From the IMG/VR virus record IMGVR_UViG_2663763232_000002, positions 1 through 9,060 of that record: a DNA stretch of 9,060 nt. One strand, 5' to 3'. The position numbers and the translations under genes were made by a program. Of the stretch, positions 1-9,060 are shown one piece after another. How positions within the stretch are numbered: the first letter of the stretch is position 1; each line of letters begins with the position of its first letter. The DNA is from a virus. Its lineage: Duplodnaviria > Heunggongvirae > Uroviricota > Caudoviricetes. The notes under the pieces were generated by a model. That model was not told the DNA's origin. It searched no databases and was given only the letters and a program-made list of their open reading frames with translations.

Positions 1-168
1 TCAGTTGTTACGGGAAGGAATCAGGGTGGCCAGATGTACAGTGGCACGTCTCATGGCGGCTCTTACCCTGCTGGTGCTGTTGCCAGCCCTCATTTCGATG
101 CTGCTCACAGTAGCCTGAACGGTCCGTAGTCGTACCGGGACAACCTCTCTTGCGACATGCGCGAGGGA

Positions 169-402
169 TTAACGCTGGCATGGTTCAATCCTCACGGAAC
201 CGTAGAGCGTATGCCGCTTCACTTCATCGTTCTCTGCCGTCATATAACCACGCTCATCAGGAACGGCTGCGATTACTTCGCCCTTCTCATCGTCAGCAGT
301 GAAGACATGCTTAACTTCAACACCATTGAGATAAACGCTATACCGCTCTTTGCTGAGGTTTATTTTTCTTCCAGGATCATCATCTAAAACGGTTAGTCTC
401 AT
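169..402 (-). CDS. Small hypothetical phage protein (77 aa), function unknown
   Basis: ATG at 402-400 preceded by an AGGGGA Shine-Dalgarno ('AGGGGATAAGA ATG' on the minus strand). Same orientation as the Rha gene upstream. No family recognised from the sequence. Confidence 0.5.
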   Translation of the reverse strand: MRLTVLDDDPGRKINLSKERYSVYLNGVEVKHVFTADDEKGEVIAAVPDERGYMTAENDEVKRHTLYGSVRIEPCQR

Positions 403-490
403 TCTTATCCCCTACTTGGTATATTGATTATCTTATTCGCTTGAAGGGATAACCATTATCAAGCCCACCCGTAGATGGGCTTTGGAATGG

Positions 491-1045
491 TCACTTTGGC
501 AGTCCTGGGATCGATATTTGCGCCTGCTGCTCAAGCCTTTCGATTCTTGCTATGAGTTGCGGTTTTTTGATCCTGCCCCAGCGGTTCAGCAAGCGTCCTG
601 ACATACTGGCAACATCCTTTTCCTTCATGAACTCCAGCATTAACTCGTTGTGCTCTCTTTGGTATGAGTGAGCCATCTCCATCAGCCTGTCACGCATCCA
701 ATTAAATGCTTTGATAAACGCCTCTTTGATGGCGGCAGCTTTTTTGCCGGTAAACGACATGATGATGTACATCGCGCCGTCTTTGGAAATTTCATATTCA
801 ACATACTGATTACCCTTGTGTTCATAGGTAACCCGCGAAAAGTTGCTGGTTAGAAATTCATCCGAACAGTCTAGCTTTTCGATTTTCTGAATGATGTGGT
901 GATGCTGCTTGTCGAAGTAAGCTGCTACCTTGCGGGAGGTTGTGATCACGCGATTACCAGAAACAACCACCATGTCCCGGAAATCGAGATTAGCCAATTG
1001 ATGATTCATAGCGTCTTTACCTTTTAGAAAGTGAGCCTGTCTCAC
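491..1045 (-). CDS. Rha-family phage regulatory protein (antirepressor-like)
   Basis: The N-terminal segment 'VVVSGNRVITTSRKVAAYFDKQHHHIIQKIEKL...YIIMSFTGKKAAAIKEAFIKAF' matches the Phage_pRha signature as I remember it. The ORF-track start at 1045 is a GTG; an in-frame ATG at 1009-1007 with an upstream AAAGG is an alternative start. Confidence 0.7.
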   Translation of the reverse strand: MRQAHFLKGKDAMNHQLANLDFRDMVVVSGNRVITTSRKVAAYFDKQHHHIIQKIEKLDCSDEFLTSNFSRVTYEHKGNQYVEYEISKDGAMYIIMSFTGKKAAAIKEAFIKAFNWMRDRLMEMAHSYQREHNELMLEFMKEKDVASMSGRLLNRWGRIKKPQLIARIERLEQQAQISIPGLPK

Positions 1046-1157
1046 AGAAAAGCCGCCCCGAGATGGTCGCCACCATATACGGCATTTCTCAGGCTCGCTT
1101 ACTGAAAGGCTCGGGTGATGTAATATGCGCGTGAGATGCGCTGTGAAATTCAGATGT

Positions 1158-1181
1158 AAAAAAAGCCCCGCATCGCGAGGC
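1158..1181 (-). terminator. Candidate rho-independent terminator downstream of Rz/Rz1
   Basis: Minus strand reads 5'-GCCTCGC-GAT-GCGGGGC-TTTTTTT-3': a 7-bp GC-rich stem (one G.U pair), 3-nt loop, then a 7-T tract, lying 33 nt past the Rz stop. Confidence 0.45.
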
Positions 1182-1213
1182 TCATTAAATGGACTTTGTG
1201 ATTTGCAAAAGAA

Positions 1214-1681
1214 TTATTTCAGGCATTGCGTCCTGATGTATTCCTGCAGGTAGTTAACCTGCGCGGTTATCTTGTCGATTCCACTTCGGAGACGGTAATA
1301 ATTGAGTTCAGCATCTGCTGTAAGTCTTGGGCTTTCTCCATCGCCCATGCTGCTGGCTCCGGTCGTTGACTTTGCACAGGTGGCGGCGACTTGCAGCCGC
1401 TTACGGCCAGCAATGACATCGCTATGCAGACGCTCAATGGTTTCTTTCGCATCAGCCAGTTCTCCGGTGTATTTGGCATCCAGTGCAGCGACATCACGCT
1501 GGCGGGTCTGCATGTCTTTAATGGTGGCGGTCGCCAGGAGGAGTTTCTCAGTGGCCTTATCGCGCTGGTCTCTGTAAGTGATGGCGTTGTCGCGGTAGTG
1601 GTTCACGAAGAAAGCCAGTGCGCCGATTAACGCCAGCACCAGCAACTGCAGCCAGTAACGCTTAACCAGTGCGCTAATCAT
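1214..1681 (-). CDS. Rz: Spanin, inner-membrane subunit (i-spanin) Rz
   Basis: The 155-aa product has an N-terminal hydrophobic anchor followed by '[11 protein letters not shown]...[19 protein letters not shown]', closely matching lambda Rz. Its ATG overlaps the endolysin stop (ATGA at 1678-1681). Confidence 0.9.
1267..1452 (-). CDS. Rz1: Spanin, outer-membrane lipoprotein subunit (o-spanin) Rz1, embedded in Rz in the +1 frame
   Basis: Internal ATG at 1452 gives a 61-aa product '[33 protein letters not shown]...' with a signal peptide, a lipobox (LAVSG|C) and a proline-rich mature region, as in lambda Rz1. It lies wholly inside Rz. The ORF-track entry 1267..1497 is the same frame with a spurious upstream extension. 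Confidence 0.8.
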
Positions 1682-2127
1682 GACAGGAACAGAGCTCGCT
1701 CTGCCTCCCGCCGACGTGTCAGCCCATTCAGCACCTTCCCACCAGCTTTATTCCAGCGCAGGAACTCATCGGCTGCACCAGCGTAATCTCCGGCGTTGAG
1801 TTTTCGCAGGAGAGTCGATGTCGACAATGACCGCGCACCGAGGTTATACGTGAACGACACCAGGGCATCGAACTGGCCTTGTGTCAGCTTCACCCTGACA
1901 ACTTTCAGCACGTCATTCTCATAACCAACAAGCCCTGTTTTCAGAAGCCTGTCAGCGGTTTGCTGGTCGATAGTCATACCGCGCTTTACTGGCTTTCCGT
2001 CAACCGGATGGGTCCAGCCATAGCCGATGGTCCACGGCGCATCTCCCGTTCCGGGGTCGGGGTAAGCAGTCAGCCGACAACCTTCAAATTTTTTTATCAG
2101 AGCAATTCCGTCAGGACTGGTTTGCAT
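1678..2127 (-). CDS. Endolysin, T4/P22-type lysozyme (GH24 muramidase)
   Basis: Catalytic-region pattern '[22 protein letters not shown]' (Glu, then Asp 8 residues later, then Thr 5 further) and the C-terminal 'FTYNLGA....[19 protein letters not shown]....GL..RR..E' resemble phage 21/P22 lysozymes. There is no N-terminal SAR/TM segment, so it depends on the holin. The ORF-track start at 2154 is TTG; I call the ATG at 2127-2125 with an upstream GGGAG. Confidence 0.85.
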
Positions 2128-2434
2128 CGTCAACTCCCGCCTTTTTTGCTGCAAGTTTTTTAATCAAATTGCCGATCGAATCGGTGCCGATGTATCCAAT
2201 AAAGACGCTGGCTATGTAGGCGAGGTTGCTGCTCAGGCCGATAAAGTCCAGAAGGTCACGAACGAACCAGGCAATCATCGCGCACATCAGCGCATCAATT
2301 AGCGTTTTTGTTACCGCGCCGCCGTTATAGCGACCACGCAGATACGCCATGATAAAAGCCAGCATTGCACCAATACCCTGCTCCTTGGCGGCAAGTAGCG
2401 CAGCAATGAAATCTTGTTTGTATGGCATTTTCAT
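2111..2434 (-). CDS. S: Class I holin, lambda S family, with dual-start motif (holin/antiholin)
   Basis: The 107-aa product '[39 protein letters not shown]...' is near-identical in pattern to lambda S, including the Met1-Lys2-Met3 dual start. A GGAGG Shine-Dalgarno lies 8 nt upstream. The ORF-track extension to 2512 starts at a TTG and is not supported. Confidence 0.9.
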
Positions 2435-2458
2435 AGGCCTCACCTCCGATTTTTCGGA
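2435..2458 (-). promoter_or_regulatory. S translation-initiation region: stem-loop overlapping the Shine-Dalgarno (sdi-like)
   Basis: Minus strand reads 5'-TCCGA-AAAA-TCGGA-GGTGAGGCCT-ATG: a 5-bp stem whose 3' arm overlaps the GGAGG Shine-Dalgarno, directly before the Met-Lys-Met dual start. This is analogous to the lambda S sdi structure that sets the S107:S105 ratio. Confidence 0.4.
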
Positions 2459-2540
2459 TGGCGCTGTGTGTGTATGAAAAGGATCAGGCTTCACTGGCTG
2501 GATTTTCAACAAAGCACGTAGTGATTGATTCCCGTGAGCC

Positions 2541-2567
2541 TGAAATAAAAAACCAGCTCAAGGCTGG
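2541..2567 (-). terminator. Candidate intrinsic terminator between the tRNA pair and S
   Basis: Minus strand reads 5'-CCAGC-CTTGA-GCTGG-TTTTTTATTT-3': a 5-bp stem (4 G:C), 5-nt loop and 6-T tract. The stem is short, so strength is uncertain. Confidence 0.4.
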
Positions 2568-2623
2568 AATGTTAGGGTGTGGCAATGTCAGCTCTGCGGC
2601 TGAAGATACCCTGGCTGGGTTTT

Positions 2624-2699
2624 TGGTGCCGGTTAACGGATTTGAACCGCTACCTATTCACTTACAAGGCGACCGCTCTACCATTGGAGCTAAACCAGC
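2624..2699 (-). tRNA. tRNA-Thr (anticodon UGU), phage-encoded
   Basis: Hand-folded 76-nt cloverleaf on the minus strand: acceptor GCTGGTT/AACCGGC (one G.U), U8, D-arm GCTC-CAATGGTA-GAGC with G18G19, anticodon loop CU-UGU-AA, T-arm AGCGG-TTCAAAT-CCGTT, discriminator A, encoded CCA. Deviations: C where A14 is expected and a G:A at 27:43. Confidence 0.55.
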
Positions 2700-2704
2700 A
2701 TGTT

Positions 2705-2779
2705 TGGCGGGACAGCGTGGACTCGAACCACGATAAGAAGGTTAACAGCCTTCCGTAATGACCTTTATACGACTGACCC
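2705..2779 (-). tRNA. tRNA-Asn (anticodon GUU), phage-encoded
   Basis: Hand-folded 75-nt cloverleaf on the minus strand: anticodon arm GAAGG-CUGUUAA-CCTTC (same loop as E. coli tRNA-Asn), T-arm CGTGG-TTCGAGT-CCACG, 4-nt variable loop, discriminator G, encoded CCA. The acceptor stem GGGTCAG/CTGTCCC has a U4:U69 mismatch and the D-stem has a 13:22 mismatch. It sits 5 nt upstream of the tRNA-Thr. Confidence 0.6.
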
Positions 2780-2783
2780 AAAT

Positions 2784-2825
2784 AAAAAAAGCCACCGTTG
2801 CAACTTAAGAGTCACTAACGGCAGC
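2784..2825 (-). terminator. Candidate tR'-like leader terminator between Q and the tRNAs
   Basis: Minus strand reads 5'-GCTGCCGTT-(17-nt loop AGTGACTCTTAAGTTGC)-AACGGTGGC-TTTTTTTATTT: a 9-bp stem (7 Watson-Crick plus 2 G.U) followed by a 7-T tract. The T tract ends 4 nt before the tRNA-Asn 5' end. Confidence 0.45.
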
Positions 2826-2829
2826 TTAT

Positions 2830-2866
2830 GCGAATAGTGTTGCTCATTTGCTCAATGATGTCAACA
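2830..2866 (-). promoter_or_regulatory. Candidate late promoter pR' / Q-utilisation region
   Basis: A perfect -35 hexamer TTGACA on the minus strand at 2864-2859, seven nt after the Q stop. No convincing -10 at 16-19 bp spacing (AACACT, ACACTA and CACTAT are the options). The position, directly downstream of Q and upstream of a leader terminator, matches lambdoid pR'. Confidence 0.3.
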
Positions 2867-2870
2867 CGTT

Positions 2871-3359
2871 CTATGCTACATGTTTAATTTTCTCTACACG
2901 TTTCCGGTTTTTAAACGCACTATCCAGAACTGGGTAAATCATAAACAACGAAGCATTGAGGATTTCGTCAACTTCCCGGCGACAGGTTGCGAGCGATGGT
3001 TTTTGAATACGCCCGCCGCCCCGGCATAACATCTTGCGAGGTCTTGCGACACGATGATAGTAAGATGCAATGGCATGCTTGGAAGATCCATGAGCGTAGT
3101 AGCTGAGGAGGATGCCAAAGGCTTTCTTGTCAATGCACATGACGGAATCGACGACCTGAGAAATCAACATTCCATCATCATCATTACACATTGGCCTTGT
3201 CATAACTCTTCCCGGCTCTACGCTCTCCATGAACTTCGCTATTACGCTGCTCATGCGCTTTTCCAGACGACCTGAATAAACCCATGCGCCCCACAGTTCA
3301 AGCCAGCCATTCAGCCAATCGTGCTGTTCTTTGGTGAGGTTTAGTTCTCTTATGCTCAT
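2871..3359 (-). CDS. Q: Late-gene antiterminator Q (Q family of E. coli lambdoid prophages, not lambda-Q type by sequence)
   Basis: The 162-aa product 'WLELWGAWVYSGRLEKR...MTRPMCNDDDGML...SYYAHGSS...RRE' matches, from memory, the Q antiterminators of E. coli lambdoid prophages. Position is canonical, between ninH and the lysis cassette. The ATG overlaps the ninH stop (ATGA, 3356-3359). Confidence 0.75.
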   Translation of the reverse strand: MSIRELNLTKEQHDWLNGWLELWGAWVYSGRLEKRMSSVIAKFMESVEPGRVMTRPMCNDDDGMLISQVVDSVMCIDKKAFGILLSYYAHGSSKHAIASYYHRVARPRKMLCRGGGRIQKPSLATCRREVDEILNASLFMIYPVLDSAFKNRKRVEKIKHVA

Positions 3360-3544
3360 CGTCTTCCCCTCTTGCCCTGTTTGACCATCAGGACGCCGTT
3401 AACTATTACGTGACGCTCGCCTTTGCTGTCTCGGTTGTACTTGAGCACTGTTCCTCTTGCGCAGGAAAGCATCCTTGCCACTTCGGTCTGATTGCCTCGT
3501 GTCTGGATAAGAAGCTCTGGTATCGTTTGAATTGTGGCGTTCAT
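3356..3544 (-). CDS. ninH: NinH (small HTH DNA-binding protein)
   Basis: '..TIPELLIQTRGNQTEVARMLSCARGTVLKY..D.KGE.HVIVNGVLMV' aligns with lambda NinH ('KTIPDMLVEAYGNQTEVARRLKCSRGTVRKY...HAIVNDVLMV'). ATGA overlap with rusA at 3541-3544. Confidence 0.85.
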   Translation of the reverse strand: MNATIQTIPELLIQTRGNQTEVARMLSCARGTVLKYNRDSKGERHVIVNGVLMVKQGKRGRR

Positions 3545-3903
3545 ACGTTCTCCAGTTCGGTGATTTTTATTCCAAGCCGTCCGCCTGGTACTTTCACGCC
3601 ACGAATTACGCGAATGTCATCGAATTGCTCGTCGTCTTCCGCAAATCCTGCGTGGATAAGGGAATCGAGTAAACCCTTCAGGATGTTATCGAGGTCGCGG
3701 CGGCGGGAGTCTGGAACGTCTGCGATGACTTTGATGCGGAGTCTTGATTTGGTGAAAATGTCTAACTTGAGTTGGCGGATGATTTGCTGAACGTCTTTTC
3801 GGTATTTCTGGCCTTTATCGCTGATGTAGTATTGGCTTCCCCGTCTTCGCCAGTAGGTGTTCACCGACGGCTGGTAAGGAAGCACAAACTGATATTCGTT
3901 CAT
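3541..3903 (-). CDS. rusA: Holliday-junction resolvase RusA
   Basis: The 120-aa product 'YQFVLPYQPSVNTYWRRRG...IADVPDSRRRDLDNILKGLLDSLIHAGF..DD.Q..D.RV......GGRL.I.ITE' shows the RusA family motifs (catalytic Asp cluster RRRDLDN). ATGA overlap with the upstream gene. Confidence 0.9.
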   Translation of the reverse strand: MNEYQFVLPYQPSVNTYWRRRGSQYYISDKGQKYRKDVQQIIRQLKLDIFTKSRLRIKVIADVPDSRRRDLDNILKGLLDSLIHAGFAEDDEQFDDIRVIRGVKVPGGRLGIKITELENV

Positions 3904-4190
3904 GGCTTAATCTTCCCCTCCTTCAGCAGGATCGCCTGCGTCCTGATCACGCCTTCGAGGTGATAAAGTCTGGCGTCTTTGTTGTCGAGGTTATGGGTGC
4001 GTCGGTCGATCTCCGCGTGGCAGTCACTACAAGCCCATGTGCCGATCAGGTCGGCAGGCTTCATTCCCGTTCCGCAAATTCCAGCCATCCGGTAATGCGC
4101 CAGAACTGTAGTTTCAGGATTACCATTGCATATGCCGTAAATACGTACCTGGCATTCTCTGCCGCGCGCTTCTTTGCGTAGGTTAGCCAT
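3900..4190 (-). CDS. ybcO: YbcO-like DUF1364 protein (putative Zn-binding nuclease)
   Basis: 'MANLRKEARGRECQVRIYGICNGNPETTVLAHYRMAGICGTG.KP.DL....ACSDCHAEIDRRTH' closely matches DLP12 YbcO as I recall it, and sits directly upstream of rusA as in DLP12. Confidence 0.8.
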   Translation of the reverse strand: MANLRKEARGRECQVRIYGICNGNPETTVLAHYRMAGICGTGMKPADLIGTWACSDCHAEIDRRTHNLDNKDARLYHLEGVIRTQAILLKEGKIKP

Positions 4191-4459
4191 TATGGTTCAC
4201 TCCAGTAATTCTCAATTGCAGCAGCCATTCTCTGCATCCACTCAGCCAGCTTTAACGCGGCTTCTCTTTCAGAACCACATTTAGGGAAATCCTTCATTTC
4301 CATGCTGGCCTTATATGTTCTGAATGCCAGGTCTCCGGTAATAACCAGCTCCTGATCAAGCACCGAGCGTTTATTCCGGTGTTGAACGTAATAGACAGAT
4401 TCAGTCCGCATTTCTTCTCTGTCTTTTTTGAAGGAAATAAGCTCAGAGAAATCATTCAT
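4190..4459 (-). CDS. Hypothetical nin-region protein (89 aa)
   Basis: Clean ATG at 4459-4457; an 8-nt start/stop overlap with ninF upstream and a 1-nt overlap with the ybcO-like gene downstream show it is embedded in the translationally coupled operon. No recognisable family. It occupies the slot that ninG/rap holds in lambda. Confidence 0.6.
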   Translation of the reverse strand: MNDFSELISFKKDREEMRTESVYYVQHRNKRSVLDQELVITGDLAFRTYKASMEMKDFPKCGSEREAALKLAEWMQRMAAAIENYWSEP

Positions 4460-4622
4460 CGTCTTCTTCCTCGTACATTGAGCTATTCGGATCGCTCATC
4501 AGTTCTGCGCAGCAATCGGAGCACACGTGAACTTCCAGCACATACAGCTTCTGACCGCAGTTAGCGCACGTTAAAGCCCGCTCGACGCTTTCTTGTTCGT
4601 AACTTCGATTTGGGTCAATCAC
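4452..4622 (-). CDS. ninF: NinF (56 aa), absent from the ORF track because it is under 60 aa
   Basis: Manual translation of the minus strand gives '(V/M)[55 protein letters not shown]', matching lambda NinF ('...[45 protein letters not shown].'). GTG start at 4622-4620 with a GAGGAAAA Shine-Dalgarno 8 nt upstream; GTGA overlap with the ninE stop. Confidence 0.7.
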
Positions 4623-4801
4623 CTTGTTTTCCTCGCACGTTCTCTAAGCCACCGGATATCCCACAGGTGAGCCGTGTAGTTGAAGGTTTTTACGTCAGAT
4701 TCTTTTGGGATTGGCTTGCGTTTATTTCTGGAGCGTTTCGTTGGAAGGTATTTGCAGTTTTCGCAGATGATGTCGGTGATACTTCGTCGCTGTCGTCTCA
4801 T
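4619..4801 (-). CDS. ninE: NinE (60 aa)
   Basis: Internal ATG at 4801-4799 with an AGGAGG Shine-Dalgarno 5 nt upstream gives '[60 protein letters not shown]', matching lambda-type NinE from memory. The ATG overlaps the methyltransferase stop (ATGA, 4798-4801). The ORF-track 90-aa version is a spurious 5' extension. Confidence 0.75.
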
Positions 4802-5343
4802 GCCGCCCTCCTGACGCCCTGCCCGATCGCCATCAATGCCACTTTGGATACGGTAGTAAACATCCGTCGAGGACTGATGAACGGTCGCCAAATCAGCAGC
4901 ATGGAGCCTTTGCTGTTTCCCTTTTTCTCCAGCCCTGTCGATGGTTCGATAAAATTAATCCGTCCATCAGTGATAATACGAACTTCGTCAACACTCTCCA
5001 GAGCCTTGCTGAACCATCCGACTGACATATCCTCTGGCACAAGCATCACTACCGTCTGTCGCTGTTGTATGCACTGCTCAGCGGCTTTTTCCACCCACGG
5101 CCTGATATTGCTGTACGGTGGGTTATTCCAGATTGCACCGTGGCTTATCCACTCAGAATTGAGCGCGTTGTCAGCCTCAGTTAGCCAGTGAGCGCACAGA
5201 GCATTTTTGTCGCTCGCTGCCGAATCCAGCCAGAATCCAAACTCAATATCCAGTGCATCAAAAAGCCAGAGCGGCGTTTGCCAGCAGTCCTTGTCGTGTG
5301 CTGGCGTATTTGATTTGATAGTCATGCAGCCCGATCTCCCCAT
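4798..5343 (-). CDS. Phage DNA N6-adenine methyltransferase (Dam-like, orphan)
   Basis: '[28 protein letters not shown].......L...W....[17 protein letters not shown].......Q.VVMLVP' carries the NPPY catalytic motif IV and matches the phage Dam (PF05869-type) pattern. No cognate restriction gene is adjacent. An alternative ATG at 5325 overlaps the HNH stop as ATGA and may be the true start. Confidence 0.85.
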
Positions 5344-5924
5344 CTCGCTTTCATTTTTTCATTTGCAAATCGCCAGAATCTTCCTTTGTGATATGAGCTT
5401 TCGCCATTACAGCAACGACTAATTGACGAACTATCAAATCCTTCTCTGACAGCATCCATAGCTGCTTCATAATAAACCTCCTCCCCAGTTTTCATGTCAG
5501 TAGAAATAACAGCTTTACTGGCAGGATGGTCACCACTAAATTTACCTAGCGATATAGGTATTCTTCCATTTTGTTTATATCCGTGTTTTGAGTTTTCAGA
5601 ATGTGATACCCATTCAAGGTTATCAGCCCTATTGTCATCTCTTCGCCCATTTTTGTGATTAACTACCAAGCCATCACAGAACCCTGTACAGAATGCTTTC
5701 GCAACTATCCTGTGGGCGCTGTATTTCTTACCGTATACCTTTATTTGAAGATATCCTGTCGACTTGCACTTGAATGGTTTTACACTAGTGCCATTAATTA
5801 TTTTCTTATATGGCCTCTGTCTGGTTGATGTTACTGTAACTTCCCTCGTAATAGACCTAAAATTTCCTTTATTGCTAACCTGATAAAATGGAATCCCTTC
5901 GATATCTACCCAAACCTCAATCAT
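5322..5924 (-). CDS. Free-standing HNH homing endonuclease (NUMOD4 + HNH_3-type)
   Basis: N-terminal NUMOD4-like 'EVWVDIEGIPFYQVSNKGNFRSI'; HNH core 'H-KNG-RRD-DN-RAD-NL-EWVSHSE-N-SK-H'; C-terminal 'F.S...AA...G.....IS.CC.G...S..G..WRF', typical of phage HNH endonuclease DNA-binding tails. GGAGG Shine-Dalgarno before the ATG at 5924. The gene body is markedly AT-rich. Confidence 0.85.
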   Translation of the reverse strand: MIEVWVDIEGIPFYQVSNKGNFRSITREVTVTSTRQRPYKKIINGTSVKPFKCKSTGYLQIKVYGKKYSAHRIVAKAFCTGFCDGLVVNHKNGRRDDNRADNLEWVSHSENSKHGYKQNGRIPISLGKFSGDHPASKAVISTDMKTGEEVYYEAAMDAVREGFDSSSISRCCNGESSYHKGRFWRFANEKMKARWGDRAA

Positions 5925-6333
5925 AATTCCTCCATTCGCTAAGATGAATTGAGTTCATGGCACAATATGCTTCTATGTAGTCCATTATTTCGGATATTTT
6001 TTTTACAGATAGAGTCGCCGTACTCTCTCTGATGTTTATTAGCTCACCTTCTAACCCTGATATAATCTCAGGGTGCTGGTTGGTTGCAATCTGCCAACCA
6101 GAAACGAATAACCCCTTCCAAAACTCAATATTTCTTGCTTTTCCATGATATGTAGCCTTCTTACTTATTTCAGATAGCATCGCGTGAAGGCGTGCATTTT
6201 GCCGAATGCTGCGGTTGCGTTCCTGAATGGTTACTACGATTGGTTTGGTTGGGTCTGGAAGGATTTGCTGTACTGCGTGAATAGCGTTTTGCTGATGTGC
6301 TGGAGATCGAATTTCAAAGGTTAGTTTTTTCAT
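5917..6333 (-). CDS. ninB: NinB (Orf-family recombination mediator), mosaic allele
   Basis: The first ~41 residues, 'MKKLTFEIRSPAHQQNAIHAVQQILPDPTKPIVVTIQERNRS', match lambda NinB as I recall it; the remainder is homologous but divergent. GAGGGAAG Shine-Dalgarno before the ATG at 6333. Confidence 0.85.
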   Translation of the reverse strand: MKKLTFEIRSPAHQQNAIHAVQQILPDPTKPIVVTIQERNRSIRQNARLHAMLSEISKKATYHGKARNIEFWKGLFVSGWQIATNQHPEIISGLEGELINIRESTATLSVKKISEIMDYIEAYCAMNSIHLSEWRNYD

Positions 6334-6526
6334 GACTTCCCTCTCTAACAGATTTCAGGTTATTCCACTCCGTTACCGCACTGCGATAATTCGCGGCCGC
6401 CACAGCAGCGTGGTTAGCGCAGTAGATTTCGCACCCGCTCTCCATGTCAAATATTGTCGGTGATTTTCCGCATTTACATTTTTTGGCACGCGGTGCGTCT
6501 GAACACATTCCGTTAACGGTGTCCAT
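6314..6526 (-). CDS. Small Cys-rich hypothetical protein (70 aa, zinc-ribbon-like)
   Basis: Strong Shine-Dalgarno (GAGGGGGA) before the ATG at 6526. Cysteines are arranged C-x8-CxC...C-x3-C. It is the first gene after the terminator, in the position of ren in lambda. No family recognised. Confidence 0.5.
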   Translation of the reverse strand: MDTVNGMCSDAPRAKKCKCGKSPTIFDMESGCEIYCANHAAVAAANYRSAVTEWNNLKSVREGSHEKTNL

Positions 6527-6550
6527 CAGGATCCCCCTCGTTCTTAATCC

Positions 6551-6581
6551 AATAAAAAAGGGCTACTGTGTAAATAGCCCC
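6551..6581 (-). terminator. Intrinsic terminator downstream of the primase-helicase (tR2-like position)
   Basis: Minus strand reads 5'-GGGCTA-TTTACACAG-TAGCCC-TTTTTTATT-3': a 6-bp stem (7 if the flanking G:C is counted), 9-nt loop and 6-T tract, between the replication gene stop (6612) and the first nin-region gene. Confidence 0.6.
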
Positions 6582-6611
6582 TGTTATTAGCTCAGTGATG
6601 TAGATGGTCAT

Positions 6612-8492
6612 TTAATACTCCGTCACGTTTTCCTGTCGCCACGCCTCGTCATATTCCGATTTCGGCATATTGGCGATGTAGCTATAAGGCGATCCTGATT
6701 CAAGTTGCAGGAACTGGTGCGATTGCTCGTCAAGGAACAAAGGGACGCCACCTTCCCAACCTTCGCCGTTACGTTGCTTTTCAAGCATCAAAACAGATGC
6801 CGGAGATGCCAGTAGCTGTTCGTCCTTCTCTGACATCTTTTCACCACTCTGAACTCTCTGTAACGCTCTCTCGCGAGCCTTGTTACGCCAGATGATGAAA
6901 AGGTTGTCTGTCAGGTCTGTTATCGCTCCAGAGCCTTTTACGTCCATTTTCCCGGTTGGTTTTTCTTCGCTGTCACCTTTTCGCGAGTGAGTAACGAGAA
7001 TGACGTGGGAGTTTGTTTTGTTTTTGAAATCGCAAATCGAGTCAACAAACGCCTTCTGCCCGTTATAGTCATCGTCGCCTATGCCACATTTCATTAGGCT
7101 GTCGATGATGAATAACTGGATCCCGTATCGGCGGCGAGCGTAGTCGAATATTTCGATCAGCCTGTCGGCTTTCGCCGTTCCGGTCAGACCAAACACCCAA
7201 AGTCTTTCGTCATAAAATTTAAATGCAGAGTCAATTTCCAGCACTGGCGGCATCTTGCAGCACGTCGCCTGACGGGTAAGGCGCTTAAGGAGAATACCAG
7301 GCTTCAGCTCAAGTGACGCGATGCACGTCTTCACACCCTGACGCATTGCCTCAAGTGCCATATGCCCGACAACCTCCGTTTTTCCGTGACCGTTCACACC
7401 ATTGACCAGCGTCAACTCGGCCTCACGGAACTGGAATTTATCTGCCAGAGATTCCCACGGTGGATTAAACAGATACTGCTGCTTGCCGTAGAAAGCGTTG
7501 ATAGTGTCCTGGTAAAACTCTCGCGCGCTGTAGAGTTCTTCAGGATCGAAGTAGGATGCCGTGCCGATGTACTGCCAGATTTCATCCTCGGTAACACCGT
7601 TCATCAGGCATTCGTTGATGTCTTTGTACGGCAGAGTAACAAGACGGCAACGATGTTCACCGAGTCGGCTTGCGATTTCCCTTGCGGCTTCACGACCAAC
7701 ATCATCAACGTCCATCGAGATGAATATTTCCTCAAACCTGTCGAGGTTGTGATACTCAAACTCAATCCACTGTTGCTTAGCGCCTTTCCCGCCACCAAAC
7801 GGCACGGATAACGCCGAGATGCCGTATTGCGCATAGCTCATACAATCAATTTCGCCTTCGCAAAGTACAACCGCCCTCACGCCAGCGTCCAGAGCCTGCC
7901 ATCCGAACAGACAAGGTTCGCAATCACCTTCTGCCATAATGACTTTCTTCCCGTCCGGGCGCTCAGTGCTGATTCGCTTGACCTGCAACAACTCACCATC
8001 GCGTTTGTACGGAATCACCAGAGCATCCAGTTCTCGCTCTCCATTCCACACCTTGCCGCTGACAACCTCGTAGCGCTTTACGACTTCTGGCGATATGCCA
8101 CGCGATTGCAGGTACTCAAGATGGGATTCTGTTCTGGTAACGTAGCGGGCGATTTTCTTGCGATCAGGTCTGGAGAATTTCTTCTCACGTTTGGCATCGA
8201 AATGGTGATCGTCATCCTTGATACCGAGAAATGCTTTCGCTTCCTGCATAGCCTGATGCAGGTTAATTCCTCGACATGCCATCCACAAATCAAGCATGTC
8301 ACCGCCGTCCCCCTCAGCGAAATCAGCCCATTTTTTCTTGCCGCTAAGGTTGACCTTAAGGCTGTTTCCCTTGTCACCGTTGACGTTACCGGCAACCCAC
8401 TCATGCCCCTCTTTCTTGCCGTTTGGCAACAGGTGCGGAGCCACCCTGTCAACCTGCGCCCAAAGCAGGTCGCTAAGTTCACTTGGCGTCAT
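6612..8492 (-). CDS. Bifunctional DNA primase-helicase, T7 gp4-like (degenerate zinc-binding-like domain, TOPRIM primase, DnaB-family helicase)
   Basis: TOPRIM motifs 'VVLCEGEIDCMS' and 'ISMDVDDVGREAA', and 'LPYKDINECLMNG' (T7 gp4 has 'LPCKDANECHLNG'). Helicase Walker A 'NGVNGHGKT', Walker B 'LFIIDSL', and 'VKGSGAITDLTDNLFIIWRN' (T7 has '[20 protein letters not shown]'). GAGGGA Shine-Dalgarno before the ATG at 8492. Confidence 0.9.
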   Translation of the reverse strand: MTPSELSDLLWAQVDRVAPHLLPNGKKEGHEWVAGNVNGDKGNSLKVNLSGKKKWADFAEGDGGDMLDLWMACRGINLHQAMQEAKAFLGIKDDDHHFDAKREKKFSRPDRKKIARYVTRTESHLEYLQSRGISPEVVKRYEVVSGKVWNGERELDALVIPYKRDGELLQVKRISTERPDGKKVIMAEGDCEPCLFGWQALDAGVRAVVLCEGEIDCMSYAQYGISALSVPFGGGKGAKQQWIEFEYHNLDRFEEIFISMDVDDVGREAAREIASRLGEHRCRLVTLPYKDINECLMNGVTEDEIWQYIGTASYFDPEELYSAREFYQDTINAFYGKQQYLFNPPWESLADKFQFREAELTLVNGVNGHGKTEVVGHMALEAMRQGVKTCIASLELKPGILLKRLTRQATCCKMPPVLEIDSAFKFYDERLWVFGLTGTAKADRLIEIFDYARRRYGIQLFIIDSLMKCGIGDDDYNGQKAFVDSICDFKNKTNSHVILVTHSRKGDSEEKPTGKMDVKGSGAITDLTDNLFIIWRNKARERALQRVQSGEKMSEKDEQLLASPASVLMLEKQRNGEGWEGGVPLFLDEQSHQFLQLESGSPYSYIANMPKSEYDEAWRQENVTEY

Positions 8493-8542
8493 GATTCCCT
8501 CAGATTGAGATTTTTAAACCAGAAATCGACAAACGAAATACT

Positions 8543-8558
8543 TAACCAGCCGTGGTTA
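8543..8558. promoter_or_regulatory. Inverted repeat TAACCA-GCCG-TGGTTA in the intergenic region upstream of the primase-helicase
   Basis: Six-bp arms that are exact reverse complements, separated by 4 bp, about 50 nt upstream of the primase-helicase start. Flanked by three AACCAG direct repeats (8517, 8544, 8560). Candidate operator or hairpin; no functional evidence. Confidence 0.25.
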
Positions 8559-8599
8559 TAACCAGCGACCAGTAGCGATTTGATTTTTGATTTCATGGT

Positions 8600-8974
8600 T
8601 CACCTGTCGAAAAACACGTAGCCAGTTTTCGATACGGTGATTGCGGATGATGGTTTGGATTGTGGTTGAATAGTTTCTGGCTTCTCGTCGTTCCAGCGTT
8701 GACCGTTCAGGTAGCTCGATGGTAACAACCTGTCGAATCCGAACTGCTTACCATTCCTGCATGCGATGTCTTCTGCCAGCATCGTGGCAAACTCGCTTGC
8801 CGTACCCCTGGTAGTTTTACGCCATTCCCTGAACTGTGTTCTGAATGCCGAAGCTGCGTTTTTCTTCCCGGCTTTCCGCATGCCTGCACACCAGAATATT
8901 TCCTCGAATGCCTTGTCGGTTTCTTCGTGACGGTCAGGAGTTTTTTCACACTCTGTTCGGACATGTTCGAACAT
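8600..8974 (-). CDS. Hypothetical replication-module protein (initiator-like?), probably 5'-truncated by the window edge
   Basis: The 124-aa ORF from ATG 8974 has no Shine-Dalgarno, and the same frame stays open upstream to the window end at 9060, so the real start is likely outside the window. Located immediately upstream of the primase-helicase. No family recognised. Confidence 0.5.
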   Translation of the reverse strand: MFEHVRTECEKTPDRHEETDKAFEEIFWCAGMRKAGKKNAASAFRTQFREWRKTTRGTASEFATMLAEDIACRNGKQFGFDRLLPSSYLNGQRWNDEKPETIQPQSKPSSAITVSKTGYVFFDR

Positions 8975-9021
8975 AATGTTTTTAGGTTCATTGACTGGTT
9001 CAAAAGAGTGATAGGTTCTGG

Positions 9022-9060
9022 GGGCAGCTCCTGCCCCACCCCCTAGGGCAGCTCCTGCCC
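9022..9060. repeat. Tandem palindromic iteron-like repeats (candidate replication origin or operator array), truncated by the window end
   Basis: The 15-bp unit GGGCAGCTCCTGCCC (arms GGGCAG/CTGCCC, 3-bp centre) occurs at 9022-9036 and 9046-9060 with a 24-bp period. The window ends inside the array. Confidence 0.5.

Follow-up and report, generated by a model that had tools for sequence, protein, structure and literature searches.

The interval that follows the lysis genes Rz and Rz1 in this window (by which we mean the whole stretch of viral DNA that was analysed, 9,060 nucleotides in length) is best explained as the meeting point of two independent mosaic blocks, and not as a single module; we put the probability of this explanation as a whole, mechanism included, at about 0.7. 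All features of the interval (terminator, rha, ORF77 and Rz/Rz1) are carried on the minus strand. The first block (454–1182) consists of the tRz terminator, a structured leader of 135 nt, rha and a 3′ stem-loop, and the second (45–402, plus a spacer up to 453) carries ORF77 and an HNH endonuclease gene. What had been flagged here is unremarkable, namely a further allele of rha as known from phi80 and P22, in the standard late-operon slot and beside a small, unrelated gene of the packaging block. A sequence-only reading had treated rha and ORF77 as one separately terminated and separately promoted module. The features that it described are all present, and the value of our analysis is corrective, in that the true borders are placed at 454 and 1182, the start of rha is fixed and ORF77 is taken out of the unit.

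Borders and contents of the two blocks

The borders of the first block derive from homology breakpoints in 80 IMG/VR contigs carrying Rha copies that are at least 97% identical to that of the window. Homology of the rha block stops at 454 in 74 of these 80 loci and breaks at 1182 in 33 of them, and the block containing ORF77 has breakpoints of its own at 45 and at 402/403. The best matches among E. coli genomes cover 73% of the window and also break at 454; none of the complete E. coli genomes searched contains the whole window. None of the 80 contigs with Rha contains ORF77, and among 80 contigs that carry a relative of ORF77, a single one contains Rha, with the two genes not adjacent. Conserved gene neighbourhood, which had been proposed as a check on the pair, thus speaks against it, as the genes neither co-occur nor adjoin across the two sets of contigs. 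Judged by these borders, the rha cassette is a unit of one gene only, with ORF77 outside it.

It is therefore very improbable that rha and ORF77 make up a two-gene moron, equipped with its own promoter and terminator, that the prophage expresses for superinfection exclusion or for regulation. That model does account for the position of both genes between the lysis and packaging genes, for the terminator ahead of rha, for the absence of both genes from some related phages, and for the Shine–Dalgarno sequence of each gene (AAAAGG at 1020–1025 for rha, and AGGGGA, 6 nt ahead of the ATG, for ORF77), which had been noted correctly. However, it is contradicted by the co-occurrence counts and by the homology breaks between the genes at 402/403 and 454, as well as by the overlap of ORF77 with the HNH gene, with which it travels; in addition, there is no promoter-like site (see below) and no match to defence models. 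A role of the pair in defence or superinfection exclusion had been suggested, but neither protein matches a PADLOC model, the search of PADLOC-DB giving a partial match of Rha to PDC-S05 (E 0.005) as its only hit and none for ORF77.

ORF77 (169–402, minus strand) was rightly called as a gene: it encodes a small, all-beta conserved phage protein of 77 aa, with 267 homologous database proteins at E ≤ 1e-3 that are 75–78 aa long and belong to Enterobacteriaceae prophages. Its last 13 nt overlap the start codon of the HNH gene, whose Shine–Dalgarno sequence (GAGGA) lies inside the 3′ end of ORF77. An HNH endonuclease gene overlaps or adjoins this 3′ end in 42 of 80 contigs and lies within 4 kb downstream in 18 more, and the terminase genes come after it. 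Since ORF77 is absent from the Rha contigs and has the HNH gene beside it in 42 of 80, we assign it to the HNH/terminase block. It would be translationally coupled to the HNH gene, which heads a terminase module of the HK97/P27 type. The same overlap, with the HNH Shine–Dalgarno inside ORF77 and terminase genes next, might suggest that ORF77 serves the HNH/terminase packaging machinery as a functional accessory (a cofactor in cos cleavage or of the terminase, for example) and is not a moron. We consider this doubtful, as an HNH gene of the same type directly follows rha without ORF77 at five loci, and at least 12 loci have an ORF77-family gene with a leader element of its own, acting as an independent cassette; fold and family searches with ORF77 gave no fold clue and no link to packaging.

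The second block is, on our alignments, broken in the window. The truncated HNH gene (8–181, minus strand; 57 aa) matches PHROG 144 (E 1.1e-07) in its N-terminal part only, and its protein has no Pfam match. The first 44 aa match an intact homologue of 116 aa and are followed by IS-derived sequence, so that the HNH motif region is missing and the gene would lack the intact catalytic region expected of the HK97 gp74 type. The first 59 nt of the window (1–59, plus strand) are an internal fragment of the IS629/IS1203 (IS3-family) transposase gene, with 100% matches in many records; the match is to the middle of the transposase coding sequence and not to an end of the IS. A three-way alignment of the junction places the fusion at a 10-nt microhomology, CTCATGGCGG, at window positions 50–59. 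In E. coli ET245, the intact 116-aa HNH gene is followed by a P27-family small terminase gene and the large terminase gene.

The comparisons support the view that the slot between the lysis and packaging genes is exchangeable, with rha as one accessory occupant. Rz lies upstream of rha in 79 of the 80 loci. Other occupants in related phages are DUF2829, KilA-N or T5orf172/GIY-YIG-type genes, flanked by the same terminator on one side and by the same stem-loop at the 3′ end, and rha is present in some close relatives and replaced in others at the same site, which is the presence/absence pattern of a moron. The idea of an accessory slot after Rz/Rz1 thus holds for rha, given these variable occupants, but not for ORF77, which belongs to the HNH/terminase block. 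The 3′ stem-loop (448–494, minus strand) begins at the rha stop codon and lacks a U tract; it has a predicted dG of −26.3 kcal/mol (z −5.4), and 0 of 200 shuffled sequences were equally stable. Its inner hairpin (about 454–490), a linker that other phages have behind their DUF2829 gene, is likely where the rha cassette and the ORF77 block were joined by recombination. By alignment and breakpoints, the adjoining spacer (403–453, minus strand) belongs with ORF77 and HNH; ET245 and a second locus (L006), where the upstream gene is DUF2829, have it in identical form. The homology patches used for swapping slot occupants would then be the terminator-plus-leader unit and the 3′ stem-loop, both of which recur around other accessory genes.

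The rha gene behind the Rz terminator

Rz (i-spanin; 1214–1681, minus strand; Pfam Phage_lysis, 134 bits) and Rz1 (o-spanin; 1267–1452, minus strand), which is embedded in Rz in the +1 frame and has the lipobox LAVSGC, match PHROG families 13 and 3198 and are the last core lysis genes. The hairpin and T tract that had been noticed after Rz are borne out by folding and conservation as tRz (1156–1183, minus strand), a predicted intrinsic terminator that lies between Rz and the slot, forming its 5′ border and separating it from Rz as the earlier reading had held. In the terminator scan, the stem (1183–1163) has nine pairs, six of them G–C, and a loop of 3 nt, followed by a T tract up to 1156; the fold has a dG of −14.1 kcal/mol (z −2.35). 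The number of terminator-like sites in the scanned region (six observed against 3.1 ± 2.0 expected) is weak on its own, and tRz is convincing because its stem is conserved: in the alignment of homologous phages, the pairing is kept by compensatory changes (GCCTCGC/GCGGGGC, GCCTGAC/GTCGGGC and GGTCGC/GCGGCC). The G+C-rich stem-loop, the U tract and the compensatory changes are those expected of a Rho-independent terminator, and the records of phi80 and epsilon34 annotate a terminator at the same site.

The gene next to it had been described as a Rha-family gene of 184 aa; the family assignment is confirmed and the length is revised. The open reading frame at 491–1045 matches Pfam Phage_pRha (PF09669) at 83.9 bits (cut-off 29.9), ORF11CD3 at 83.7 bits (cut-off 25), TIGR02681 at 76.8 bits (cut-off 45.95) and PHROG 518 at 1.5e-80. 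By comparison with its homologues, the real start is the ATG at 1009, so that rha (491–1009, minus strand) encodes 172 aa, and the 184-aa form from the GTG at 1045 is an extension made by the ORF finder: the 172-aa form is the one in RefSeq, its methionine is where the PHROG profile begins, and phages that differ in their downstream genes are homologous only as far as this ATG. The protein has an N-terminal Rha domain and a C-terminal ORF11CD3 helical hairpin, which probably mediates oligomerisation; an AF2 model (pLDDT 84.3) places helices at 89–134 and 138–162. Related PHROG families with domains of Rha carry the label anti-repressor, and Rha would be a DNA-binding regulator of the antirepressor-like class.

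Finding rha after Rz and behind the same terminator is the classical, already known arrangement of phi80 and P22. The gene order around rha is the same in a Stx2a phage and in a P22-like phage (PMC4837284). P22 rha is described as belonging to the late operon and as detrimental when IHF is missing (PMC4936722). The annotation of phi80 rha reads ‘DNA synthesis inhibition in IHF- hosts’. Rha would be dispensable and, if it behaves as its phi80 counterpart does, would harm phage DNA synthesis when over-made, as in IHF-deficient hosts. As the Rha of the window is only 38% identical to phi80 Rha over its full length, this IHF-linked phenotype may not transfer to it. The primary paper on rha is that of Henthorn and Friedman (1995).

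The claim that the cassette is separately promoted is not supported. A scan for promoters of the sigma-70 type, to which its outcome applies, gave no site on either strand of positions 1–3000. The best match found by hand, TTCACA-16-TATTAC upstream of rha, was rejected as a promoter, as its −10 lacks the final T and its −35 is deleted or replaced in many homologues; given this sequence in the window copy, a weak or non-sigma-70 promoter in the leader is conceivable. We therefore think it unlikely that rha alone is a true moron, with a leader promoter active in the lysogen, where Rha would either act on co-resident prophages, by antirepression or cross-regulation, or serve in exclusion. Such a role would suit a cassette bounded by an upstream terminator and a downstream stem-loop, the anti-repressor label of PHROG relatives, the Rha+ANT and KilA-N+ORF11CD3 proteins found among the leader-preceded relatives, and the conservation of the 5′ box of the leader, GCGCATCGCACGCGC, which has no obvious structural need; against it stand the promoter scan, the changes in the candidate −35, a Shine–Dalgarno sequence that is sequestered in the predicted fold and the description of P22 rha as a late-operon gene (PMC4936722). 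The explanation that we prefer, of a late-operon gene without a promoter of its own, would have rha transcribed late from pR′ by Q-modified RNA polymerase reading through tRz, with its translation kept low or conditional by a leader hairpin that sequesters the Shine–Dalgarno sequence.

A repeated structured leader

The item of the interval that looks new is the structured 5′ leader of rha (1007–1141, minus strand; 135 nt), a copy of a repeated element that ends at the rha ATG. It consists of a GCGC hairpin (1127–1141) and a long imperfect hairpin (1019–1110), in whose outer helix CCUUU pairs with the Shine–Dalgarno AAAAGG in both the minimum free energy (MFE) and the consensus structures; the MFE is −47.2 kcal/mol (z −2.78). 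A covariance model, R1, scores 143 bits at the leader of the window and finds 86 matches in 75 sources, and blastn finds leader matches in 224 phage records. All copies end at a start codon, and the genes behind them include Rha, KilA-N, T5orf172, HNH_3, ORF77-family and other genes, with several copies per genome flanking different genes. A hairpin with a run of at least five T is present in 64 of 77 distinct upstream flanks.

Covariation supports a conserved structure. In the alignment made with the covariance model, which leans to the modelled structure, 95.3% of cells are paired and 21 of 25 pairs have changed on both sides (a value that none of 500 shuffles reached), and the covariation score is 0.272 against at most 0.065 in slid controls. 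Applied to 35 diverse copies in a plain MAFFT alignment, RNAalifold found the inner helices alone, along with some spurious long-range pairs; the MFE structure of the window itself was therefore tested on this independent alignment, where 81% of cells are paired against at most 46% when slid. One pair occurs as CG 28, AU 23, GC 18 and UA 6 times across copies. The helix that pairs with the Shine–Dalgarno sequence is nearly invariant, so covariation is no test of it, and the support comes from the inner helices. The excess of G·U over A·C cells (188 against 40) favours the sense RNA strand. A sense-strand structure kept with covariation is what would be expected of a cis-regulatory structured mRNA leader, and we regard the element as such on these alignments.

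A search of Rfam 15 with cmscan over the whole window (E ≤ 1) gave two tRNAs only, and no family matched within 1–1213. Looking at the leader by eye gave no convincing match to the IHF consensus WATCAANNNNTTR. The prophage sRNAs AgvB, AsxR and Pas were considered as candidates and dropped: the Pas genes lie near Q and holin and not after Rz, and a text search of Tree et al. gave no placement relative to the lysis genes.

It seems improbable to us that the leader is a DNA homology patch for recombination, or a remnant hitch-hiking with cassettes, and has no RNA function. Mosaic breakpoints do coincide with the leader ends (~1005–1009 and 1182), several copies per genome stand beside different genes, and repeated regulatory cassettes mediate shuffling in T4-type phages (PMC2839356). 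However, a linker needs identity and not pairing, whereas pairing in the leader is kept via double changes, the asymmetry between G·U and A·C indicates sense RNA, and the 3′ end is fixed at the Shine–Dalgarno and the start codon. The two roles, as RNA and as DNA linker, are not mutually exclusive.

Combining them, we tentatively suggest, as a possibility less probable than its opposite, that the leader represents an undescribed, mobile ‘cassette adaptor’ RNA family of lambdoid and P22-like phages that gates and shuffles accessory genes. The unit would comprise an intrinsic terminator and a leader of ~115–135 nt whose long hairpin sequesters the Shine–Dalgarno sequence, joined at its end to the start codon of the accessory gene that happens to occupy the gap between lysis and packaging genes (Rha, KilA-N, T5orf172/GIY-YIG-like, HNH_3, ORF77-family or N15 gp59-like). 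Translation of potentially toxic accessory genes would thus be gated within the late transcript, with relief possibly via RNase III processing, a phage factor or IHF-dependent effects, and the element would also give homology for shuffling genes between phages. A covarying element predicted to sequester the Shine–Dalgarno sequence precedes many accessory genes, including in Stx2a-converting phages. If true, this would explain the silence of potentially harmful accessory genes inside the late transcript of lambdoid phages, as well as mosaic joints that fall exactly at gene starts in the slot region, and the leader could offer a testable physical candidate for the old link between IHF and rha expression.

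Comparison with known systems

The closest known counterparts are rha of phi80 and orf201 (rha) of P22. The gene of the window belongs to the same family (Phage_pRha), has the same two-domain build in its 172 aa from the ATG and occupies the same site directly after Rz/Rz1 in the late operon; relative to phi80, the upstream terminator and leader are 89% identical. At 38% protein identity to phi80 Rha it is nevertheless a different allele, and the IHF-linked phenotype, a block of phage growth and DNA synthesis in IHF-deficient hosts, is described for rha of phi80 and P22 in an annotation and in citing papers. The downstream neighbours also differ, being ORF77 and HNH in the window and gp63 to gp66 with cosQ in phi80.

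Morons are reportedly defined for HK97 and HK022, in work attributed to Juhala et al. from 2000. In lambda, the corresponding gene is bor, which lies on the opposite strand and is expressed in lysogens, with a promoter of its own. rha shares with bor the slot between Rz and the packaging genes, the presence/absence polymorphism and hairpins on both sides, but it points the same way as the late operon, lacks a detectable promoter, and its Shine–Dalgarno sequence is predicted to be sequestered. An HNH endonuclease of the HK97 gp74 type is reportedly found beside the terminase genes, in work ascribed to Kala et al. from 2014. In intact relatives of the second block, HNH likewise lies immediately upstream of the P27/HK97-type small and large terminase genes, whereas the HNH of the window breaks off after codon 44 and continues into IS629/IS1203 sequence; the overlapping ORF77 that precedes it is outside the described system.

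The leader can be compared with the PeSLs of T4-type phages, which are mobile regulatory cassettes with an early promoter (PMC2839356). Both are short, repeated stem-loop motifs that flank accessory genes in a hyperplastic region, at the boundaries of insertions or replacements. However, the leader has no recognisable promoter, follows a terminator and places a hairpin that would sequester the Shine–Dalgarno sequence at the start codon; it also belongs to a different group of phages (lambdoid/P22-like temperate) and has no sequence relation to PeSLs. Hairpins that sequester the Shine–Dalgarno sequence are also said to lie upstream of homing-endonuclease and intron open reading frames in T4, in work credited to Gott et al. 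from 1988. In T4, a late promoter within the hairpin provides relief, and no such promoter is evident in the rha leader. In both cases, by prediction for the leader, the hairpin blocks the ribosome-binding site of a gene that is dispensable or selfish and lies within a longer transcript, and some of the genes that the leader precedes are themselves of the HNH_3 and T5orf172/GIY-YIG-like types.

Separate blocks behind Rz

All genes of the window lie on the minus strand, in an order typed as that of a lambdoid late region: Q antiterminator (2871-3359), tRNA-Asn(GTT) (2705-2779), tRNA-Thr(TGT) (2624-2699), holin (2111-2512), lysozyme (1678-2154) and Rz (1214-1681) with Rz1 inside it (1267-1452), and, downstream of the flagged interval (169-1213), a short HNH-like ORF (8-181). 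The two tRNA genes between Q and holin occupy the pR'-proximal region, where Stx-type phages keep tRNAs and sRNAs. A 200-aa ORF at 5322-5924 (minus strand), flanked in the nin region by ninB and an adenine methyltransferase gene, matches a RefSeq gene named NUMOD4 domain-containing protein or HNH homing endonuclease; a mobile homing endonuclease has probably inserted here.

The terminator that a sequence-only reading had placed downstream of Rz is real. The terminator scan finds it at 1183-1156, as a 9-bp stem (6 G-C) closed by a 3-nt loop and followed by a T tract (dG -14.1 kcal/mol, z -2.35). The stem pairing is preserved by compensatory changes in an alignment of homologous phages, and both phi80 and epsilon34 carry a terminator annotation at this site. 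The region as a whole yields 6 terminator-like sites vs 3.1 +/- 2.0 expected, a count unremarkable by itself.

The same reading had joined rha and ORF77, the 77-aa ORF at 169-402 (minus strand), into a two-gene unit, and this is wrong. ORF77 is itself conserved: Enterobacteriaceae prophages encode 267 relatives, 75-78 aa long. Among 80 IMG/VR contigs carrying a Rha at least 97% identical to that of the window, Rz lies upstream in 79 and ORF77 is found in none, with differing downstream genes (DUF2560-like 80-aa genes, HNH, terminases and others). Among 80 IMG/VR contigs carrying an ORF77 relative, a single one has a Rha homologue, 2 kb distant; in 42 an HNH gene is directly at the ORF77 3' end, overlapping or abutting it, and in a further 18 such a gene is no more than 4 kb away. 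Sharp blastn breakpoints fall between the two genes: the rha block has one edge at 454 in 74/80 loci and its other edge at 1182 in 33/80, the remainder running on into Rz, and the ORF77 block extends from 45 to 402/403. E. coli ET245 carries ORF77 and HNH at 99.8% identity, with a DUF2829 gene in place of rha. The 3' end of ORF77 contains the HNH ribosome-binding site, and the two genes share 13 nt at the HNH start; ORF77 is a member of an HNH and terminase block. The proposal of a variable slot with rha as an accessory occupant holds, as other genes, such as DUF2829 in ET245, replace rha there.

An unusually stable stem-loop without a U tract follows rha at 448-494 (minus strand; dG -26.3 kcal/mol, z -5.4). 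In ET245 and in a second compared sequence, L006, its sequence is also present between the DUF2829 gene and ORF77, and it therefore acts as a shared inter-cassette linker. In a three-way alignment, the portion at ~454-490 is common to contexts in which rha precedes any gene and those in which DUF2829 precedes ORF77, and is likely the recombination joint that placed rha beside ORF77 in the window genome. Candidate roles for the stem-loop are an RNA 3' stabilizer, a processing site or a protein site.

At the left edge, bases 1-59 match the central part of an IS629/IS1203 transposase gene without a mismatch, so that the window opens with an internal fragment of the element and not with an IS end. 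An alignment of the junction places the switch from IS to HNH inside a shared CTCATGGCGG, a 10-nt microhomology, leaving 44 genuine HNH codons out of 116 in a fused ORF (8-181) of 57 aa vs 116 aa. The junction is either an illegitimate-recombination deletion or an assembly chimera; if a deletion, the prophage would be packaging-defective.

The rha gene and its product

Profile searches bear out the Rha-family assignment (Phage_pRha, 83.9 bits; ORF11CD3, 83.7 bits; TIGR02681, 76.8 bits; PHROG 518, 1.5e-80), but the 184-aa length originally given is too long. An identical gene in RefSeq begins at the ATG equivalent to 1009, the first position of the PHROG profile is the Met at that ATG, and homology with phages having other slot genes ends there. 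On these grounds we define rha as 491-1009, encoding 172 aa. The GenBank annotation of phi80 (JX871397.1) has rha at 43739-44293, a 184-aa reading whose upstream GTG start falls within the conserved leader hairpin; both cross-phage conservation and the RefSeq calls for homologues support the ATG at 43775, which gives 172 aa. The window and phi80 proteins are 38% identical over their full length.

In the AF2 model (pLDDT 84.3) the N-terminal domain is mixed alpha/beta and the C-terminal ORF11CD3 region forms a long antiparallel helical hairpin; structure searches returned nothing informative past "helical hairpin". The Rha of a Stx2a phage (LC645413.1, 1249-1800) has a C-terminal ORF11CD3 region near-identical to that of the window protein and a different N-terminal Rha domain, a comparison that points to domain-level mosaicism in rha. 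A 117-aa database protein, P0166, in which Pfam PF06085 is joined to ORF11CD3, shares 90% identity with the C-terminal half of the window Rha; it is either an unusual fusion of domains or a call affected by a frameshift.

Two further suggestions, that the module has its own promoter and that it serves superinfection exclusion, found no support: the scan for sigma-70-like promoters gave no site on either strand of 1-3000, and no PADLOC defence-system model matched. The best-supported reading is that rha would be an accessory late-operon regulator of an antirepressor-like class, and not an exclusion gene expressed in the lysogen.

A structured leader ahead of the slot genes

The 170-nt gap between Rz and rha is the most conserved non-coding sequence of the interval and is matched in 224 phage records, often with a different downstream gene, from Stx, Escherichia, Salmonella, Klebsiella, Enterobacter and Hafnia phages and an Actinobacillus phage. 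A covariance model of the leader it contains (1007-1141 in the window), built from 15 copies, gave 86 hits in 75 sources (E < 1e-5). A copy precedes rha in 79/80 Rha loci, the exception (L089) beginning at rha itself. Copies measure ~115-135 nt, and the 3' end is the start codon in every one. The genes that follow are varied accessory genes between the lysis and packaging modules, among them those for Rha, Rha+ANT, KilA-N, KilA-N+ORF11CD3, T5orf172/MUG113, HNH_3, tail-tip-like proteins, N15 gp59-like proteins, a 485-aa protein and the ORF77 family. Two copies per phage are frequent, as in L065 (3891-4005 and 4367-4504); the complete phi80 genome has exactly two (43647-43777 and 45241-45356), one before rha and one before gp66, and both lie in the stretch from Rz to cos. 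Most copies come right behind an intrinsic terminator: a hairpin plus T5+ run is present in 64/77 distinct upstream flanks. Weaker extra matches to the model (38-52 bits; L110 232-364, L134 369-501, L092 658-784, L090 450-576) sit ~2.2-2.8 kb upstream of rha, beyond the post-Rz slot. Rfam 15 holds no family matching the leader.

Aligned diverse copies share a long imperfect hairpin with compensatory changes. When copies are aligned with the model, the proportion of paired cells is 95.3%, and 21/25 pairs show double-sided changes; 0/500 shuffles reached the observed values, and covariation is 0.272 vs at most 0.065 in slid controls. An independent MAFFT alignment of 35 copies less than 88% mutually identical, scored against the window copy's own MFE structure, gave 81% of cells paired vs at most 46% in slid controls and covariation of 0.183 vs at most 0.094. 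G.U cells outnumber A.C cells (188 vs 40), as expected of sense-strand RNA. The window copy has an MFE of -47.2 kcal/mol (z -2.78), and in this predicted structure the Shine-Dalgarno AAAAGG (1020-1025) is bound up with CCUUU in the outer helix. Covariation backs the inner helices; the outer helix rests on conservation and thermodynamics, because it is nearly invariant. We read the leader as a putative translational gate that would double as a recombination linker.

Comparison with known systems

The rha family occupies the same position behind the same terminator in phi80, in P22-like phages and in a Stx2a-converting phage. The phi80 gene bears the annotation "DNA synthesis inhibition in IHF- hosts", and the Stx2a-converting phage has the order Rz, leader, 183-aa Rha and small terminase subunit. 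P22-like phages run 13, 19, 15, Rz1, a small ORF and Rha, on to gp3 (PMC4837284). A passage summarizing older genetics states that without IHF lytic growth is harmed by phi80 Rha and by its P22 counterpart from the late operon, rha (orf201) (PMC4936722). The locus represents a new allele in an arrangement already known.

Of the features of this locus, the leader family is the sole lead with real novelty potential. Among described systems, those nearest to it are the Shine-Dalgarno-sequestering hairpins of T4 homing-endonuclease genes and the PeSL cassettes of T4-type phages (PMC2839356).

Follow-up and report, generated by a model that had tools for sequence, protein, structure and literature searches.

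A phage 21-type tRNA-Asn/tRNA-Thr cassette in the late leader of a lambdoid virus, with conserved irregular pairs and a likely role in replacing nuclease-cleaved host tRNAs

Toprim anti-phage nucleases destroy host tRNAs, and two of them are of concern here. P2 Old cleaves the paired CNG motifs at 28–30 and 40–42, in each case after the C; its main and lethal target is the host tRNA-ThrU(UGU), while Lys(UUU), Asn(GUU) and Val(UAC) tRNAs are cut more slowly (Govande et al. 2025, NAR, PMC12445682). Phage tRNA-Thr(UGU) genes rescue cells from P2 Old, and the tRNA-Thr of phage 21 (tRNA-Thr21) has itself been assayed; it protects cells, is almost fully resistant at site 1 and restores ACA decoding in vivo, the rescue from Old being partial and the colonies small (PMC12445682). 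For a tRNA to be resistant, its anticodon stem has to be shortened and a CNG motif altered as well, for which the exchange C28U/G42A is named (PMC12445682). AriB, the nuclease of the PARIS system, cuts tRNA-Lys(UUU) as well as tRNA-Thr(UGU) and, more weakly, tRNA-Asn(GUU) between positions 40 and 41 of the sequence U36-A-A-U-C; its cleavage is blocked by changes at U39 and position 41 and impaired by a change of U16 in the D-loop (Belukhina et al. 2025, PMC12409363).

The tRNA cassette in the late leader of phage 21-type viruses is likewise already known and annotated. The same Asn/Thr pair is annotated in phage 21, Sf6, SfI and BTP1, the cassette is also present in HK446 and in many P22-like Salmonella phages, and it has been discussed in the genome papers of SfI (PMC3636060), phage L (PMC8022706) and epsilon34. 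The phage L paper states the expression route of the tRNAs as unknown (PMC8022706). Here we describe an ordinary member of this class in a stretch of viral DNA of 9,060 nt, referred to as the window, and discuss what the pair may do for the virus.

Pfam and related assignments identify the minus strand of the window as a lambdoid nin region that leads into the beginning of the late operon, with the gene order primase/helicase, NinB, NUMOD4/HNH endonuclease, Dam, NinE, YbcO, RusA, NinH, Q, tRNAs, holin, lysozyme, Rz and a Rha-family regulator (late features in Table 1). The pair lies after the pR' leader terminator, downstream of Q and upstream of the lysis genes, and both tRNAs are homologous to those of the known cassette. 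The original prediction had placed the tRNAs between a late-leader terminator and the holin gene, in the cargo slot of Stx phages, and this order is the one seen. Two other genes of the window may be noted: a NUMOD4/HNH homing-endonuclease-like ORF (5322–5924, minus strand) lies between ninB and the Dam methylase gene, a similar gene interrupting the replication and nin regions of prophage L094, and a Rha-family regulator (491–1045, minus strand), which ends in an ORF11CD3 domain at its C-terminus, directly follows the Rz gene. In lambda-like phages this post-Rz site is often occupied by accessory genes such as bor.

Table 1 Features of the late region of the window, in the direction of transcription
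Feature	Position	Strand	Characteristics	Source
Q21-type late antiterminator gene	2871..3359	minus	162 aa; 98% identical to phage 21 Q; Pfam Phage_antitermQ, 87 bits	
Late promoter pR'	2829..2864	minus	-35 TTGACA at 2864..2859; transcription start 2829	coordinates transferred from phage 21 (OL657228.1)
Q-binding element ATTGAGCA/AATGAGCA	2856..2841	minus		coordinates transferred from phage 21 (OL657228.1)
Leader terminator tR'	2780..2827	minus	17-pair hairpin followed by T7ATTT	fold; terminator annotation in phage 21 and Sf6
tRNA-Asn(GUU)	2705..2779	minus	75 nt; CCA encoded; U4·U69, U13·U22; discriminator G73	ARAGORN, Rfam, own segmentation
tRNA-Thr(UGU)	2624..2699	minus	76 nt; CCA encoded; C14, G27·A43, U28-A42, G30·U40; rare U40 allele	ARAGORN, Rfam, own segmentation
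Second terminator-like hairpin	2543..2567	minus	CCAGC-CTTGA-GCTGG (2567..2553) followed by T6ATTT; 56 nt after tRNA-Thr, before the holin gene	terminator scan
Lambda-family holin gene S	2111..2434	minus	MKM dual start; Pfam Phage_holin_3_1 (PF05106), 103.5 bits; first late protein gene	
Lysozyme gene	1678..2154	minus	downstream of the holin gene	
Rz gene	1214..1681	minus	downstream of the lysozyme gene	

Exactly two tRNA genes were found in the window by ARAGORN, both on the minus strand and at the predicted coordinates, so that the tandem Asn-GUU and Thr-UGU genes of the original prediction stand as described. With cmscan scores of 55.3 and 55.4 bits for Asn and Thr (E = 4.8e-10 and 4.5e-10) against the RF00005 gathering score of 29, both genes pass the threshold for bacterial elongator tRNAs by about 26 bits. 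A reading on the plus strand was rejected; the plus-strand ORFs 2458..2736 and 2579..2758 are mechanical artefacts. The two genes are separated by a spacer of 5 nt. Both have the standard features that had been read from the letters (a 7-nt anticodon loop with U33 and A37, a T-loop of the form GGTTCRANTCC and an encoded CCA), and the irregularities that had been pointed out, U4·U69 in the acceptor stem of tRNA-Asn and the missing A14 and mismatched 27:43 of tRNA-Thr, are each seen in the cmscan alignment and in our own segmentation, from which all irregular positions were read in our own numbering. tRNA-Asn in addition has a U13·U22 opposition and a 4-nt variable loop, together with the complete set of tertiary nucleotides (U8, A14, G18-G19 and the T54-Psi55-C56 motif). 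tRNA-Thr retains U8, G18G19 and the T-loop, has C14 in place of the expected A14 in the D-loop CAAUGGUA, and combines the G27·A43 mismatch with the wobble pairs U3·G70, G30·U40 and G50·U64. Its C14 is kept in about 167 of 177 copies of the family, which suggests that it is either tolerated or selected. The identity elements of the E. coli tRNAs are G34-U35-U36 and G73 for Asn, and G1:C72, C2:G71, G35 and U36 for Thr; in our segmentation the known elements of both are kept in the window tRNAs. Both genes most likely encode functional elongator tRNAs.

The kinship with phage 21 (OL657228.1) is close and sharply bounded. The two are identical from pR' with its Q-binding and pause elements through the leader and tR' to tRNA-Asn, a region that in phage 21 is annotated and has been studied by experiment, and they also share gene order and 5-nt spacer. 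Over bases 2900 to 2624 (277 nt) the window is 98.2% identical to phage 21 and SfI, and all 5 mismatches fall inside tRNA-Thr, which matches that of phage 21 at 71 of 76 positions and differs by A26G, C40U, G45A, G59A and A70G, one of these changes lying in the anticodon stem; tRNA-Asn is identical at 75/75 positions to the copies of phage 21, Sf6 and phage L. The exact limit of this homology to phage 21 is the 3' end of tRNA-Thr, beyond which the window has a holin cassette of the lambda S type whereas phage 21 has a pinholin and a SAR endolysin. In many P22-like Salmonella phages homology to the window begins at the transcription start, and these two edges mark the cassette as a mosaic module of its own.

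A megablast search with the region matched 93 phage records, and matches occur in 369 of 5,426 complete E. coli genomes, where RefSeq labels them tRNA-Thr and tRNA-Asn. A scan of genome contigs with a 20-mer from the Asn D-arm yielded only 6 loci of low diversity. This cassette of enterobacterial phages is also found in metagenome-assembled genomes that bear the names Segatella copri and Collinsella sp. (L089, L093), most likely as a binning contaminant. Among 80 IMG/VR loci with a near-identical Q, 47 carry Asn and Thr, 2 Asn and Gly(UCC) and 2 Asn alone, and in 29 no tRNA was called; since the cassette is lacking altogether from 31 of these 80 Q21-type loci, it is dispensable. In 28 of the 29 loci lacking a tRNA a long hairpin element directly follows tR' in place of the tRNA genes. 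On this comparison the position behind tR' serves for cargo in general, and the tRNA pair is one accessory module that it can hold. The replacement element (L005:3558-3670 and 27 others, e.g. L007, L010 and L015), which is absent from the window, measures about 80–95 nt and consists of the conserved long stem arms GCACAACAGGTAAGAGCA ... TGCTCTTATCGTTGTG around at least three different central inserts; its fold is predicted at -36 kcal/mol (z = -4.7), and an Rfam search with it gave no match. The tRNA content of the slot varies too: in some Q21-type prophages, one of them in Escherichia albertii, tRNA-Asn is followed by tRNA-Gly(UCC) and tRNA-Thr is missing (L033:1388-1462, L064:3740-3814, L092:5632-5706), and Klebsiella phages have arrays of Asn-Phe(GAA)-Thr-Arg(UCU), extended in some cases by Gly, Tyr, Ser or Met.

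The terminator-like hairpin with a T7 tract that had been noted directly upstream of the tRNAs is borne out as tR'; its 17 pairs fold with -20.2 kcal/mol (z = -6.1), and none of 200 shuffled sequences was as stable. Its T7ATTT tract ends one base before position +1 of tRNA-Asn, a spacing shared with annotated phage 21. A promoter of tRNA-Asn's own was considered and dismissed: the T-tract abuts +1 and leaves no space for one, and a generic sigma-70 scan, which also missed pR', found no promoter between tR' and tRNA-Asn. With no room for a promoter after tR', the tRNAs must be transcribed from upstream and through the terminator. The original prediction had made their expression dependent on Q antitermination. 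The route from pR' through tR' is indeed the obvious one, given the lack of promoter room, and it agrees with the annotated region of phage 21. The tRNAs would then be made whenever RNA polymerase passes tR', be it by Q antitermination or by leakage and N-modified read-through, and host tRNA-processing enzymes would cut them out of the transcript.

Downstream of tRNA-Thr the second hairpin has only 5 pairs and is weak on its own, yet its stem variants in related loci of the E. coli and Klebsiella type are compensated (CCCGC/GCGGG, GCCCGC/GCGGGC, GCCTGC/GCAGGC) and keep the T-tract, and phage L has an annotated terminator at the same place. As predicted from these features, the tRNA array is bracketed by two terminators, an arrangement that would let read-through of tR' make the tRNAs without expression of the lysis genes. 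Carried further, this suggests a function in the prophage, in which leakage through tR', halted at the second terminator, would supply the lysogen with both tRNAs for translation or for protection of the lysogen from nucleases that other elements bring in, rather than for lytic growth. The transcriptome of the BTP1 lysogen fits this picture in that the two tRNA genes are set apart in the list of highly expressed prophage loci (PMC7067206). So does the conserved second terminator, whose compensated stem separates the tRNAs from the lysis genes. The pR' promoters of lambdoid phages are moreover constitutive, in agreement with the annotation of phage 21-type systems. Leakage would, however, have to overcome tR', whose hairpin is strong and whose U tract is long. 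The BTP1 reads may stem from induced cells, since spontaneous induction is frequent in this phage, and read counts of tRNAs in standard RNA-seq are unreliable. A role confined to the prophage state strikes us as very unlikely.

Whether the irregular pairs signify decay was the second question raised by the original prediction. U4·U69 is shared by 165 of 179 tRNA-Asn copies and G27·A43 by 176 of 177 tRNA-Thr copies, both pools containing duplicates because some IMG/VR contigs stand in two sets; copies selected on the Thr anticodon arm conserve that arm by construction, and we rely instead on the loci anchored on Q or on the Asn D-arm, in which the conservation of G27·A43 is the same. In the tRNA-Asn of Klebsiella phages U4·U69 is kept though the nearby pairs 6:67 (A-U to G-C) and 7:66 (G-C to A-U) have both switched, and it is kept again in a form of tRNA-Asn that is altogether different in its D, anticodon and T arms. 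An error of reading, to be exposed by orthologs with compensated stems, is rejected, as the orthologs have the same mismatches and only 3 of 179 Asn copies regain a wobble pair at 4:69. Neighbouring pairs, in contrast, show compensated change. The acceptor stem of tRNA-Thr has 13 variants, 11 of them fully paired; G1:C72 is missing from 3 copies and C2:G71 from 1. Counted over distinct alleles, the diversity of which is low, 3 pairs are changed on both sides in each tRNA against 0.4–0.6 in column shuffles, and 89.5% and 94.8% of the cells in the two tRNAs are paired against 20–55% for slid structures; the compensated changes fall in the acceptor, anticodon and T stems. Across phages of E. coli, Shigella, Salmonella, Shimwellia and Klebsiella the sequence is nearly invariant.

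A decayed or non-functional relic, left for example by integration at a tRNA site or by imprecise excision and persisting passively, perhaps as a linker for recombination between Q and the lysis genes, would account for the non-canonical U4·U69, U13·U22, C14 and G27·A43, for the mosaic joints at both ends of the cassette and for its absence from 31 of 80 Q21 loci. Damaging changes do exist in a few lineages, and the second gene of phage L is not called a tRNA. The covariance-model scores are nevertheless high, the stem changes compensated, the identity elements kept and the sequence almost invariant among the phages of different hosts, while ACA decoding by the phage 21 ortholog suffices for the rescue of cells (PMC12445682). 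Recent capture from the host was rejected as well, the window tRNA-Asn being only 62% identical to asnT and the tRNA-Thr 72% to thrU of MG1655. Because the irregular pairs are fixed while neighbouring pairs co-vary, decay is rejected for the family; the pairs are, as far as the alignments tell, conserved features, and the relic reading is largely refuted and the least probable of those considered here. Two lineages deserve separate mention. In one prophage lineage (L072 and L078, L116 being the same contig as L072) tRNA-Asn carries U33A and tRNA-Thr G1A. Each change is probably inactivating, a hint that the cassette as a whole occasionally loses its function. In Salmonella phage L (MW013503.1; L085:781-852) the gene after tRNA-Asn is annotated as a tRNA-Leu(UAA) of 72 nt; the 5' strand of its acceptor stem reads GCTGGTT as in tRNA-Thr, its anticodon loop apparently has 4 nt and ARAGORN does not call it; it could represent a derivative that is either decayed or unusual.

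If the tRNAs are functional, one benefit could be codon supply, and the original prediction had cast them as late-phase codon-supply genes. We compared prophage L094, which has an identical cassette, and the ORFs of the window with a 50-kb sample of MG1655 as host reference. Per 1000 codons, ACA is used 16.9 times in the early genes of the prophage, 8.1 times in its late genes and 11.0 times in the window ORFs as against 5.4 times in the host sample, corresponding to enrichments of 3.1-, 1.5- and 2.0-fold; the corresponding values for Asn codons are 43.6, 50.9, 41.5 and 37.7, which amounts to a 1.37-fold enrichment in the late genes (p = 8e-5). A cassette that did nothing but top up the ACA and AAC/AAU pools, with its irregular pairs neutral, would agree with these enrichments. 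On the other hand, the ACA excess lies mainly in the early genes, whose translation precedes Q-dependent expression, and late-phase supply as originally proposed is possible but weak, the modest Asn and ACA excess of the late genes speaking for it and the distribution of ACA against it. The host has several gene copies for tRNA-Asn, and AAC/AAU are not rare codons. SfI has an ACA bias (17.3% versus 7.1%) and no Asn bias, its authors finding no reason for the Asn tRNA (PMC3636060), and 24 of the 25 Asn codons in the major capsid gene of phage L are AAC (PMC8022706). Pure supplementation also has no account of the fixed G27·A43, C14 and U4·U69 beside co-varying pairs, nor of the match between this pair of tRNAs and two targets of Toprim nucleases. 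We regard it as unlikely as the sole explanation; a mild codon-supply benefit for ACA and AAC/AAU would be compatible with a replacement role and at best secondary to it.

At the cleavage sites of the nucleases the pair departs from the host tRNAs. We compared the anticodon stems (27-31/39-43) with those of the MG1655 genes. Host thrU has ACUGA/UCAGU, with CUG at 28–30 and CAG at 40–42; the window tRNA-Thr has GUCGC/GUGAA, with UCG and UGA at these positions, an unpaired 27:43 and neither C28, C40 nor U39. Host asnT has GCGGA/UCCGU, with CGG and CCG, whereas the window tRNA-Asn has GAAGG/CCUUC, with AAG and CUU, and lacks C28, G42 and U39. The site of AriB, UAAUC|A in the host tRNA-Thr and UAAUC|C in the host tRNA-Asn, is changed to UAAGU|G and UAACC|U, respectively, and the D-loop of the window tRNA-Thr differs from that of the host at positions 14–17, position 16 included. 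The window tRNA-Thr therefore bears the sequence pattern of resistance to P2 Old (UGU anticodon, unpaired 27:43, altered CNG motifs), and the phage tRNA-Asn is without both the Old and the AriB cleavage motifs of the host tRNA-Asn(GUU). The original prediction had offered as a further option that the imperfections alter identity or processing. The known identity elements are kept, and the unpaired 27:43 with C28U/G42A corresponds to the published Old-resistance pattern, and of the options then named an altered handling of the tRNA comes closest to the published evidence. With only 62–72% identity to the host genes a different anticodon stem is to be expected from divergence alone, and the Klebsiella-type tRNA-Asn retains an intact CNG pair (CAG/CUG) in 13 copies, so that escape from Old is not universal for Asn. 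tRNA-Lys(UUU), the primary target of AriB, was not found by ARAGORN in the window or seen in the related cassettes, and the cassette alone can consequently not neutralise the PARIS system that has been studied.

We consider it likely that the cassette of the window serves to replace host tRNAs destroyed by Toprim anti-phage nucleases with a nuclease-resistant pair. The nucleases to be countered would be those carried by competing P2-like prophages and satellites: Old, which would deplete mainly host Thr(UGU) and more slowly Asn(GUU), and AriB, with Lys(UUU) and Thr(UGU) and, less strongly, Asn(GUU) as its victims. The unpaired G27·A43 together with U28-A42 in tRNA-Thr would confer resistance as in the phage 21 ortholog. 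Protection and resistance to cleavage are demonstrated for the phage 21 allele; by extension, the window allele and the accompanying tRNA-Asn may be resistant as well, and Asn may have a part in the replacement.

The tRNA-Thr allele of the window has a history of its own. U40 occurs in 4 viral contigs, against at least 120 for C40, and the query has matches of 99% or more in at least 10 E. coli records. Compared with the common G26 allele it has four changes (positions 40, 45, 59 and 70), all in the 3' half of the gene. Over the 400 bases that follow downstream, all six U40 loci agree with the window at 395–397 positions, whereas 4 of the 6 differ from it upstream of the leader. Given the shared downstream bases and the clustering of changes in the 3' half, the U40 allele moves together with the lysis module that follows it, and a joint made by recombination within the tRNA-Thr gene or at its edge is likely. 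The change C40U removes the cytosine before the Toprim cut.

A bolder version of the replacement idea would make the Asn/Thr pair a dedicated lambdoid counter-measure to the Toprim nucleases Old and PARIS. tRNA-Asn would then be a second resistant replacement, U4·U69, C14 and the Thr D-loop would act against recognition, U40 would represent a further step in the arms race at the 40|41 cut shared by site 2 of Old and AriB, and the two terminators would allow lysogens to make the tRNAs without the lysis genes. We put this forward tentatively, as a possibility on the doubtful side. More generally, imperfections are no ground for taking phage tRNA genes for pseudogenes; those described here have been conserved, and at least one is part of a nuclease-resistance pattern already in the literature.

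Three described systems place the window cassette in perspective. The ileZ-argN-argO cargo of Stx phages occupies the same slot, between Q/tR' and stx/S, and depends, as here, on read-through of the late leader terminator; it differs in its Ile-CAU and Arg anticodons, which serve rare codons, and in its Q type, and the window has no toxin genes. The anti-PARIS tRNA set of the T5 type belongs to a virulent phage with a large number of tRNAs, in contrast to a temperate lambdoid phage with two, and its sequences are unrelated to the window tRNAs beyond the general tRNA fold. The two sets nonetheless have two of three anticodons in common, and both window tRNAs carry substitutions at positions 39 and 41, tRNA-Thr also at 40. 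The third is the Old-resistant tRNA-Thr21, of which the window tRNA-Thr is a direct ortholog; the window allele differs in lacking also C40, the cytosine before cut site 2, and the two share the UGU anticodon, the unpaired 27:43 and the exchange C28U/G42A.

Follow-up and report, generated by a model that had tools for sequence, protein, structure and literature searches.

The nin region of phage lambda is dispensable (nin5 deletion). Downstream of ninF, it encodes NinG/Rap, a basic junction endonuclease of about 200 aa (PF05766). In a P22-like lysogen, transcripts of ninE, ninF, and ninH went undetected (PMC12922286), which is consistent with the nin genes being lytic-cycle genes. We analyzed a 9,060-nucleotide stretch of DNA from a Caudoviricetes virus (IMG/VR record IMGVR_UViG_2663763232_000002, positions 1 to 9,060), which we refer to as the window. 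Like ninG of lambda, a small gene of the window, ORF89, is located downstream of ninF in a nin operon. However, its product is not homologous to NinG/Rap and is less than half the size.

Position and coding status of ORF89

The window carries, on its minus strand, the early-right arm of a lambdoid E. coli prophage of mosaic makeup, and ORF89 lies in the delayed-early (PR/nin) operon. The gene order on the minus strand is primase-helicase (6612-8492), a 70-aa Cys-rich ORF, ninB (5917-6333), an HNH/NUMOD4 endonuclease gene (5322-5924), dam (4798-5343), ninE, ninF (4452-4622), ORF89, ybcO (3900-4190), rusA (3541-3903), ninH (3356-3544), and Q (2871-3359). Two tRNAs and the lysis cassette follow Q. 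The features at and around ORF89 are as follows.

4190-4459, minus strand: ORF89 coding sequence, 89 aa, ATG to TAA (ORF list and raw sequence; member of PHROG 1258)
4452-4622, minus strand: ninF, the upstream neighbor (Pfam PF05810, E = 1.1e-12)
3900-4190, minus strand: ybcO (DUF1364), putative nuclease, the downstream neighbor (Pfam PF07102, E = 8.6e-43)
3541-3903, minus strand: rusA, Holliday-junction resolvase (Pfam PF05866, E = 1.6e-16)
4452-4459, minus strand: overlap of the ninF stop and the ORF89 start, 8 nt, ATGAATGA (raw sequence)
4188-4192, minus strand: overlap of the ORF89 stop and the ybcO start, TAATG, 1 nt shared (raw sequence)
4468-4472, minus strand: ORF89 Shine-Dalgarno site GAGGA, in the 3'-terminal part of ninF and 8 nt ahead of the ORF89 ATG (read from the sequence)
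4200-4203, minus strand: ybcO Shine-Dalgarno site GGAG, within the last ORF89 codons, 9 nt before the ybcO ATG (read from the sequence)

The ninF gene ends with a TGA at 4454-4452, and the ATG of ORF89 (4459-4457) lies within its last 8 nt; the minus strand across this junction reads ATGAATGA. The same overlap is found in phages mEp235 and SPN9CC and in a prophage of E. coli E2348/69. At the other end, the TAA of ORF89 (4192-4190) and the ATG of ybcO (4190-4188) have base 4190 in common. A start/stop overlap is present at each junction from ninB to Q (ninB/HNH/dam/ninE/ninF/ORF89/ybcO/rusA/ninH/Q). Therefore, the overlaps reflect the style of the operon and are nothing peculiar to ORF89. In a consensus scan, the coding strand showed no terminator-like site, and nothing promoter-like was detected at or adjoining ORF89, as would be expected if the gene is expressed by read-through as part of the nin operon. 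ORF89 thus lies between the replication genes and Q, is co-oriented with them, and has no promoter or terminator of its own, as is characteristic of a nin-operon gene of lambdoid phages. The initial annotation had placed the gene in a nin operon, coupled by start/stop overlaps to ninF and to a ybcO-like gene, and the raw sequence and the Pfam matches bear this out. The mEp235 annotation includes an internal promoter that corresponds to window positions 4215-4189 (minus strand), a sigma-70-like TTGAGA-N15-CATAAT in the last ORF89 codons. This is probably a chance match, as it overlaps the ybcO ATG and was missed by the consensus scan.

Several other features of the window were recorded along the way. 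The window is mosaic: none of the phage records reaches 80% coverage of it. In place of lambda O/P, its replication module (6612-8492, minus strand) has one 626-aa primase-helicase, annotated in phage mEp043 as a "toprim domain-containing protein" and as ES18 gp61-like. The primase-helicase is preceded by a 124-aa ORF (8600-8974, minus strand). The 70-aa Cys-rich ORF (6314-6526, minus strand) is upstream of ninB and overlaps its start; it contains a zinc-ribbon-like CKCG...C..YC..H pattern and has no PADLOC match. The NUMOD4 plus HNH_3 gene (200 aa, 5322-5924, minus strand) resembles a homing endonuclease and sits between ninB and dam, overlapping both. In mEp043, which is otherwise 97% identical, ninB abuts dam without an HNH gene. 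This suggests that the HNH gene is a free-standing homing endonuclease insertion. The NinE ORF as listed (4619-4891, minus strand, TTG start, 90 aa) is too long, with Pfam NinE covering residues 31-88 only. An ATG at 4801-4799 that overlaps the dam stop (ATGA) and is preceded by a GGAGGG Shine-Dalgarno site gives the usual 60-aa NinE. The two tRNA genes, tRNA-Thr(TGT) and tRNA-Asn(GTT) (2624-2779, minus strand), lie between Q and the holin, and the same pair occurs in the E2348/69 prophage and in SPN9CC.

The ORF listing also shows several antisense ORFs of 73-126 aa in the window, so the 89-codon length by itself is not beyond chance. However, the family HMM of PHROG 1258 matches ORF89 with an E value of 5.5e-38 (130 bits; residues 2-89 on profile positions 9-97 of 97). 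A profile built from close relatives recovered 67 relatives, which are cluster representatives among 1.84e9 representative proteins, and a second family profile recovered 110 proteins from a set of 5.8 billion. The reading frame is intact in 84 of 84 near-identical copies. These copies represent 39 distinct alleles, whose variable sites split 7/5/17 by codon position. Among relatives at 58-72% identity, pS is 0.77-0.98 (saturated) and pN is 0.14-0.30; dN/dS is 0.07-0.28 for the pairs that allow an estimate. ORF89 is therefore a genuine gene maintained by purifying selection. Four independent lines lead to this conclusion: the relatives found by PHROG 1258 and the profiles, the intact alleles with their codon-position pattern of variable sites, the comparison of pN with pS, and a confident AlphaFold2 fold, which is described below. 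Two annotated versions of 139-141 aa (P0001 and P0002) are mis-called starts, because the two N-terminal extensions have nothing in common and no other relative has either of them.

Genomic contexts and an exchangeable slot upstream of ybcO

Copies of ORF89 with 97-99% identity are found in phages mEp235 (gp51, AFM76269), ECP1, phiv205-1, vB_EcoP-611R6, and SPN9CC (SPN9CC_0035) and in Salmonella P22-like phages. Among E. coli prophages, the gene is present in that of E2348/69 and in many others; the E. coli protein is WP_001279421.1. In mEp235, SPN9CC, and E2348/69, the arrangement is ninF-ORF-ybcO-rusA with the same overlaps as in the window. The window allele has N2, whereas most other copies in the close group of PHROG 1258 have S2.

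Homologues at 48-72% identity are located directly upstream of ninG and overlap its start in Cronobacter, Rahnella, Enterobacter, Yokenella, and Yersinia prophages. The preceding gene in these loci is ninF or another small nin-region gene. One homologue, in Symbiopectobacterium, lies directly before rusA and overlaps the rusA start. Because the homologues co-occur with ninG and precede it, ORF89 is an extra gene and not a positional substitute for ninG. The role of lambda ninG is filled in the window by ybcO-rusA. The statement in the initial annotation that the gene "sits where lambda has ninG/rap" is thus inaccurate, and still other relatives are found elsewhere.

These more distant relatives (30-45% identity) include N15 gp44, phiKO2 gp43, HK225_059 of HK225 (before ninB), Mulock_055 of Mulock, and one in F1055. 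In the P1-like phage-plasmids RCS47 (p0097) and SJ46, they are in the variable region. Relatives are also found upstream of ninF in Morganella, one small ORF downstream of dnaB in Proteus, in an accessory cluster near an integrase in Serratia, just after Rz in Xenorhabdus, before a GemA homologue in Photorhabdus, and after a D12 methyltransferase in Citrobacter. We compared the flanking genes of 5 phages and 24 genomes by all-against-all BLAST, with Pfam searches of the unlabeled neighbors, and found no conserved partner gene. The only recurrent neighbors, and these only loosely, are orphan accessory genes of the Ead/Ea22-like and DUF551 types.

All identifiable hosts are Enterobacterales, except for a "Bacillota" MAG, a "Collinsella" MAG, and a Limoniibacter contig. 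The two MAG copies are 99% identical, and the one examined is in a full E. coli-type nin context. Both almost certainly stem from E. coli prophage DNA that contaminated these MAGs during binning. The Limoniibacter contig is taken as an N15-like element. The ORF89 family is thus one of temperate phages and prophages of Enterobacterales.

Phage mEp043 aligns with roughly half of the window, at 97% identity, but does not have ORF89. In ninF and ybcO, its identity to the window is about 100%; on the ninF side this reaches into the first 11 nt of ORF89, and on the other side it resumes at the ybcO ATG.

4192-4449, minus strand: exchangeable cassette, the ORF89 slot (identity to mEp043 about 100% on either side and lost in between)

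In the ORF89 position, mEp043 carries gp60, a 70-aa ORF that overlaps ninF and ybcO just as ORF89 does and even begins with the same three codons (M-S/N-D). Beyond codon 3, neither gp60 nor the other slot occupants have any similarity to ORF89; they are alternative cargo and not homologues. We surveyed 80 IMG/VR contigs, chosen for having the closest YbcO proteins, and typed the gene immediately upstream of ybcO, with the following outcome.

Rha/ANT-like protein, about 240 aa: 53 of 80 contigs
70-aa ORF of the mEp043 gp60 type: 11 of 80 contigs
ORF89: 11 of 80 contigs
101-aa ORF: 4 of 80 contigs
130-aa membrane-like ORF resembling RCS47 p0098: 1 of 80 contigs

The recombination junctions of the slot coincide with the start and stop overlaps. 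This defined recombination slot thus takes any of at least five unrelated cargo genes, which are interchangeable and include ORF89, and such slot swapping is classic behavior of non-essential mosaic accessory genes. In P1-like RCS47, the gene p0098 (4262-4636 of locus L084) encodes a membrane-like protein ("...WAAAAGYDFNY...") and is the next gene downstream of the homologue of ORF89, and a relative of p0098 is the alternative occupant found in one lambdoid ybcO-upstream slot. ORF89 and the p0098-type genes seem to travel in one pool of accessory cassettes.

Predicted fold and conserved surface

AlphaFold2 gave a model with a pLDDT of 95.5 and a pTM of 0.80 from 54 sequences. A model from 13 sequences had a pLDDT of 81 and an identical topology. 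ORF89 is predicted to form an antiparallel beta-meander of four strands (residues 2-13, 18-28, 33-43, and 48-54). A conserved "DFP" loop leads to a single 24-residue C-terminal helix (residues 64-87) that packs against one face of the sheet. The two parts map to the window as follows.

4298-4456, minus strand: ORF89 codons 2-54, predicted four-stranded antiparallel beta-meander, the variable part of the family (model and alignment)
4199-4288, minus strand: ORF89 codons 58-87, the FP of the "DFP" loop and the predicted C-terminal helix (model and alignment)

The family tolerates an indel of 9-10 residues in the beta2-beta3 hairpin. The segment SEREAALKLAEWMQRM-AAIE-YW, in contrast to the sheet, is nearly invariant down to 58% overall identity. 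In 54 diverse relatives (28-53% identity to ORF89), Q36, F58, K70, L71, W74, and R77 are at least 90% conserved. The family motif DFP-x5-EAALKLA[DE]W[LM]xR[LM] is present in ORF89, including F58, K70, L71, W74, and R77. The near-invariant helix next to a variable, indel-tolerant sheet suggests that the helix and the DFP loop are a putative functional surface, because this degree of conservation exceeds the needs of folding and is typical of an interaction surface. However, K70 and R77 may be structural residues, forming salt bridges to the sheet or the DFP loop, rather than parts of a binding surface.

ORF89 is a small soluble protein in which no catalytic motif is seen; counted from the sequence, it has a net charge of about -2, one Cys, and one His. 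No signal peptide, transmembrane segment, Cys/His cluster, or nucleotide-binding motif was seen in it. Pfam gave no match at an E value of 0.1 or below, including NinG (PF05766) and YbcO (PF07102), and none of the 5027 defense-protein HMMs of PADLOC-DB matched at that threshold. Pfam domains are absent from all 110 relatives as well. The one NCBIfam match, NF008256 (PRK11027.2-3 hypothetical protein), reached 15.1 bits (E = 0.015) against a curated cutoff of 236 bits and is a chance match, seen in 1 of 54 family members. PDB sequence and profile searches returned nothing with one query set; with another, the lone PDB match was a Euglena complex-I subunit (E = 0.49), also by chance. The only match in a BFVD structure search was a member of the ORF89 family itself.

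"Hypothetical protein" is the database name for ORF89, its close relatives, N15 gp44, RCS47 p0097, HK225_059, and Mulock_055. Literature searches by accession, locus tag, PHROG identifier, peptide string, and topic found nothing on ORF89. The initial annotation had called the protein uncharacterized and without a recognizable motif, and had named homology to a characterized housekeeping phage protein as grounds for rejecting its view. The first two points agree with our searches, and no such homology turned up. Two relatives appear as fusions. One (P0043) joins a homologue to an N-terminus of Rv2179c-like exoribonuclease type, but this is a truncated F1055_28-type exonuclease fragment, and the fusion is a deletion or assembly chimera. 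In the other (P0044), a homologue is seemingly read through into an unrelated downstream gene. Neither was taken as evidence on function. The domain search of the relatives also gave two Ead/Ea22 matches that are not assignable to particular members.

Candidate functions and comparison with known systems

We tentatively suggest that ORF89 is a non-enzymatic accessory protein of the lytic cycle that binds a host or rival-element factor through its near-invariant C-terminal helix, as a counter-defense or host-modulation protein would. The gene is real and constrained, has no enzyme or DNA-binding signature, and behaves like a cassette without a fixed partner. An accessory or host-takeover role fits its mosaic, slot-swapping distribution. 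ORF89 is translationally coupled to ninF and in turn passes ribosomes on to ybcO; in this scenario, it would be expressed early in the lytic cycle with the rest of the nin operon. The protein would act stoichiometrically, using the C-terminal helix and the DFP loop to bind another macromolecule. It may thus be a modulator or inhibitor of a host or rival-element factor and not a core replication, recombination, or morphogenesis protein. Such a target is the most likely one, because no partner is encoded alongside and the family is confined to phages of Enterobacterales. In the Pfam, NCBIfam, PADLOC-DB, PDB, and BFVD searches, no similarity of ORF89 to characterized anti-defense or host-takeover proteins turned up, a point against this explanation, and some Xenorhabdus and Photorhabdus copies located after the lysis cassette argue against early timing throughout the family.

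The neighborhood also lends itself to a second explanation, in which ORF89 is an accessory factor in recombination or junction processing that binds or regulates the downstream nuclease (NinG/Rap, YbcO, or RusA) or branched DNA. ORF89 is inside the ninB ... ybcO-rusA recombination cluster, and its overlap with a nuclease start is seen with ybcO (window, mEp235, SPN9CC, and E2348/69), with ninG (the five genera named above), and with rusA (Symbiopectobacterium). Coupling of the family to a junction nuclease occurs in at least 7 of about 35 independent contexts, and this suits a recombination role and a host-directed binder equally. However, most distant relatives have no nuclease neighbor (N15 gp44, RCS47 p0097, HK225_059, Mulock_055, and the Proteus, Serratia, and Xenorhabdus loci), and 69 of the 80 YbcO modules do without ORF89. 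One partner would also have to serve three unrelated nucleases, and the slightly negative charge and the absence of a DNA-binding motif are further points against such a factor. We therefore regard a recombination role as unlikely. Nor does ORF89 itself look like a nuclease of the YbcO/DUF1364 or HNH type, as it has a single Cys and a single His and no PF07102 match.

A small regulator that uses the exposed face of the predicted sheet or the K70/R77 face of the helix to bind nucleic acid (DNA or RNA) of the phage or the host is quite improbable; the points in its favor are weak fold echoes and nothing else. Still less probable is a prophage moron that protects the lysogen by superinfection exclusion or defense instead of aiding lytic growth. 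The distribution is patchy and cassette-like, the slot also carries Rha/ANT-like and membrane-protein cargo, and some copies follow the lysis cassette or belong to the variable region of P1-like phage-plasmids, as might be expected of a moron. However, ORF89 is embedded in the overlapping nin chain without a detected promoter-like site, has no PADLOC match, and belongs to a gene set that is silent in a related lysogen (PMC12922286). Last, a chance or decaying ORF without function is effectively refuted: antisense ORFs of similar length exist in the window, but the strong purifying selection, the profile-detectable family across Enterobacterales, the very confident predicted fold, and the intact frame in every close copy all stand against it. 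The rest of the probability falls to something else.

Returning to the host-directed binder that we favor, a bolder version is conceivable but doubtful. PHROG 1258 might be an unrecognized class of phage inhibitors, with a fold lacking a solved relative, whose members would be stand-alone early proteins that neutralize a conserved defense or DNA-repair factor of Enterobacterales via the C-terminal helix. An inhibitor class of this kind would explain why the cassette is traded among lambdoid, N15-like, and P1-like temperate elements. Should ORF89 prove to inhibit a host system, the repertoire of such inhibitors would gain a new family of small proteins and a new fold. Its constraint, confident predicted fold, conserved helix, and defined slot make ORF89 a clean and cheap candidate for screens of counter-defense or host takeover, for which mEp235 on E. 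coli K-12 offers a tractable phage.

The family had already been catalogued (PHROG 1258, mEp235 gp51, and WP_001279421.1), and nothing categorically new is demonstrated here. We class ORF89 with the small, dispensable accessory ORFs of the nin/early region of temperate enterobacterial phages; it is one of thousands of conserved phage ORFans. What we add is the strong purifying selection, the high-confidence predicted fold, the conservation in the C-terminal helix, and the defined slot with at least five cargo genes.

Compared with proteins of solved structure, the predicted fold has no significant relative. Foldseek against the PDB, queried with the AlphaFold2 model from 13 sequences, returned nothing significant (best E value 0.25; 1-13% identity). 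TipC2, CdiI, polo-box, and cystatin/NTF2-like scaffolds, all of them sheet-plus-helix binding or immunity domains, scored in the range of generic topology. The cystatin helix is N-terminal, whereas that of ORF89 is C-terminal. Judged from the model, there appears to be no evidence of common descent or shared function between ORF89 and these small binding or immunity domains. A toxin-immunity or CDI immunity role like that of TipC2 or CdiI would call for a clear fold match together with an adjacent cognate toxin gene, a combination that ORF89 does not present.

A further comparison is with the relatives of N15 type. N15 gp44, phiKO2 gp43, HK225_059, Mulock_055, and RCS47 p0097 are 35-44% identical to ORF89 over the whole length and share with it the C-terminal motif DFP...EAALKLA[DE]W[LM].R[LM]. 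Compared with ORF89, they are extended by 8-20 residues at the N terminus, and their beta2-beta3 hairpin is longer. They also differ in neighborhood, being found in linear plasmid prophages, in phage-plasmids, and before ninB.

Follow-up and report, generated by a model that had tools for sequence, protein, structure and literature searches.

A probable free-standing homing endonuclease cassette beside an independent orphan Dam methyltransferase gene in the nin region of a lambdoid prophage

Introduction

When an endonuclease gene and a DNA methyltransferase gene lie side by side and share the bases of a stop and a start codon, it must be asked whether their products work as a unit or are simply neighbors. 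Such a pair is found in the window studied here, a 9,060-nt stretch of tailed phage DNA (positions 1 to 9,060 of IMG/VR record IMGVR_UViG_2663763232_000002). The pair resembles a Type II restriction-modification system in having a nuclease gene beside an N6-adenine methyltransferase gene in one operon, and the original prediction read it as a minimal restriction-modification or selfish nuclease/protector unit, with two independent functions (homing and methylation of phage DNA) as a fallback. The ATGA overlap at 5322-5325, the gene identities and the coordinates given in that prediction were confirmed by reading the sequence and by Pfam and TIGR matches (Table 1). We consider it likely, with a probability of about 0.78, that the locus combines a free-standing homing endonuclease cassette that lacks a promoter of its own with an orphan GATC methyltransferase gene that is independent of it.

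Table 1. Features of the nin region in the window, listed in the direction of the operon.
Feature	Position	Strand	Basis
Primase/helicase	6612-8492	-	
orf70	6314-6526	-	
NinB, chimeric NinB/Orf recombination mediator, 138 aa	5917-6333	-	Pfam NinB 1.2e-40
AT-rich replacement cassette, 855 nt	5353-6207	-	Homology breaks vs mEp043
HNH translation start (GGAGG 5929-5933, ATG 5922-5924)	5917-5933	-	Read from sequence
NUMOD4-HNH endonuclease ORF, 200 aa	5322-5924 (5924→5322)	-	Pfam NUMOD4 1.4e-13, HNH_3 2.4e-11
Retained 3' tail of ancestral λ-type ninB, 31 nt	5322-5352	-	Alignment with 434 and mEp043 junctions
Dam, phage orphan N6-adenine methyltransferase of the M.EcoVT2Dam type, 175 aa	4798-5325	-	Pfam Dam 6.3e-65
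Second ATGA overlap, Dam stop/NinE start	4798-4801	-	
NinE	4619-4801	-	
NinF	4452-4622	-	
orf89	4190-4459	-	
YbcO	3900-4190	-	
RusA	3541-3903	-	
NinH-like	3356-3544	-	
Q	2871-3359	-	

Results and Discussion

Operon structure and the ATGA junction

The genes of this region all lie on the minus strand in a lambdoid ninR-type operon, and Q is followed by two tRNAs and then by the lysis genes. The HNH stop codon (5322-5324) and the Dam ATG (5323-5325) together form ATGA, which reads TCAT on the plus strand. From orf70 to Q, each of the 10 gene junctions is an overlap, and six of the 10 are 4-nt [A/G]TGA overlaps; because Dam and NinE are also joined by ATGA, this junction type is generic. ATGA overlaps are typical of the nin regions of all lambdoid phages (PMC8022706). 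The HNH/Dam ATGA is a standard junction of the operon and is not distinctive. Judging from the ATGA overlap, translation of Dam may be coupled to that of HNH.

Between 4500 and 6700, sites resembling promoters or terminators were no more frequent than expected by chance, and no terminator-like site was found between ninB and NinE. The sole terminator-like hairpin, at 6558-6582, lies upstream of orf70. As internal promoter and terminator counts were no higher than chance, HNH or Dam as separate transcription units was rejected.

The translation start of HNH (Table 1) is embedded in the end of ninB, and the two ORFs overlap by the 8 nt ATGATTGA, from the HNH ATG to the ninB stop codon (5917-5919). 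The identical 8-nt overlap is present in relatives from Yersinia and Klebsiella. Some T4 endonuclease genes have ribosome-binding sites hidden in a hairpin; an RNA hairpin masking the HNH ribosome-binding site was rejected here, as the fold of 5895-5990 (z=0.94) was no better than those of shuffled sequences.

The Dam methyltransferase

The methyltransferase matches Pfam PF05869 (218.4 bits, 6.3e-65, cutoff 28.1) and the TIGR01712 equivalog model (263.3 bits, 6.2e-79, cutoff 97.05), and its catalytic (D/N)PPY motif is present as NPPY at residues 68-71 (window 5113-5124). An alternative in-frame ATG at 5343 (5341-5343) would give a 181-aa protein and a 22-nt overlap with HNH, and this is the RefSeq start for Dam of phage mEp043. 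Pfam Dam aligns from residue 4 and TIGR01712 from residue 2 of the 175-aa form, and the family models together with most records support 5325 as the probable start.

Dam of the window is identical at 172 of 175 residues (98%) to M.EcoVT2Dam of the Stx2 phage VT2-Sakai, an orphan methyltransferase reported to target GATC (PMC6602927, citing Radlinska & Bujnicki 2001). From this identity, the window enzyme is predicted to be specific for GATC. The two genes also share their setting, after ninB and before ninE with the same ATGA start context; they differ in that ninB lies directly upstream of M.EcoVT2Dam, whereas the HNH cassette occupies that place in the window. The Dam enzyme of the E. coli host already methylates GATC on all DNA. 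Because host Dam places the same mark, the phage enzyme could not tell self from non-self, which argues against a role of this methylation in restriction-modification. The phage Dam would probably serve to keep fast-replicating phage DNA GATC-methylated.

The HNH endonuclease

The nuclease most resembles I-HmuI, the intron-encoded nicking HNH homing endonuclease of Bacillus phage SPO1, which was its only match in the PDB (1U3E, E=3.7e-14, residues 55-186). Both proteins have an HNH core in which the His and Asn residues are conserved, and a NUMOD-like DNA-binding region at the C-terminus; the model of the I-HmuI NUMOD-like domain scores 19.2 bits, under its cutoff of 27, and the PDB alignment reaches residue 186. 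They are about 30% identical, and the window gene is free-standing, not intron-encoded. The motif residues H90 (5655-5657), N102 (5619-5621) and N111 (5592-5594) align with H75, N87 and N96 of I-HmuI and are conserved in 115 to 116 of 116 relatives. The window protein differs from I-HmuI by an N-terminal NUMOD4 module (51.3 bits, cutoff 23.4) and by Asn89 at the position of the metal ligand Asp74. Asn occurs here in 91 of the 116 relatives and is the norm of the subfamily; its replacement of an I-HmuI ligand is nonetheless a counterpoint to homing.

Relatives recovered by tblastn are annotated as HNH or homing endonucleases and come mostly from phages of Gram-positive hosts. With PADLOC, HNH matched only the homing endonuclease model ('HEase', 1.1e-26), and the best match of Dam was 'orphan methyltransferase' (9.1e-20), with Type II MTase at 9.2e-08. 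These models place the proteins as a homing-type HNH and an orphan-type Dam, and a restriction-modification component was the best match of neither, a further point against such a pair. An HK97-type packaging HNH was ruled out by the NUMOD4/I-HmuI-like architecture and by the distance from the terminase genes.

In 281 member sequences the ORF is uninterrupted and keeps its catalytic motif, and dN is low for relatives that are 65-79% identical. Between the window HNH and its copy in Salmonella phage SEN22, dN is 0.145; dN alone is given, as saturation of synonymous sites makes dN/dS not computable. The adjacent NinB has a dN/dS of 0.067 relative to its SEN22 copy, and the two values together indicate that both genes are under purifying selection. 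In some prophages HNH is disrupted by an IS5-family element, from which it follows that the gene is dispensable to the prophage, and some copies may be undergoing decay. The literature searched yielded no report that this HNH protein cleaves or nicks DNA or is inherited with a bias. Its endonuclease activity and its ninB target are predictions from sequence.

Distribution of Dam and HNH

The restriction-modification reading holds that HNH and Dam are joined through the ATGA and that methylation protects the carrier. The overlap does exist, and about 62 phage records and 62 E. coli genomes have the two genes next to each other in the same orientation. They are not, however, inherited together. 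Among phage records, Dam (≥97% nucleotide identity) is present in 244 and HNH in 63, and about 180 of the 244 with Dam are without HNH. In bacterial genomes, HNH plus 300 nt of Dam was used as the query against 5,426 complete E. coli genomes, of which 1,571 matched. HNH followed by Dam is found in 62 of these; nearly all other matches cover query positions 1 to 327 or 330, that is, the 5' end of Dam with 27 to 30 nt upstream, at loci annotated as NinB followed by Dam. About 1,500 of the 1,571 Dam-context genomes are without HNH.

The sequence context of Dam is the same where HNH is missing. In phages 434 and mEp043, a 146-aa NinB ends in ...KARWGDRAA* and runs onto Dam by an identical overlap, GGGCTGCATGA. 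The ninB of VT2-Sakai is a third allele, which shares the last 11 nt and the GGGCTGCATGA overlap onto Dam. By the original prediction, a functional unit would be contradicted by related phages that have the methyltransferase in this place, lack the endonuclease and keep an identical start context, and this is the arrangement that these phages have.

HNH likewise occurs without Dam. In 28 IMG/VR loci with an HNH of 97-100% amino acid identity, the gene that follows is Dam in 19, NinE in six, NinD in one and NinC in one; in the remaining locus another HNH gene comes next and then Dam. The following gene begins at ATGA in 28 of 28. NinC also lies downstream of HNH in phage APC_JM3.2, and NinD downstream of a 79% identical (amino acid) relative in SEN22. 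More distant HNH relatives (52-66% identity) are found in nin regions of Klebsiella, Yersinia, Pseudomonas and one metagenome lineage, and in none of these does a methyltransferase adjoin HNH. A scan for the HNH peptide pattern in one genome per species gave 75 pattern matches and no confirmed relatives.

The GATC site in the window junction, at 5333, could link the endonuclease to Dam, but this was rejected as several junctions between HNH and other genes are without GATC. The pair is thus unlike a Type II system in having no conserved linkage, a homing-type nuclease, an orphan Dam and a mark that is also the host's. HNH is almost certainly independent of Dam, and the two independent functions that the original prediction kept as its fallback are what the evidence supports.

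The cassette and its borrowed ninB tail

The boundaries of the HNH insertion are given by comparison with phage mEp043, which lacks HNH. Its flanks are 98-100% identical to those of the window, with sharp breaks at 5352/5353 and 6207/6208. Between the breaks, the cassette in the window stands in place of 284 nt of λ-type ninB and consists of a divergent 3' part of ninB (codons 43-138) and HNH codons 1-191. The GC content is 38.8% in the cassette, 51.1% in the ninB segment that it displaced and 49.8% elsewhere in the window. The window and mEp043 show a presence/absence polymorphism at one precise site in homologous genomes.

The resulting NinB is a chimera, with residues 1-42 identical to λ-type NinB and the remainder identical at 24 of 109 positions (22%). 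It matches PF05772 over its full length (138.8 bits, model positions 2-129 of 131) and PHROG 72 at 3.6e-43.

At the other end, HNH is completed by the retained ninB tail (Table 1), which encodes the C-terminus KARWGDRAA, the last nine codons of ninB. This tail also holds the alternative ATG at 5341-5343, an SD-like GGAG (5336-5339), the GATC (5333-5336) and the ATGA. Since the ATGA and the preceding 27 nt are the ancestral 3' end of ninB, the overlap on which the restriction-modification reading was built came from ninB and is older than HNH. Among 116 aligned relatives, the KARWGDRAA tail is restricted to the E. coli HNH cluster, and other relatives end in ...ERMAA or similar (...FADERMAA in SEN22 and in locus L032). 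As the right joint lies inside the ninB tail, HNH inherits the old stop codon, the GGAG and the ATGA of the next gene; as the 31 nt keep the GGAG and both Dam start codons, the downstream translation signals are left intact. Two other loci, L086 and L118, have this ninB tail attached, at an identical position, to unrelated DNA.

Signs of mobility

The divergent ninB segment occurs only where HNH does, in 63 of 63 records (≥99% identity) and also in SEN22 (80%). Cassette identity is 98-100% between loci that have ninB 5' ends of 81 to 100% identity and unrelated upstream DNA, and its hosts span different phage genera (Traversvirus, Lederbergvirus and others). As a counterpoint to homing, the strict linkage of the ninB segment to HNH could reflect a single ordinary import followed by general mosaic exchange.

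Variants in the 3' half of the ninB tail track the downstream gene and not HNH. The NinE-type tail variant, for example, is carried by 98 IMG/VR contigs without HNH and by four with it. This tracking points to separate entries into recipients that had different genes after ninB. In total the cassette occurs in at least four downstream contexts, in each with the recipient's own tail variant.

A model of intronless homing into ninB

On this reading, the ninR (early right) operon of a lambdoid prophage contains two accessory genes that are neighbors and otherwise unrelated. We propose that an I-HmuI-like NUMOD4-HNH gene and a divergent segment substituting for the 3' two-thirds of ninB travel together, and that this cassette recombined into a λ-type ninB, with the left joint in the conserved 5' block of ninB and the right joint 27 nt before its stop codon. 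Most likely, the enzyme would nick or cut the λ-type ninB of other lambdoid phages that infect or reside in the same cell; the cassette would then be copied in by recombinational repair, while the divergent ninB segment would shield the carrier from its own enzyme. This would be intronless homing, as for the seg and mob genes of T4. HNH would share the transcript of the operon and rely on a GGAGG of its own (5929-5933) for translation, and Dam would already have been coupled to ninB through the same ATGA before the cassette arrived. Active homing into ninB, as one part of this reading, is favored only slightly over its absence.

Free-standing endonucleases often take the form of cassettes that have no promoter and bring about co-conversion of the DNA around them (PMC2988022). 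The T4 mobA/mobE and seg genes resemble the window cassette in being promoter-less, in lying within a polycistronic operon between or at the ends of conserved genes, in their presence or absence among close relatives and in the divergent neighboring segment that travels along (PMC2988022). The window cassette is unlike the T4 genes in residing in temperate lambdoid phages and in being fused in frame to the tail of the gene that it splits, and its homing is presumed by analogy. What it offers is a clean and testable case of a free-standing homing cassette in temperate lambdoid phages, with exact boundaries, a near-isogenic empty site in mEp043 and a borrowed tail. If HNH is active, it would provide a concrete mechanism for some of the mosaicism of nin regions, including those of Shiga-toxin phages.

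The gene order itself is not new. Stx2 phage 86 (orf72-orf73-dam), P27 and Lahn2 (ORF138/ORF200) have the same order of a 138-aa NinB, HNH and Dam, with a cassette of 99.7% nucleotide identity, and existing annotation labels the two downstream genes HNH endonuclease and DNA methyltransferase. Their backbone is Stx podophage-like, whereas the window has a primase/helicase replication module, and the ninB 5' ends are only 85.5% identical. HNH genes near orf are also drawn on a published nin-region gene map (PMC4118853). Beyond this map, the literature searched on nin regions and Stx phages yielded no description of HNH as a homing cassette or of the borrowed ninB tail. The NinB-HNH-Dam arrangement is common, already deposited and annotated, and is very probably not a functional unit.

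Alternative explanations

The best of the alternatives to a homing cassette, though an unlikely one, is that HNH is a domesticated partner of the Orf/NinB mediator, acting as a site- or structure-specific nickase that starts recombination or replication restart. The HNH family is always found behind an Orf-family gene or a gene at the same position, with the same 8-nt overlap, across genera: NinB in E. coli, Salmonella and Yersinia, YbcN/PRK09741 in Klebsiella and DUF1367 in loci L032 and L033. The purifying selection on HNH and NinB would also fit a partnership. Most lambdoid phages, however, have NinB without HNH, and IS-disrupted copies of HNH persist; the patchy distribution, the AT-rich foreign composition and the near-identity in otherwise unrelated backbones typify a mobile element. 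That the family is always placed after Orf-family genes could point to cooperation, a counterpoint to pure selfishness.

Less probable still is that HNH is an inactive passenger, which entered once by illegitimate or homeologous recombination and was then spread by lambdoid mosaic exchange. Joints at gene ends and in short conserved blocks are typical of lambdoid mosaicism, and the unrelated DNA on the ninB tail in L086 and L118 is of the same kind. Against a passenger, the ORF and its catalytic motif have been kept intact in the 281 sequences, dN is low for the 65-79% relatives, conservation of the cassette exceeds that of its flanks in several phage genera, and the cassette has been placed in several downstream contexts with the recipient's tail variant kept in each. 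The restriction-modification or nuclease/protector unit is the weakest of the alternatives and, given the separate inheritance of the two genes, the occurrence of HNH before NinE, NinD or NinC, the ninB origin of the ATGA and the host's identical mark, can be set aside as highly improbable.

Beyond the homing cassette itself, it is a speculative and rather doubtful idea that the NUMOD4-HNH family is a long-standing partner of Orf mediators in lambdoid prophages of several genera and, together with other HNH families, could drive replacement of ninB alleles. If it were true, much of the mosaicism of nin regions would be made by endonuclease-initiated gene conversion, not by random illegitimate recombination, with ATGA coupling kept. 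At least two other HNH families also take over gene ends in frame, one at ninB codon 32 (L029) and one at dam codon 9 (L030).

Endonuclease genes capturing ninB and Dam coding sequence

In the IMG/VR locus L029, the first ~32 codons of ninB are fused in frame to a second endonuclease (HNH_3 + AP2) that differs from the usual NUMOD4-HNH one. After this fusion comes a ninB whose N-terminus is recoded, and the usual HNH gene comes next; therefore, one ninB nests two endonuclease genes. A second IMG/VR locus, L030, encodes an HNH_3 endonuclease 34% identical to that of L029. Its ORF begins at the ATGA with the nine opening codons of Dam itself (MTIKSNTPA), and Dam, located 3' of this ORF via another ATGA, has a new N-terminus (MIKHKSETPKEVRDCWQTP...). 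This capture of the Dam 5' codons is the mirror image of the capture of the ninB tail by the HNH gene of the window. The annotated Dam start differs among public records: the gene is 528 nt long in the entries for phages 434 and Stx2-86 but 546 nt long in that for mEp043. Both candidate ATG codons (window 5325 and 5343) fall within the retained ninB tail.

In two further IMG/VR loci, L086 and L118, unrelated DNA adjoining an IS3-family element meets the ninB tail precisely where the HNH cassette does, to the nucleotide (...GGCATG/AAAGCGCGATGGGGAGA, with the slash marking the joint). Recombination may therefore have recurred at this position, which lies 27 nt ahead of the stop codon of ninB. 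The HNH gene is itself interrupted in some Stx2a prophages by an IS5-family transposase insertion at codon 46/47.

HNH relatives in other hosts

In HNH relatives from Klebsiella, Yersinia and other hosts (loci L143, L148, L145, L032, L033 and L147), the preceding gene was always an Orf-family or same-position gene, encoding YbcN/PRK09741, NinB or DUF1367, and it overlapped the HNH gene by 8 nt in L143, L145 and L148. The gene upstream of the Pseudomonas relative is a 112-aa ORF without a family assignment.

Other features of the window

The position of the two tRNA genes is also where tRNAs and toxin genes sit in Stx phages. A 234-nt segment (window 6346-6579) replaces 33 nt of mEp043 and holds most of orf70, which is cysteine-rich (PHROG 6308), and a terminator-like hairpin at 6558-6582. 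The YbcO-family protein, whose homologues in mEp043 and SEN22 are labelled "HNH endonuclease" in RefSeq, is a second candidate nuclease in the HNH/Dam operon.

Locations of the compared loci and additional window features
Feature	Location	Strand	Record or remark
HNH_3 + AP2 endonuclease, 195 aa	L029:2015-3008		IMG/VR contig 2751185961_000005; differs from usual NUMOD4-HNH
HNH_3 endonuclease ORF and Dam	L030:3600-4654		IMG/VR contig 2703719355_000002
IS5-split HNH gene	L031:1800-3000		Also phage records LC616041.1, LC616042.1
tRNA-Thr (TGT) and tRNA-Asn (GTT)	Window 2624-2779	-	Between Q antiterminator and holin genes
YbcO-family putative nuclease, 96 aa	Window 3900-4190	-	Directly upstream of RusA

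Follow-up and report, generated by a model that had tools for sequence, protein, structure and literature searches.

Free-standing homing endonucleases of T-even phages, among them the SegF/gene 56, SegG/gene 32 and MobE/nrdB pairs, are associated with intron-less homing and with co-conversion or localized marker exclusion. In Aeromonas phage Aeh1, insertion of MobE splits nrdA, and the resulting pieces encode subunits that reassemble. I-HmuI from Bacillus phage SPO1 (PDB 1U3E) is an intron-encoded HNH nicking homing endonuclease. In the DUF968 Orf-HNH fusions of Gram-positive phages, one polypeptide carries a zinc-finger HNH as its C-terminal extension (Curtis et al., 2014; PMC4118853), and gene 31 of phage epsilon34 fuses the N-terminus of eaE in frame to a putative homing endonuclease of the HNH type (PMC2629481). 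No description of a ninB-endonuclease cassette was found in searches of the literature on homing endonucleases, ninB or the lambdoid nin region.

Here, such a cassette was analyzed in a 9,060-nucleotide stretch of viral DNA (IMG/VR record IMGVR_UViG_2663763232_000002, positions 1 to 9,060; hereafter, the window), in which every gene at the ninB-HNH-dam locus lies on the minus strand. The locus is probably explained by a free-standing homing-endonuclease cassette that recombined into lambda-type ninB (orf) and was spread by homing. Its features are as follows:

6208-6333, minus strand: 5' third of resident, lambda-type ninB, codons 1-42, with the conserved RNRS motif at its end (identity to lambda and mEp043)
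5353-6207, minus strand: AT-rich cassette of 855 bp (G+C content; without homology to endonuclease-free alleles)
5917-6207, minus strand: type-2 ninB 3' two-thirds, codons 43-138 plus stop TGA at 5919-5917 (Pfam; alignment with lambda and type-2 relatives)
5353-5924, minus strand: NUMOD4/HNH endonuclease body, codons 1-191 (Pfam, I-HmuI match, sequence)
5322-5352, minus strand: ninB 3'-end relic, nine codons KARWGDRAA (5351-5325) and stop TGA at 5324-5322 (match to lambda)
4798-5325, minus strand: phage Dam methyltransferase (Pfam Dam, 7e-65; 98-99% identical to the dam behind intact ninB in mEp043 and IME10)

In some database annotations, dam begins farther upstream, with the ATG at 5343; in that longer open reading frame, the Pfam Dam match starts at residue 10.

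As in the T-even systems, the endonuclease gene adjoins its presumed target, the carrier has a divergent version of the adjacent segment, presence and absence are polymorphic, and flanking sequence travels with the endonuclease. The Seg enzymes, however, are of the GIY-YIG type and belong to virulent phages, whereas the ninB cassette resides in a temperate lambdoid phage or prophage with ninB as its putative target; moreover, its open reading frame runs on into a target-gene relic, and its homing is putative. The likeness to Aeh1 MobE lies in an HNH gene placed within host-gene coding sequence while the host gene stays functional, although here the endonuclease gains a 9-codon 3' relic and NinB is just truncated. 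The HNH core and C-terminal DNA-binding part are homologous to those of I-HmuI; unlike that enzyme, which is encoded inside a group I intron, the ninB endonuclease is a predicted nuclease, free-standing in the 3' end of a protein-coding gene, with an N-terminal NUMOD4 and a 9-residue host-gene tail. The DUF968 fusions likewise link the Orf/NinB family to an HNH nuclease motif, but here NinB and the nuclease have separate open reading frames, and the latter is a homing-type NUMOD4/HNH_3 protein. Epsilon34 gene 31 also comes from a lambdoid (P22-like) phage and has a resident gene end in frame with an invading HNH endonuclease; it lies in the early-left ea region and carries an N-terminal relic, whereas the ninB relic is C-terminal.

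The cassette stands out by composition, with a G+C content of 38.8% (5353-6207, minus strand) against 49.8% in the rest of the window; the lowest value among 6495 other 855-nt windows is 44.9%. An earlier, sequence-only reading had pointed to this dip through the G/C counts of the 60-nt lines at 5521, 5581, 5941 and 7141, and recounting returned exactly the same figures (21, 24, 19 and 31). By blastn, positions 6345-6208 are 100% identical to lambda, mEp043 and IME10, and no match to these three references was found from 6207 down to 5353. Identity returns at 5352, where 29/31 nt match the lambda ninB 3' end, and mEp043 and IME10 are 98-99% identical to the window from there through dam. Both breakpoints, 6208/6207 and 5353/5352, are sharp, the latter bearing out the abrupt end earlier placed near 5350. 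A right-hand border at 5332, suggested by megablast, was dropped in favor of the 5352 given by the more sensitive blastn. The same reading had located a recombined block at the ninB-dam junction; the block is real, but it lies inside ninB and leaves that junction untouched. In endonuclease-free alleles, its place is occupied by 284 bp of lambda-type ninB.

Endonuclease-free ninB-dam junctions, which had been proposed as the means of mapping the breakpoints by blastn, were found in closely related phages: intact lambda-type ninB is followed directly by the same dam in mEp043, IME10, ECP1, ev017 and 1H12. The gene order of mEp043 (primase-ninB-dam-ninE-ninF) is that of the window, and IME10 is 98.5% identical to the window upstream and 98.3% downstream. 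These comparisons demonstrate the mosaic anatomy and the presence/absence polymorphism of the locus. Taken together, the breakpoints, the endonuclease-free alleles and the identity of the tail to lambda essentially establish the insertion history that had been proposed, namely invasion of ninB by an endonuclease that brought a divergent 3' part and left the old 3' end as a tail.

The in-frame tail of the endonuclease, KARWGDRAA, corresponds to lambda NinB residues 138-146. The sequence-only reading had given this as the C-terminus of lambda-type NinB, and the lambda NinB sequence does end in this way. The stop TGA (5324-5322) overlaps the methyltransferase ATG (5325-5323) as ATGA, just as described earlier, and since that stop belongs to the ninB relic, the native ninB|dam junction is intact. 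Could the tail instead be native to the endonuclease family, its likeness to NinB being coincidental? Many homologues do end in ...AA, encoded by GCNGCATGA. The idea is nevertheless refuted and of negligible probability: as had been anticipated, the tail is missing from most homologues elsewhere, 20 of the 25 aligned ending about 5-11 residues past WRF; I-HmuI stops 4 residues past the position equivalent to WRF186; the lambda match is continuous with the native ninB|dam junction; and the tail nucleotides vary with the downstream flanking context rather than with the cassette. Some homologues carry other NinB-like tails, which vary by context and look like the C-termini of local NinB proteins. 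Among the 120 best lambda-NinB homologues, the general pattern ...EW..R.G..AA recurred, and the tail at locus L007 was nearly matched. The exact tails of L008 (...NRSSAV) and L011 (...NRSAA) were not found among these 120 homologues and are thus considered NinB-like rather than proven relics.

The HNH open reading frame spans 5924-5322 on the minus strand. Its ATG (5924-5922) overlaps the ninB stop (ATGATTGA), and its Shine-Dalgarno sequence, GGAGG, lies at 5933-5929 within the final ninB codons; ninB and HNH are separate open reading frames that overlap in different frames. Pfam matches to NUMOD4 (1e-13, 51.3 bits; gathering cut-off, 23.4) and HNH_3 (2e-11, 43.5 bits; gathering cut-off, 24.8) were obtained, and an I-HmuI NUMOD-like match fell below threshold. 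Residues 55-186 match I-HmuI (1U3E; E=3.7e-14). The HNH motif is intact, with N98, N102, N111 and H114 invariant and H90 nearly so among 26 homologues, and H90, N98, N102 and N111 align with identical I-HmuI residues. For the endonuclease, dN is 0.145, and no dN/dS ratio is given because dS is saturated. An Rfam scan of the window detected two tRNAs only and no intron or other RNA family; the endonuclease gene, with no intron around it, is free-standing and lies outside the intron/intein-encoded class. Promoters and terminators predicted in 5200-6650 were no more numerous than in shuffled sequence.

The association with ninB extends over the clade to which this endonuclease belongs. A ninB or NinB-like gene lies 5' of the HNH gene in 36 of 41 IMG/VR loci (HNH identity, 38-100%), the two genes overlapping or being at most 12 nt apart in 33 of the 36 and separated by 61, 114 and about 1,330 nt in the others; none of 39 IMG/VR loci with an HNH at 30-44% identity has ninB or a NinB-like gene on its 5' side. 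The association extends to Pantoea, Aeromonas and Achromobacter contigs, in which the downstream genes are unrelated. A strictly ninB-bound clade was rejected: the association is not absolute, because four close homologues sit behind a DUF1367 gene instead.

The ninB gene beside the endonuclease is itself chimeric. Encoded at 6333-5917, its product matches Pfam NinB over residues 3-130 (1e-40, 138.8 bits) and ends in ...SEWRNYD, without the lambda C-terminal helix that includes W137. In lambda Orf, this helix contributes to DNA binding (PMC4118853). Type-2 NinB was considered as a possible exclusive property of endonuclease carriers, and this was rejected, given a broad type-2-like family without the endonuclease (HK639, phiEt88 and Aaphi23; 35-38% identity, with C-terminal extensions of their own). 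Both the HNH gene and the neighboring ninB are under strong purifying selection, which, together with the conserved synteny, the start/stop overlap, the ribosome-binding site within ninB and the Orf-HNH fusions of Gram-positive phages (PMC4118853), would also suit a two-gene recombination module linked by function rather than homing. The HNH nuclease would then be a working partner of NinB/Orf, making breaks that NinB-assisted recombinases process. We consider such a partnership quite improbable: near-isogenic phages do without the HNH gene, close homologues follow the DUF1367 gene, frameshifted endonuclease copies occur in E. coli (P0004 and P0007), and the adjoining NinB is the very one that has no C-terminal DNA-binding helix.

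The cassette was found at full length, with at least 98.6% identity, in 77 of 5426 complete E. coli genomes; about 1,900 genomes match some part of a 1.5-kb ninB-HNH-dam query. It occurs with at least three ninB 5' types and in four downstream contexts (dam, ninC, ninD and ninE), demonstrating the spread of a single cassette over several backgrounds. Carriers include Stx2a-converting phages of O157, O121 and O111 strains. Between the window and phi419/Stx2 phages, only 2 mismatches fall in the 855-bp cassette, compared with 19 in the 126-nt ninB 5' part and 7 in the compared dam 5' part of about 350 nt (Fisher's test, p = 6e-16 and 0.003). A third ninB 5' end is unrelated, with 29% protein identity followed by 99%. 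In SEN22, a 78%-identical cassette variant joins the lambda-type ninB 5' end at the same nucleotide as in the window, dS rising from 0.07 in the ninB 5' third to 2.6 just downstream.

The nin region is notoriously mosaic even without an endonuclease, and the ninB-3'/HNH block could have moved as an ordinary nin module by homologous and illegitimate recombination, its endonuclease being a passenger or conferring some other benefit. Several features fit this and weigh against homing: the left border is the best-conserved ninB motif, where ordinary homologous exchange would also resolve; nin variation downstream is free (dam, ninC, ninD or ninE); the founding join on the right (ATG|AAA) is non-homologous and requires an illegitimate or microhomology event; and the rarity of the cassette in E. 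coli does not look like efficient drive. Mosaicism of this kind is nonetheless unlikely. Both borders lie within a gene and not at gene junctions, the association with ninB persists to about 38% identity across genera and unrelated flanks, the cassette varies far less than the DNA on either side of it, and the protein is a member of a homing-endonuclease family. In addition, the type-2 segment (at least 99% identity) and the HNH gene (at least 95%) are each present in 63 records of the phage collection, so that the divergent ninB 3' two-thirds does move together with the endonuclease, as had been supposed.

Homing driven by the endonuclease, with a target inside ninB, is the preferred reading, well supported by comparative sequence data, and we infer nuclease activity and spread driven by double-strand breaks. 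The type-2 segment appears to be inherited with the endonuclease between sharp breakpoints, as expected of co-conversion, in a comparison of genomes rather than a cross. The first part of the cassette is the divergent type-2 ninB 3' two-thirds, with its own stop and the ribosome-binding site for the next gene, and the second is the I-HmuI-like NUMOD4/HNH gene. Because the latter brings no stop codon to this site, translation of the endonuclease continues in frame through the nine resident ninB codons to the resident stop, and ATGA coupling to dam is retained. On co-infection or a phage-prophage encounter, the endonuclease may nick or cut an endonuclease-free ninB, and repair would copy its gene from the carrier genome. 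The adjoining divergent ninB segment, presumably cleavage-resistant, would be copied along with it, with the left crossover in the conserved ninB 5' third and the right one either in the tail of ninB or in the gene downstream.

A second endonuclease, of the HNH-AP2 type, begins with the first 32 codons of resident ninB at loci L110-L112, and the epsilon34 gene 31 fusion is closer to this enzyme than to that of the window. At these loci, the HNH-AP2 cassette supplies a new ninB 5' end and the NUMOD4-HNH cassette the 3' end, and the two meet at the conserved RNRS motif, which could be a shared cleavage target of both endonucleases. Tentatively, unrelated homing endonucleases may land in ninB repeatedly, spreading as cassettes that replace half of the gene. 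If so, each cassette would bring a new stretch of ninB immune to cleavage, and the resident end that it displaces would serve it as a leader or tail, which would keep translational coupling to neighboring genes.

The ninB cassette is a clear, not a fundamentally new, example of how selfish endonuclease genes spread. Read-through in frame into the last resident codons suggests a way for an insertion to avoid polar effects downstream. Most work on free-standing homing endonucleases concerns virulent T-even phages; the ninB endonuclease occurs in temperate lambdoid phages, within a recombination gene of the phage that serves as the best genetic model. If active, it would make intron-less homing and co-conversion easy to test in lambda, and it would provide a concrete mechanism by which one class of mosaic joints arises within the genes of lambdoid phages.

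The window carries the gene set of a standard lambdoid delayed-early-to-lysis segment, entirely on the minus strand:

8492-6612, minus strand: primase/helicase
6333-5917, minus strand: ninB
5924-5322, minus strand: HNH endonuclease ORF
start at 5325, minus strand: dam, then ninE and ninF
3900-4190, minus strand: putative YbcO nuclease
after the YbcO nuclease in gene order, minus strand: RusA, NinH and Q
after two tRNAs in gene order, minus strand: holin, lysozyme, spanins and a Rha-type protein

The tRNAs, tRNA-Thr(TGT) and tRNA-Asn(GTT), lie at 2624-2779 (minus strand) between Q and the holin gene, as they do in numerous Stx-type and lambdoid phages. At the edge of the window, a partial ORF (8-181, minus strand) shows an HNH-like cysteine/histidine pattern and is probably a terminase-associated HNH. 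A terminator-like hairpin (6582-6558, minus strand) directly follows the primase gene on its 3' side. Neither the 124-aa ORF upstream of primase (8600-8974, minus strand) nor the 70-aa ORF, rich in cysteine, that lies between primase and ninB (6314-6526, minus strand) has a Pfam match; the region of the latter is common to the window and phage IME10 and absent from Stx2 phages.

The sequence-only reading had proposed an AT-rich block ending abruptly near 5350, citing four line counts of G+C that proved exact on recount. This block (5353-6207; hereafter the cassette), comprising a divergent, type-2 ninB 3' part (codons 43-138) and the endonuclease body, holds 38.8% G+C vs 49.8% in the rest of the window; the lowest value among other 855-nt windows is 44.9%, and the replaced 284-bp lambda-type segment, measured in mEp043, has 51.1%. 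In blastn comparisons, 6345-6208 (the first 42 ninB codons and 12 nt of leader) is 100% identical to lambda, mEp043 c-1 and IME10, 6207-5353 matches none of the three, and the match returns at 5352, where 29 of 31 nt equal the final 31 nt of lambda ninB and 98-99% identity to mEp043 and IME10 extends through dam. The last nine HNH codons, KARWGDRAA, taken in that reading for the lambda NinB C-terminus, are indeed its residues 138-146, because this is how the lambda NinB sequence ends.

As read from the sequence, the HNH ATG (5924-5922) overlaps the ninB stop (ATGATTGA), with GGAGG at 5933-5929 within the final ninB codons, and the HNH stop (5324-5322) overlaps the dam ATG (5325-5323), as had been noticed. 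With the resident stop and ATGA overlap retained, the downstream gene plausibly remains translationally coupled. Public records differ on the dam start, some using ATG 5343 and others the ATGA start at 5325; the longer form overlaps the upstream ORF by 22 nt, and the Pfam Dam match starts at its residue 10. The founding right-hand joint (ATG|AAA) is no homologous crossover.

Endonuclease-free ninB-dam junctions, sought as the counterpart of an invaded gene, are present in mEp043 c-1, IME10, ECP1, ev017, 1H12 and others. In mEp043 c-1, primase-ninB-dam-ninE-ninF follow in the same order as in the window, with an intact 146-aa lambda-type ninB. IME10, which lacks the block, matches the window at 98.5% identity on the upstream side and at 98.3% on the downstream side, and ECP1, ev017, 1H12 and others give the same two-piece match. 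That the cassette recombined into ninB, with a relic ninB 3' end becoming fused to the endonuclease, is essentially shown.

Pfam analysis placed NUMOD4 and HNH_3 above threshold in the HNH ORF, along with a weak I-HmuI NUMOD-like domain. The homing endonuclease I-HmuI, the sole relative with a solved structure, aligns over residues 55-186 (E=3.7e-14); since I-HmuI stops four residues beyond, the native HNH protein should end shortly after WRF186. Homologues elsewhere, where the tail would be missing if it were a ninB relic, mostly lack KARWGDRAA: most stop ~5-11 residues after WRF, commonly at ...AA encoded by GCNGCATGA, and overlap the ATG of the next gene. Longer tails vary with context and are NinB C-terminus-like, being SDASRLEIEWATRWGKS at locus L007 (cf. 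Klebsiella NinB ...SKQAMEWAARWGK), ...AVMRWAQQHNRSSAV at L008 and ...EIKQWIGYSGDKNRSAA at L011; for the latter two, the exact parental NinB was not found among the 120 best lambda-NinB homologues. Across 26 homologues, the residues of the HNH motif show little or no variation. Against the 78%-identical copy of phage SEN22, the HNH gene gives a dN of 0.145 with saturated dS and the attached ninB segment a dN/dS of 0.03; both are under purifying selection. An RNA-family scan of the window found no intron or other RNA family beyond the two tRNAs, and the endonuclease gene is therefore free-standing.

Of 5426 complete E. coli genomes, 77 contain the 855-bp cassette at full length and with at least 98.6% identity; it is also found in ~60 phage records, mostly Stx2a-converting phages. 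Between the window and phage phi419, it contains 2 mismatches, vs 19 in the 126-nt ninB 5' part (Fisher p = 6e-16) and 7 over the ~350 nt of the dam 5' part that were compared (p = 0.003). The gene after cassette and tail is dam, ninD (L019), ninE (L020) or ninC (L037), and in L019 and L020, compared base by base, homology to the window stops exactly at the relic ninB stop. The tail differs by 3-5 of 31 nt between downstream contexts while the cassette hardly changes; thus, the tail belongs to the recipient. In SEN22, the junction between the 78%-identical cassette variant and a lambda-type ninB 5' part falls exactly where it does in the window, to the nucleotide, with 4/138 mismatches upstream and 22% from 6207 onward (dS 0.07 and 2.6, respectively). 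In P0246 (loci L110-L112), a window-type cassette sits on an unrelated 5' end, identity rising from 29% to 99%. Among the records of the phage collection, 63 contain the type-2 ninB 3' part at ≥99% and 2 at 80-90%, its next-nearest ninB relatives reaching ≤44%, and HNH is in 63 at ≥95% and in 3 at 60-80%. A wider type-2-like NinB family without endonuclease (HK639, phiEt88, Aaphi23, many metagenomic proteins) carries its own C-terminal extensions, e.g. ...ERWAA; the endonuclease-linked NinBs form a truncated subclade of it.

For endonuclease homologues at 48-77% identity, the surroundings of the gene were inspected in twelve cases (Enterobacteriaceae, Pantoea, Klebsiella, Aeromonas, Achromobacter, Pseudomonas, metagenomes). 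A clear ninB lies directly 5' in nine, though downstream genes are unrelated; Klebsiella L012 and JGI L024 have a weak NinB-like gene there, Pseudomonas L014 has an unrelated 112-aa gene at the ninB position, and L026 has no called gene immediately 5'. Among 80 IMG/VR loci, a ninB or NinB-like gene precedes HNH in 36 of the 41 at 38-100% identity and in 0 of the 39 at 30-44%; 33 of the 36 pairs overlap or lie ≤12 nt apart, the others being separated by 61, 114 and ~1,330 nt. The five exceptions comprise four loci behind a DUF1367 gene and one further locus. At these four (L044, L046, L047, L051; HNH 1495-2085; 63-68% identity), the DUF1367 gene is intact (149 aa) and takes the place of ninB, and HNH still finishes ...ERMAA or ...EKAAA, which suggests relocation to another nin-region site. 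A Pseudomonas-like group pairs a type-1-like NinB (...VRWTQKDNWGGRY) with the HNH tail ...PEQWE(Q)AA, so the relative insertion point, the start of the NinB C-terminal helix, is the same across NinB types. A RecA-dependent nuclease gene (Pfam RecA_dep_nuc, the phage P1 Ref family) follows the endonuclease in Aeromonas, Achromobacter and a metagenomic contig (L015-L017, L022-L023 and L026); ninB-HNH-Ref is a recurring trio in Aeromonas and Achromobacter loci.

Directly 5' of ninB, L110-L112 hold a second endonuclease of 195 aa (HNH_3+AP2; L111 1912-2620, compared with window 6336-6208), whose ORF opens in frame with the first 32 codons of Stx-phage-type ninB. This leader matches the start of ninB in E. 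coli genomes, O121 among them, at 100% identity, and free-standing relatives of the body (≤51% identical) start without it. Next after this gene comes a ninB 5' end that is new and unrelated, and it meets the type-2 cassette at CGCAACCGCAGC (RNRS). The arrangement, found in 8 complete E. coli genomes, is a mirror image of the window cassette and strengthens the reading of relic gene ends fused to endonucleases as marks of ninB invasion.

The endonuclease gene is already annotated in databases (e.g. SEN22 "HNH homing endonuclease"), and the principle is textbook for T-even phages; our literature search found no published account of the ninB-bound lineage, of its chimeric tail or of the half gene that is co-converted. 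A study of the Orf family noted only unrelated Orf-HNH fusions (PMC4118853), and the epsilon34 paper describes a comparable in-frame fusion, but at a locus other than ninB (PMC2629481).

Some copies have decayed: proteins P0004 and P0007 are frameshifted past ~residue 147, and L043 keeps residues 47-200 of an interrupted HNH ~1.3 kb from a ninB fragment. In L037, the ninB beside an intact HNH appears frameshifted. The presence of the cassette in just 77 E. coli genomes and the decay of P0004, P0007 and L043 count against strong drive; they are compatible with the gain-decay cycle of homing-type elements, but also with a neutral passenger. Candidate targets of an active endonuclease are the conserved insertion point (ninB codons ~128-138) and the RNRS/QN motif (codons 39-47) at the recurring left edge of the cassette. 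The position of this edge may equally reflect the fact that nowhere else do ninB types share a stretch of nucleotide homology. On the sequence comparisons, we consider it likely that the endonuclease drives its own spread: it would cleave ninB alleles lacking the cassette, and break repair would copy its gene together with the neighbouring divergent ninB segment, the pattern seen with the free-standing endonucleases of T-even phages and in marker exclusion of the I-HmuI type.

Follow-up and report, generated by a model that had tools for sequence, protein, structure and literature searches.

A hybrid ninB gene and its adjoining HNH endonuclease gene share a candidate homing cassette in a lambda-like phage

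Results

Genes at the locus

The window, by which we mean the whole 9,060-nt stretch of DNA that was analysed (positions 1 to 9,060 of IMG/VR record IMGVR_UViG_2663763232_000002), carries on its minus strand a ninB gene followed by an endonuclease gene and a methyltransferase gene. The ORF at 6333..5917 encodes a NinB/Orf protein of 138 aa and is preceded by a 12-nt leader (6334..6345) that is the same as lambda 40632-40643. Beyond it lies a free-standing ORF for an HNH endonuclease of 200 aa (5322..5924), in which NUMOD4, HNH_3 and an I-HmuI-like C-terminal DNA-binding region could be delineated. The ATG start of this ORF and the ninB stop share 8 nt; the Shine-Dalgarno sequence of the ORF, GGAGG (5933..5929), falls inside the ninB codons E-W-R. 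The stop of the HNH ORF is translationally coupled via ATGA to the downstream gene (4798..5325), which encodes a Dam-family N6-adenine methyltransferase (PF05869, E=6.3e-65).

The NinB protein matched Pfam family PF05772 over residues 3-130 (E=1.2e-40; 138.8 bits against a cutoff of 23.8) and is homologous to the lambda Orf structure 1PC6 (E=3.4e-34). Its AlphaFold model (pLDDT 78.5) has a strand at residues 2-7, a helix at 11-22, a second strand at 32-37 and helices at 43-59, 69-83 and 110-126. This predicted order fits the published Orf (PMC2034487), whose architecture is an N-terminal beta-alpha-beta unit followed by a helical domain (PMC2034487, PMC4118853). Unlike lambda Orf, the window protein is 8 residues shorter and lacks the C-terminal KARWGDRAA, which is now found on the endonuclease.

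The left joint lies between codons 42 and 43 of ninB

A preliminary description of this DNA had proposed that ninB is a chimera with a breakpoint near codons 41-45, lambda-like over its N-terminal ~41 residues and only distantly similar to lambda thereafter. Comparison with lambda bore this out and mapped the joint within that range, to codon 42|43 (window 6208|6207). By blastn, lambda 40632..40769 is identical to window 6345..6208 at 138/138 nt (E=2.7e-68); this homology starts in the ninB leader, where the matches of Stx phages and E. coli genomes start too. The lambda-type N-part, codons 1-42 (6208..6333, minus strand), is thus 100% identical to lambda in both nucleotides and amino acids. 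Past codon 42, identity drops to ~24% over the C-terminal 96 residues and, in a codon-guided alignment, to 41% of nucleotides, so that divergence from lambda is not uniform along the gene. A maximum chi-square scan placed the breakpoint at nt 126 of ninB (chi2 124.6), a value reached in 0/300 permutations.

One could instead suppose a divergent ninB allele with a better-conserved N-terminus, all the more as the NinB patch VVTIQExxRS is conserved family-wide. Differential constraint of this kind is ruled out by the permutations and by the synonymous sites, which are identical as well. It also does not fit the relatives of the C-terminal part, hereafter the W type: native W-family N-parts are just 33-50% identical to the lambda N-part, comparable to the distance of the C-part. 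The converse possibility, that lambda itself is the chimera, was considered since some W-family N-parts (P0003, P0005, P0018) look lambda-like. It was rejected on the same distances of the native W N-parts, and because in the lambda-collinear phage APC_JM3.2 the foreign segment is flanked by both ends of the lambda ninB.

In a nucleotide alignment of ten alleles, the left recombination joint coincides with a conserved patch, GTAGTAACCATTCAGGAACGCAACCGCAGC (6208..6237, minus strand), which spans codons 33-42 and encodes VVTIQERNRS. Its final 12 nt, CGCAACCGCAGC (6219..6208), are common to lambda-type, W-type-carrying and K-type alleles, and the patch is mostly kept in native W relatives. The window, lambda and SEN22 share the same sequence up to AGC (S42) and split at codon 43, while in alleles L003 and L015 identity starts at CGC (R39).

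The W-type C-part, codons 43-138 with the stop (5917..6207, minus strand), is a distantly related, AT-rich replacement of the NinB helical domain. In the AlphaFold model the N-part encodes the beta1-alpha1-beta2 unit (the RAGNYA half-fold) and a loop ahead of helix alpha2, and the joint falls in that loop. Relatives of the C-part form a graded series of 85-55% identity in Salmonella, Yersinia, Mixta, Pantoea and Acinetobacter, and its dN/dS is ~0.03-0.04 against SEN22, L006 and L007. Such purifying selection (dN/dS about 0.03) suggests that the chimeric NinB is functional. On these alignments, the window's ninB is a hybrid of lambda and non-lambda parts joined in frame, and the preliminary description was right that reading frame and a full-length Orf-family protein are both kept (138 aa, with the PF05772 match).

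That description had also drawn on composition, describing a GC-balanced N-part, AT-rich DNA continuous with the endonuclease island, and a GC step within ninB at about 6200. The continuity stood: GC content is 39.2% in the C-part and 38.7% in the HNH body, and the 855-nt segment described below (38.8%) is essentially the lowest-GC stretch of its length in the 9-kb window (mean 48.6%, sd 3.3). The step found no support. The N-part has 44.4% GC and is not balanced, its difference from the C-part is not significant (Fisher p=0.33), GC3 is 0.381 in the N-part versus 0.375 in the C-part, and the best GC change point, at about 6177, has a weak likelihood ratio. GC and codon composition were therefore rejected as markers of the breakpoint, and only the low GC of the whole segment stands; the joint is defined by sequence identity, not by composition.

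An 855-nt cassette ends in the tail of the lambda ninB

The foreign DNA does not end with ninB. The W-type C-part and the body of the HNH gene together form an 855-nt cassette (5353..6207, minus strand) that replaces 284 nt of lambda (40770-41053), and blastn against lambda found no homology between the two joints. To the right of the cassette, the last 31 nt of a lambda-type ninB resume (5322..5352, minus strand), identical to lambda 41054-41084 at 29/31 positions. This lambda ninB tail now serves as the in-frame C-terminal tail of the HNH ORF (KARWGDRAA and stop), and the ATGA stop/start overlap with the next gene is kept: coupling to that gene is preserved because the HNH frame extends into the old lambda ninB tail and its stop. 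The tail lies outside the homology to I-HmuI, which stops at residue 186, and KARWGDR is absent from HNH relatives of 193 aa. As aligned, the cassette is a discrete unit between two ninB-derived homology patches. The right joint, which is as precise as the left, adds to the preliminary description.

The 193-aa HNH enzymes end in RF(G/A)Dx(R)RAA-stop, which resembles the RWGDRAA-stop of lambda. We considered that HNH tails of the RAA-stop kind could be ninB remnants of an ancient HNH insertion at the very end of ninB. Alternatively, they may just be a stop/start coupling signal of the nin region, since more distant HNH enzymes end differently, in NRSAA-stop or NRSSAA-stop, and the dam gene too ends in RRAA-stop.

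The endonuclease is a homologue of I-HmuI outside any intron

Pfam matches of the HNH protein were to NUMOD4 (1.4e-13) and HNH_3 (2.4e-11); a match to I-HmuI_NUMOD-like remained below the cutoff (9e-4; 19.2 against 27 bits). Residues 55-186 are homologous to I-HmuI (1U3E, E=3.7e-14), the HNH nicking endonuclease of SPO1, over the HNH and the C-terminal DNA-binding region. The window enzyme differs from I-HmuI in its extra N-terminal NUMOD4 module and its ninB-derived tail (9-14 residues). The ORF is intact and under purifying selection (pN 0.13-0.22, with pS saturated).

Enzymes of the I-HmuI family are often intron-encoded, and the group I intron that encodes I-HmuI itself interrupts a DNA polymerase gene. 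The window enzyme has no intron: Rfam searches of 5200-6450 gave no match at gathering thresholds or at E<=1, and ninB is complete and uninterrupted, with its own stop where those of its relatives end, after which the HNH ORF follows separately. An origin of the HNH gene in a group I intron or intein was accordingly rejected. A locus without a chimera, be it a divergent allele or an intron-borne HNH gene, is thus extremely improbable, and this reading is refuted by the alignments together with the Rfam scans.

The ninB C-part and the HNH gene travel together

We surveyed 5,426 complete E. coli genomes for the cassette. The 855-nt segment occurs in 77 and is whole in 77/77 carriers, in agreement with the earlier proposal that the non-lambda part of ninB is continuous with the endonuclease DNA. 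About 1,280 E. coli genomes match just the lambda-type 5′ end, and there the match always stops at query nt 138. In the phage collection, the C-part was found at an identity of at least 99% in 63 records and the HNH gene in 62 (plus one). The two are adjacent and co-diverging in 9/9 examined arrangements that have this enzyme (one of them truncated by IS1), which span E. coli to Yersinia, Pantoea and a MAG labelled Acinetobacter. Both are under purifying selection across Enterobacterales, and their flanks vary freely. More distant NinB relatives occur without any HNH gene (L014). In L012 the ORF after ninB, of 60 aa, had no Pfam match and no convincing alignment to the HNH protein, and was rejected as an HNH remnant.

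The surroundings of the cassette are diverse. In APC_JM3.2 the 855-nt segment has the same two boundaries, within lambda-collinear flanks of 97.5% and 99.1% identity, so that lambda represents the empty and APC_JM3.2 the occupied state of a presence/absence polymorphism at one defined site. Comparison of the RM9088 prophage with phage 86 revealed 0/855 differences in the cassette, 20/126 in the N-part and 6/528 in dam, with unrelated sequence beyond that. The cassette is thus more conserved than its flanks, and the ninB joint behaves like the left margin of a tract that can be transferred, in line with the preliminary suggestion that it may mark the left edge of a co-conversion tract. Copies with unrelated neighbours match the cassette of the window at 98.0-99.8% identity. 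The cassettes of the window and of SEN22 are anciently diverged lineages with saturated synonymous sites, whose lambda-type N-parts are 97.6% identical in nucleotides (dS 0.07) and meet the cassette at the same joint. Altogether, no fewer than four N-parts and no fewer than four downstream genes have been found in combination with the cassette. The dam gene is a variable right-hand neighbour outside the cassette; its slot holds ninC in APC_JM3.2, ninD in SEN22, and ninE or a P63C gene in L004 and L003.

Linkage this tight and ancient could mean that W-type NinB and the HNH enzyme work as a pair in recombination, encoded by two genes of one module and equivalent to the Orf-HNH (DUF968) proteins in unfused form. 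The translational coupling of the two genes, with the 8-nt overlap and the HNH ribosome-binding site within ninB codons, fits such a partnership, and known NinB-HNH fusions have been read as collaboration (PMC2034487, PMC4118853). We regard it as improbable. The nuclease is not of the DUF968/HNHc_6 type (neither PF06147 nor HNHc_6 matched NinB or the HNH protein in the Pfam search); its NUMOD4-HNH_3 make-up is that of a homologue of a homing nickase, I-HmuI. Linkage is to the C-part only, while the N-part is exchanged freely, and the distant NinB relatives of L014 manage with no HNH gene. In L008, moreover, the slot is taken by an unrelated HNH_3+AP2 enzyme, and a cassette at the 5′ end of ninB joins another endonuclease to the other NinB half, for which the logic of a target site is a better fit.

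A second endonuclease cassette abuts the same patch

In other E. coli prophages (L003-L005, L015), the 5′ side of ninB harbours this second cassette, which has an unrelated HNH_3+AP2 endonuclease and mirror-image anatomy and abuts the same conserved patch at codons 33-42. All four combinations of the two cassettes (3′ NUMOD4-HNH and 5′ HNH_3+AP2) exist, and the gene in the 3′ slot of L008 is another HNH_3+AP2 gene. Codons 1-32 of ninB form the start of the 5′ enzyme, and the last 9 codons and stop of ninB form the end of the 3′ enzyme.

Discussion

In the window, lambda-type ninB between codon 42 and its last 31 nt is replaced by the cassette, whose distantly related 3′ two-thirds of ninB restores a full-length Orf-family protein. 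We propose that the 855-nt segment is probably a homing cassette, in which a free-standing endonuclease gene is accompanied by a re-coded piece of its own target, and that it would spread through gene conversion set off by the endonuclease ('intronless homing'). In cells that are infected by both kinds of phage, or that carry a prophage, a phage lacking the cassette would have its lambda-type ninB nicked or cut by the HNH enzyme, in or beside the 284 nt that the cassette replaces. After resection, the break would be repaired off the cassette-bearing genome. Because the conversion tract could end only where homology resumes, to the left in the patch at codons 33-42 and to the right in the tail of ninB, the joints would be sharp and recurrent. 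The carrier would be immune through its re-coded C-part with NinB function kept; the replaced region, at 41% nucleotide identity to lambda, does differ from the recipient's target, a precondition for self-immunity. In this sense we infer 'co-conversion', that is, endonuclease-driven transfer; the cleavage site is not derivable from the sequence.

Sharp boundaries alone need no nuclease, since the left joint is the only shared patch and as such the expected crossover for ordinary homologous recombination. The W-type ninB and HNH pair might be an ordinary nin-region module, exchanged by relaxed Red- or RecA-mediated recombination at two short patches (codons 33-42 and the gene junction RAA-stop/ATGA), with the endonuclease as a passenger. 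Both joints do lie in the sole stretches of nucleotide identity between the partners, and ordinary recombination within codons 33-42 would give the same left joint as endonuclease-driven transfer. The RAA-stop/ATGA junction is likewise found at the edges of the dam module and of other nin genes, as expected of a generic module boundary, and lambdoid phages are documented to undergo relaxed recombination with prophages (PMC3945230). Passive exchange leaves unexplained, however, why C-part and HNH gene stay together in 77/77 genomes and 62/63 phage records and remain linked over deep divergence while their surroundings reassort, why the HNH gene is under purifying selection, and why one small gene has received three endonuclease insertions of two architectures. 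Homing targets are typically occupied time and again by different endonucleases at a single site. We therefore hold passive exchange to be unlikely, though a more serious contender than a functional partnership.

Two observations count against the proposed homing. Among E. coli genomes the cassette is the rarer allele (77 versus ~1,280), which agrees with passive exchange and is not as expected of a very efficient drive; prophage populations, on the other hand, seldom meet in mixed infection, which tempers this argument. In addition, the HNH gene is nearly always found beside W-type ninB, across a divergence that saturates synonymous sites, whereas classical selfish homing endonuclease genes are usually patchier and often decayed. 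A host-beneficial role of the HNH enzyme is possible on that account.

The presence of two cassettes raises a broader and more tentative possibility, that ninB of lambda-like phages is a two-sided homing hot spot for two unrelated endonuclease cassettes. Each cassette would bring a re-coded half of ninB, keeping the protein whole, and would take over one translation signal of the old gene; the 30-nt patch at codons 33-42 would be, or would flank, the putative recognition site of both enzymes.

Among the closest known parallels are the free-standing endonucleases SegF, SegG and MobE, whose homing and localized marker exclusion have been described in T-even phages (PMC2790892, PMC2988022). There, as here, an endonuclease gene outside introns and inteins sits beside a conserved gene and is polymorphic in presence between related phages, a flank is transferred with it, and the carrier's neighbour gene differs from the recipient's. 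In the window, by contrast, the flank that moves along goes far beyond a few polymorphisms and amounts to a re-coded two-thirds of the neighbour gene with the frame restored, the endonuclease ORF takes its final 9 codons and its stop from the target gene, and the host is a temperate lambdoid phage in which homing is predicted from sequence. The Orf-HNH fusions of Gram-positive phages (DUF968, PF06147) also combine an Orf-like DNA-binding module with an HNH domain (PMC4118853, PMC2034487); the window differs from them in its HNH subtype, in its separate ORFs without a PF06147 match, and in that one ninB half only is involved. In epsilon34, gene 31 is an endonuclease ORF joined in frame to part of the gene that was interrupted (PMC2629481), and in the 'HEG islands' of ICP1 nuclease genes lie at the edges of recombined segments (PMC10448857). 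The window's HNH gene shares the fusion to a target-gene fragment and the position at an exchanged tract, but those reports do not concern ninB, nor a cassette carrying a replacement for the displaced part of a gene.

Joints inside lambdoid genes are usually ascribed to rare illegitimate or short-homology recombination followed by selection. Like the Erf 'domain swaps' mentioned in PMC2629481, the ninB joint is a novel joint in a coding sequence, at a domain boundary, that yields a functional-looking hybrid; unlike them, it is tied to an endonuclease gene, and many genomes have it at one and the same nucleotide. Our searches of the literature on ninB with HNH or homing, on lambdoid free-standing homing and on Stx ninB mosaicism found no description of a ninB-HNH cassette, within a coverage that was incomplete, so that an earlier description is possible.

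For annotation, these results mean that the 'NinB' of many Stx phages is a hybrid without the lambda C-terminal segment, and that the neighbouring 'HNH endonuclease' ends with a piece of NinB. In a well-studied lambda gene, both ends of a joint are here mapped to the nucleotide. Dozens of genomes share this joint, and its physical linkage with a homing-type endonuclease gene offers a concrete, testable mechanism for it, nuclease-driven gene conversion bounded by resumed homology. Standard lambda genetics would suffice to test it, because wild-type lambda ninB is the empty site and APC_JM3.2 and Stx prophages are natural occupied counterparts. If ninB does prove to be a two-sided hot spot, wild-type lambda itself would contain natural homing sites, and the intragenic mosaicism of lambdoid phages would in part be nuclease-driven rather than passive.

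A hybrid ninB in a lambdoid nin region

On its minus strand the 9-kb window has the layout of a lambdoid early-right/nin/lysis region. A primase/helicase gene (8492..6612) is followed by a 70-aa Cys-rich ORF (6526..6314), ninB (6333..5917), an HNH ORF (5924..5322) and a Dam-family methyltransferase gene (5325..4798), and then by ninE/ninF-like DNA, a DUF1364-like gene, rusA, ninH-like and Q-like genes, two tRNAs and the lysis genes. The tRNAs, tRNA-Thr(tgt) and tRNA-Asn(gtt), lie within 2624-2779 on the minus strand, with the Q-like antiterminator gene on one side and the lysis genes on the other, a site occupied in Stx phages by tRNAs and stx. No toxin gene was found in the 9-kb window; for ninB and HNH together the best complete match (99.7%) comes from an Stx1a prophage in E. 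coli RM9088. Upstream of ninB, 6611..6580 corresponds to lambda 40567-40598 (31/32), immediately past the ren stop, and lambda 40599-40631, a hairpin and T-run resembling terminator tR2, is exchanged for a 234-nt insert (6579..6346) with its own hairpin and T-run (~6575-6545, minus strand). The insert, whose flanks adjoin directly in lambda and in Escherichia phage APC_JM3.2, contains most of the Cys-rich ORF, which had no match in Pfam.

The 138-aa ninB product is a NinB/Orf protein (PF05772, E=1.2e-40; lambda Orf 1PC6, E=3.4e-34). The preliminary description had seen a lambda-like N-terminus of ~41 residues, a distant remainder and a breakpoint near codon 41-45, and comparison with lambda's own record bore this out: residues 1-42 do not differ from those of lambda NinB, and over the rest amino acid identity drops to ~24%. 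Divergence is not uniform, as a codon-guided alignment gave 100% identity up to nt 126 and 41% beyond, and 6345..6208 matches lambda 40632..40769 at 138/138 nt. A maximum chi-square scan also set the breakpoint at nt 126, with the observed statistic reached in 0 of 300 permutations, which places it at codon 42|43 (window 6208|6207). The alignment and the scan refute a reading without a chimera. Because native N-parts of the family that supplied the C-part (W-type, codons 43-138, 6207..5917) are just 33-50% identical to lambda's, the gene is a genuine hybrid between two distantly placed members of the family.

When ten ninB alleles were aligned, lambda-type and W-type genes shared substantial nucleotide identity in one patch only, codons 33-42 (GTAGTAACCATTCAGGAACGCAACCGCAGC, translated VVTIQERNRS). 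Identity through AGC (S42) holds for lambda, the window and Salmonella phage SEN22, and all module types observed in E. coli have the final 12 nt (6219..6208). In an AlphaFold model (pLDDT 78.5), beta1 (2-7), alpha1 (11-22) and beta2 (32-37) precede a helix at 43-59, so the junction is predicted to fall in the loop that links the beta-alpha-beta unit, a RAGNYA half-fold (PMC2034487), to the helical domain; two proteins joined there would likely give a hybrid that folds.

Base composition is the weaker side of the observation, sequence identity the stronger. The C-part (39.2% GC) is, as proposed, AT-rich DNA continuous with the endonuclease body (38.7%). The suggested GC step inside ninB has the expected direction (44.4% in the N-part), but the difference is non-significant (Fisher p=0.33), and codon usage offered no help, as GC3 is the same in both parts.

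The right joint and the extent of the cassette

Nucleotides 5352..5322 correspond to the 3' end of lambda ninB, its final 31 nt, with 29 of them identical. Still in the frame that they have in lambda, they now encode the tail KARWGDRAA* at the C-terminus of the HNH product, and the ATGA stop/start overlap with the gene that follows is preserved. Taken with the left joint, this means that an 855-nt segment (6207..5353) replaces lambda 40770..41053 (284 nt). This cassette, at 38.8% GC essentially the lowest 855-nt stretch of the window, carries ninB codons 43-138 and the endonuclease gene; the ninB stop and endonuclease start overlap by 8 nt, and the endonuclease ribosome-binding site, GGAGG, sits within ninB codons E-W-R. 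Homology to I-HmuI (1U3E, E=3.7e-14) stops at residue 186, so the tail lies outside the enzyme fold; 193-aa relatives lack KARWGDR. An intron-encoded endonuclease was rejected, as Rfam scans of 5200-6450 gave no intron-like RNA match, even at E<=1.

Similar endings recur nearby. The dam product ends ...GVRRAA*, with GGCGGCATGA (4798-4809) echoing the ninB tail GGGCTGCATGA (5322-5333), and in two compared loci (L003, L004) the methylase is missing and the HNH tail directly joins ninE. The '...RAA*/ATGA' junction seems to be a recurrent module boundary of the nin region. Every endonuclease in the 3' slot of L002, L007, L009, L020 and L021 ends ...AA* followed by ATGA. The 193-aa endonucleases terminate in RF(G/A)Dx(R)RAA*, resembling lambda NinB RWGDRAA*, which may be an ancient ninB remnant or merely a translational-coupling signal.

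Distribution and conservation of the cassette

The cassette is a discrete unit that a genome either has or lacks at one fixed position. In APC_JM3.2 both flanks run collinear with lambda (left flank, lambda 40567-40769, 97.5%; right flank, 41054-42263 including ninC, 99.1%) and enclose the same 855 nt between exactly the same two boundaries. Among 5,426 complete E. coli genomes the query matched in 1,361, 77 of which carry the foreign segment, full length in 77/77; nearly all other matches cover query nt 1-138 only and end at the same nucleotide. In the phage collection 63 records have the C-part at >=99% and 62 have the HNH gene at that level; a further record has the HNH gene at 95-99%. Conservation is higher in the cassette than around it. 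Between RM9088 and phage 86 the cassette shows 0/855 differences, against 20/126 for the N-part and 6/528 for dam, and farther out the two sequences are unrelated. Near-identical cassettes (>=98.0%) have several different neighbours, standing behind four N-parts (lambda-identical, an H19Y variant, MRKLTFELRSPIH... and an unrelated MKCVKY... type) and before dam, ninC, ninE or a P63C-domain gene. The anatomy of the cassette, its unit-like distribution and its conservation relative to the flanks are direct observations.

A search of residues 43-138 against 5.8 billion proteins returned a graded family, from 85% to ~55% identity, with named relatives in Salmonella, Yersinia, Mixta, Pantoea and a metagenome bin labelled Acinetobacter. 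We inspected the gene after W-type ninB in 12 distinct arrangements. It is NUMOD4-HNH in the window, L003-5, SEN22, L006, L007, L009/L010, L020, L021 and, IS1-truncated, L011; a different HNH_3+AP2 enzyme in L008; and a 60-aa ORF of unassigned nature in L012, while L014 is without an endonuclease and NinG comes directly next. In L011 (2910-4012, a Mixta prophage), the only clearly decayed copy seen, the enzyme is cut to 123 aa and followed by part of an IS1 transposase gene. The L008 enzyme (3410-3958, 182 aa, ending ...GETKRAA*) has the same 8-nt overlap with a ninB whose C-part is 74% identical.

C-part and HNH co-diverge, with identities to the window copies of 0.99/0.98, 0.85/0.78, 0.83/0.75, 0.83/0.72 and 0.71/0.66, and both are under purifying selection (C-part dN/dS ~0.03-0.04; HNH pN 0.13-0.22 with synonymous sites saturated). 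The SEN22 cassette (C-part 79%, HNH 73% nucleotide identity) is an anciently diverged version of the window's, behind a lambda N-part 97.6% identical to the window's and joined at the same nucleotide. By its sequence the HNH enzyme is of homing type, and it has been maintained over the long term.

A mirror-image cassette at the 5' side of ninB

Outside the window, some E. coli prophages (L003:2412-3094, likewise L004 and L005; L015:2513-3200) carry an HNH_3+AP2 cassette on the other side of ninB. Its ORF starts as lambda-like ninB codons 1-32 in an in-frame fusion. A new ninB start follows its stop codon, and the new N-part is 34 unrelated codons, MKCVKY...EFKQ, with the joint at CGCAACCGCAGC. 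This N-part is joined to a W-type C-part and then NUMOD4-HNH in L003-5, and to a lambda-type C-part (97% identical) in L015, so all four combinations of 5' and 3' cassettes exist. The 5' cassette is rare (8/5,426 complete E. coli genomes) and full length every time.

That NinB and HNH form a genuine functional pair, like the DUF968 Orf-HNH fusions (PMC4118853, PMC2034487), is improbable: the HNH architecture is I-HmuI-type, an unrelated enzyme substitutes in L008, and each cassette is tied to just one half of NinB.

A model for cassette transfer

We favour, as somewhat the better bet, that the HNH enzyme drives transfer of the cassette as in intronless homing, and cleavage is predicted. The enzyme would nick or cut the lambda-type ninB of a cassette-less genome, and the cassette would be copied from the carrier genome during repair, the conversion tract stopping where homology is first regained, at the codon 33-42 patch in one direction and the ninB tail in the other. 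With its re-coded C-part the carrier would retain an intact NinB and not itself be a target. The logic is that of T4 SegF, SegG and MobE, which act by intronless homing (PMC2790892, PMC2988022), and agrees with nuclease genes lying at the edges of exchanged tracts (PMC10448857). For the P22-like phage epsilon34, an in-frame fusion of a host gene with HNH is on record (PMC2629481). Passive recombination at short homologies, in which the nuclease is only a passenger, would account for the joints, but leaves unexplained the unbroken C-part-HNH linkage, the selection on HNH and why three endonuclease insertions cluster on a single small gene. We consider it unlikely, though less so than a functional pair.

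NinB and HNH/NUMOD4 annotations of these genes stand in hundreds of public records; in the literature searched we found no account of this NinB as a hybrid, of the tail that the endonuclease borrows from ninB, of the two exact joints or of the mirror-image cassette on the 5' side. In type, the cassette falls among the free-standing homing endonucleases that carry flanking DNA along by co-conversion, its unusual feature being that it brings a replacement for the gene part it displaces. The main source of interest is that the empty site is wild-type lambda ninB, and the homing hypothesis is therefore directly testable.

What the first reader, a model, noticed from the sequence alone, without database searches (positions are those of the whole stretch)
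6314..6526. Cys-rich 70-aa protein at the head of the nin operon
It is the first ORF after the tR2-like terminator and has a strong Shine-Dalgarno. The cysteine pattern C-x8-CxC-x12-C-x3-C suggests a small zinc-ribbon protein. It replaces ren of lambda, a gene involved in resistance to Rex exclusion, so an exclusion or anti-exclusion role is possible.
Basis: inference. Interest (0 to 1): 0.4.

Follow-up and report, generated by a model that had tools for sequence, protein, structure and literature searches.

The report
Small zinc-binding phage gene before ninB
This is a real, conserved 70-residue cysteine-rich phage gene (HK97 gp60, function unknown) lying between the tR2 terminator and ninB, in a swap-slot that related phages usually fill with Lar anti-restriction genes; it is probably a very diverged Lar relative, and it does not replace ren.

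Summary
The ORF exists as described, but on the minus strand (6526→6314). It is HK97 gp60 / phrog_6308, which has no assigned function. It is a real gene. Against 70–77%-identical DNA homologues, synonymous sites are saturated while dN is 0.07–0.18. All five Cys, His39 and Trp54-Asn55 are kept, with synonymous codon switching.

It does not replace ren. Compared with lambda/434 it is a 234-bp insertion, made of a variant tR2 hairpin, an SD and the ORF, between tR2 and the ninB ribosome-binding site. Ren lies upstream of tR2.

The position just before ninB is a cassette-exchange slot. In at least 119 phage records it holds a bona fide Lar (restriction alleviation, PF14354) gene. gp60-type cassettes share both their left linker and their right ninB junction with Lar cassettes.

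gp60 aligns colinearly with Lar (KxC(P)xCG … CxxC/H … AxxxWN). Statistical support is marginal: hhalign P≈0.003, empirical p≈0.02–0.04, no Pfam hit. AlphaFold reaches good confidence only when Lar sequences are in the alignment.

Best reading (about 45%): a degenerate Lar-type zinc protein made early to blunt type I restriction. Interest is modest.

The parts
6314..6526 (-). 70-aa Cys-rich ORF (HK97 gp60 / phrog_6308 family)
   Evidence: ORF list and sequence; phrog_6308 E 2e-52; HK97 gp60; purifying selection.
6532..6539 (-). Shine-Dalgarno GAGGGGGA, 5 nt before the ATG
   Evidence: Read directly from the sequence. A G5-to-G4 length variant of this run fuses the upstream 32-codon ORF to this ORF in some E. 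coli records (P0002).
6551..6582 (-). Intrinsic-terminator-like hairpin plus T-run: a variant tR2
   Evidence: Terminator scan; fold z -2.3; same flanks and position as the lambda/434 tR2 hairpin, which is annotated as a terminator in 434.
6513..6611 (-). 32-codon orf26/ninA-like ORF that contains the terminator and overlaps the start of the 70-aa ORF by 14 nt
   Evidence: annotated as Gp56 in HK97 and ninA in CUS-3. Whether it is translated was not established.
6346..6579 (-). 234-bp cassette (variant hairpin + SD + ORF) present here and in HK97 in place of about 31 bp in lambda-type phages (434, Sf101)
   Evidence: DNA alignment A5: homology is lost after AACAGG and resumes at GAGAGGGAAGTCATG.
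6467..6478 (-). First putative zinc knuckle C17-K-C19-G20
   Evidence: Invariant in the family; aligns with Lar CPFCG in hhalign and in unguided MAFFT.
6410..6421 (-). Second putative zinc knuckle C36-A-N-H39
   Evidence: C36 and H39 are invariant. C36 is in the column of the third Lar Cys and H39 in that of the fourth. H39 switches codon CAC/CAT among homologues.
6362..6379 (-). C-terminal helix motif A50-V-T-E-W54-N55
   Evidence: Aligns with the Lar A-[IL]-x-x-W-N motif; helix 47-56/62 in both AlphaFold models.
6314..6333 (-). 20-nt overlap with ninB; the ninB SD GAGAGGGAA (6345-6337) lies inside the ORF
   Evidence: The same 20-nt overlap geometry occurs in L014 and in a bona fide Lar cassette (L040) on the same ninB allele.
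5917..6333 (-). ninB (Orf-family recombination mediator), right-hand neighbour in every homologue examined
   Evidence: PF05772 E 1e-40; context of L013, L014, L015, HK97, CUS-3 and L018.

Best explanation
The ORF encodes a small cytoplasmic zinc-binding protein (HK97 gp60 family). It is most likely a strongly diverged member of the Lar/RalR lineage, kept in the exchangeable accessory slot immediately upstream of ninB. Expression (inferred): delayed-early transcription from pR reads through the variant tR2 hairpin when N-type antitermination is active. The ORF is translated from its own SD, and its last 20 nt overlap ninB, so the two are probably translationally coupled. Structure (inferred): C17 and C19 (a CxC knuckle in place of Lar's CPxC) together with C36 and H39 (CxxH in place of CxxC) bind one Zn2+ across a beta-hairpin. 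A third strand and a C-terminal helix carrying the invariant A50...W54-N55 complete the Lar-type domain. C8 and C32 are extra conserved cysteines of unknown role. Function (inferred by analogy and slot equivalence only): like Lar and Ral, it would act early in infection to alleviate type I (EcoKI-family) restriction and/or enhance modification of unmodified phage DNA.
For: Real gene under purifying selection with residue-level conservation of the proposed ligands. Profile-profile alignment to Lar is colinear over 49-51 columns and joins all three Lar motifs: hhalign P 0.0056, 0.0029 and 0.0031 with 11-, 30- and 37-sequence Lar profiles. Column-shuffle nulls reached the observed score in 9/400 and 6/150 trials. 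Unguided MAFFT of 6 gp60 and 22 Lar proteins gives the same register: C17, C19, C36 and W54 invariant in all 28; K15, G20, A50 and N55 nearly invariant; H39 in the fourth-Cys column. The gp60 profile scores real Lar sequences (mean 14.6) above their shuffles (10.2) and above seven Cys-rich or small decoys (8.5-12.4). AlphaFold without any Lar input predicts the order beta24-28, beta31-35, beta42-44, alpha47-62. With Lar rows added, core pLDDT rises to 81-88 with the same element order, and the only high-probability BFVD hits are Lar proteins. Context: a bona fide Lar gene overlapping ninB occupies this slot in 119 phage records, annotated 'lar' in phi24B. A 34-bp left linker (stop + SD + ATG-Ser-Asp) is 30/34 identical between Stx-phage lar and the gp60-type genes of L013-L015. 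A Pfam-positive Lar cassette (32 bits) abuts the same ninB allele with the same 20-nt overlap as in the window. Lar proteins found behind that linker show a graded divergence (54 down to 19 bits) and variable second knuckles: CxxC, C-x6-C, H-x3-C, H-x-C.
Against: No Pfam, NCBIfam or PADLOC hit for any family member even at E<=10. BLASTP to RalR and to the Stx-phage Lar is not significant (E 8.4 and 0.21). hhalign probability is only 6-11%. A Lar-only HMM gives 3-8.5 bits: empirical p is 0.06 for the window protein and 0.0025 for P0017, and among window ORFs this one ranks only third. A profile of slot-resident Lar proteins alone does not single it out (15/150 shuffles). The Lar-free AlphaFold model has low confidence (pLDDT 50) and finds nothing. 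The confident model and its Lar hits depend on Lar rows in the alignment. The first knuckle is one residue short, and the Pro and the Arg of WNxR are missing. The slot also holds unrelated cassettes (a 60-aa protein, a 66-aa protein, ST64T orf-98, a non-Lar 61-aa zinc ribbon), so position alone does not prove homology. Lar's own mechanism is unknown, and RalR has been re-described as a DNase toxin (PMC3177214, PMC4041452).
Confidence: 0.45

Rival explanations
1. It is a small zinc-binding accessory protein that is not derived from Lar. It is another independent cassette of the pre-ninB slot, with a different target: another defence system, or a partner or regulator of NinB or replication.
For: No database profile recognises it. 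The Lar signal is marginal. The slot demonstrably holds unrelated cassettes, including a non-Lar CxxC...CxxC protein. In every homologue the gene overlaps ninB.
Against: The three-motif colinear match to Lar, found by two alignment methods, exceeds composition-matched nulls and decoys. Overlap with ninB is a property of the slot rather than of this gene, because Lar, orf-98 and others overlap ninB too.
Confidence: 0.35
2. It works like RalR as described in 2014: a small DNase-type toxin, possibly kept in check by an antisense RNA, rather than an anti-restriction factor.
For: RalR is the founding Lar protein and was reported to be a non-specific DNase toxin paired with the sRNA RalA (PMC4041452). 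The Rac annotation shows ralA antisense to the neighbouring gene.
Against: No antisense promoter or terminator was detected across the ORF. In 5800-7000 the scan found two promoter-like sites where shuffles give 1.8, neither within or reading across the ORF, and the only terminator-like site is the upstream tR2-type hairpin, which lies on the sense strand. The gene is embedded in a lytic early operon and overlaps ninB, which is an odd place for a toxin. It is carried intact by 146 complete E. coli genomes. The Lar relationship itself is uncertain.
Confidence: 0.08
3. One reading: a functional replacement of lambda Ren, acting in resistance to Rex-type exclusion.
For: Only that it lies between the replication genes and ninB, the general neighbourhood where ren is found.
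Against: It occupies a different slot: ren lies upstream of orf26/tR2, while this ORF lies downstream. There is no similarity to Ren. Ren is not Cys-rich (general knowledge). HK97-type phages with this gene have various replication modules, and nothing links it to rex.
Confidence: 0.03
4. It is not a functional gene: a chance ORF in the spacer between the terminator and ninB.
For: PGAP leaves it unannotated in the RefSeq E. coli genomes sampled. It is short.
Against: Saturated synonymous divergence with dN 0.07-0.18. Synonymous switching at conserved Cys/His codons. Own SD. Full-length PHROG family.
Confidence: 0.01

Closest known systems
Lar / RalR of the Rac prophage and the Lar family (Pfam PF14354, Lar_restr_allev)
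   Same: Size (64 vs 70 aa). The order of features is the same: basic residue + Cys knuckle + Gly, beta-hairpin, second metal knuckle, short strand, helix with A-x3-W-N. The alignment is colinear. It is phage/prophage encoded and made from an early operon next to recombination genes: ralR lies next to recT, this gene next to ninB.
   Different: No significant sequence score. The first knuckle is CxC, not CPxC. The second is CxxH, not CxxC. The Arg of WNxR is absent. There are two extra invariant Cys (C8, C32) and an 8-residue longer N-terminus.
Lar-like genes at the head of the nin region of Stx and other lambdoid phages (933W/VT2-Sakai/1717 type; 'lar' of phi24B)
   Same: Identical genomic slot: immediately upstream of and overlapping ninB. 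The left linker AAGTGAAGGAGTGAGYATGAGCGAY and the M-S-D start are shared with the divergent gp60-type genes. The right junction on the lambda-type ninB allele is shared.
   Different: Those proteins pass the Pfam Lar threshold. The HK97-type cassette additionally brings its own tR2-variant hairpin and a different SD.
HK97 gp60 (AAF31135.1 / NP_037742.1), phrog_6308
   Same: Same gene: 97% protein identity, same flanks.
   Different: Two substitutions (S30N, E33Q). In the window it follows a primase/helicase-type replication module rather than a DnaB-type P gene.
Lambda Ral
   Same: A small, Cys-containing early phage protein that alleviates type I restriction and enhances modification (PMC3177214; bioRxiv 10.1101/2023.04.06.535777).
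   Different: No detectable similarity (hhalign P 0.11 over 9 columns). Ral is encoded in the pL operon, not the nin region.
Lambda/434 Ren
   Same: Lies between the replication genes and ninB.
   Different: Different slot (upstream of tR2) and no similarity.

Membership tests
HK97 gp60 family (phrog_6308) | Full-length profile match | tested here: met
   E 2.2e-52, residues 1-70 on profile 1-70 of 70; 97% identical to HK97 gp60.
Lar family (Pfam PF14354) | Score at or above the Pfam gathering threshold (28.6 bits) | tested here: not met
   No hit at E<=1 for the window protein, and none at E<=10 for P0005, P0008 or P0017. My own Lar-only HMM gives 3.2-8.5 bits.
Lar family (Pfam PF14354) | N-terminal knuckle K-x-C-P-x-C-G | tested here: inconclusive
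   K15-K-C17-K-C19-G20: K, both Cys and Gly align, but the knuckle is one residue shorter and lacks Pro.
Lar family (Pfam PF14354) | Second knuckle C-x2-C about 17-18 residues after the first | tested here: inconclusive
   C36-x2-H39 lies 17 residues after C19, and H39 is in the fourth-Cys column. Bona fide members already vary here: CxC, C-x6-C, H-x3-C, H-x-C.
Lar family (Pfam PF14354) | C-terminal helix motif A-[IL]-x-x-W-N-x-R | tested here: inconclusive
   A50-V-T-E-W54-N55-N-L: A, W and N are present and invariant, Arg is absent. One sub-threshold slot Lar variant also lacks it (AWNEM).
Lar family (Pfam PF14354) | Statistically significant profile-profile relationship | tested here: inconclusive
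   hhalign P 0.003-0.006, probability 6-11%; empirical 9/400 and 6/150.
Lar family (Pfam PF14354) | Same three-dimensional fold | tested here: inconclusive
   The Lar-free model has pLDDT 50 and gives no hits. The joint-alignment model has pLDDT 75 and Lar hits at Foldseek probability 0.97-1.0, but is not independent. No Lar structure is solved.
Lar family (Pfam PF14354) | Alleviates type I restriction / enhances modification | not testable with these tools
   Needs efficiency-of-plating assays.
Lar cassettes of the lambdoid pre-ninB slot | Located immediately upstream of and overlapping ninB, between the shared linker and the ninB start | tested here: met
Ren (lambda Rex-resistance protein) | Sequence similarity to Ren | tested here: not met
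   No alignment with E<=100 to 434 Ren.
Ren (lambda Rex-resistance protein) | Position between P and orf26/tR2 | tested here: not met
   The ORF lies downstream of the tR2 equivalent; the ren position is empty in the window.
Ral (lambda) | Sequence similarity to Ral | tested here: not met
   hhalign P 0.11 over 9 columns.
Zinc-ribbon-like metal-binding domains in general | Two metal knuckles flanking a beta-hairpin; binds Zn | tested here: inconclusive

The most novel reading that the evidence does not exclude
The position immediately upstream of ninB is a dedicated, fast-swapping counter-defence slot of lambdoid phages. It is bounded by a conserved about 25-34-bp linker on the left and the ninB ribosome-binding site on the right. 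It is populated mostly by Lar variants whose second metal knuckle is being remodelled. The gp60 family would then be the extreme end of that series: a Lar-derived protein with a rewired CxC/CxxH zinc site and two extra cysteines, which may have shifted its specificity to other type I R-M families or to a different defence system. The unrelated cassettes in the slot (60-aa, 66-aa, orf-98, 61-aa zinc ribbon) would be further untested anti-defence candidates.
Probability: 0.3. Interest if true: 0.55.

Novelty: new variant of a known kind. Interest (0 to 1): 0.35.

Why it matters
The mechanisms of Lar and Ral are still unknown, although such functions are thought to be needed by many mobile elements that meet type I restriction (PMC3177214). 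A naturally rewired Lar relative, together with a slot that displays a graded series of Lar variants, would give a ready-made comparative set for finding which residues matter. In practical terms, the gene is present in about 2.7% of complete E. coli genomes and in model phage HK97. It is left unannotated by PGAP in the sampled cases and has no name in any family database, so a simple plating assay could assign a function to it. If the Lar link is wrong, it remains an ordinary small phage accessory gene of unknown function.

Tried and rejected
(1) Pfam, NCBIfam, PADLOC and a PDB sequence search with the protein gave no hits.

(2) The exhaustive phmmer search found about nine real relatives. 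The long multi-stretch hits (P0018-P0023) are Ala/Gly-rich repeat proteins, so they are compositional artefacts.

(3) A fold search with the Lar-free model (pLDDT 50) was meaningless, with no E<=0.001. The afdb50 library was unavailable.

(5) The Ren and Ral comparisons were negative.

(6) I tested the idea that neighbourhood with 'Phage_phiTE_015' genes links gp60 to Lar. That family is widespread in P22-like phages without Lar or gp60; for example, in ST64T it is followed by the unrelated orf-98. I dropped it as evidence.

(7) Adding slot-resident Lar variants to the profile did not raise the score, and the slot-only profile was not discriminating.

(8) I looked for co-occurrence with the Dam-like methyltransferase. 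It is not consistent, because CUS-3 and L014 lack it.

(9) Literature searches for HK97 gp60 found nothing relevant, and the accessory-gene screen preprint does not mention this slot.

Full report
**1. What is there**

The window is a lambdoid early-right/nin/lysis region read backwards, with every gene on the minus strand. In order:
- O-like fragment (8974-8600).
- 626-aa Toprim + DnaB-like primase/helicase (8492-6612).
- The finding.
- NinB (6333-5917).
- An HNH/NUMOD4 endonuclease (5924-5322).
- A Dam-family methylase (5343-4798).
- NinE, NinF, YbcO, RusA, NinH and Q.
- tRNA-Asn (2779-2705) and tRNA-Thr (2699-2624).
- Holin, lysozyme, Rz and a Rha-like gene.

The finding's ORF runs 6526→6314 on the minus strand and encodes MDTVNGMCSDAPRAKKCKCGKSPTIFDMESGCEIYCANHAAVAAANYRSAVTEWNNLKSVREGSHEKTNL. 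The stated pattern C-x8-CxC-x12-C-x3-C is correct, and an invariant His39 follows C36 by two residues. GAGGGGGA (6539-6532) lies 5 nt before the ATG. A hairpin plus T-run (6582-6551) lies upstream. The last 20 nt overlap ninB, whose SD (6345-6337) is inside the ORF.

**2. It is a real gene**

It matches phrog_6308 ('unknown function') end to end at E 2e-52. It is 97% identical to HK97 gp60, an unnamed protein.

The family is very narrow. An exhaustive phmmer scan of 1.84 billion cluster representatives found about nine true relatives, all enterobacterial. The rest were repeat-protein artefacts. Only 15 phage records carry it.

DNA of three divergent homologues (L013, L014, L015) is 70-76% identical to the window copy. 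Against them, synonymous sites are saturated (Sd 36-43 of S about 43) while dN is 0.07-0.18. Among those three, dN/dS is 0.15-0.30. C17, C32, H39, G20, A50 and N55 use different synonymous codons in different homologues.

All five Cys, H39, W54 and N55 are invariant in seven intact proteins, down to 53% identity.

The full ORF is in 146 of 5,426 complete E. coli genomes. In the sampled cases PGAP does not annotate it, including a 100%-identical copy.

**3. Anatomy relative to lambda, and the ren claim**

I aligned the window and HK97 with Sf101 and 434. All four share ATGACCATCTACATCACTGAGCTAATAACAGG, which is the start of orf26/ninA.

Lambda-type phages then have the tR2 hairpin CCTGCTGGTAATCGCAGGCC-TTTTTATTTGG and go straight into GAGAGGGAAGTCATG (the ninB SD and start). 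The window and HK97 instead have a different hairpin at the same place (GGGCTATTTACACAGTAGCCC-TTTTTTATTGG). This is followed by the SD and the 213-bp ORF, and homology resumes at GAGAGGGAAGTCATG.

The ORF is therefore part of a 234-bp cassette inserted between tR2 and ninB.

In 434, ren (214-504 of L017) lies upstream of orf26 and of the annotated terminator (531-561). So this ORF does not occupy the ren slot. In the window the ren slot is empty: TAA 6614-6612 is followed directly by ATG 6611. There is also no similarity to Ren.

**4. The slot**

Every homologue examined sits immediately upstream of and overlapping ninB, across three different ninB alleles.

Searching phages with Rac RalR/Lar showed that Stx phages carry a bona fide Lar gene in exactly this place. 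A search with that 78-aa protein found it in 119 records, always next to ninB, and annotated 'lar' in phi24B.

The sequence just upstream of the gp60-type genes in L013-L015 is CTGGAATCAAAGTGAAGGAGTGAGTATGAGCGAT. It is 30/34 identical to the sequence upstream of lar in phage 1717. It contains the upstream stop codon, the SD, the ATG and the Ser-Asp codons, and the sequences diverge on both sides of it.

The ORFs that follow it are:
- The common Stx-phage Lar.
- Seven other Lar-like sequences.
- A few unrelated cassettes: a 60-aa protein, a 66-aa protein, a 61-aa CxxC...CxxC protein and others.

Six of the seven Lar-like variants pass the Pfam Lar threshold at 30-54 bits. The seventh has a degenerate second knuckle and AWNEM, and scores 18.9 bits. 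Their second knuckles vary: CxxC, C-x6-C, H-x3-C and H-x-C.

One Pfam-positive variant (L040) abuts the same lambda-type ninB allele as the window ORF with the same 20-nt overlap...GATGAAAAAACTAACGTTTGA against ...CATGAAAAAACTAACCTTTGA.

ST64T has an unrelated orf-98 in the slot. It ends in the same ASQRSNQK as the Stx-phage Lar because both run into the same ninB allele.

So this is a cassette-exchange slot. Lar dominates it, and gp60-type cassettes share both of its junctions with Lar cassettes.

**5. Is the protein itself Lar-like?**

I formed this hypothesis from the sequence, before seeing the context. RalR reads K-P-C-P-F-C-G ... C-N-G-C ... E-A-L-E-R-W-N-K-R.

*Direct tests.* BLASTP is not significant. 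Pfam does not see it.

*Profile-profile tests.* hhalign gives one colinear alignment of 49-51 columns that joins all three motifs:
- P 0.0056 against 11 Lar sequences.
- P 0.0029 against 30 non-redundant sequences.
- P 0.0031 against 37 sequences.
- The probability is only 6-11% in each case.

*Empirical nulls.* Column shuffles of the gp60 alignment reached the observed score in 9/400 and 6/150 trials.

*Lar-only HMM.* It scores the seven proteins at 3.2-8.5 bits. The shuffle p is 0.06 for the window protein and 0.0025 for P0017. gp60 is the best Lar-HMM hit among all HK97 ORFs, but only at E 0.22. The window copy ranks third among the window's ORFs.

*Unguided MAFFT.* A joint alignment reproduces the hhalign register. 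C17, C19, C36 and W54 are invariant over 28 sequences, and H39 falls in the fourth-Cys column.

*Specificity.* The gp60 profile scores real Lar sequences at a mean of 14.6. Shuffled Lar sequences score 10.2, and NinF, YbcO, YdaE, Ral, NinH, NinE and orf89 score 8.5-12.4. Much of that signal comes from the first knuckle.

*Structure.*
- Lar-free alignment: pLDDT 50, with strands 24-28, 31-35 and 42-44 followed by helix 47-62. Foldseek then finds nothing.
- With 22 Lar rows added: the core reaches pLDDT 81-88 (mean 75, pTM 0.61) with the same element order. The only high-probability BFVD hits are Lar proteins. This shows compatibility and is not independent evidence.

**6. Verdict on mechanism**

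Shown:
- It is a genuine, selected, early-operon gene.
- The Cys/His pattern is conserved.
- It is an insertion after tR2.
- It lies in the Lar slot and shares both junctions with Lar cassettes.

Inferred:
- It binds zinc through C17/C19/C36/H39.
- It has a Lar-type fold and descent (about 50%).
- It alleviates restriction (about 35%, by analogy).

Lar and Ral are thought to enhance de novo methylation by EcoKI, by an unknown mechanism (PMC3177214). RalR has also been described as a DNase toxin (PMC4041452).

The main rival is an unrelated small zinc protein that merely shares the slot.

**7. Novelty and score**

The ORF is already in databases as a hypothetical protein (HK97 gp60). What is new here:
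- The corrected anatomy: it is not a ren replacement.
- The recognition of the pre-ninB exchange slot and its linker.
- The proposal that gp60 is a rewired Lar variant.

Interest is modest at 0.35. The result would be useful to people working on anti-restriction, and it is readily testable, but it is not surprising in kind.

Noticed in passing
window 6513-6611 (-): A 32-codon orf26/ninA-like ORF (MTIYITELITGAIYTVALFYWIKNEGDPDGHR) contains the whole tR2-type hairpin. Lambda-type phages have a 26-codon version with a different hairpin but a similarly hydrophobic peptide (…GLLVIAGLFIW…). Much of that similarity is forced by the GC stem and T-run, so it is unclear whether the peptide is real.
   Followed up: partly
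window 6532-6539 (-); protein P0002: In some E. coli records the G5 run of the SD is G4. This puts the 32-codon ORF in frame with the 70-aa ORF and yields an annotated 98-aa 'hypothetical protein' (20 member sequences). This may be why the gene is annotated in some genomes and not in others.
   Followed up: partly
L018 (NZ_AP042564.1) 2920-3193; hits H106-H108: PGAP leaves the 274-bp gap holding a 100%-identical copy of the ORF unannotated. The two other full-length E. coli hits sampled also show only NinB under the match.
   Followed up: partly
loci L023-L142 (linker AAGTGAAGGAGTGAGYATGAGCGA): The linker precedes many alternative cassettes before ninB: several Lar variants with remodelled second knuckles, a 60-aa protein (MSEQIFREIKPRFYRK…, 24 loci), a 66-aa protein (MSEKTVTLTRRQFRH…), a 61-aa CxxC…CxxC protein, a small membrane peptide and others. 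None of the non-Lar ones has a Pfam family.
   Followed up: partly
L084 (slot variant MSELKPCIFCGSG…AWNEMMKHDKTNFSASQRSNQK): A degenerate Lar that falls below the Pfam threshold (18.9 bits). Its second knuckle is reduced to H-W-C and it has no Arg after WN, making it an intermediate between canonical Lar and undetectable forms.
   Followed up: partly
window 5322-5924 (-): A 200-aa NUMOD4 + HNH_3 (+ I-HmuI-like NUMOD) homing-type endonuclease sits between ninB and the Dam-family methylase and overlaps both. HK97, 434 and Sf101 go directly from ninB to the methylase, so it looks like a mobile insertion.
   Followed up: no
window 2624-2779 (-): Two tRNA genes, Asn(GTT) and Thr(TGT) in order of transcription, lie between the Q antiterminator gene and the holin gene.
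   Followed up: no
window 6612-8492 (-): The replication module is a single 626-aa Toprim + DnaB-like primase/helicase (as in mEp043/Sf101), not lambda P or the HK97 DnaB-type helicase. The same gp60 cassette is therefore found behind at least two different replication modules.
   Followed up: partly
window 4190-4459 (-): An 89-aa ORF between NinF and YbcO has no Pfam family. It scored slightly higher than the finding's ORF against my Lar HMM (5.0 bits, noise level) through an …EREAALKLAEWMQR… helix.
   Followed up: no
L021 (ST64T) 1764-2060: orf-98 in the pre-ninB slot of ST64T is a hydrophobic, Trp-rich 98-aa protein with no family. Its C-terminus (ASQRSNQK) is identical to that of the Stx-phage Lar because both read into the same ninB allele.
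   Followed up: partly

Follow-up and report, generated by a model that had tools for sequence, protein, structure and literature searches.

A gp4/Twinkle-type primase-helicase of lambdoid phages with a predicted DnaG-type zinc-binding domain homologue lacking all metal ligands

The helicase-loader slot of a lambdoid replication module is filled here by a 626-aa primase-helicase of the T7 gp4/Twinkle type, whose N-terminal domain is homologous to primase zinc-binding domains (ZBD) but has lost all the metal ligands. We are nearly certain of this description, its identity, architecture, homology and loss being taken jointly. The original prediction had noted the absence of cysteines in the N-terminal region of this protein; this absence is in fact the norm for a very large family of phage and plasmid primases, not the oddity of one phage. 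In the DnaG-type primases which, to our knowledge, have been studied so far (DnaG, T7 gp4, T4 gp61 and plant Twinkle), the ZBD is regarded as indispensable for recognising the template and passing on the primer, and animal Twinkle is the one well-known zinc-less case that we know of, a dead primase. Both the family and where it sits in lambdoid genomes are already known and catalogued, as is the cysteine-free ZBD-like domain of animal Twinkle. What we have not found described is a very large clade of bacterial mobile-element Toprim primases combining a ligand-free DnaG-type ZBD with an apparently intact catalytic centre. A literature search, which covered few subscription papers and did not reach the article first presenting the ES18 genome, brought up no earlier account of a ZBD without zinc in the Toprim primases of phages or bacteria.

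The replication module and its surroundings

The window, meaning the whole stretch of 9,060 nucleotides that was analysed, takes in the early-right and lysis segments of a lambdoid prophage, read along the minus strand (Table 1). From high to low coordinates, the gene order runs from the 3′ half of an O-like initiator gene through a 35-codon ORF, the 626-aa ORF and a small Cys-rich ORF to NinB. Beyond NinB come an HNH/NUMOD4 endonuclease, a Dam methylase, nin-region genes, YbcO and RusA and the Q antiterminator, followed at the lowest coordinates by two tRNA genes, a holin, a lysozyme, Rz and a Rha-family gene. The 35-codon ORF and the primase-helicase gene are possibly translationally coupled, and a small gene is annotated at the matching position in ES18 (gp60), epsilon34 (gp51) and g341c.

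Table 1. Features of the replication module in the window
Feature	Coordinates	Strand	Description and basis
Primase-helicase CDS, 626 aa + stop	6612..8492	-	ORF; orthologue of mEp043_055 / ES18 gp61
Predicted ligand-free DnaG-type ZBD homologue, residues 1-90	8223..8492	-	two helices, five short strands, two helices
Linker, residues 91-110	8163..8222	-	Lys/Arg/Pro-rich, variable; predicted flexible
RNA-polymerase (primase) domain, residues 111-310	7563..8162	-	N-terminal subdomain + Toprim fold; Pfam, T7 alignment
SF4 (DnaB/gp4-type) RecA-like helicase domain, residues 355-600	6693..7430	-	Pfam AAA_25/DnaB_C, T7 gp4 alignment, conservation, fold
35-codon ORF MKSKIKSLLVAGYNHGWLSISFVDFWFKNLNLRES	8489..8596	-	TGA stop overlaps the primase-helicase ATG (ATGA)
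Lambda-type O initiator, C-terminal half, 153 aa	8600..9060	-	truncated by the window end; BLASTP vs mEp043 O
Candidate origin iterons, two perfect 15-bp palindromic repeats GGGCAGCTCCTGCCC, 24 bp apart	9022..9060		within the O gene, at the window edge

The protein had been predicted to stand instead of lambda-type O and P genes. This is right for P but not for O, which lies directly upstream: only the P (helicase-loader) slot is replaced by the primase-helicase, and O is retained. The O part in the window gives 87% over 145 aa in BLASTP against the O protein of coliphage mEp043, the last ~125 aa being essentially identical, and the complete mEp043 O protein matches Pfam Phage_rep_O at 1e-37. 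The middle of the mEp043 O gene contains three 19-bp iterons with 23-24 bp spacing, different in sequence from the repeats of the window, and the sequence upstream of the iterons differs as well between the two phages. This is a lambdoid mosaic joint at the origin, of the classic type. The window and mEp043 share an identical O C-terminal domain despite their different iterons, so that this domain is inherited together with the primase-helicase. A module made of a distant O and an ES18-type primase-helicase has already been described for P22-like phages (PMC10307801), and Stx-phage replication modules are known to be diverse, the working of the non-lambdoid ones being stated as unknown (PMC8951638).

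A Cys-rich ORF of 70 aa lies at 6314-6526, just downstream of the primase-helicase gene. We considered whether it could act as a detached zinc finger in trans and rejected this idea, because it belongs to the HK97 gp60-type genes of the nin region, which phages replicating by classic O/P (HK97, HK446) carry too, and because it is missing from mEp043, which carries the same primase-helicase.

The primase-helicase and its N-terminal domain

With mEp043_055, annotated as 'hypothetical protein, similar to ES18 gp61', the 626-aa protein shares 99.8% identity. Of 5,426 complete E. coli genomes, 296 (about 5%) carry the gene with a nucleotide identity of at least 95%; there PGAP names the product 'toprim domain-containing protein', and homologues of 69-95% identity are found across Enterobacterales under names including 'bifunctional DNA primase/helicase' and 'Twinkle protein'. 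PHROG 239 'DNA primase/helicase' matches it end to end (1.6e-171), while Pfam places Toprim_2 (3e-12) at residues 209-296 and AAA_25/DnaB_C at 355-594. The solved structures that it resembles most in sequence are those of T7 gp4 (E 2.6e-23) and of Twinkle (E 6e-14). We built a family profile from an alignment (A2) of 56 full-length members, 31-60% identical to the query; against the real T7 gp4 sequence it scores E 3e-59 and covers T7 residues 50-507. The Toprim and SF4 domains lie in one polypeptide encoded by a single ORF, with a linker helix (residues 323-335) between them, as in gp4 and Twinkle. The AlphaFold model of the whole protein, a confident one (pLDDT 92.9, pTM 0.79), matches the folds of gp4, Twinkle and, for the helicase domain, DnaB; it superposes on T7 gp4 5ikn_J with a TM of 0.75 (normalised to the target) and can be aligned with human Twinkle over about 610 columns. 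The gp4-like nature that had been predicted is thus borne out by the Pfam and PHROG matches and by likeness to T7 gp4 and Twinkle in both sequence and fold. A lambda P-type helicase loader was also considered and discarded, no lambda P family being found among the Pfam, PHROG and NCBIfam matches and the fold being gp4-like.

The residues R84, K122, E157, D207, D209 and D237 are essential for the T7 primase. The alignment equates them with R131, K172, E212, D261, D263 and D291, each kept in 54-55 of the 56 divergent members; together with E214 and D216, these form the set of primase catalytic residues. The helicase region, aligned to T7 residues 260-507, displays Walker A (G365..G370-K371-T372), Walker B (D464) and the H/K and Arg-finger motifs (H502, K505, R536), and K371, D464, H502, K505 and R536 are conserved in the 56 members about as strongly as the primase residues. 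Linker 91-110, modelled with a pLDDT of about 67 and without secondary structure, differs in length and sequence among family members. Another feature considered was a C-terminal tail, acidic and aromatic as in T7, on which a polymerase could dock. The last residues of the query are ...ENVTEY, but the tails are not conserved in the 56 members, and this candidate was rejected.

Several independent lines indicate that residues ~1-90 are a genuine homologue of the DnaG-type CHC2 zinc-binding domain, as the predicted structure has it. PF01807 (CHC2) aligns residues 26-92 with profile positions 26-92 of 98, in register, at E 0.098. This weak match surfaced only in a scan of residues 1-117 alone, with 12.9 bits for the query, below the Pfam gathering threshold of 24.9, and a Pfam scan of residues 1-202 at E <= 10 gave no match. 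In a set of 40 diverse members, seven match PF01807 at E <= 1 (best E 0.0067) and 12 match TIGR01391 dnaG (best E 0.0013). GH97_C, the sole other family matched by more than one member (4/40, best E 0.1), looks like noise. When residues 1-202 were compared with the PDB by phmmer, the sole match was Aquifex DnaG (2au3), with KKWADFAEGDGGD aligned to QIFKCFGCGVGGD. Comparison of the family profile with 74 real gammaproteobacterial DnaG N-termini by hhalign gave P = 8.7e-5 over 69 columns, at a probability of only 60%. On the other hand, hmmsearch with a profile of 40 N-terminal sequences against all PDB sequences, where the family has no member, found nothing at E <= 10. Sequence profiles alone thus do not reach the solved ZBDs, and hhalign and fold comparison are needed. 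In the model, helices flank a sheet of the zinc-ribbon kind, and DnaG ZBDs are the structures that this fold matches best. Since the CHC2 link by sequence only is sub-threshold, the ZBD homology rests largely on predicted structure. The homology to primase ZBDs put forward in the original prediction is upheld by the PF01807 and TIGR01391 matches, phmmer, hhalign and the fold taken together. Its proposed 'GNSL' match to the T7 ZBD found no support as an alignment: the family profile skips T7 residues 1-49 and starts at residue 50, and the domain is of the DnaG type, with ~90 aa and flanking helices.

All alignments agree in equating the E. coli DnaG ligands C40, H43, C61 and C64 with G35, N38, D57 and E60; the E. 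coli DnaG sequence used here is 100% identical to that of a real Escherichia locus (L006). The replacement noted earlier (CFGC to DFAE) therefore extends to all four ligand columns, so that no N-terminal Cys4 zinc ribbon is present, and the absence of cysteine, predicted for the first ~70 residues, holds for residues 1-72.

Ligand positions across the family

Searching 1.84 billion cluster representatives exhaustively with residues 1-117 (phmmer) yielded 2,813 clusters at E <= 1e-3, of which 637 reach E <= 1e-10. Ligand positions were counted in 143 of the best 150 of these 2,813 clusters, every one below 50% identity to the rest. Gly stands at position 35 in 143/144 and Asp at position 57 in 144/144, while positions 38 (N/S/D/A/H/G) and 60 (T/S/E/A/G/D) vary, with no enrichment in Cys or His. 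Across the 143 representatives, the Cys-His-Cys-Cys set of PF01807 is hence represented by an invariant Gly, an invariant Asp and two variable positions. In 52 members the domain core is devoid of cysteine. Scattered cysteines were examined as an alternative metal site and dismissed: they fall at the variable hydrophobic core positions 33, 34, 48 and 56, and three are present in only 6/144. The family signature comprises invariant L21, P23, G35, G39, G42, S44, D57 and G64, together with W32, W55, F58, D65, D68, L69 and W70, conserved in at least 90%. The invariance of Asp57 and Gly35 points to a re-stabilised, selected fold and not to decay. The original prediction was to count as refuted if cysteine-less variants proved common and well characterised; our survey finds them common, but they are not well characterised.

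Taken by itself, the N-terminal module occurs in 115 records of phages and in 433 of plasmids. The phages include ES18, epsilon34, g341c, Sf101 and the Stx2 phages phi24B and Min27, as well as Pseudomonas, Vibrio, Ralstonia and Wolbachia WO phages; the plasmids are mostly conjugative and come from Rhizobiales and Rhodobacterales. Two distant relatives of different architecture were read directly and are ligand-free too: a Rhizobium plasmid protein of 346 aa, which joins the module to DUF7146 and Toprim_3 without helicase, and a Wolbachia WO protein of 731 aa with module, Toprim and AAA_25. Further architectures contain an intein or a ~300-aa insert, and a few members carry D5_N or DUF5906 regions. 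A homologous-protein search with the N-terminal profile gave 59 proteins, mostly fragments. Pfam and NCBIfam hold no named model for the module, all 40 members matching only 'PRK07078 hypothetical protein' and a segment, at positions ~1590-1650, of TIGR02760, the model for ICE-type TraI relaxases.

Proposed mechanism, alternatives and related systems

We propose that a self-contained replicative primase-helicase of the gp4/Twinkle type would fill the lambda P slot of the lambdoid module. The adjacent O-type initiator would bind the iterons in its own gene, and its C-terminal domain would recruit the phage's own ring helicase directly, instead of a P-DnaB complex. In lambda, the O C-terminal domain binds P, and direct recruitment is suggested by analogy with this contact. 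Taking this O-P analogy and the co-inheritance together, loading of the ring by O appears moderately probable. The SF4 domain would then unwind the DNA and the Toprim RNA-polymerase domain would make the lagging-strand primers, while the N-terminal domain, on its flexible basic linker, may handle template and primer like the ZBD of DnaG and gp4. This domain very probably descends from a DnaG-type CHC2 zinc ribbon which lost its four metal ligands, and it would now fold without zinc, the stabilising role of the metal being taken over by Gly35, Gly39, Gly42, Ser44 and Asp57 with the nearly invariant Trp32 and Trp55. For invariant Asp57 and Gly35, Trp32 and Trp55, we infer the replacement of structural zinc from their conservation. 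As a whole, this explanation (a self-contained primase-helicase with a zinc-free ZBD descendant, recruited by O) is in our opinion likely.

Whether the template is recognised without zinc or the primase is altered had been left as an alternative in the original prediction; conservation of the catalytic residues favours zinc-free recognition. Since the module accompanies Toprim domains in plasmid and Wolbachia proteins without O-type initiator and, for the plasmid protein, without helicase, its function appears tied to priming. This company of Toprim in plasmid and Wolbachia proteins is the strongest argument for priming over O-docking. In T7, replacement of zinc ligands abolishes template-directed priming, so that activity without zinc is not guaranteed here. 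Judging from conservation, we lean slightly towards an active primase with a priming role for the metal-free domain. The general statement that the mobile-element Toprim primase clade performs template-directed priming with a metal-free ZBD, an invariant Gly/Asp/Trp network standing for zinc, seems to us evenly balanced between true and false.

The main rival is a dead primase of the animal-Twinkle kind: the N-terminal and Toprim domains would serve only for ssDNA binding and helicase loading, and host DnaG would prime. It is disfavoured by the conserved active site, and we hold it to be unlikely, as the Toprim metal-binding acidic residues and the equivalents of T7 R84 and K122, present in 54-55/56 members, are hard to explain without catalysis, and the module also occurs in Toprim-only plasmid proteins, which have no helicase to load. 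By their sequences, the catalytic residues are retained and conserved, contrary to what a degenerate Twinkle that has lost its primase function would display. The ZBD-derived domain could also have been repurposed as an adaptor docking proteins, for example the O C-terminal domain or a host replisome subunit, in place of template, with a primase that may be active. The O C-terminal domain being inherited along with the primase-helicase gene, and the iteron-binding half being swapped, would fit such a role, loss of the metal site could go with a change of role, and a few members pair the module with the non-Toprim partners D5_N or DUF5906. However, the same invariant residues are found in alphaproteobacterial plasmid primases, Wolbachia WO and Pseudomonas/Vibrio phages, in which O-type initiators are unrelated or absent, and a partner specific to lambdoid O thus cannot explain the conservation of the module. 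Moreover, the motif G-x-x-G-D-x-[LI]-D-[LF], shared with functional DnaG ZBDs, is retained. We consider the adaptor reading quite unlikely.

It is very improbable that a structural metal is still bound through other ligands (Asp57, Glu60, Asn38 and nearby His30 or Glu31). Asp, Glu and His are indeed able to bind zinc or other cations, and Asp57 never varies and Glu31 hardly does; but an invariant glycine, devoid of side chain, occupies one former ligand position, the residues at 38 and 60 change freely, only 39/144 have His30, and no conserved set of three or four ligands emerges. As for a chance resemblance, the N-terminal region being unrelated to primase ZBDs, it would agree with the want of an above-threshold Pfam match and with a family profile that finds nothing in the PDB by hmmsearch; given the several lines set out above, we regard it as hardly credible.

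Very large, easily cloned and present in Stx2-converting phages, the family offers a natural experiment on the role of zinc, in structure only or in recognition too. It can likewise stand as a tractable model of the N-terminal domain of Twinkle. Were priming by a metal-free ZBD true, the assumption that zinc is indispensable for DnaG-type primases would be overturned, and the replication of elements bearing the module would be independent of host DnaB, DnaC and DnaG, of zinc availability and of thiol oxidation. A primase-helicase of the phages' own would bear on Stx-phage replication and hence on toxin-gene amplification without host factors.

Compared with T7 gp4 (PDB 1q57, 5ikn, 6n7i), the protein shares one polypeptide with Toprim RNA-polymerase domain, linker and SF4 helicase, and all catalytic motifs align. 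It differs by its ~90-aa DnaG-type domain without metal ligands, where gp4 has a short (~50 aa) Cys4 ribbon, by a C-terminal tail that is not conserved in the family, and by its setting in a temperate lambdoid phage with an adjoining O initiator and no phage DNA polymerase. With respect to the DnaG ZBD (PF01807 CHC2; PDB 1d0q, 2au3), Cys-His-Cys-Cys gives way here to Gly, variable, Asp, variable, and the DnaB-binding domain attached in DnaG to a gp4-type helicase. In animals, including human, Twinkle has a ZBD-like domain without cysteines and its primase activity is lost (PMC7231222), whereas plant Twinkle retains a zinc finger needed for template recognition (PMC10557236); the losses in animal Twinkle and in the family described here therefore appear independent. 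Unlike metazoan Twinkle (PDB 7t8b, 8e2l), this family keeps the Toprim catalytic residues in 55/56 members.

ES18 gp61, mEp043_055, epsilon34 gp52 and the 'P' of the Stx2 phages phi24B and Min27 are the same protein, with an N-terminal module 96-100% identical. Its database names are inconsistent, namely 'hypothetical protein', 'toprim domain-containing protein', 'DNA primase' and, wrongly, 'replication protein P', a label which in phi24B and Min27 comes from position only. The module resembles lambda O/P and P22 gene 18/gene 12 in its O-type initiator with iterons inside the gene, followed by a gene supplying the helicase, and in its joint at the origin. In lambda, P brings in the host's DnaB, and in P22 the DnaB-like helicase gp12 works with host DnaG primase; here, in contrast, one protein would give both helicase and primase.

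The ligand-free module outside phage primase-helicases

All 40 of 40 diverse N-terminal modules (the zinc-binding-domain (ZBD) homologue lacking metal ligands that opens the primase-helicase) match the NCBIfam model TIGR02760 for TraI, a conjugative relaxase/helicase, over a short stretch close to the model's C-terminal end (positions ~1590-1650; best E 5e-10). Because of these profile matches, some relaxases may carry the same ligand-free ZBD-like module. The same 40 of 40 also match the N-terminus of NF005477 (PRK07078), an uncharacterised model of 759 aa.

A plasmid setting is found for the module itself. On the Rhizobium leguminosarum plasmid NZ_CP016288 (locus L002, 1-5304), which is conjugative and of type MOBP/MPF_T, a primase-only relative consists of the module, DUF7146 and Toprim_3, and has a strawberry-notch-like NTPase gene on one side and a DUF2493 gene on the other, a setting that recurs for the module in alphaproteobacteria. 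Other family members display further architectures: P0165, P0150, P0248 and P0263 contain either a LAGLIDADG intein within the helicase domain or an insertion of ~300 aa that separates the ZBD-like module from the Toprim domain, and in P0168 and P0198 the module is paired with DUF6371/DUF5906 or D5_N regions, not with Toprim.

The origin and the genes bordering the primase-helicase

The C-terminal ~125 aa of O (8600-9060) are identical to those of coliphage mEp043, but the candidate iterons differ in sequence, being GGGCAGCTCCTGCCC in two copies in the window vs TGTCACCAAAACGGTGACA in three copies in mEp043 (its locus L001, 6407-6472). This comparison places a mosaic joint at the origin; the primase-helicase and the O C-terminal domain are inherited together.

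Accessory features of the window
Feature	Position	Strand	Location
35-codon ORF (MKSKIKSLLVAGYNHGWLSISFVDFWFKNLNLRES)	8489-8596	-	between O and primase-helicase genes
Cys-rich 70-aa ORF (CxC...CxxxC)	6314-6526	-	between primase-helicase and ninB
Homing-endonuclease gene (NUMOD4 + HNH_3 + I-HmuI-like)	5322-5924	-	between ninB and dam
tRNA genes Thr-TGT, Asn-GTT	2624-2699, 2705-2779	-	

The TGA of the 35-codon ORF shares bases with the primase-helicase ATG, and this ATGA overlap suggests that the two are translationally coupled. At the equivalent site a small gene is annotated in ES18 (gp60), epsilon34 (gp51) and g341c, and none in mEp043. The Cys-rich ORF gave no match in a Pfam search, shares 96-97% identity with HK97 gp60-region proteins and has no counterpart in mEp043; a tie to the primase is ruled out, since it is also found in phages replicating by classic O/P.

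Comparison with related phages

In mEp043 dam directly follows ninB, whereas here the endonuclease gene, which overlaps ninB at one end and dam at the other, stands between them in a low-GC patch (0.37 vs ~0.49); by that comparison it looks like a mobile endonuclease insertion. The Stx2-converting phages phi24B (HM208303) and Min27 (NC_010237) have the same primase-helicase gene, labelled 'P' or 'putative replication protein P', a label that reflects gene position only; their protein is not similar to lambda P. The two tRNA genes have the Q antiterminator on one side and the lysis cassette on the other, which is the site of tRNAs and toxin genes in Stx phages.

Follow-up and report, generated by a model that had tools for sequence, protein, structure and literature searches.

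Do the short repeats on which this viral DNA ends mark a replication origin, and does that origin lie inside the gene for its own initiator? The window, by which we mean the whole 9,060-nt stretch analysed here, carries two exact copies of the 15-mer GGGCAGCTCCTGCCC at its edge (9022-9036 and 9046-9060), 24 bp apart from start to start. We read them as origin iterons of a lambdoid temperate phage or prophage, located in the stretch that encodes the Gly/Ala linker of an O-like initiator, and estimate from sequence comparison a probability of about 85% that this reading is right. Iterons within an initiator gene are a well-known arrangement, and the version found here has apparently not been described before. 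In the searchable literature we found neither an experiment on binding or origin activity of this iteron type nor a paper containing the iteron string, the only matches being unrelated primers.

On the plus strand, the sequence runs ...GGTTCTGGGGGCAGCTCCTGCCCCACCCCCTAGGGCAGCTCCTGCCC to the final base of the window. The distal copy ends with that base, and the array is thus cut by the window end, as the initial annotation had recognised. Allowing up to three mismatches on both strands, GGGCAGCTCCTGCCC has four matches in the window, compared to 0.23 expected (none of 200 shuffles reached four), and it is the sole close direct repeat of at least 14 nt within the whole 9 kb; no further repeat cluster is present, and an Rfam search matched no family. 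The 15-mer had been presented as a perfect palindrome recurring in two exact copies with a 24-bp period. The copies and the period stand, but the palindrome is interrupted (GGGCAG-CTC-CTGCCC, with 6-bp arms and a 3-bp centre), and the reverse complement differs at three positions. At the proximal copy the symmetry widens to a 7-3-7 dyad, GGGGCAG-CTC-CTGCCCC. The window accordingly holds what characterises a lambda-type array, namely at least two dyad-symmetric direct repeats of ~18-24 bp spaced by about two helical turns, here with the dyad GGGGCAG-nnn-CTGCCCC. The coordinates of all features of the region are collected in Table 1.

Table 1. Features of the proposed origin, the initiator gene and the neighbouring genes in the window. 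Strand is given as − for minus and as a dot where none applies.
Feature	Position	Strand	Remarks
Primase-helicase, 626 aa, presumed partner of the initiator C-domain	6612-8492	−	Toprim_2 + AAA_25/DnaB_C; PHROG
35-aa ORF MKSKIKSLLVAGYNHGWLSISFVDFWFKNLNLRES between initiator and primase-helicase	8489-8596	−	33 of 35 residues identical to ES18 gp60
3' part of O-like initiator gene (linker and C-terminal partner domain)	8600-9060	−	Open frame; stop codon 8600-8602; 5' part beyond the window
7-4-7 dyad GTTCGAA-CATG-TCCGAAC (gene strand), holding most of the 12-bp palindrome	8955-8972	.	Part of the C-terminal module
Short A+T-rich spacer TAAAAACATTA, junction of N-domain/origin and C-terminal module	8975-8984	−	Lowest-GC part of the region
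35-bp nucleotide-conserved element AGAACCTATCACTCTTTTGAACCAGTCAATGAACC	8985-9019	−	Single-codon use; exact matches beside iteron arrays
Iteron copy 1 (proximal to the 35-bp element)	9021-9037	−	7-3-7 dyad GGGGCAG-GAG-CTGCCCC
Iteron copy 2 (distal, cut by the window end)	9046-9060	−	Exact copy; gene-strand core GGGCAGGAGCTGCCC

All long open reading frames of the window lie on the minus strand. The frame of the ORF called at 8600-8974 is open from its stop codon through the repeats to the edge (AGAALGGGAGAAPRTYHSFEPVNEPKNIMFEH...), which agrees with the initial annotation. The ATG at 8974 lies within a perfect 12-bp palindrome and lacks a Shine-Dalgarno sequence (upstream sequence CCTAAAAACATT), two peculiarities that had been pointed out before; the true start in full-length homologues has GGAG 7 nt upstream. 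As these homologues continue the frame upstream, the ATG at 8974 is an internal Met codon.

The missing 5' part is known from relatives. Positions 8400-9060 match 39 phage records and 304 complete E. coli genomes. Prophages that are 99.4-99.9% identical here (E. coli E2348/69, 99.4%; 160-11H1, 99.9%) extend the frame upstream, as does phi24B (94.6% identical), and all run into a 98-aa winged-helix domain; neither the stop codon nor the separate upstream gene that had been considered at the outset lies just beyond the edge. In E2348/69 and 160-11H1, the gene is annotated as “helix-turn-helix domain-containing protein” (258 and 296 aa, respectively), and in phi24B as “O” (258 aa). It immediately follows cro and cII and precedes a gene for a “toprim domain-containing protein”. 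The full initiator consists of the N-terminal 98 aa (Pfam HTH_36, PF13730, 5e-14 in the E2348/69 homologue), a Gly/Ala linker of repeated GGAGAA(R/L)G units that is encoded by the iterons, and a C-terminal domain of 139 aa without a Pfam match. PHROGs assigns it to “replication initiation O-like” families; a sequence search of PDB chains with the initiator gave no match. Both the window frame and the full-length homologues therefore place the repeats inside the initiator coding sequence, between the DNA-binding and the partner-binding domain.

Counted in relatives, the array has two to eight copies, most commonly spaced by 21 and 24 bp; E2348/69 contains three copies and 160-11H1 eight, with both periods. 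Across the family, conservation is highest in the proximal iteron. It is separated from the next copy by a spacer that in related loci is nearly always GGGGGT or CCCCCT in any iteron class (in the window, 9038-9045).

The gene context is that of an ordinary lambdoid early-right and late region, comprising the initiator, the primase-helicase, NinB, an HNH endonuclease, a methyltransferase and RusA, together with Q, endolysin, Rz and Rha. The initial annotation had called the neighbour of the initiator a gp4-like helicase, and the protein indeed combines a Toprim domain (Toprim_2, residues 209-296) with a following SF4 helicase domain of the DnaB/RecA-like type (AAA_25/DnaB_C, residues 355-594) in one polypeptide (PHROG 239 “DNA primase/helicase”, 1.6e-171). 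It goes together with the C-terminal half of the initiator: all 33 loci whose C-domain is of the type found in phage ES18 have it as the following gene, and no locus with another class of C-domain does. At least five unrelated C-domains, among them a lambda-O-C-like one and Phg_2220_C, occur in combination with the module of N-domain and iterons, and the neighbours of family members include a DnaB-like helicase (ZF40), a P-like loader (RothD, S1249) and a “replisome organizer” (PseuP_222).

An array that is translated in frame could also be nothing but a coding tandem repeat, that is a flexible Gly/Ala linker expanded by slippage, with no cis role of the DNA. The low complexity of the GGAGAA(L/R)G linker fits this explanation, and copy number differs between near-identical prophages (3, 8 and at least 6), as slippage predicts. 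We therefore examined whether it is the peptide or the DNA that is conserved in the family. Viral contigs were scanned with the iteron 16-mer, retaining arrays of at least two copies with up to two mismatches. All 64 arrays thus obtained from phage and IMG/VR loci lie in an open frame. Where the part preceding the array is long enough for comparison (58 cases), it falls into a single N-domain cluster in all but one, which makes 57. Some 190 related loci across Gammaproteobacteria carry such an array at the same position. Phages of Pectobacterium, Klebsiella, Pseudomonas, Vibrio, Shigella, Aggregatibacter and E. coli have homologues of the N-domain at 47-73% identity. Such diverged homologues (ZF40, RothD, PseuP_222, Vibrio D173 and D290, SfV, S1249 and mEp044), as well as those in 69 species genomes, contain three to six dyad-symmetric repeats of 21-24 bp at this position, with other sequences (for example TATGCCAnnnnTGGCA, GTGCAGGAGCTGCAC, GTGACAnnnTGTCAC and GTATGCCAGCAGATAGCAC). 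The linker peptides that they encode are unrelated to each other (GGAGAA, PMPSDGT, GSAGDS, SDKMSPP, GVVTQSH). What all diverged homologues have kept is thus the dyad symmetry and the period of the DNA, while the peptides are wholly different, which speaks against a coding repeat.

The repeat sequence also co-varies with the predicted recognition helix of the N-domain, which likewise counts against a coding repeat. Helices of the type xRS(T/S)VKxH(I/V)R occur with GGGGCAGnnnCTGCCC, SK(S/T)AVRNHID pairs with the iteron TATGCCAnnnnTGGCA, and KRTAMR with GTGACAnnnGTCAC. Over 118 distinct combinations of N-domain and proximal repeat, iteron and helix show a partial rank correlation of 0.46 given the rest of the domain, compared to 0.27 for iteron and the rest of the domain given the helix; shared ancestry confounds the co-variation and inflates both values, and it is the contrast between them, controlled against the rest of the domain, that is informative. 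Since, in addition, a lambda-type origin is annotated at the homologous place in ES18 (see below), we consider a purely coding repeat improbable and retain the origin reading. The dozens of helix-iteron pairs on one scaffold represent a natural data set from which the code of DNA recognition by HTH_36 initiators could be read.

In every family member, the proximal iteron is immediately followed on its 3' side by a 35-bp element (consensus AGAACCAGTCACTCTTYTGAACCAGTCAWNGAACC) composed of direct repeats of GAACCAGTCA, the first of which reads AACCTATCA in the window. It includes the stretch RTYHSFEPVNEP. Codon use was compared in 20 representatives with N-domain identities below 90%; the loci had been gathered via the iteron or the protein and not via the element. 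Each of 11 element codons is represented by one codon only (third-position identity 0.86), whereas 44 conserved amino-acid columns of the N-domain in the same 20 representatives use 3.3 codons on average (third-position identity 0.41). Some amino acids of the element do vary (F/S/L; N/K/I/T), without synonymous changes. In genomes sampled at one per species, the exact 26-nt element pattern was found at 69 places, which adjoin a dyad-repeat array wherever the upstream sequence suffices and of which 58 have a recognisable N-domain motif in the same frame. The hosts comprise Pseudomonas, Xenorhabdus, Photorhabdus, Shewanella, Providencia, Proteus, Pantoea, Erwinia, Photobacterium, Microbulbifer, a Cardiobacteriaceae MAG and others. 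Temperate phages of Escherichia, Pseudomonas, Vibrio, Shewanella, Xenorhabdus, Aggregatibacter and others have the element in common, whatever their iteron specificity or helicase system (primase-helicase, DnaB-type or P-type loader). Searches of the literature for the element sequence returned unrelated primer matches only.

The element coincides with a step in base composition. Over 192 distinct contexts, GC content falls from ~67% in the iterons (99th percentile of the locus) to ~40% over the element, and the 45 bp 3' of the iterons have a mean of 40% GC (median 9th percentile; 4th percentile in GC-rich hosts). In the window, the 40 bp at 8966-9005 have 30% GC, which is the 1.6th percentile of the window. 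Where the initial annotation had asked for an A+T-rich unwinding region, the iterons thus have a lower-GC flank; with 30-40% GC it is only moderately A+T-rich, in contrast to the long A+T tract of lambda, a point that counts against the origin reading. Given the GC step and an element that shows no synonymous changes, selection acts on the DNA as such (or on the RNA). The element is most economically interpreted as the probable site of unwinding or loading within the origin; a role at the RNA level is possible too. Its invariance makes it a candidate for a shared origin-opening site. In plasmid DNA unwinding elements, short direct repeats are recognised as single strands by Rep proteins, a possible parallel for the GAACCAGTCA repeats. 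To a more specific proposal we give even odds, namely that the element is a sequence-specific origin core serving as an unwinding site or as an entry site for helicase or primer, which is read as DNA, perhaps single-stranded, by either a conserved segment of the initiator or a host factor shared among Gammaproteobacteria, and which doubles as the recombination joint between the origin/N-domain module and the partner-binding module.

The arrangement can be compared point by point with that of lambda, where oriλ consists of four ~19-bp iterons in gene O followed by an A+T-rich region, the O N-domain binding the DNA and the O C-domain binding P. The window shares with oriλ the dyad-symmetric direct repeats about two turns apart in the initiator gene, between its two domains (PMC7466680). 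It further shares a lower-GC stretch 3' of the repeats, in the direction of pR transcription, and the operon order of cro, cII, initiator, helicase function, nin region, Q and lysis genes. In contrast to lambda, the iterons, which are unrelated in sequence, are G+C-rich and specify a Gly/Ala linker; they are flanked by a sequence-invariant 35-bp element, where lambda has a long A+T tract; and a phage primase-helicase takes the place of the DnaB loader P as the partner. The N-domain differs as well. It is of the HTH_36 type and lies outside the lambda-O Pfam family (PF04492, Phage_rep_O), a second point against the origin reading: the E2348/69 homologue matches PF13730 and not PF04492, whereas lambda O and ES18 gp59 as positive controls match PF04492 at ~1e-35. 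An hhalign comparison of the N-domain alignment with the lambda O N-terminus gave a probability of 10% and no signal. Distant homology is possible, as HHpred reportedly connects PF13730 with the N-terminus of lambda O (PMC5509034).

Other phages provide further parallels. The origins of lambda, P22 and L have iterons inside gene O or gene 18 (PMC8022706, PMC7466680). Like the locus described here, the gene 18 origins of P22 and L contain initiator-specific iterons inside the initiator gene, with one repeat per specificity (PMC8022706); they differ from it, as do iteron plasmids (e.g. RK2 with its 13-mers), in protein families and repeat sequences.

ES18 and its relatives combine both architectures. 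In ES18 (also in epsilon34, Sf101 and mEp043), the C-domain, the gp60-like ORF and the primase-helicase are 91-98% identical to the window at the DNA level, and the homology with these chimeras stops sharply at window position 8984. Upstream of this point, ES18 gp59 has a lambda-O N-domain (PF04492) and lambda-type iterons, whereas the window has another N-domain, other iterons and the element. Within the initiator gene of ES18, the position that corresponds to the window repeats is annotated in the record as “rep_origin, similar to lambda ori”; the upstream part of Sf101 contains a lambda-O N-domain and lambda-type repeats at the equivalent place, and in epsilon34 the same C-domain is fused to a lambda-O N-domain (PMC2629481). 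From the arrays, the helix co-variation and the ES18-type swap, which go together, we conclude that N-domain and repeats form one exchangeable specificity module, as they do in lambda, P22 and L (PMC8022706). The 8984/8985 boundary is a mosaic junction at which many phages and E. coli prophages, among them ES18, Sf101, mEp043 and epsilon34, switch to the lambda-O-type N-domain and origin, and the invariant element may act as the recombination joint there. In ES18, the homologue of the primase-helicase carries the annotation “similar to phage T7 gene 4”, so that the combination of a gp4-like primase-helicase and an O-like initiator is not new.

Together with the near-identical prophages and the ~190 loci, the origin annotated in ES18 gives computational support to the lambda-like arrangement that had been proposed from the window alone. 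The same applies to the idea of a lambdoid-style origin coupled to a T7-style replisome, given the iteron-bearing initiator and its Toprim and SF4-helicase neighbour. If the mechanism parallels that of lambda O at oriλ, N-domain dimers would bind the dyad-symmetric iterons and assemble an O-some-like complex; with iterons 21 or 24 bp apart, which is about two helical turns, the dimers would lie on one face of the DNA. This complex would then destabilise the lower-GC DNA of the element and of the adjacent spacer, and the C-domain would recruit the phage gp4-like primase-helicase in the way that the lambda O C-domain recruits P-DnaB. If so, loading of host DnaB and priming by DnaG would not be needed. 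Also to be set against the origin reading is that the window itself holds only two iteron copies and that the N-terminal half of the initiator is known from relatives only.

The sites might instead be bound by the initiator or another regulator in a purely regulatory role (autorepression, roadblock, handcuffing or copy control), the origin being located elsewhere. Dyad sites of HTH dimers are indeed typical of operators too, and plasmid iterons double as copy-control sites. The array, however, is embedded deep within a coding sequence rather than placed at a promoter; a search for promoter-like sites in it was negative, and phi24B has its true operators OR1-3 annotated ~1 kb further upstream. 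On these grounds we reject the operator array that the initial annotation had offered as the alternative. The lack of any other repeat cluster in the window and the conserved lower-GC element, which flanks the array as at origins, also argue against a regulatory role with the origin elsewhere, to which we assign the same small chance as to the coding repeat. Chance, an artefact or a dispersed REP-like host repeat family can be dismissed as next to impossible: the window and many public contigs do end within the repeat, and assembly trouble is thus real, but the matches in the window exceed the number expected from shuffles, the array is present in complete genomes and phage records, and every array of at least two copies that we found sits inside such an O-like initiator gene rather than belonging to an intergenic family of the host.

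The origin reading would have consequences beyond this phage, as it would place the origin of a replication module that is common among E. coli and Salmonella prophages. The module includes the “Eru5” Stx phages (phi24B, Min27, Stx2a_F403), in which replication is linked to toxin production. Eru5 has been defined by an HTH_36 protein followed by a primase (PMC8951638). This order is found here after cI-cro-cII, and the Eru5 representative Stx2a_F403 (AP012529.1) matches 100% of 8400-9060 with 94.6% DNA identity. For Eru5 phages, the searchable literature lists genes alone: the Eru papers classify genes and do not mention repeats or an origin, and the phi24B record has genes annotated O and P with the rep_origin feature absent. 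The reading does not overturn the current understanding but extends the lambda paradigm.

Several further observations concern the array and its surroundings. The GenBank record of the Klebsiella phage phiKp_30 is linearised within the array, of which it holds at least six copies, and has the truncated 375-nt ORF that the window also shows annotated as a gene. Public contigs as well as this “complete” phage record end inside the array (six other loci were noted), and such records list the truncated 124-aa ORF as a gene. The array disrupts assemblies, possibly the reason why the window ends where it does; an origin array would account for such breaks in assembly and annotation.

The 12-bp palindrome ATGTTCGAACAT at 8963-8974 is perfect, with 0.04 expected by chance. 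The 7-4-7 dyad that holds most of it (Table 1) is perfect in phiKp_30 (GTTCGAA-CACG-TTCGAAC) and in ES18 (GTCCGAA-AGTG-TTCGGAC), and the comparison of these two dyads gives a hint of compensatory change, based on few variants. The palindrome was also considered as a part of the origin/N-domain module and rejected, as it travels with the ES18-type C-terminal module and not with the iterons. The dyad and the T-run that follows it look like a weak terminator on the plus strand, antisense to the gene, with a score within chance expectation.

Downstream of the initiator, the 35-aa ORF overlaps the start of the primase-helicase gene. The primase-helicase itself occurs in a 626-aa and a 968-aa form (seen at five loci), the latter corresponding to “P” of phi24B. 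As the two forms are ~99% identical only over the first 372 aa, the helicase half is mosaic in its own right. Within the nin region, the HNH endonuclease gene (5322-5924, minus strand) has a GC content of 0.37-0.40, compared to ~0.49 in its surroundings; it is absent from some otherwise similar prophages and hence probably a mobile insertion.
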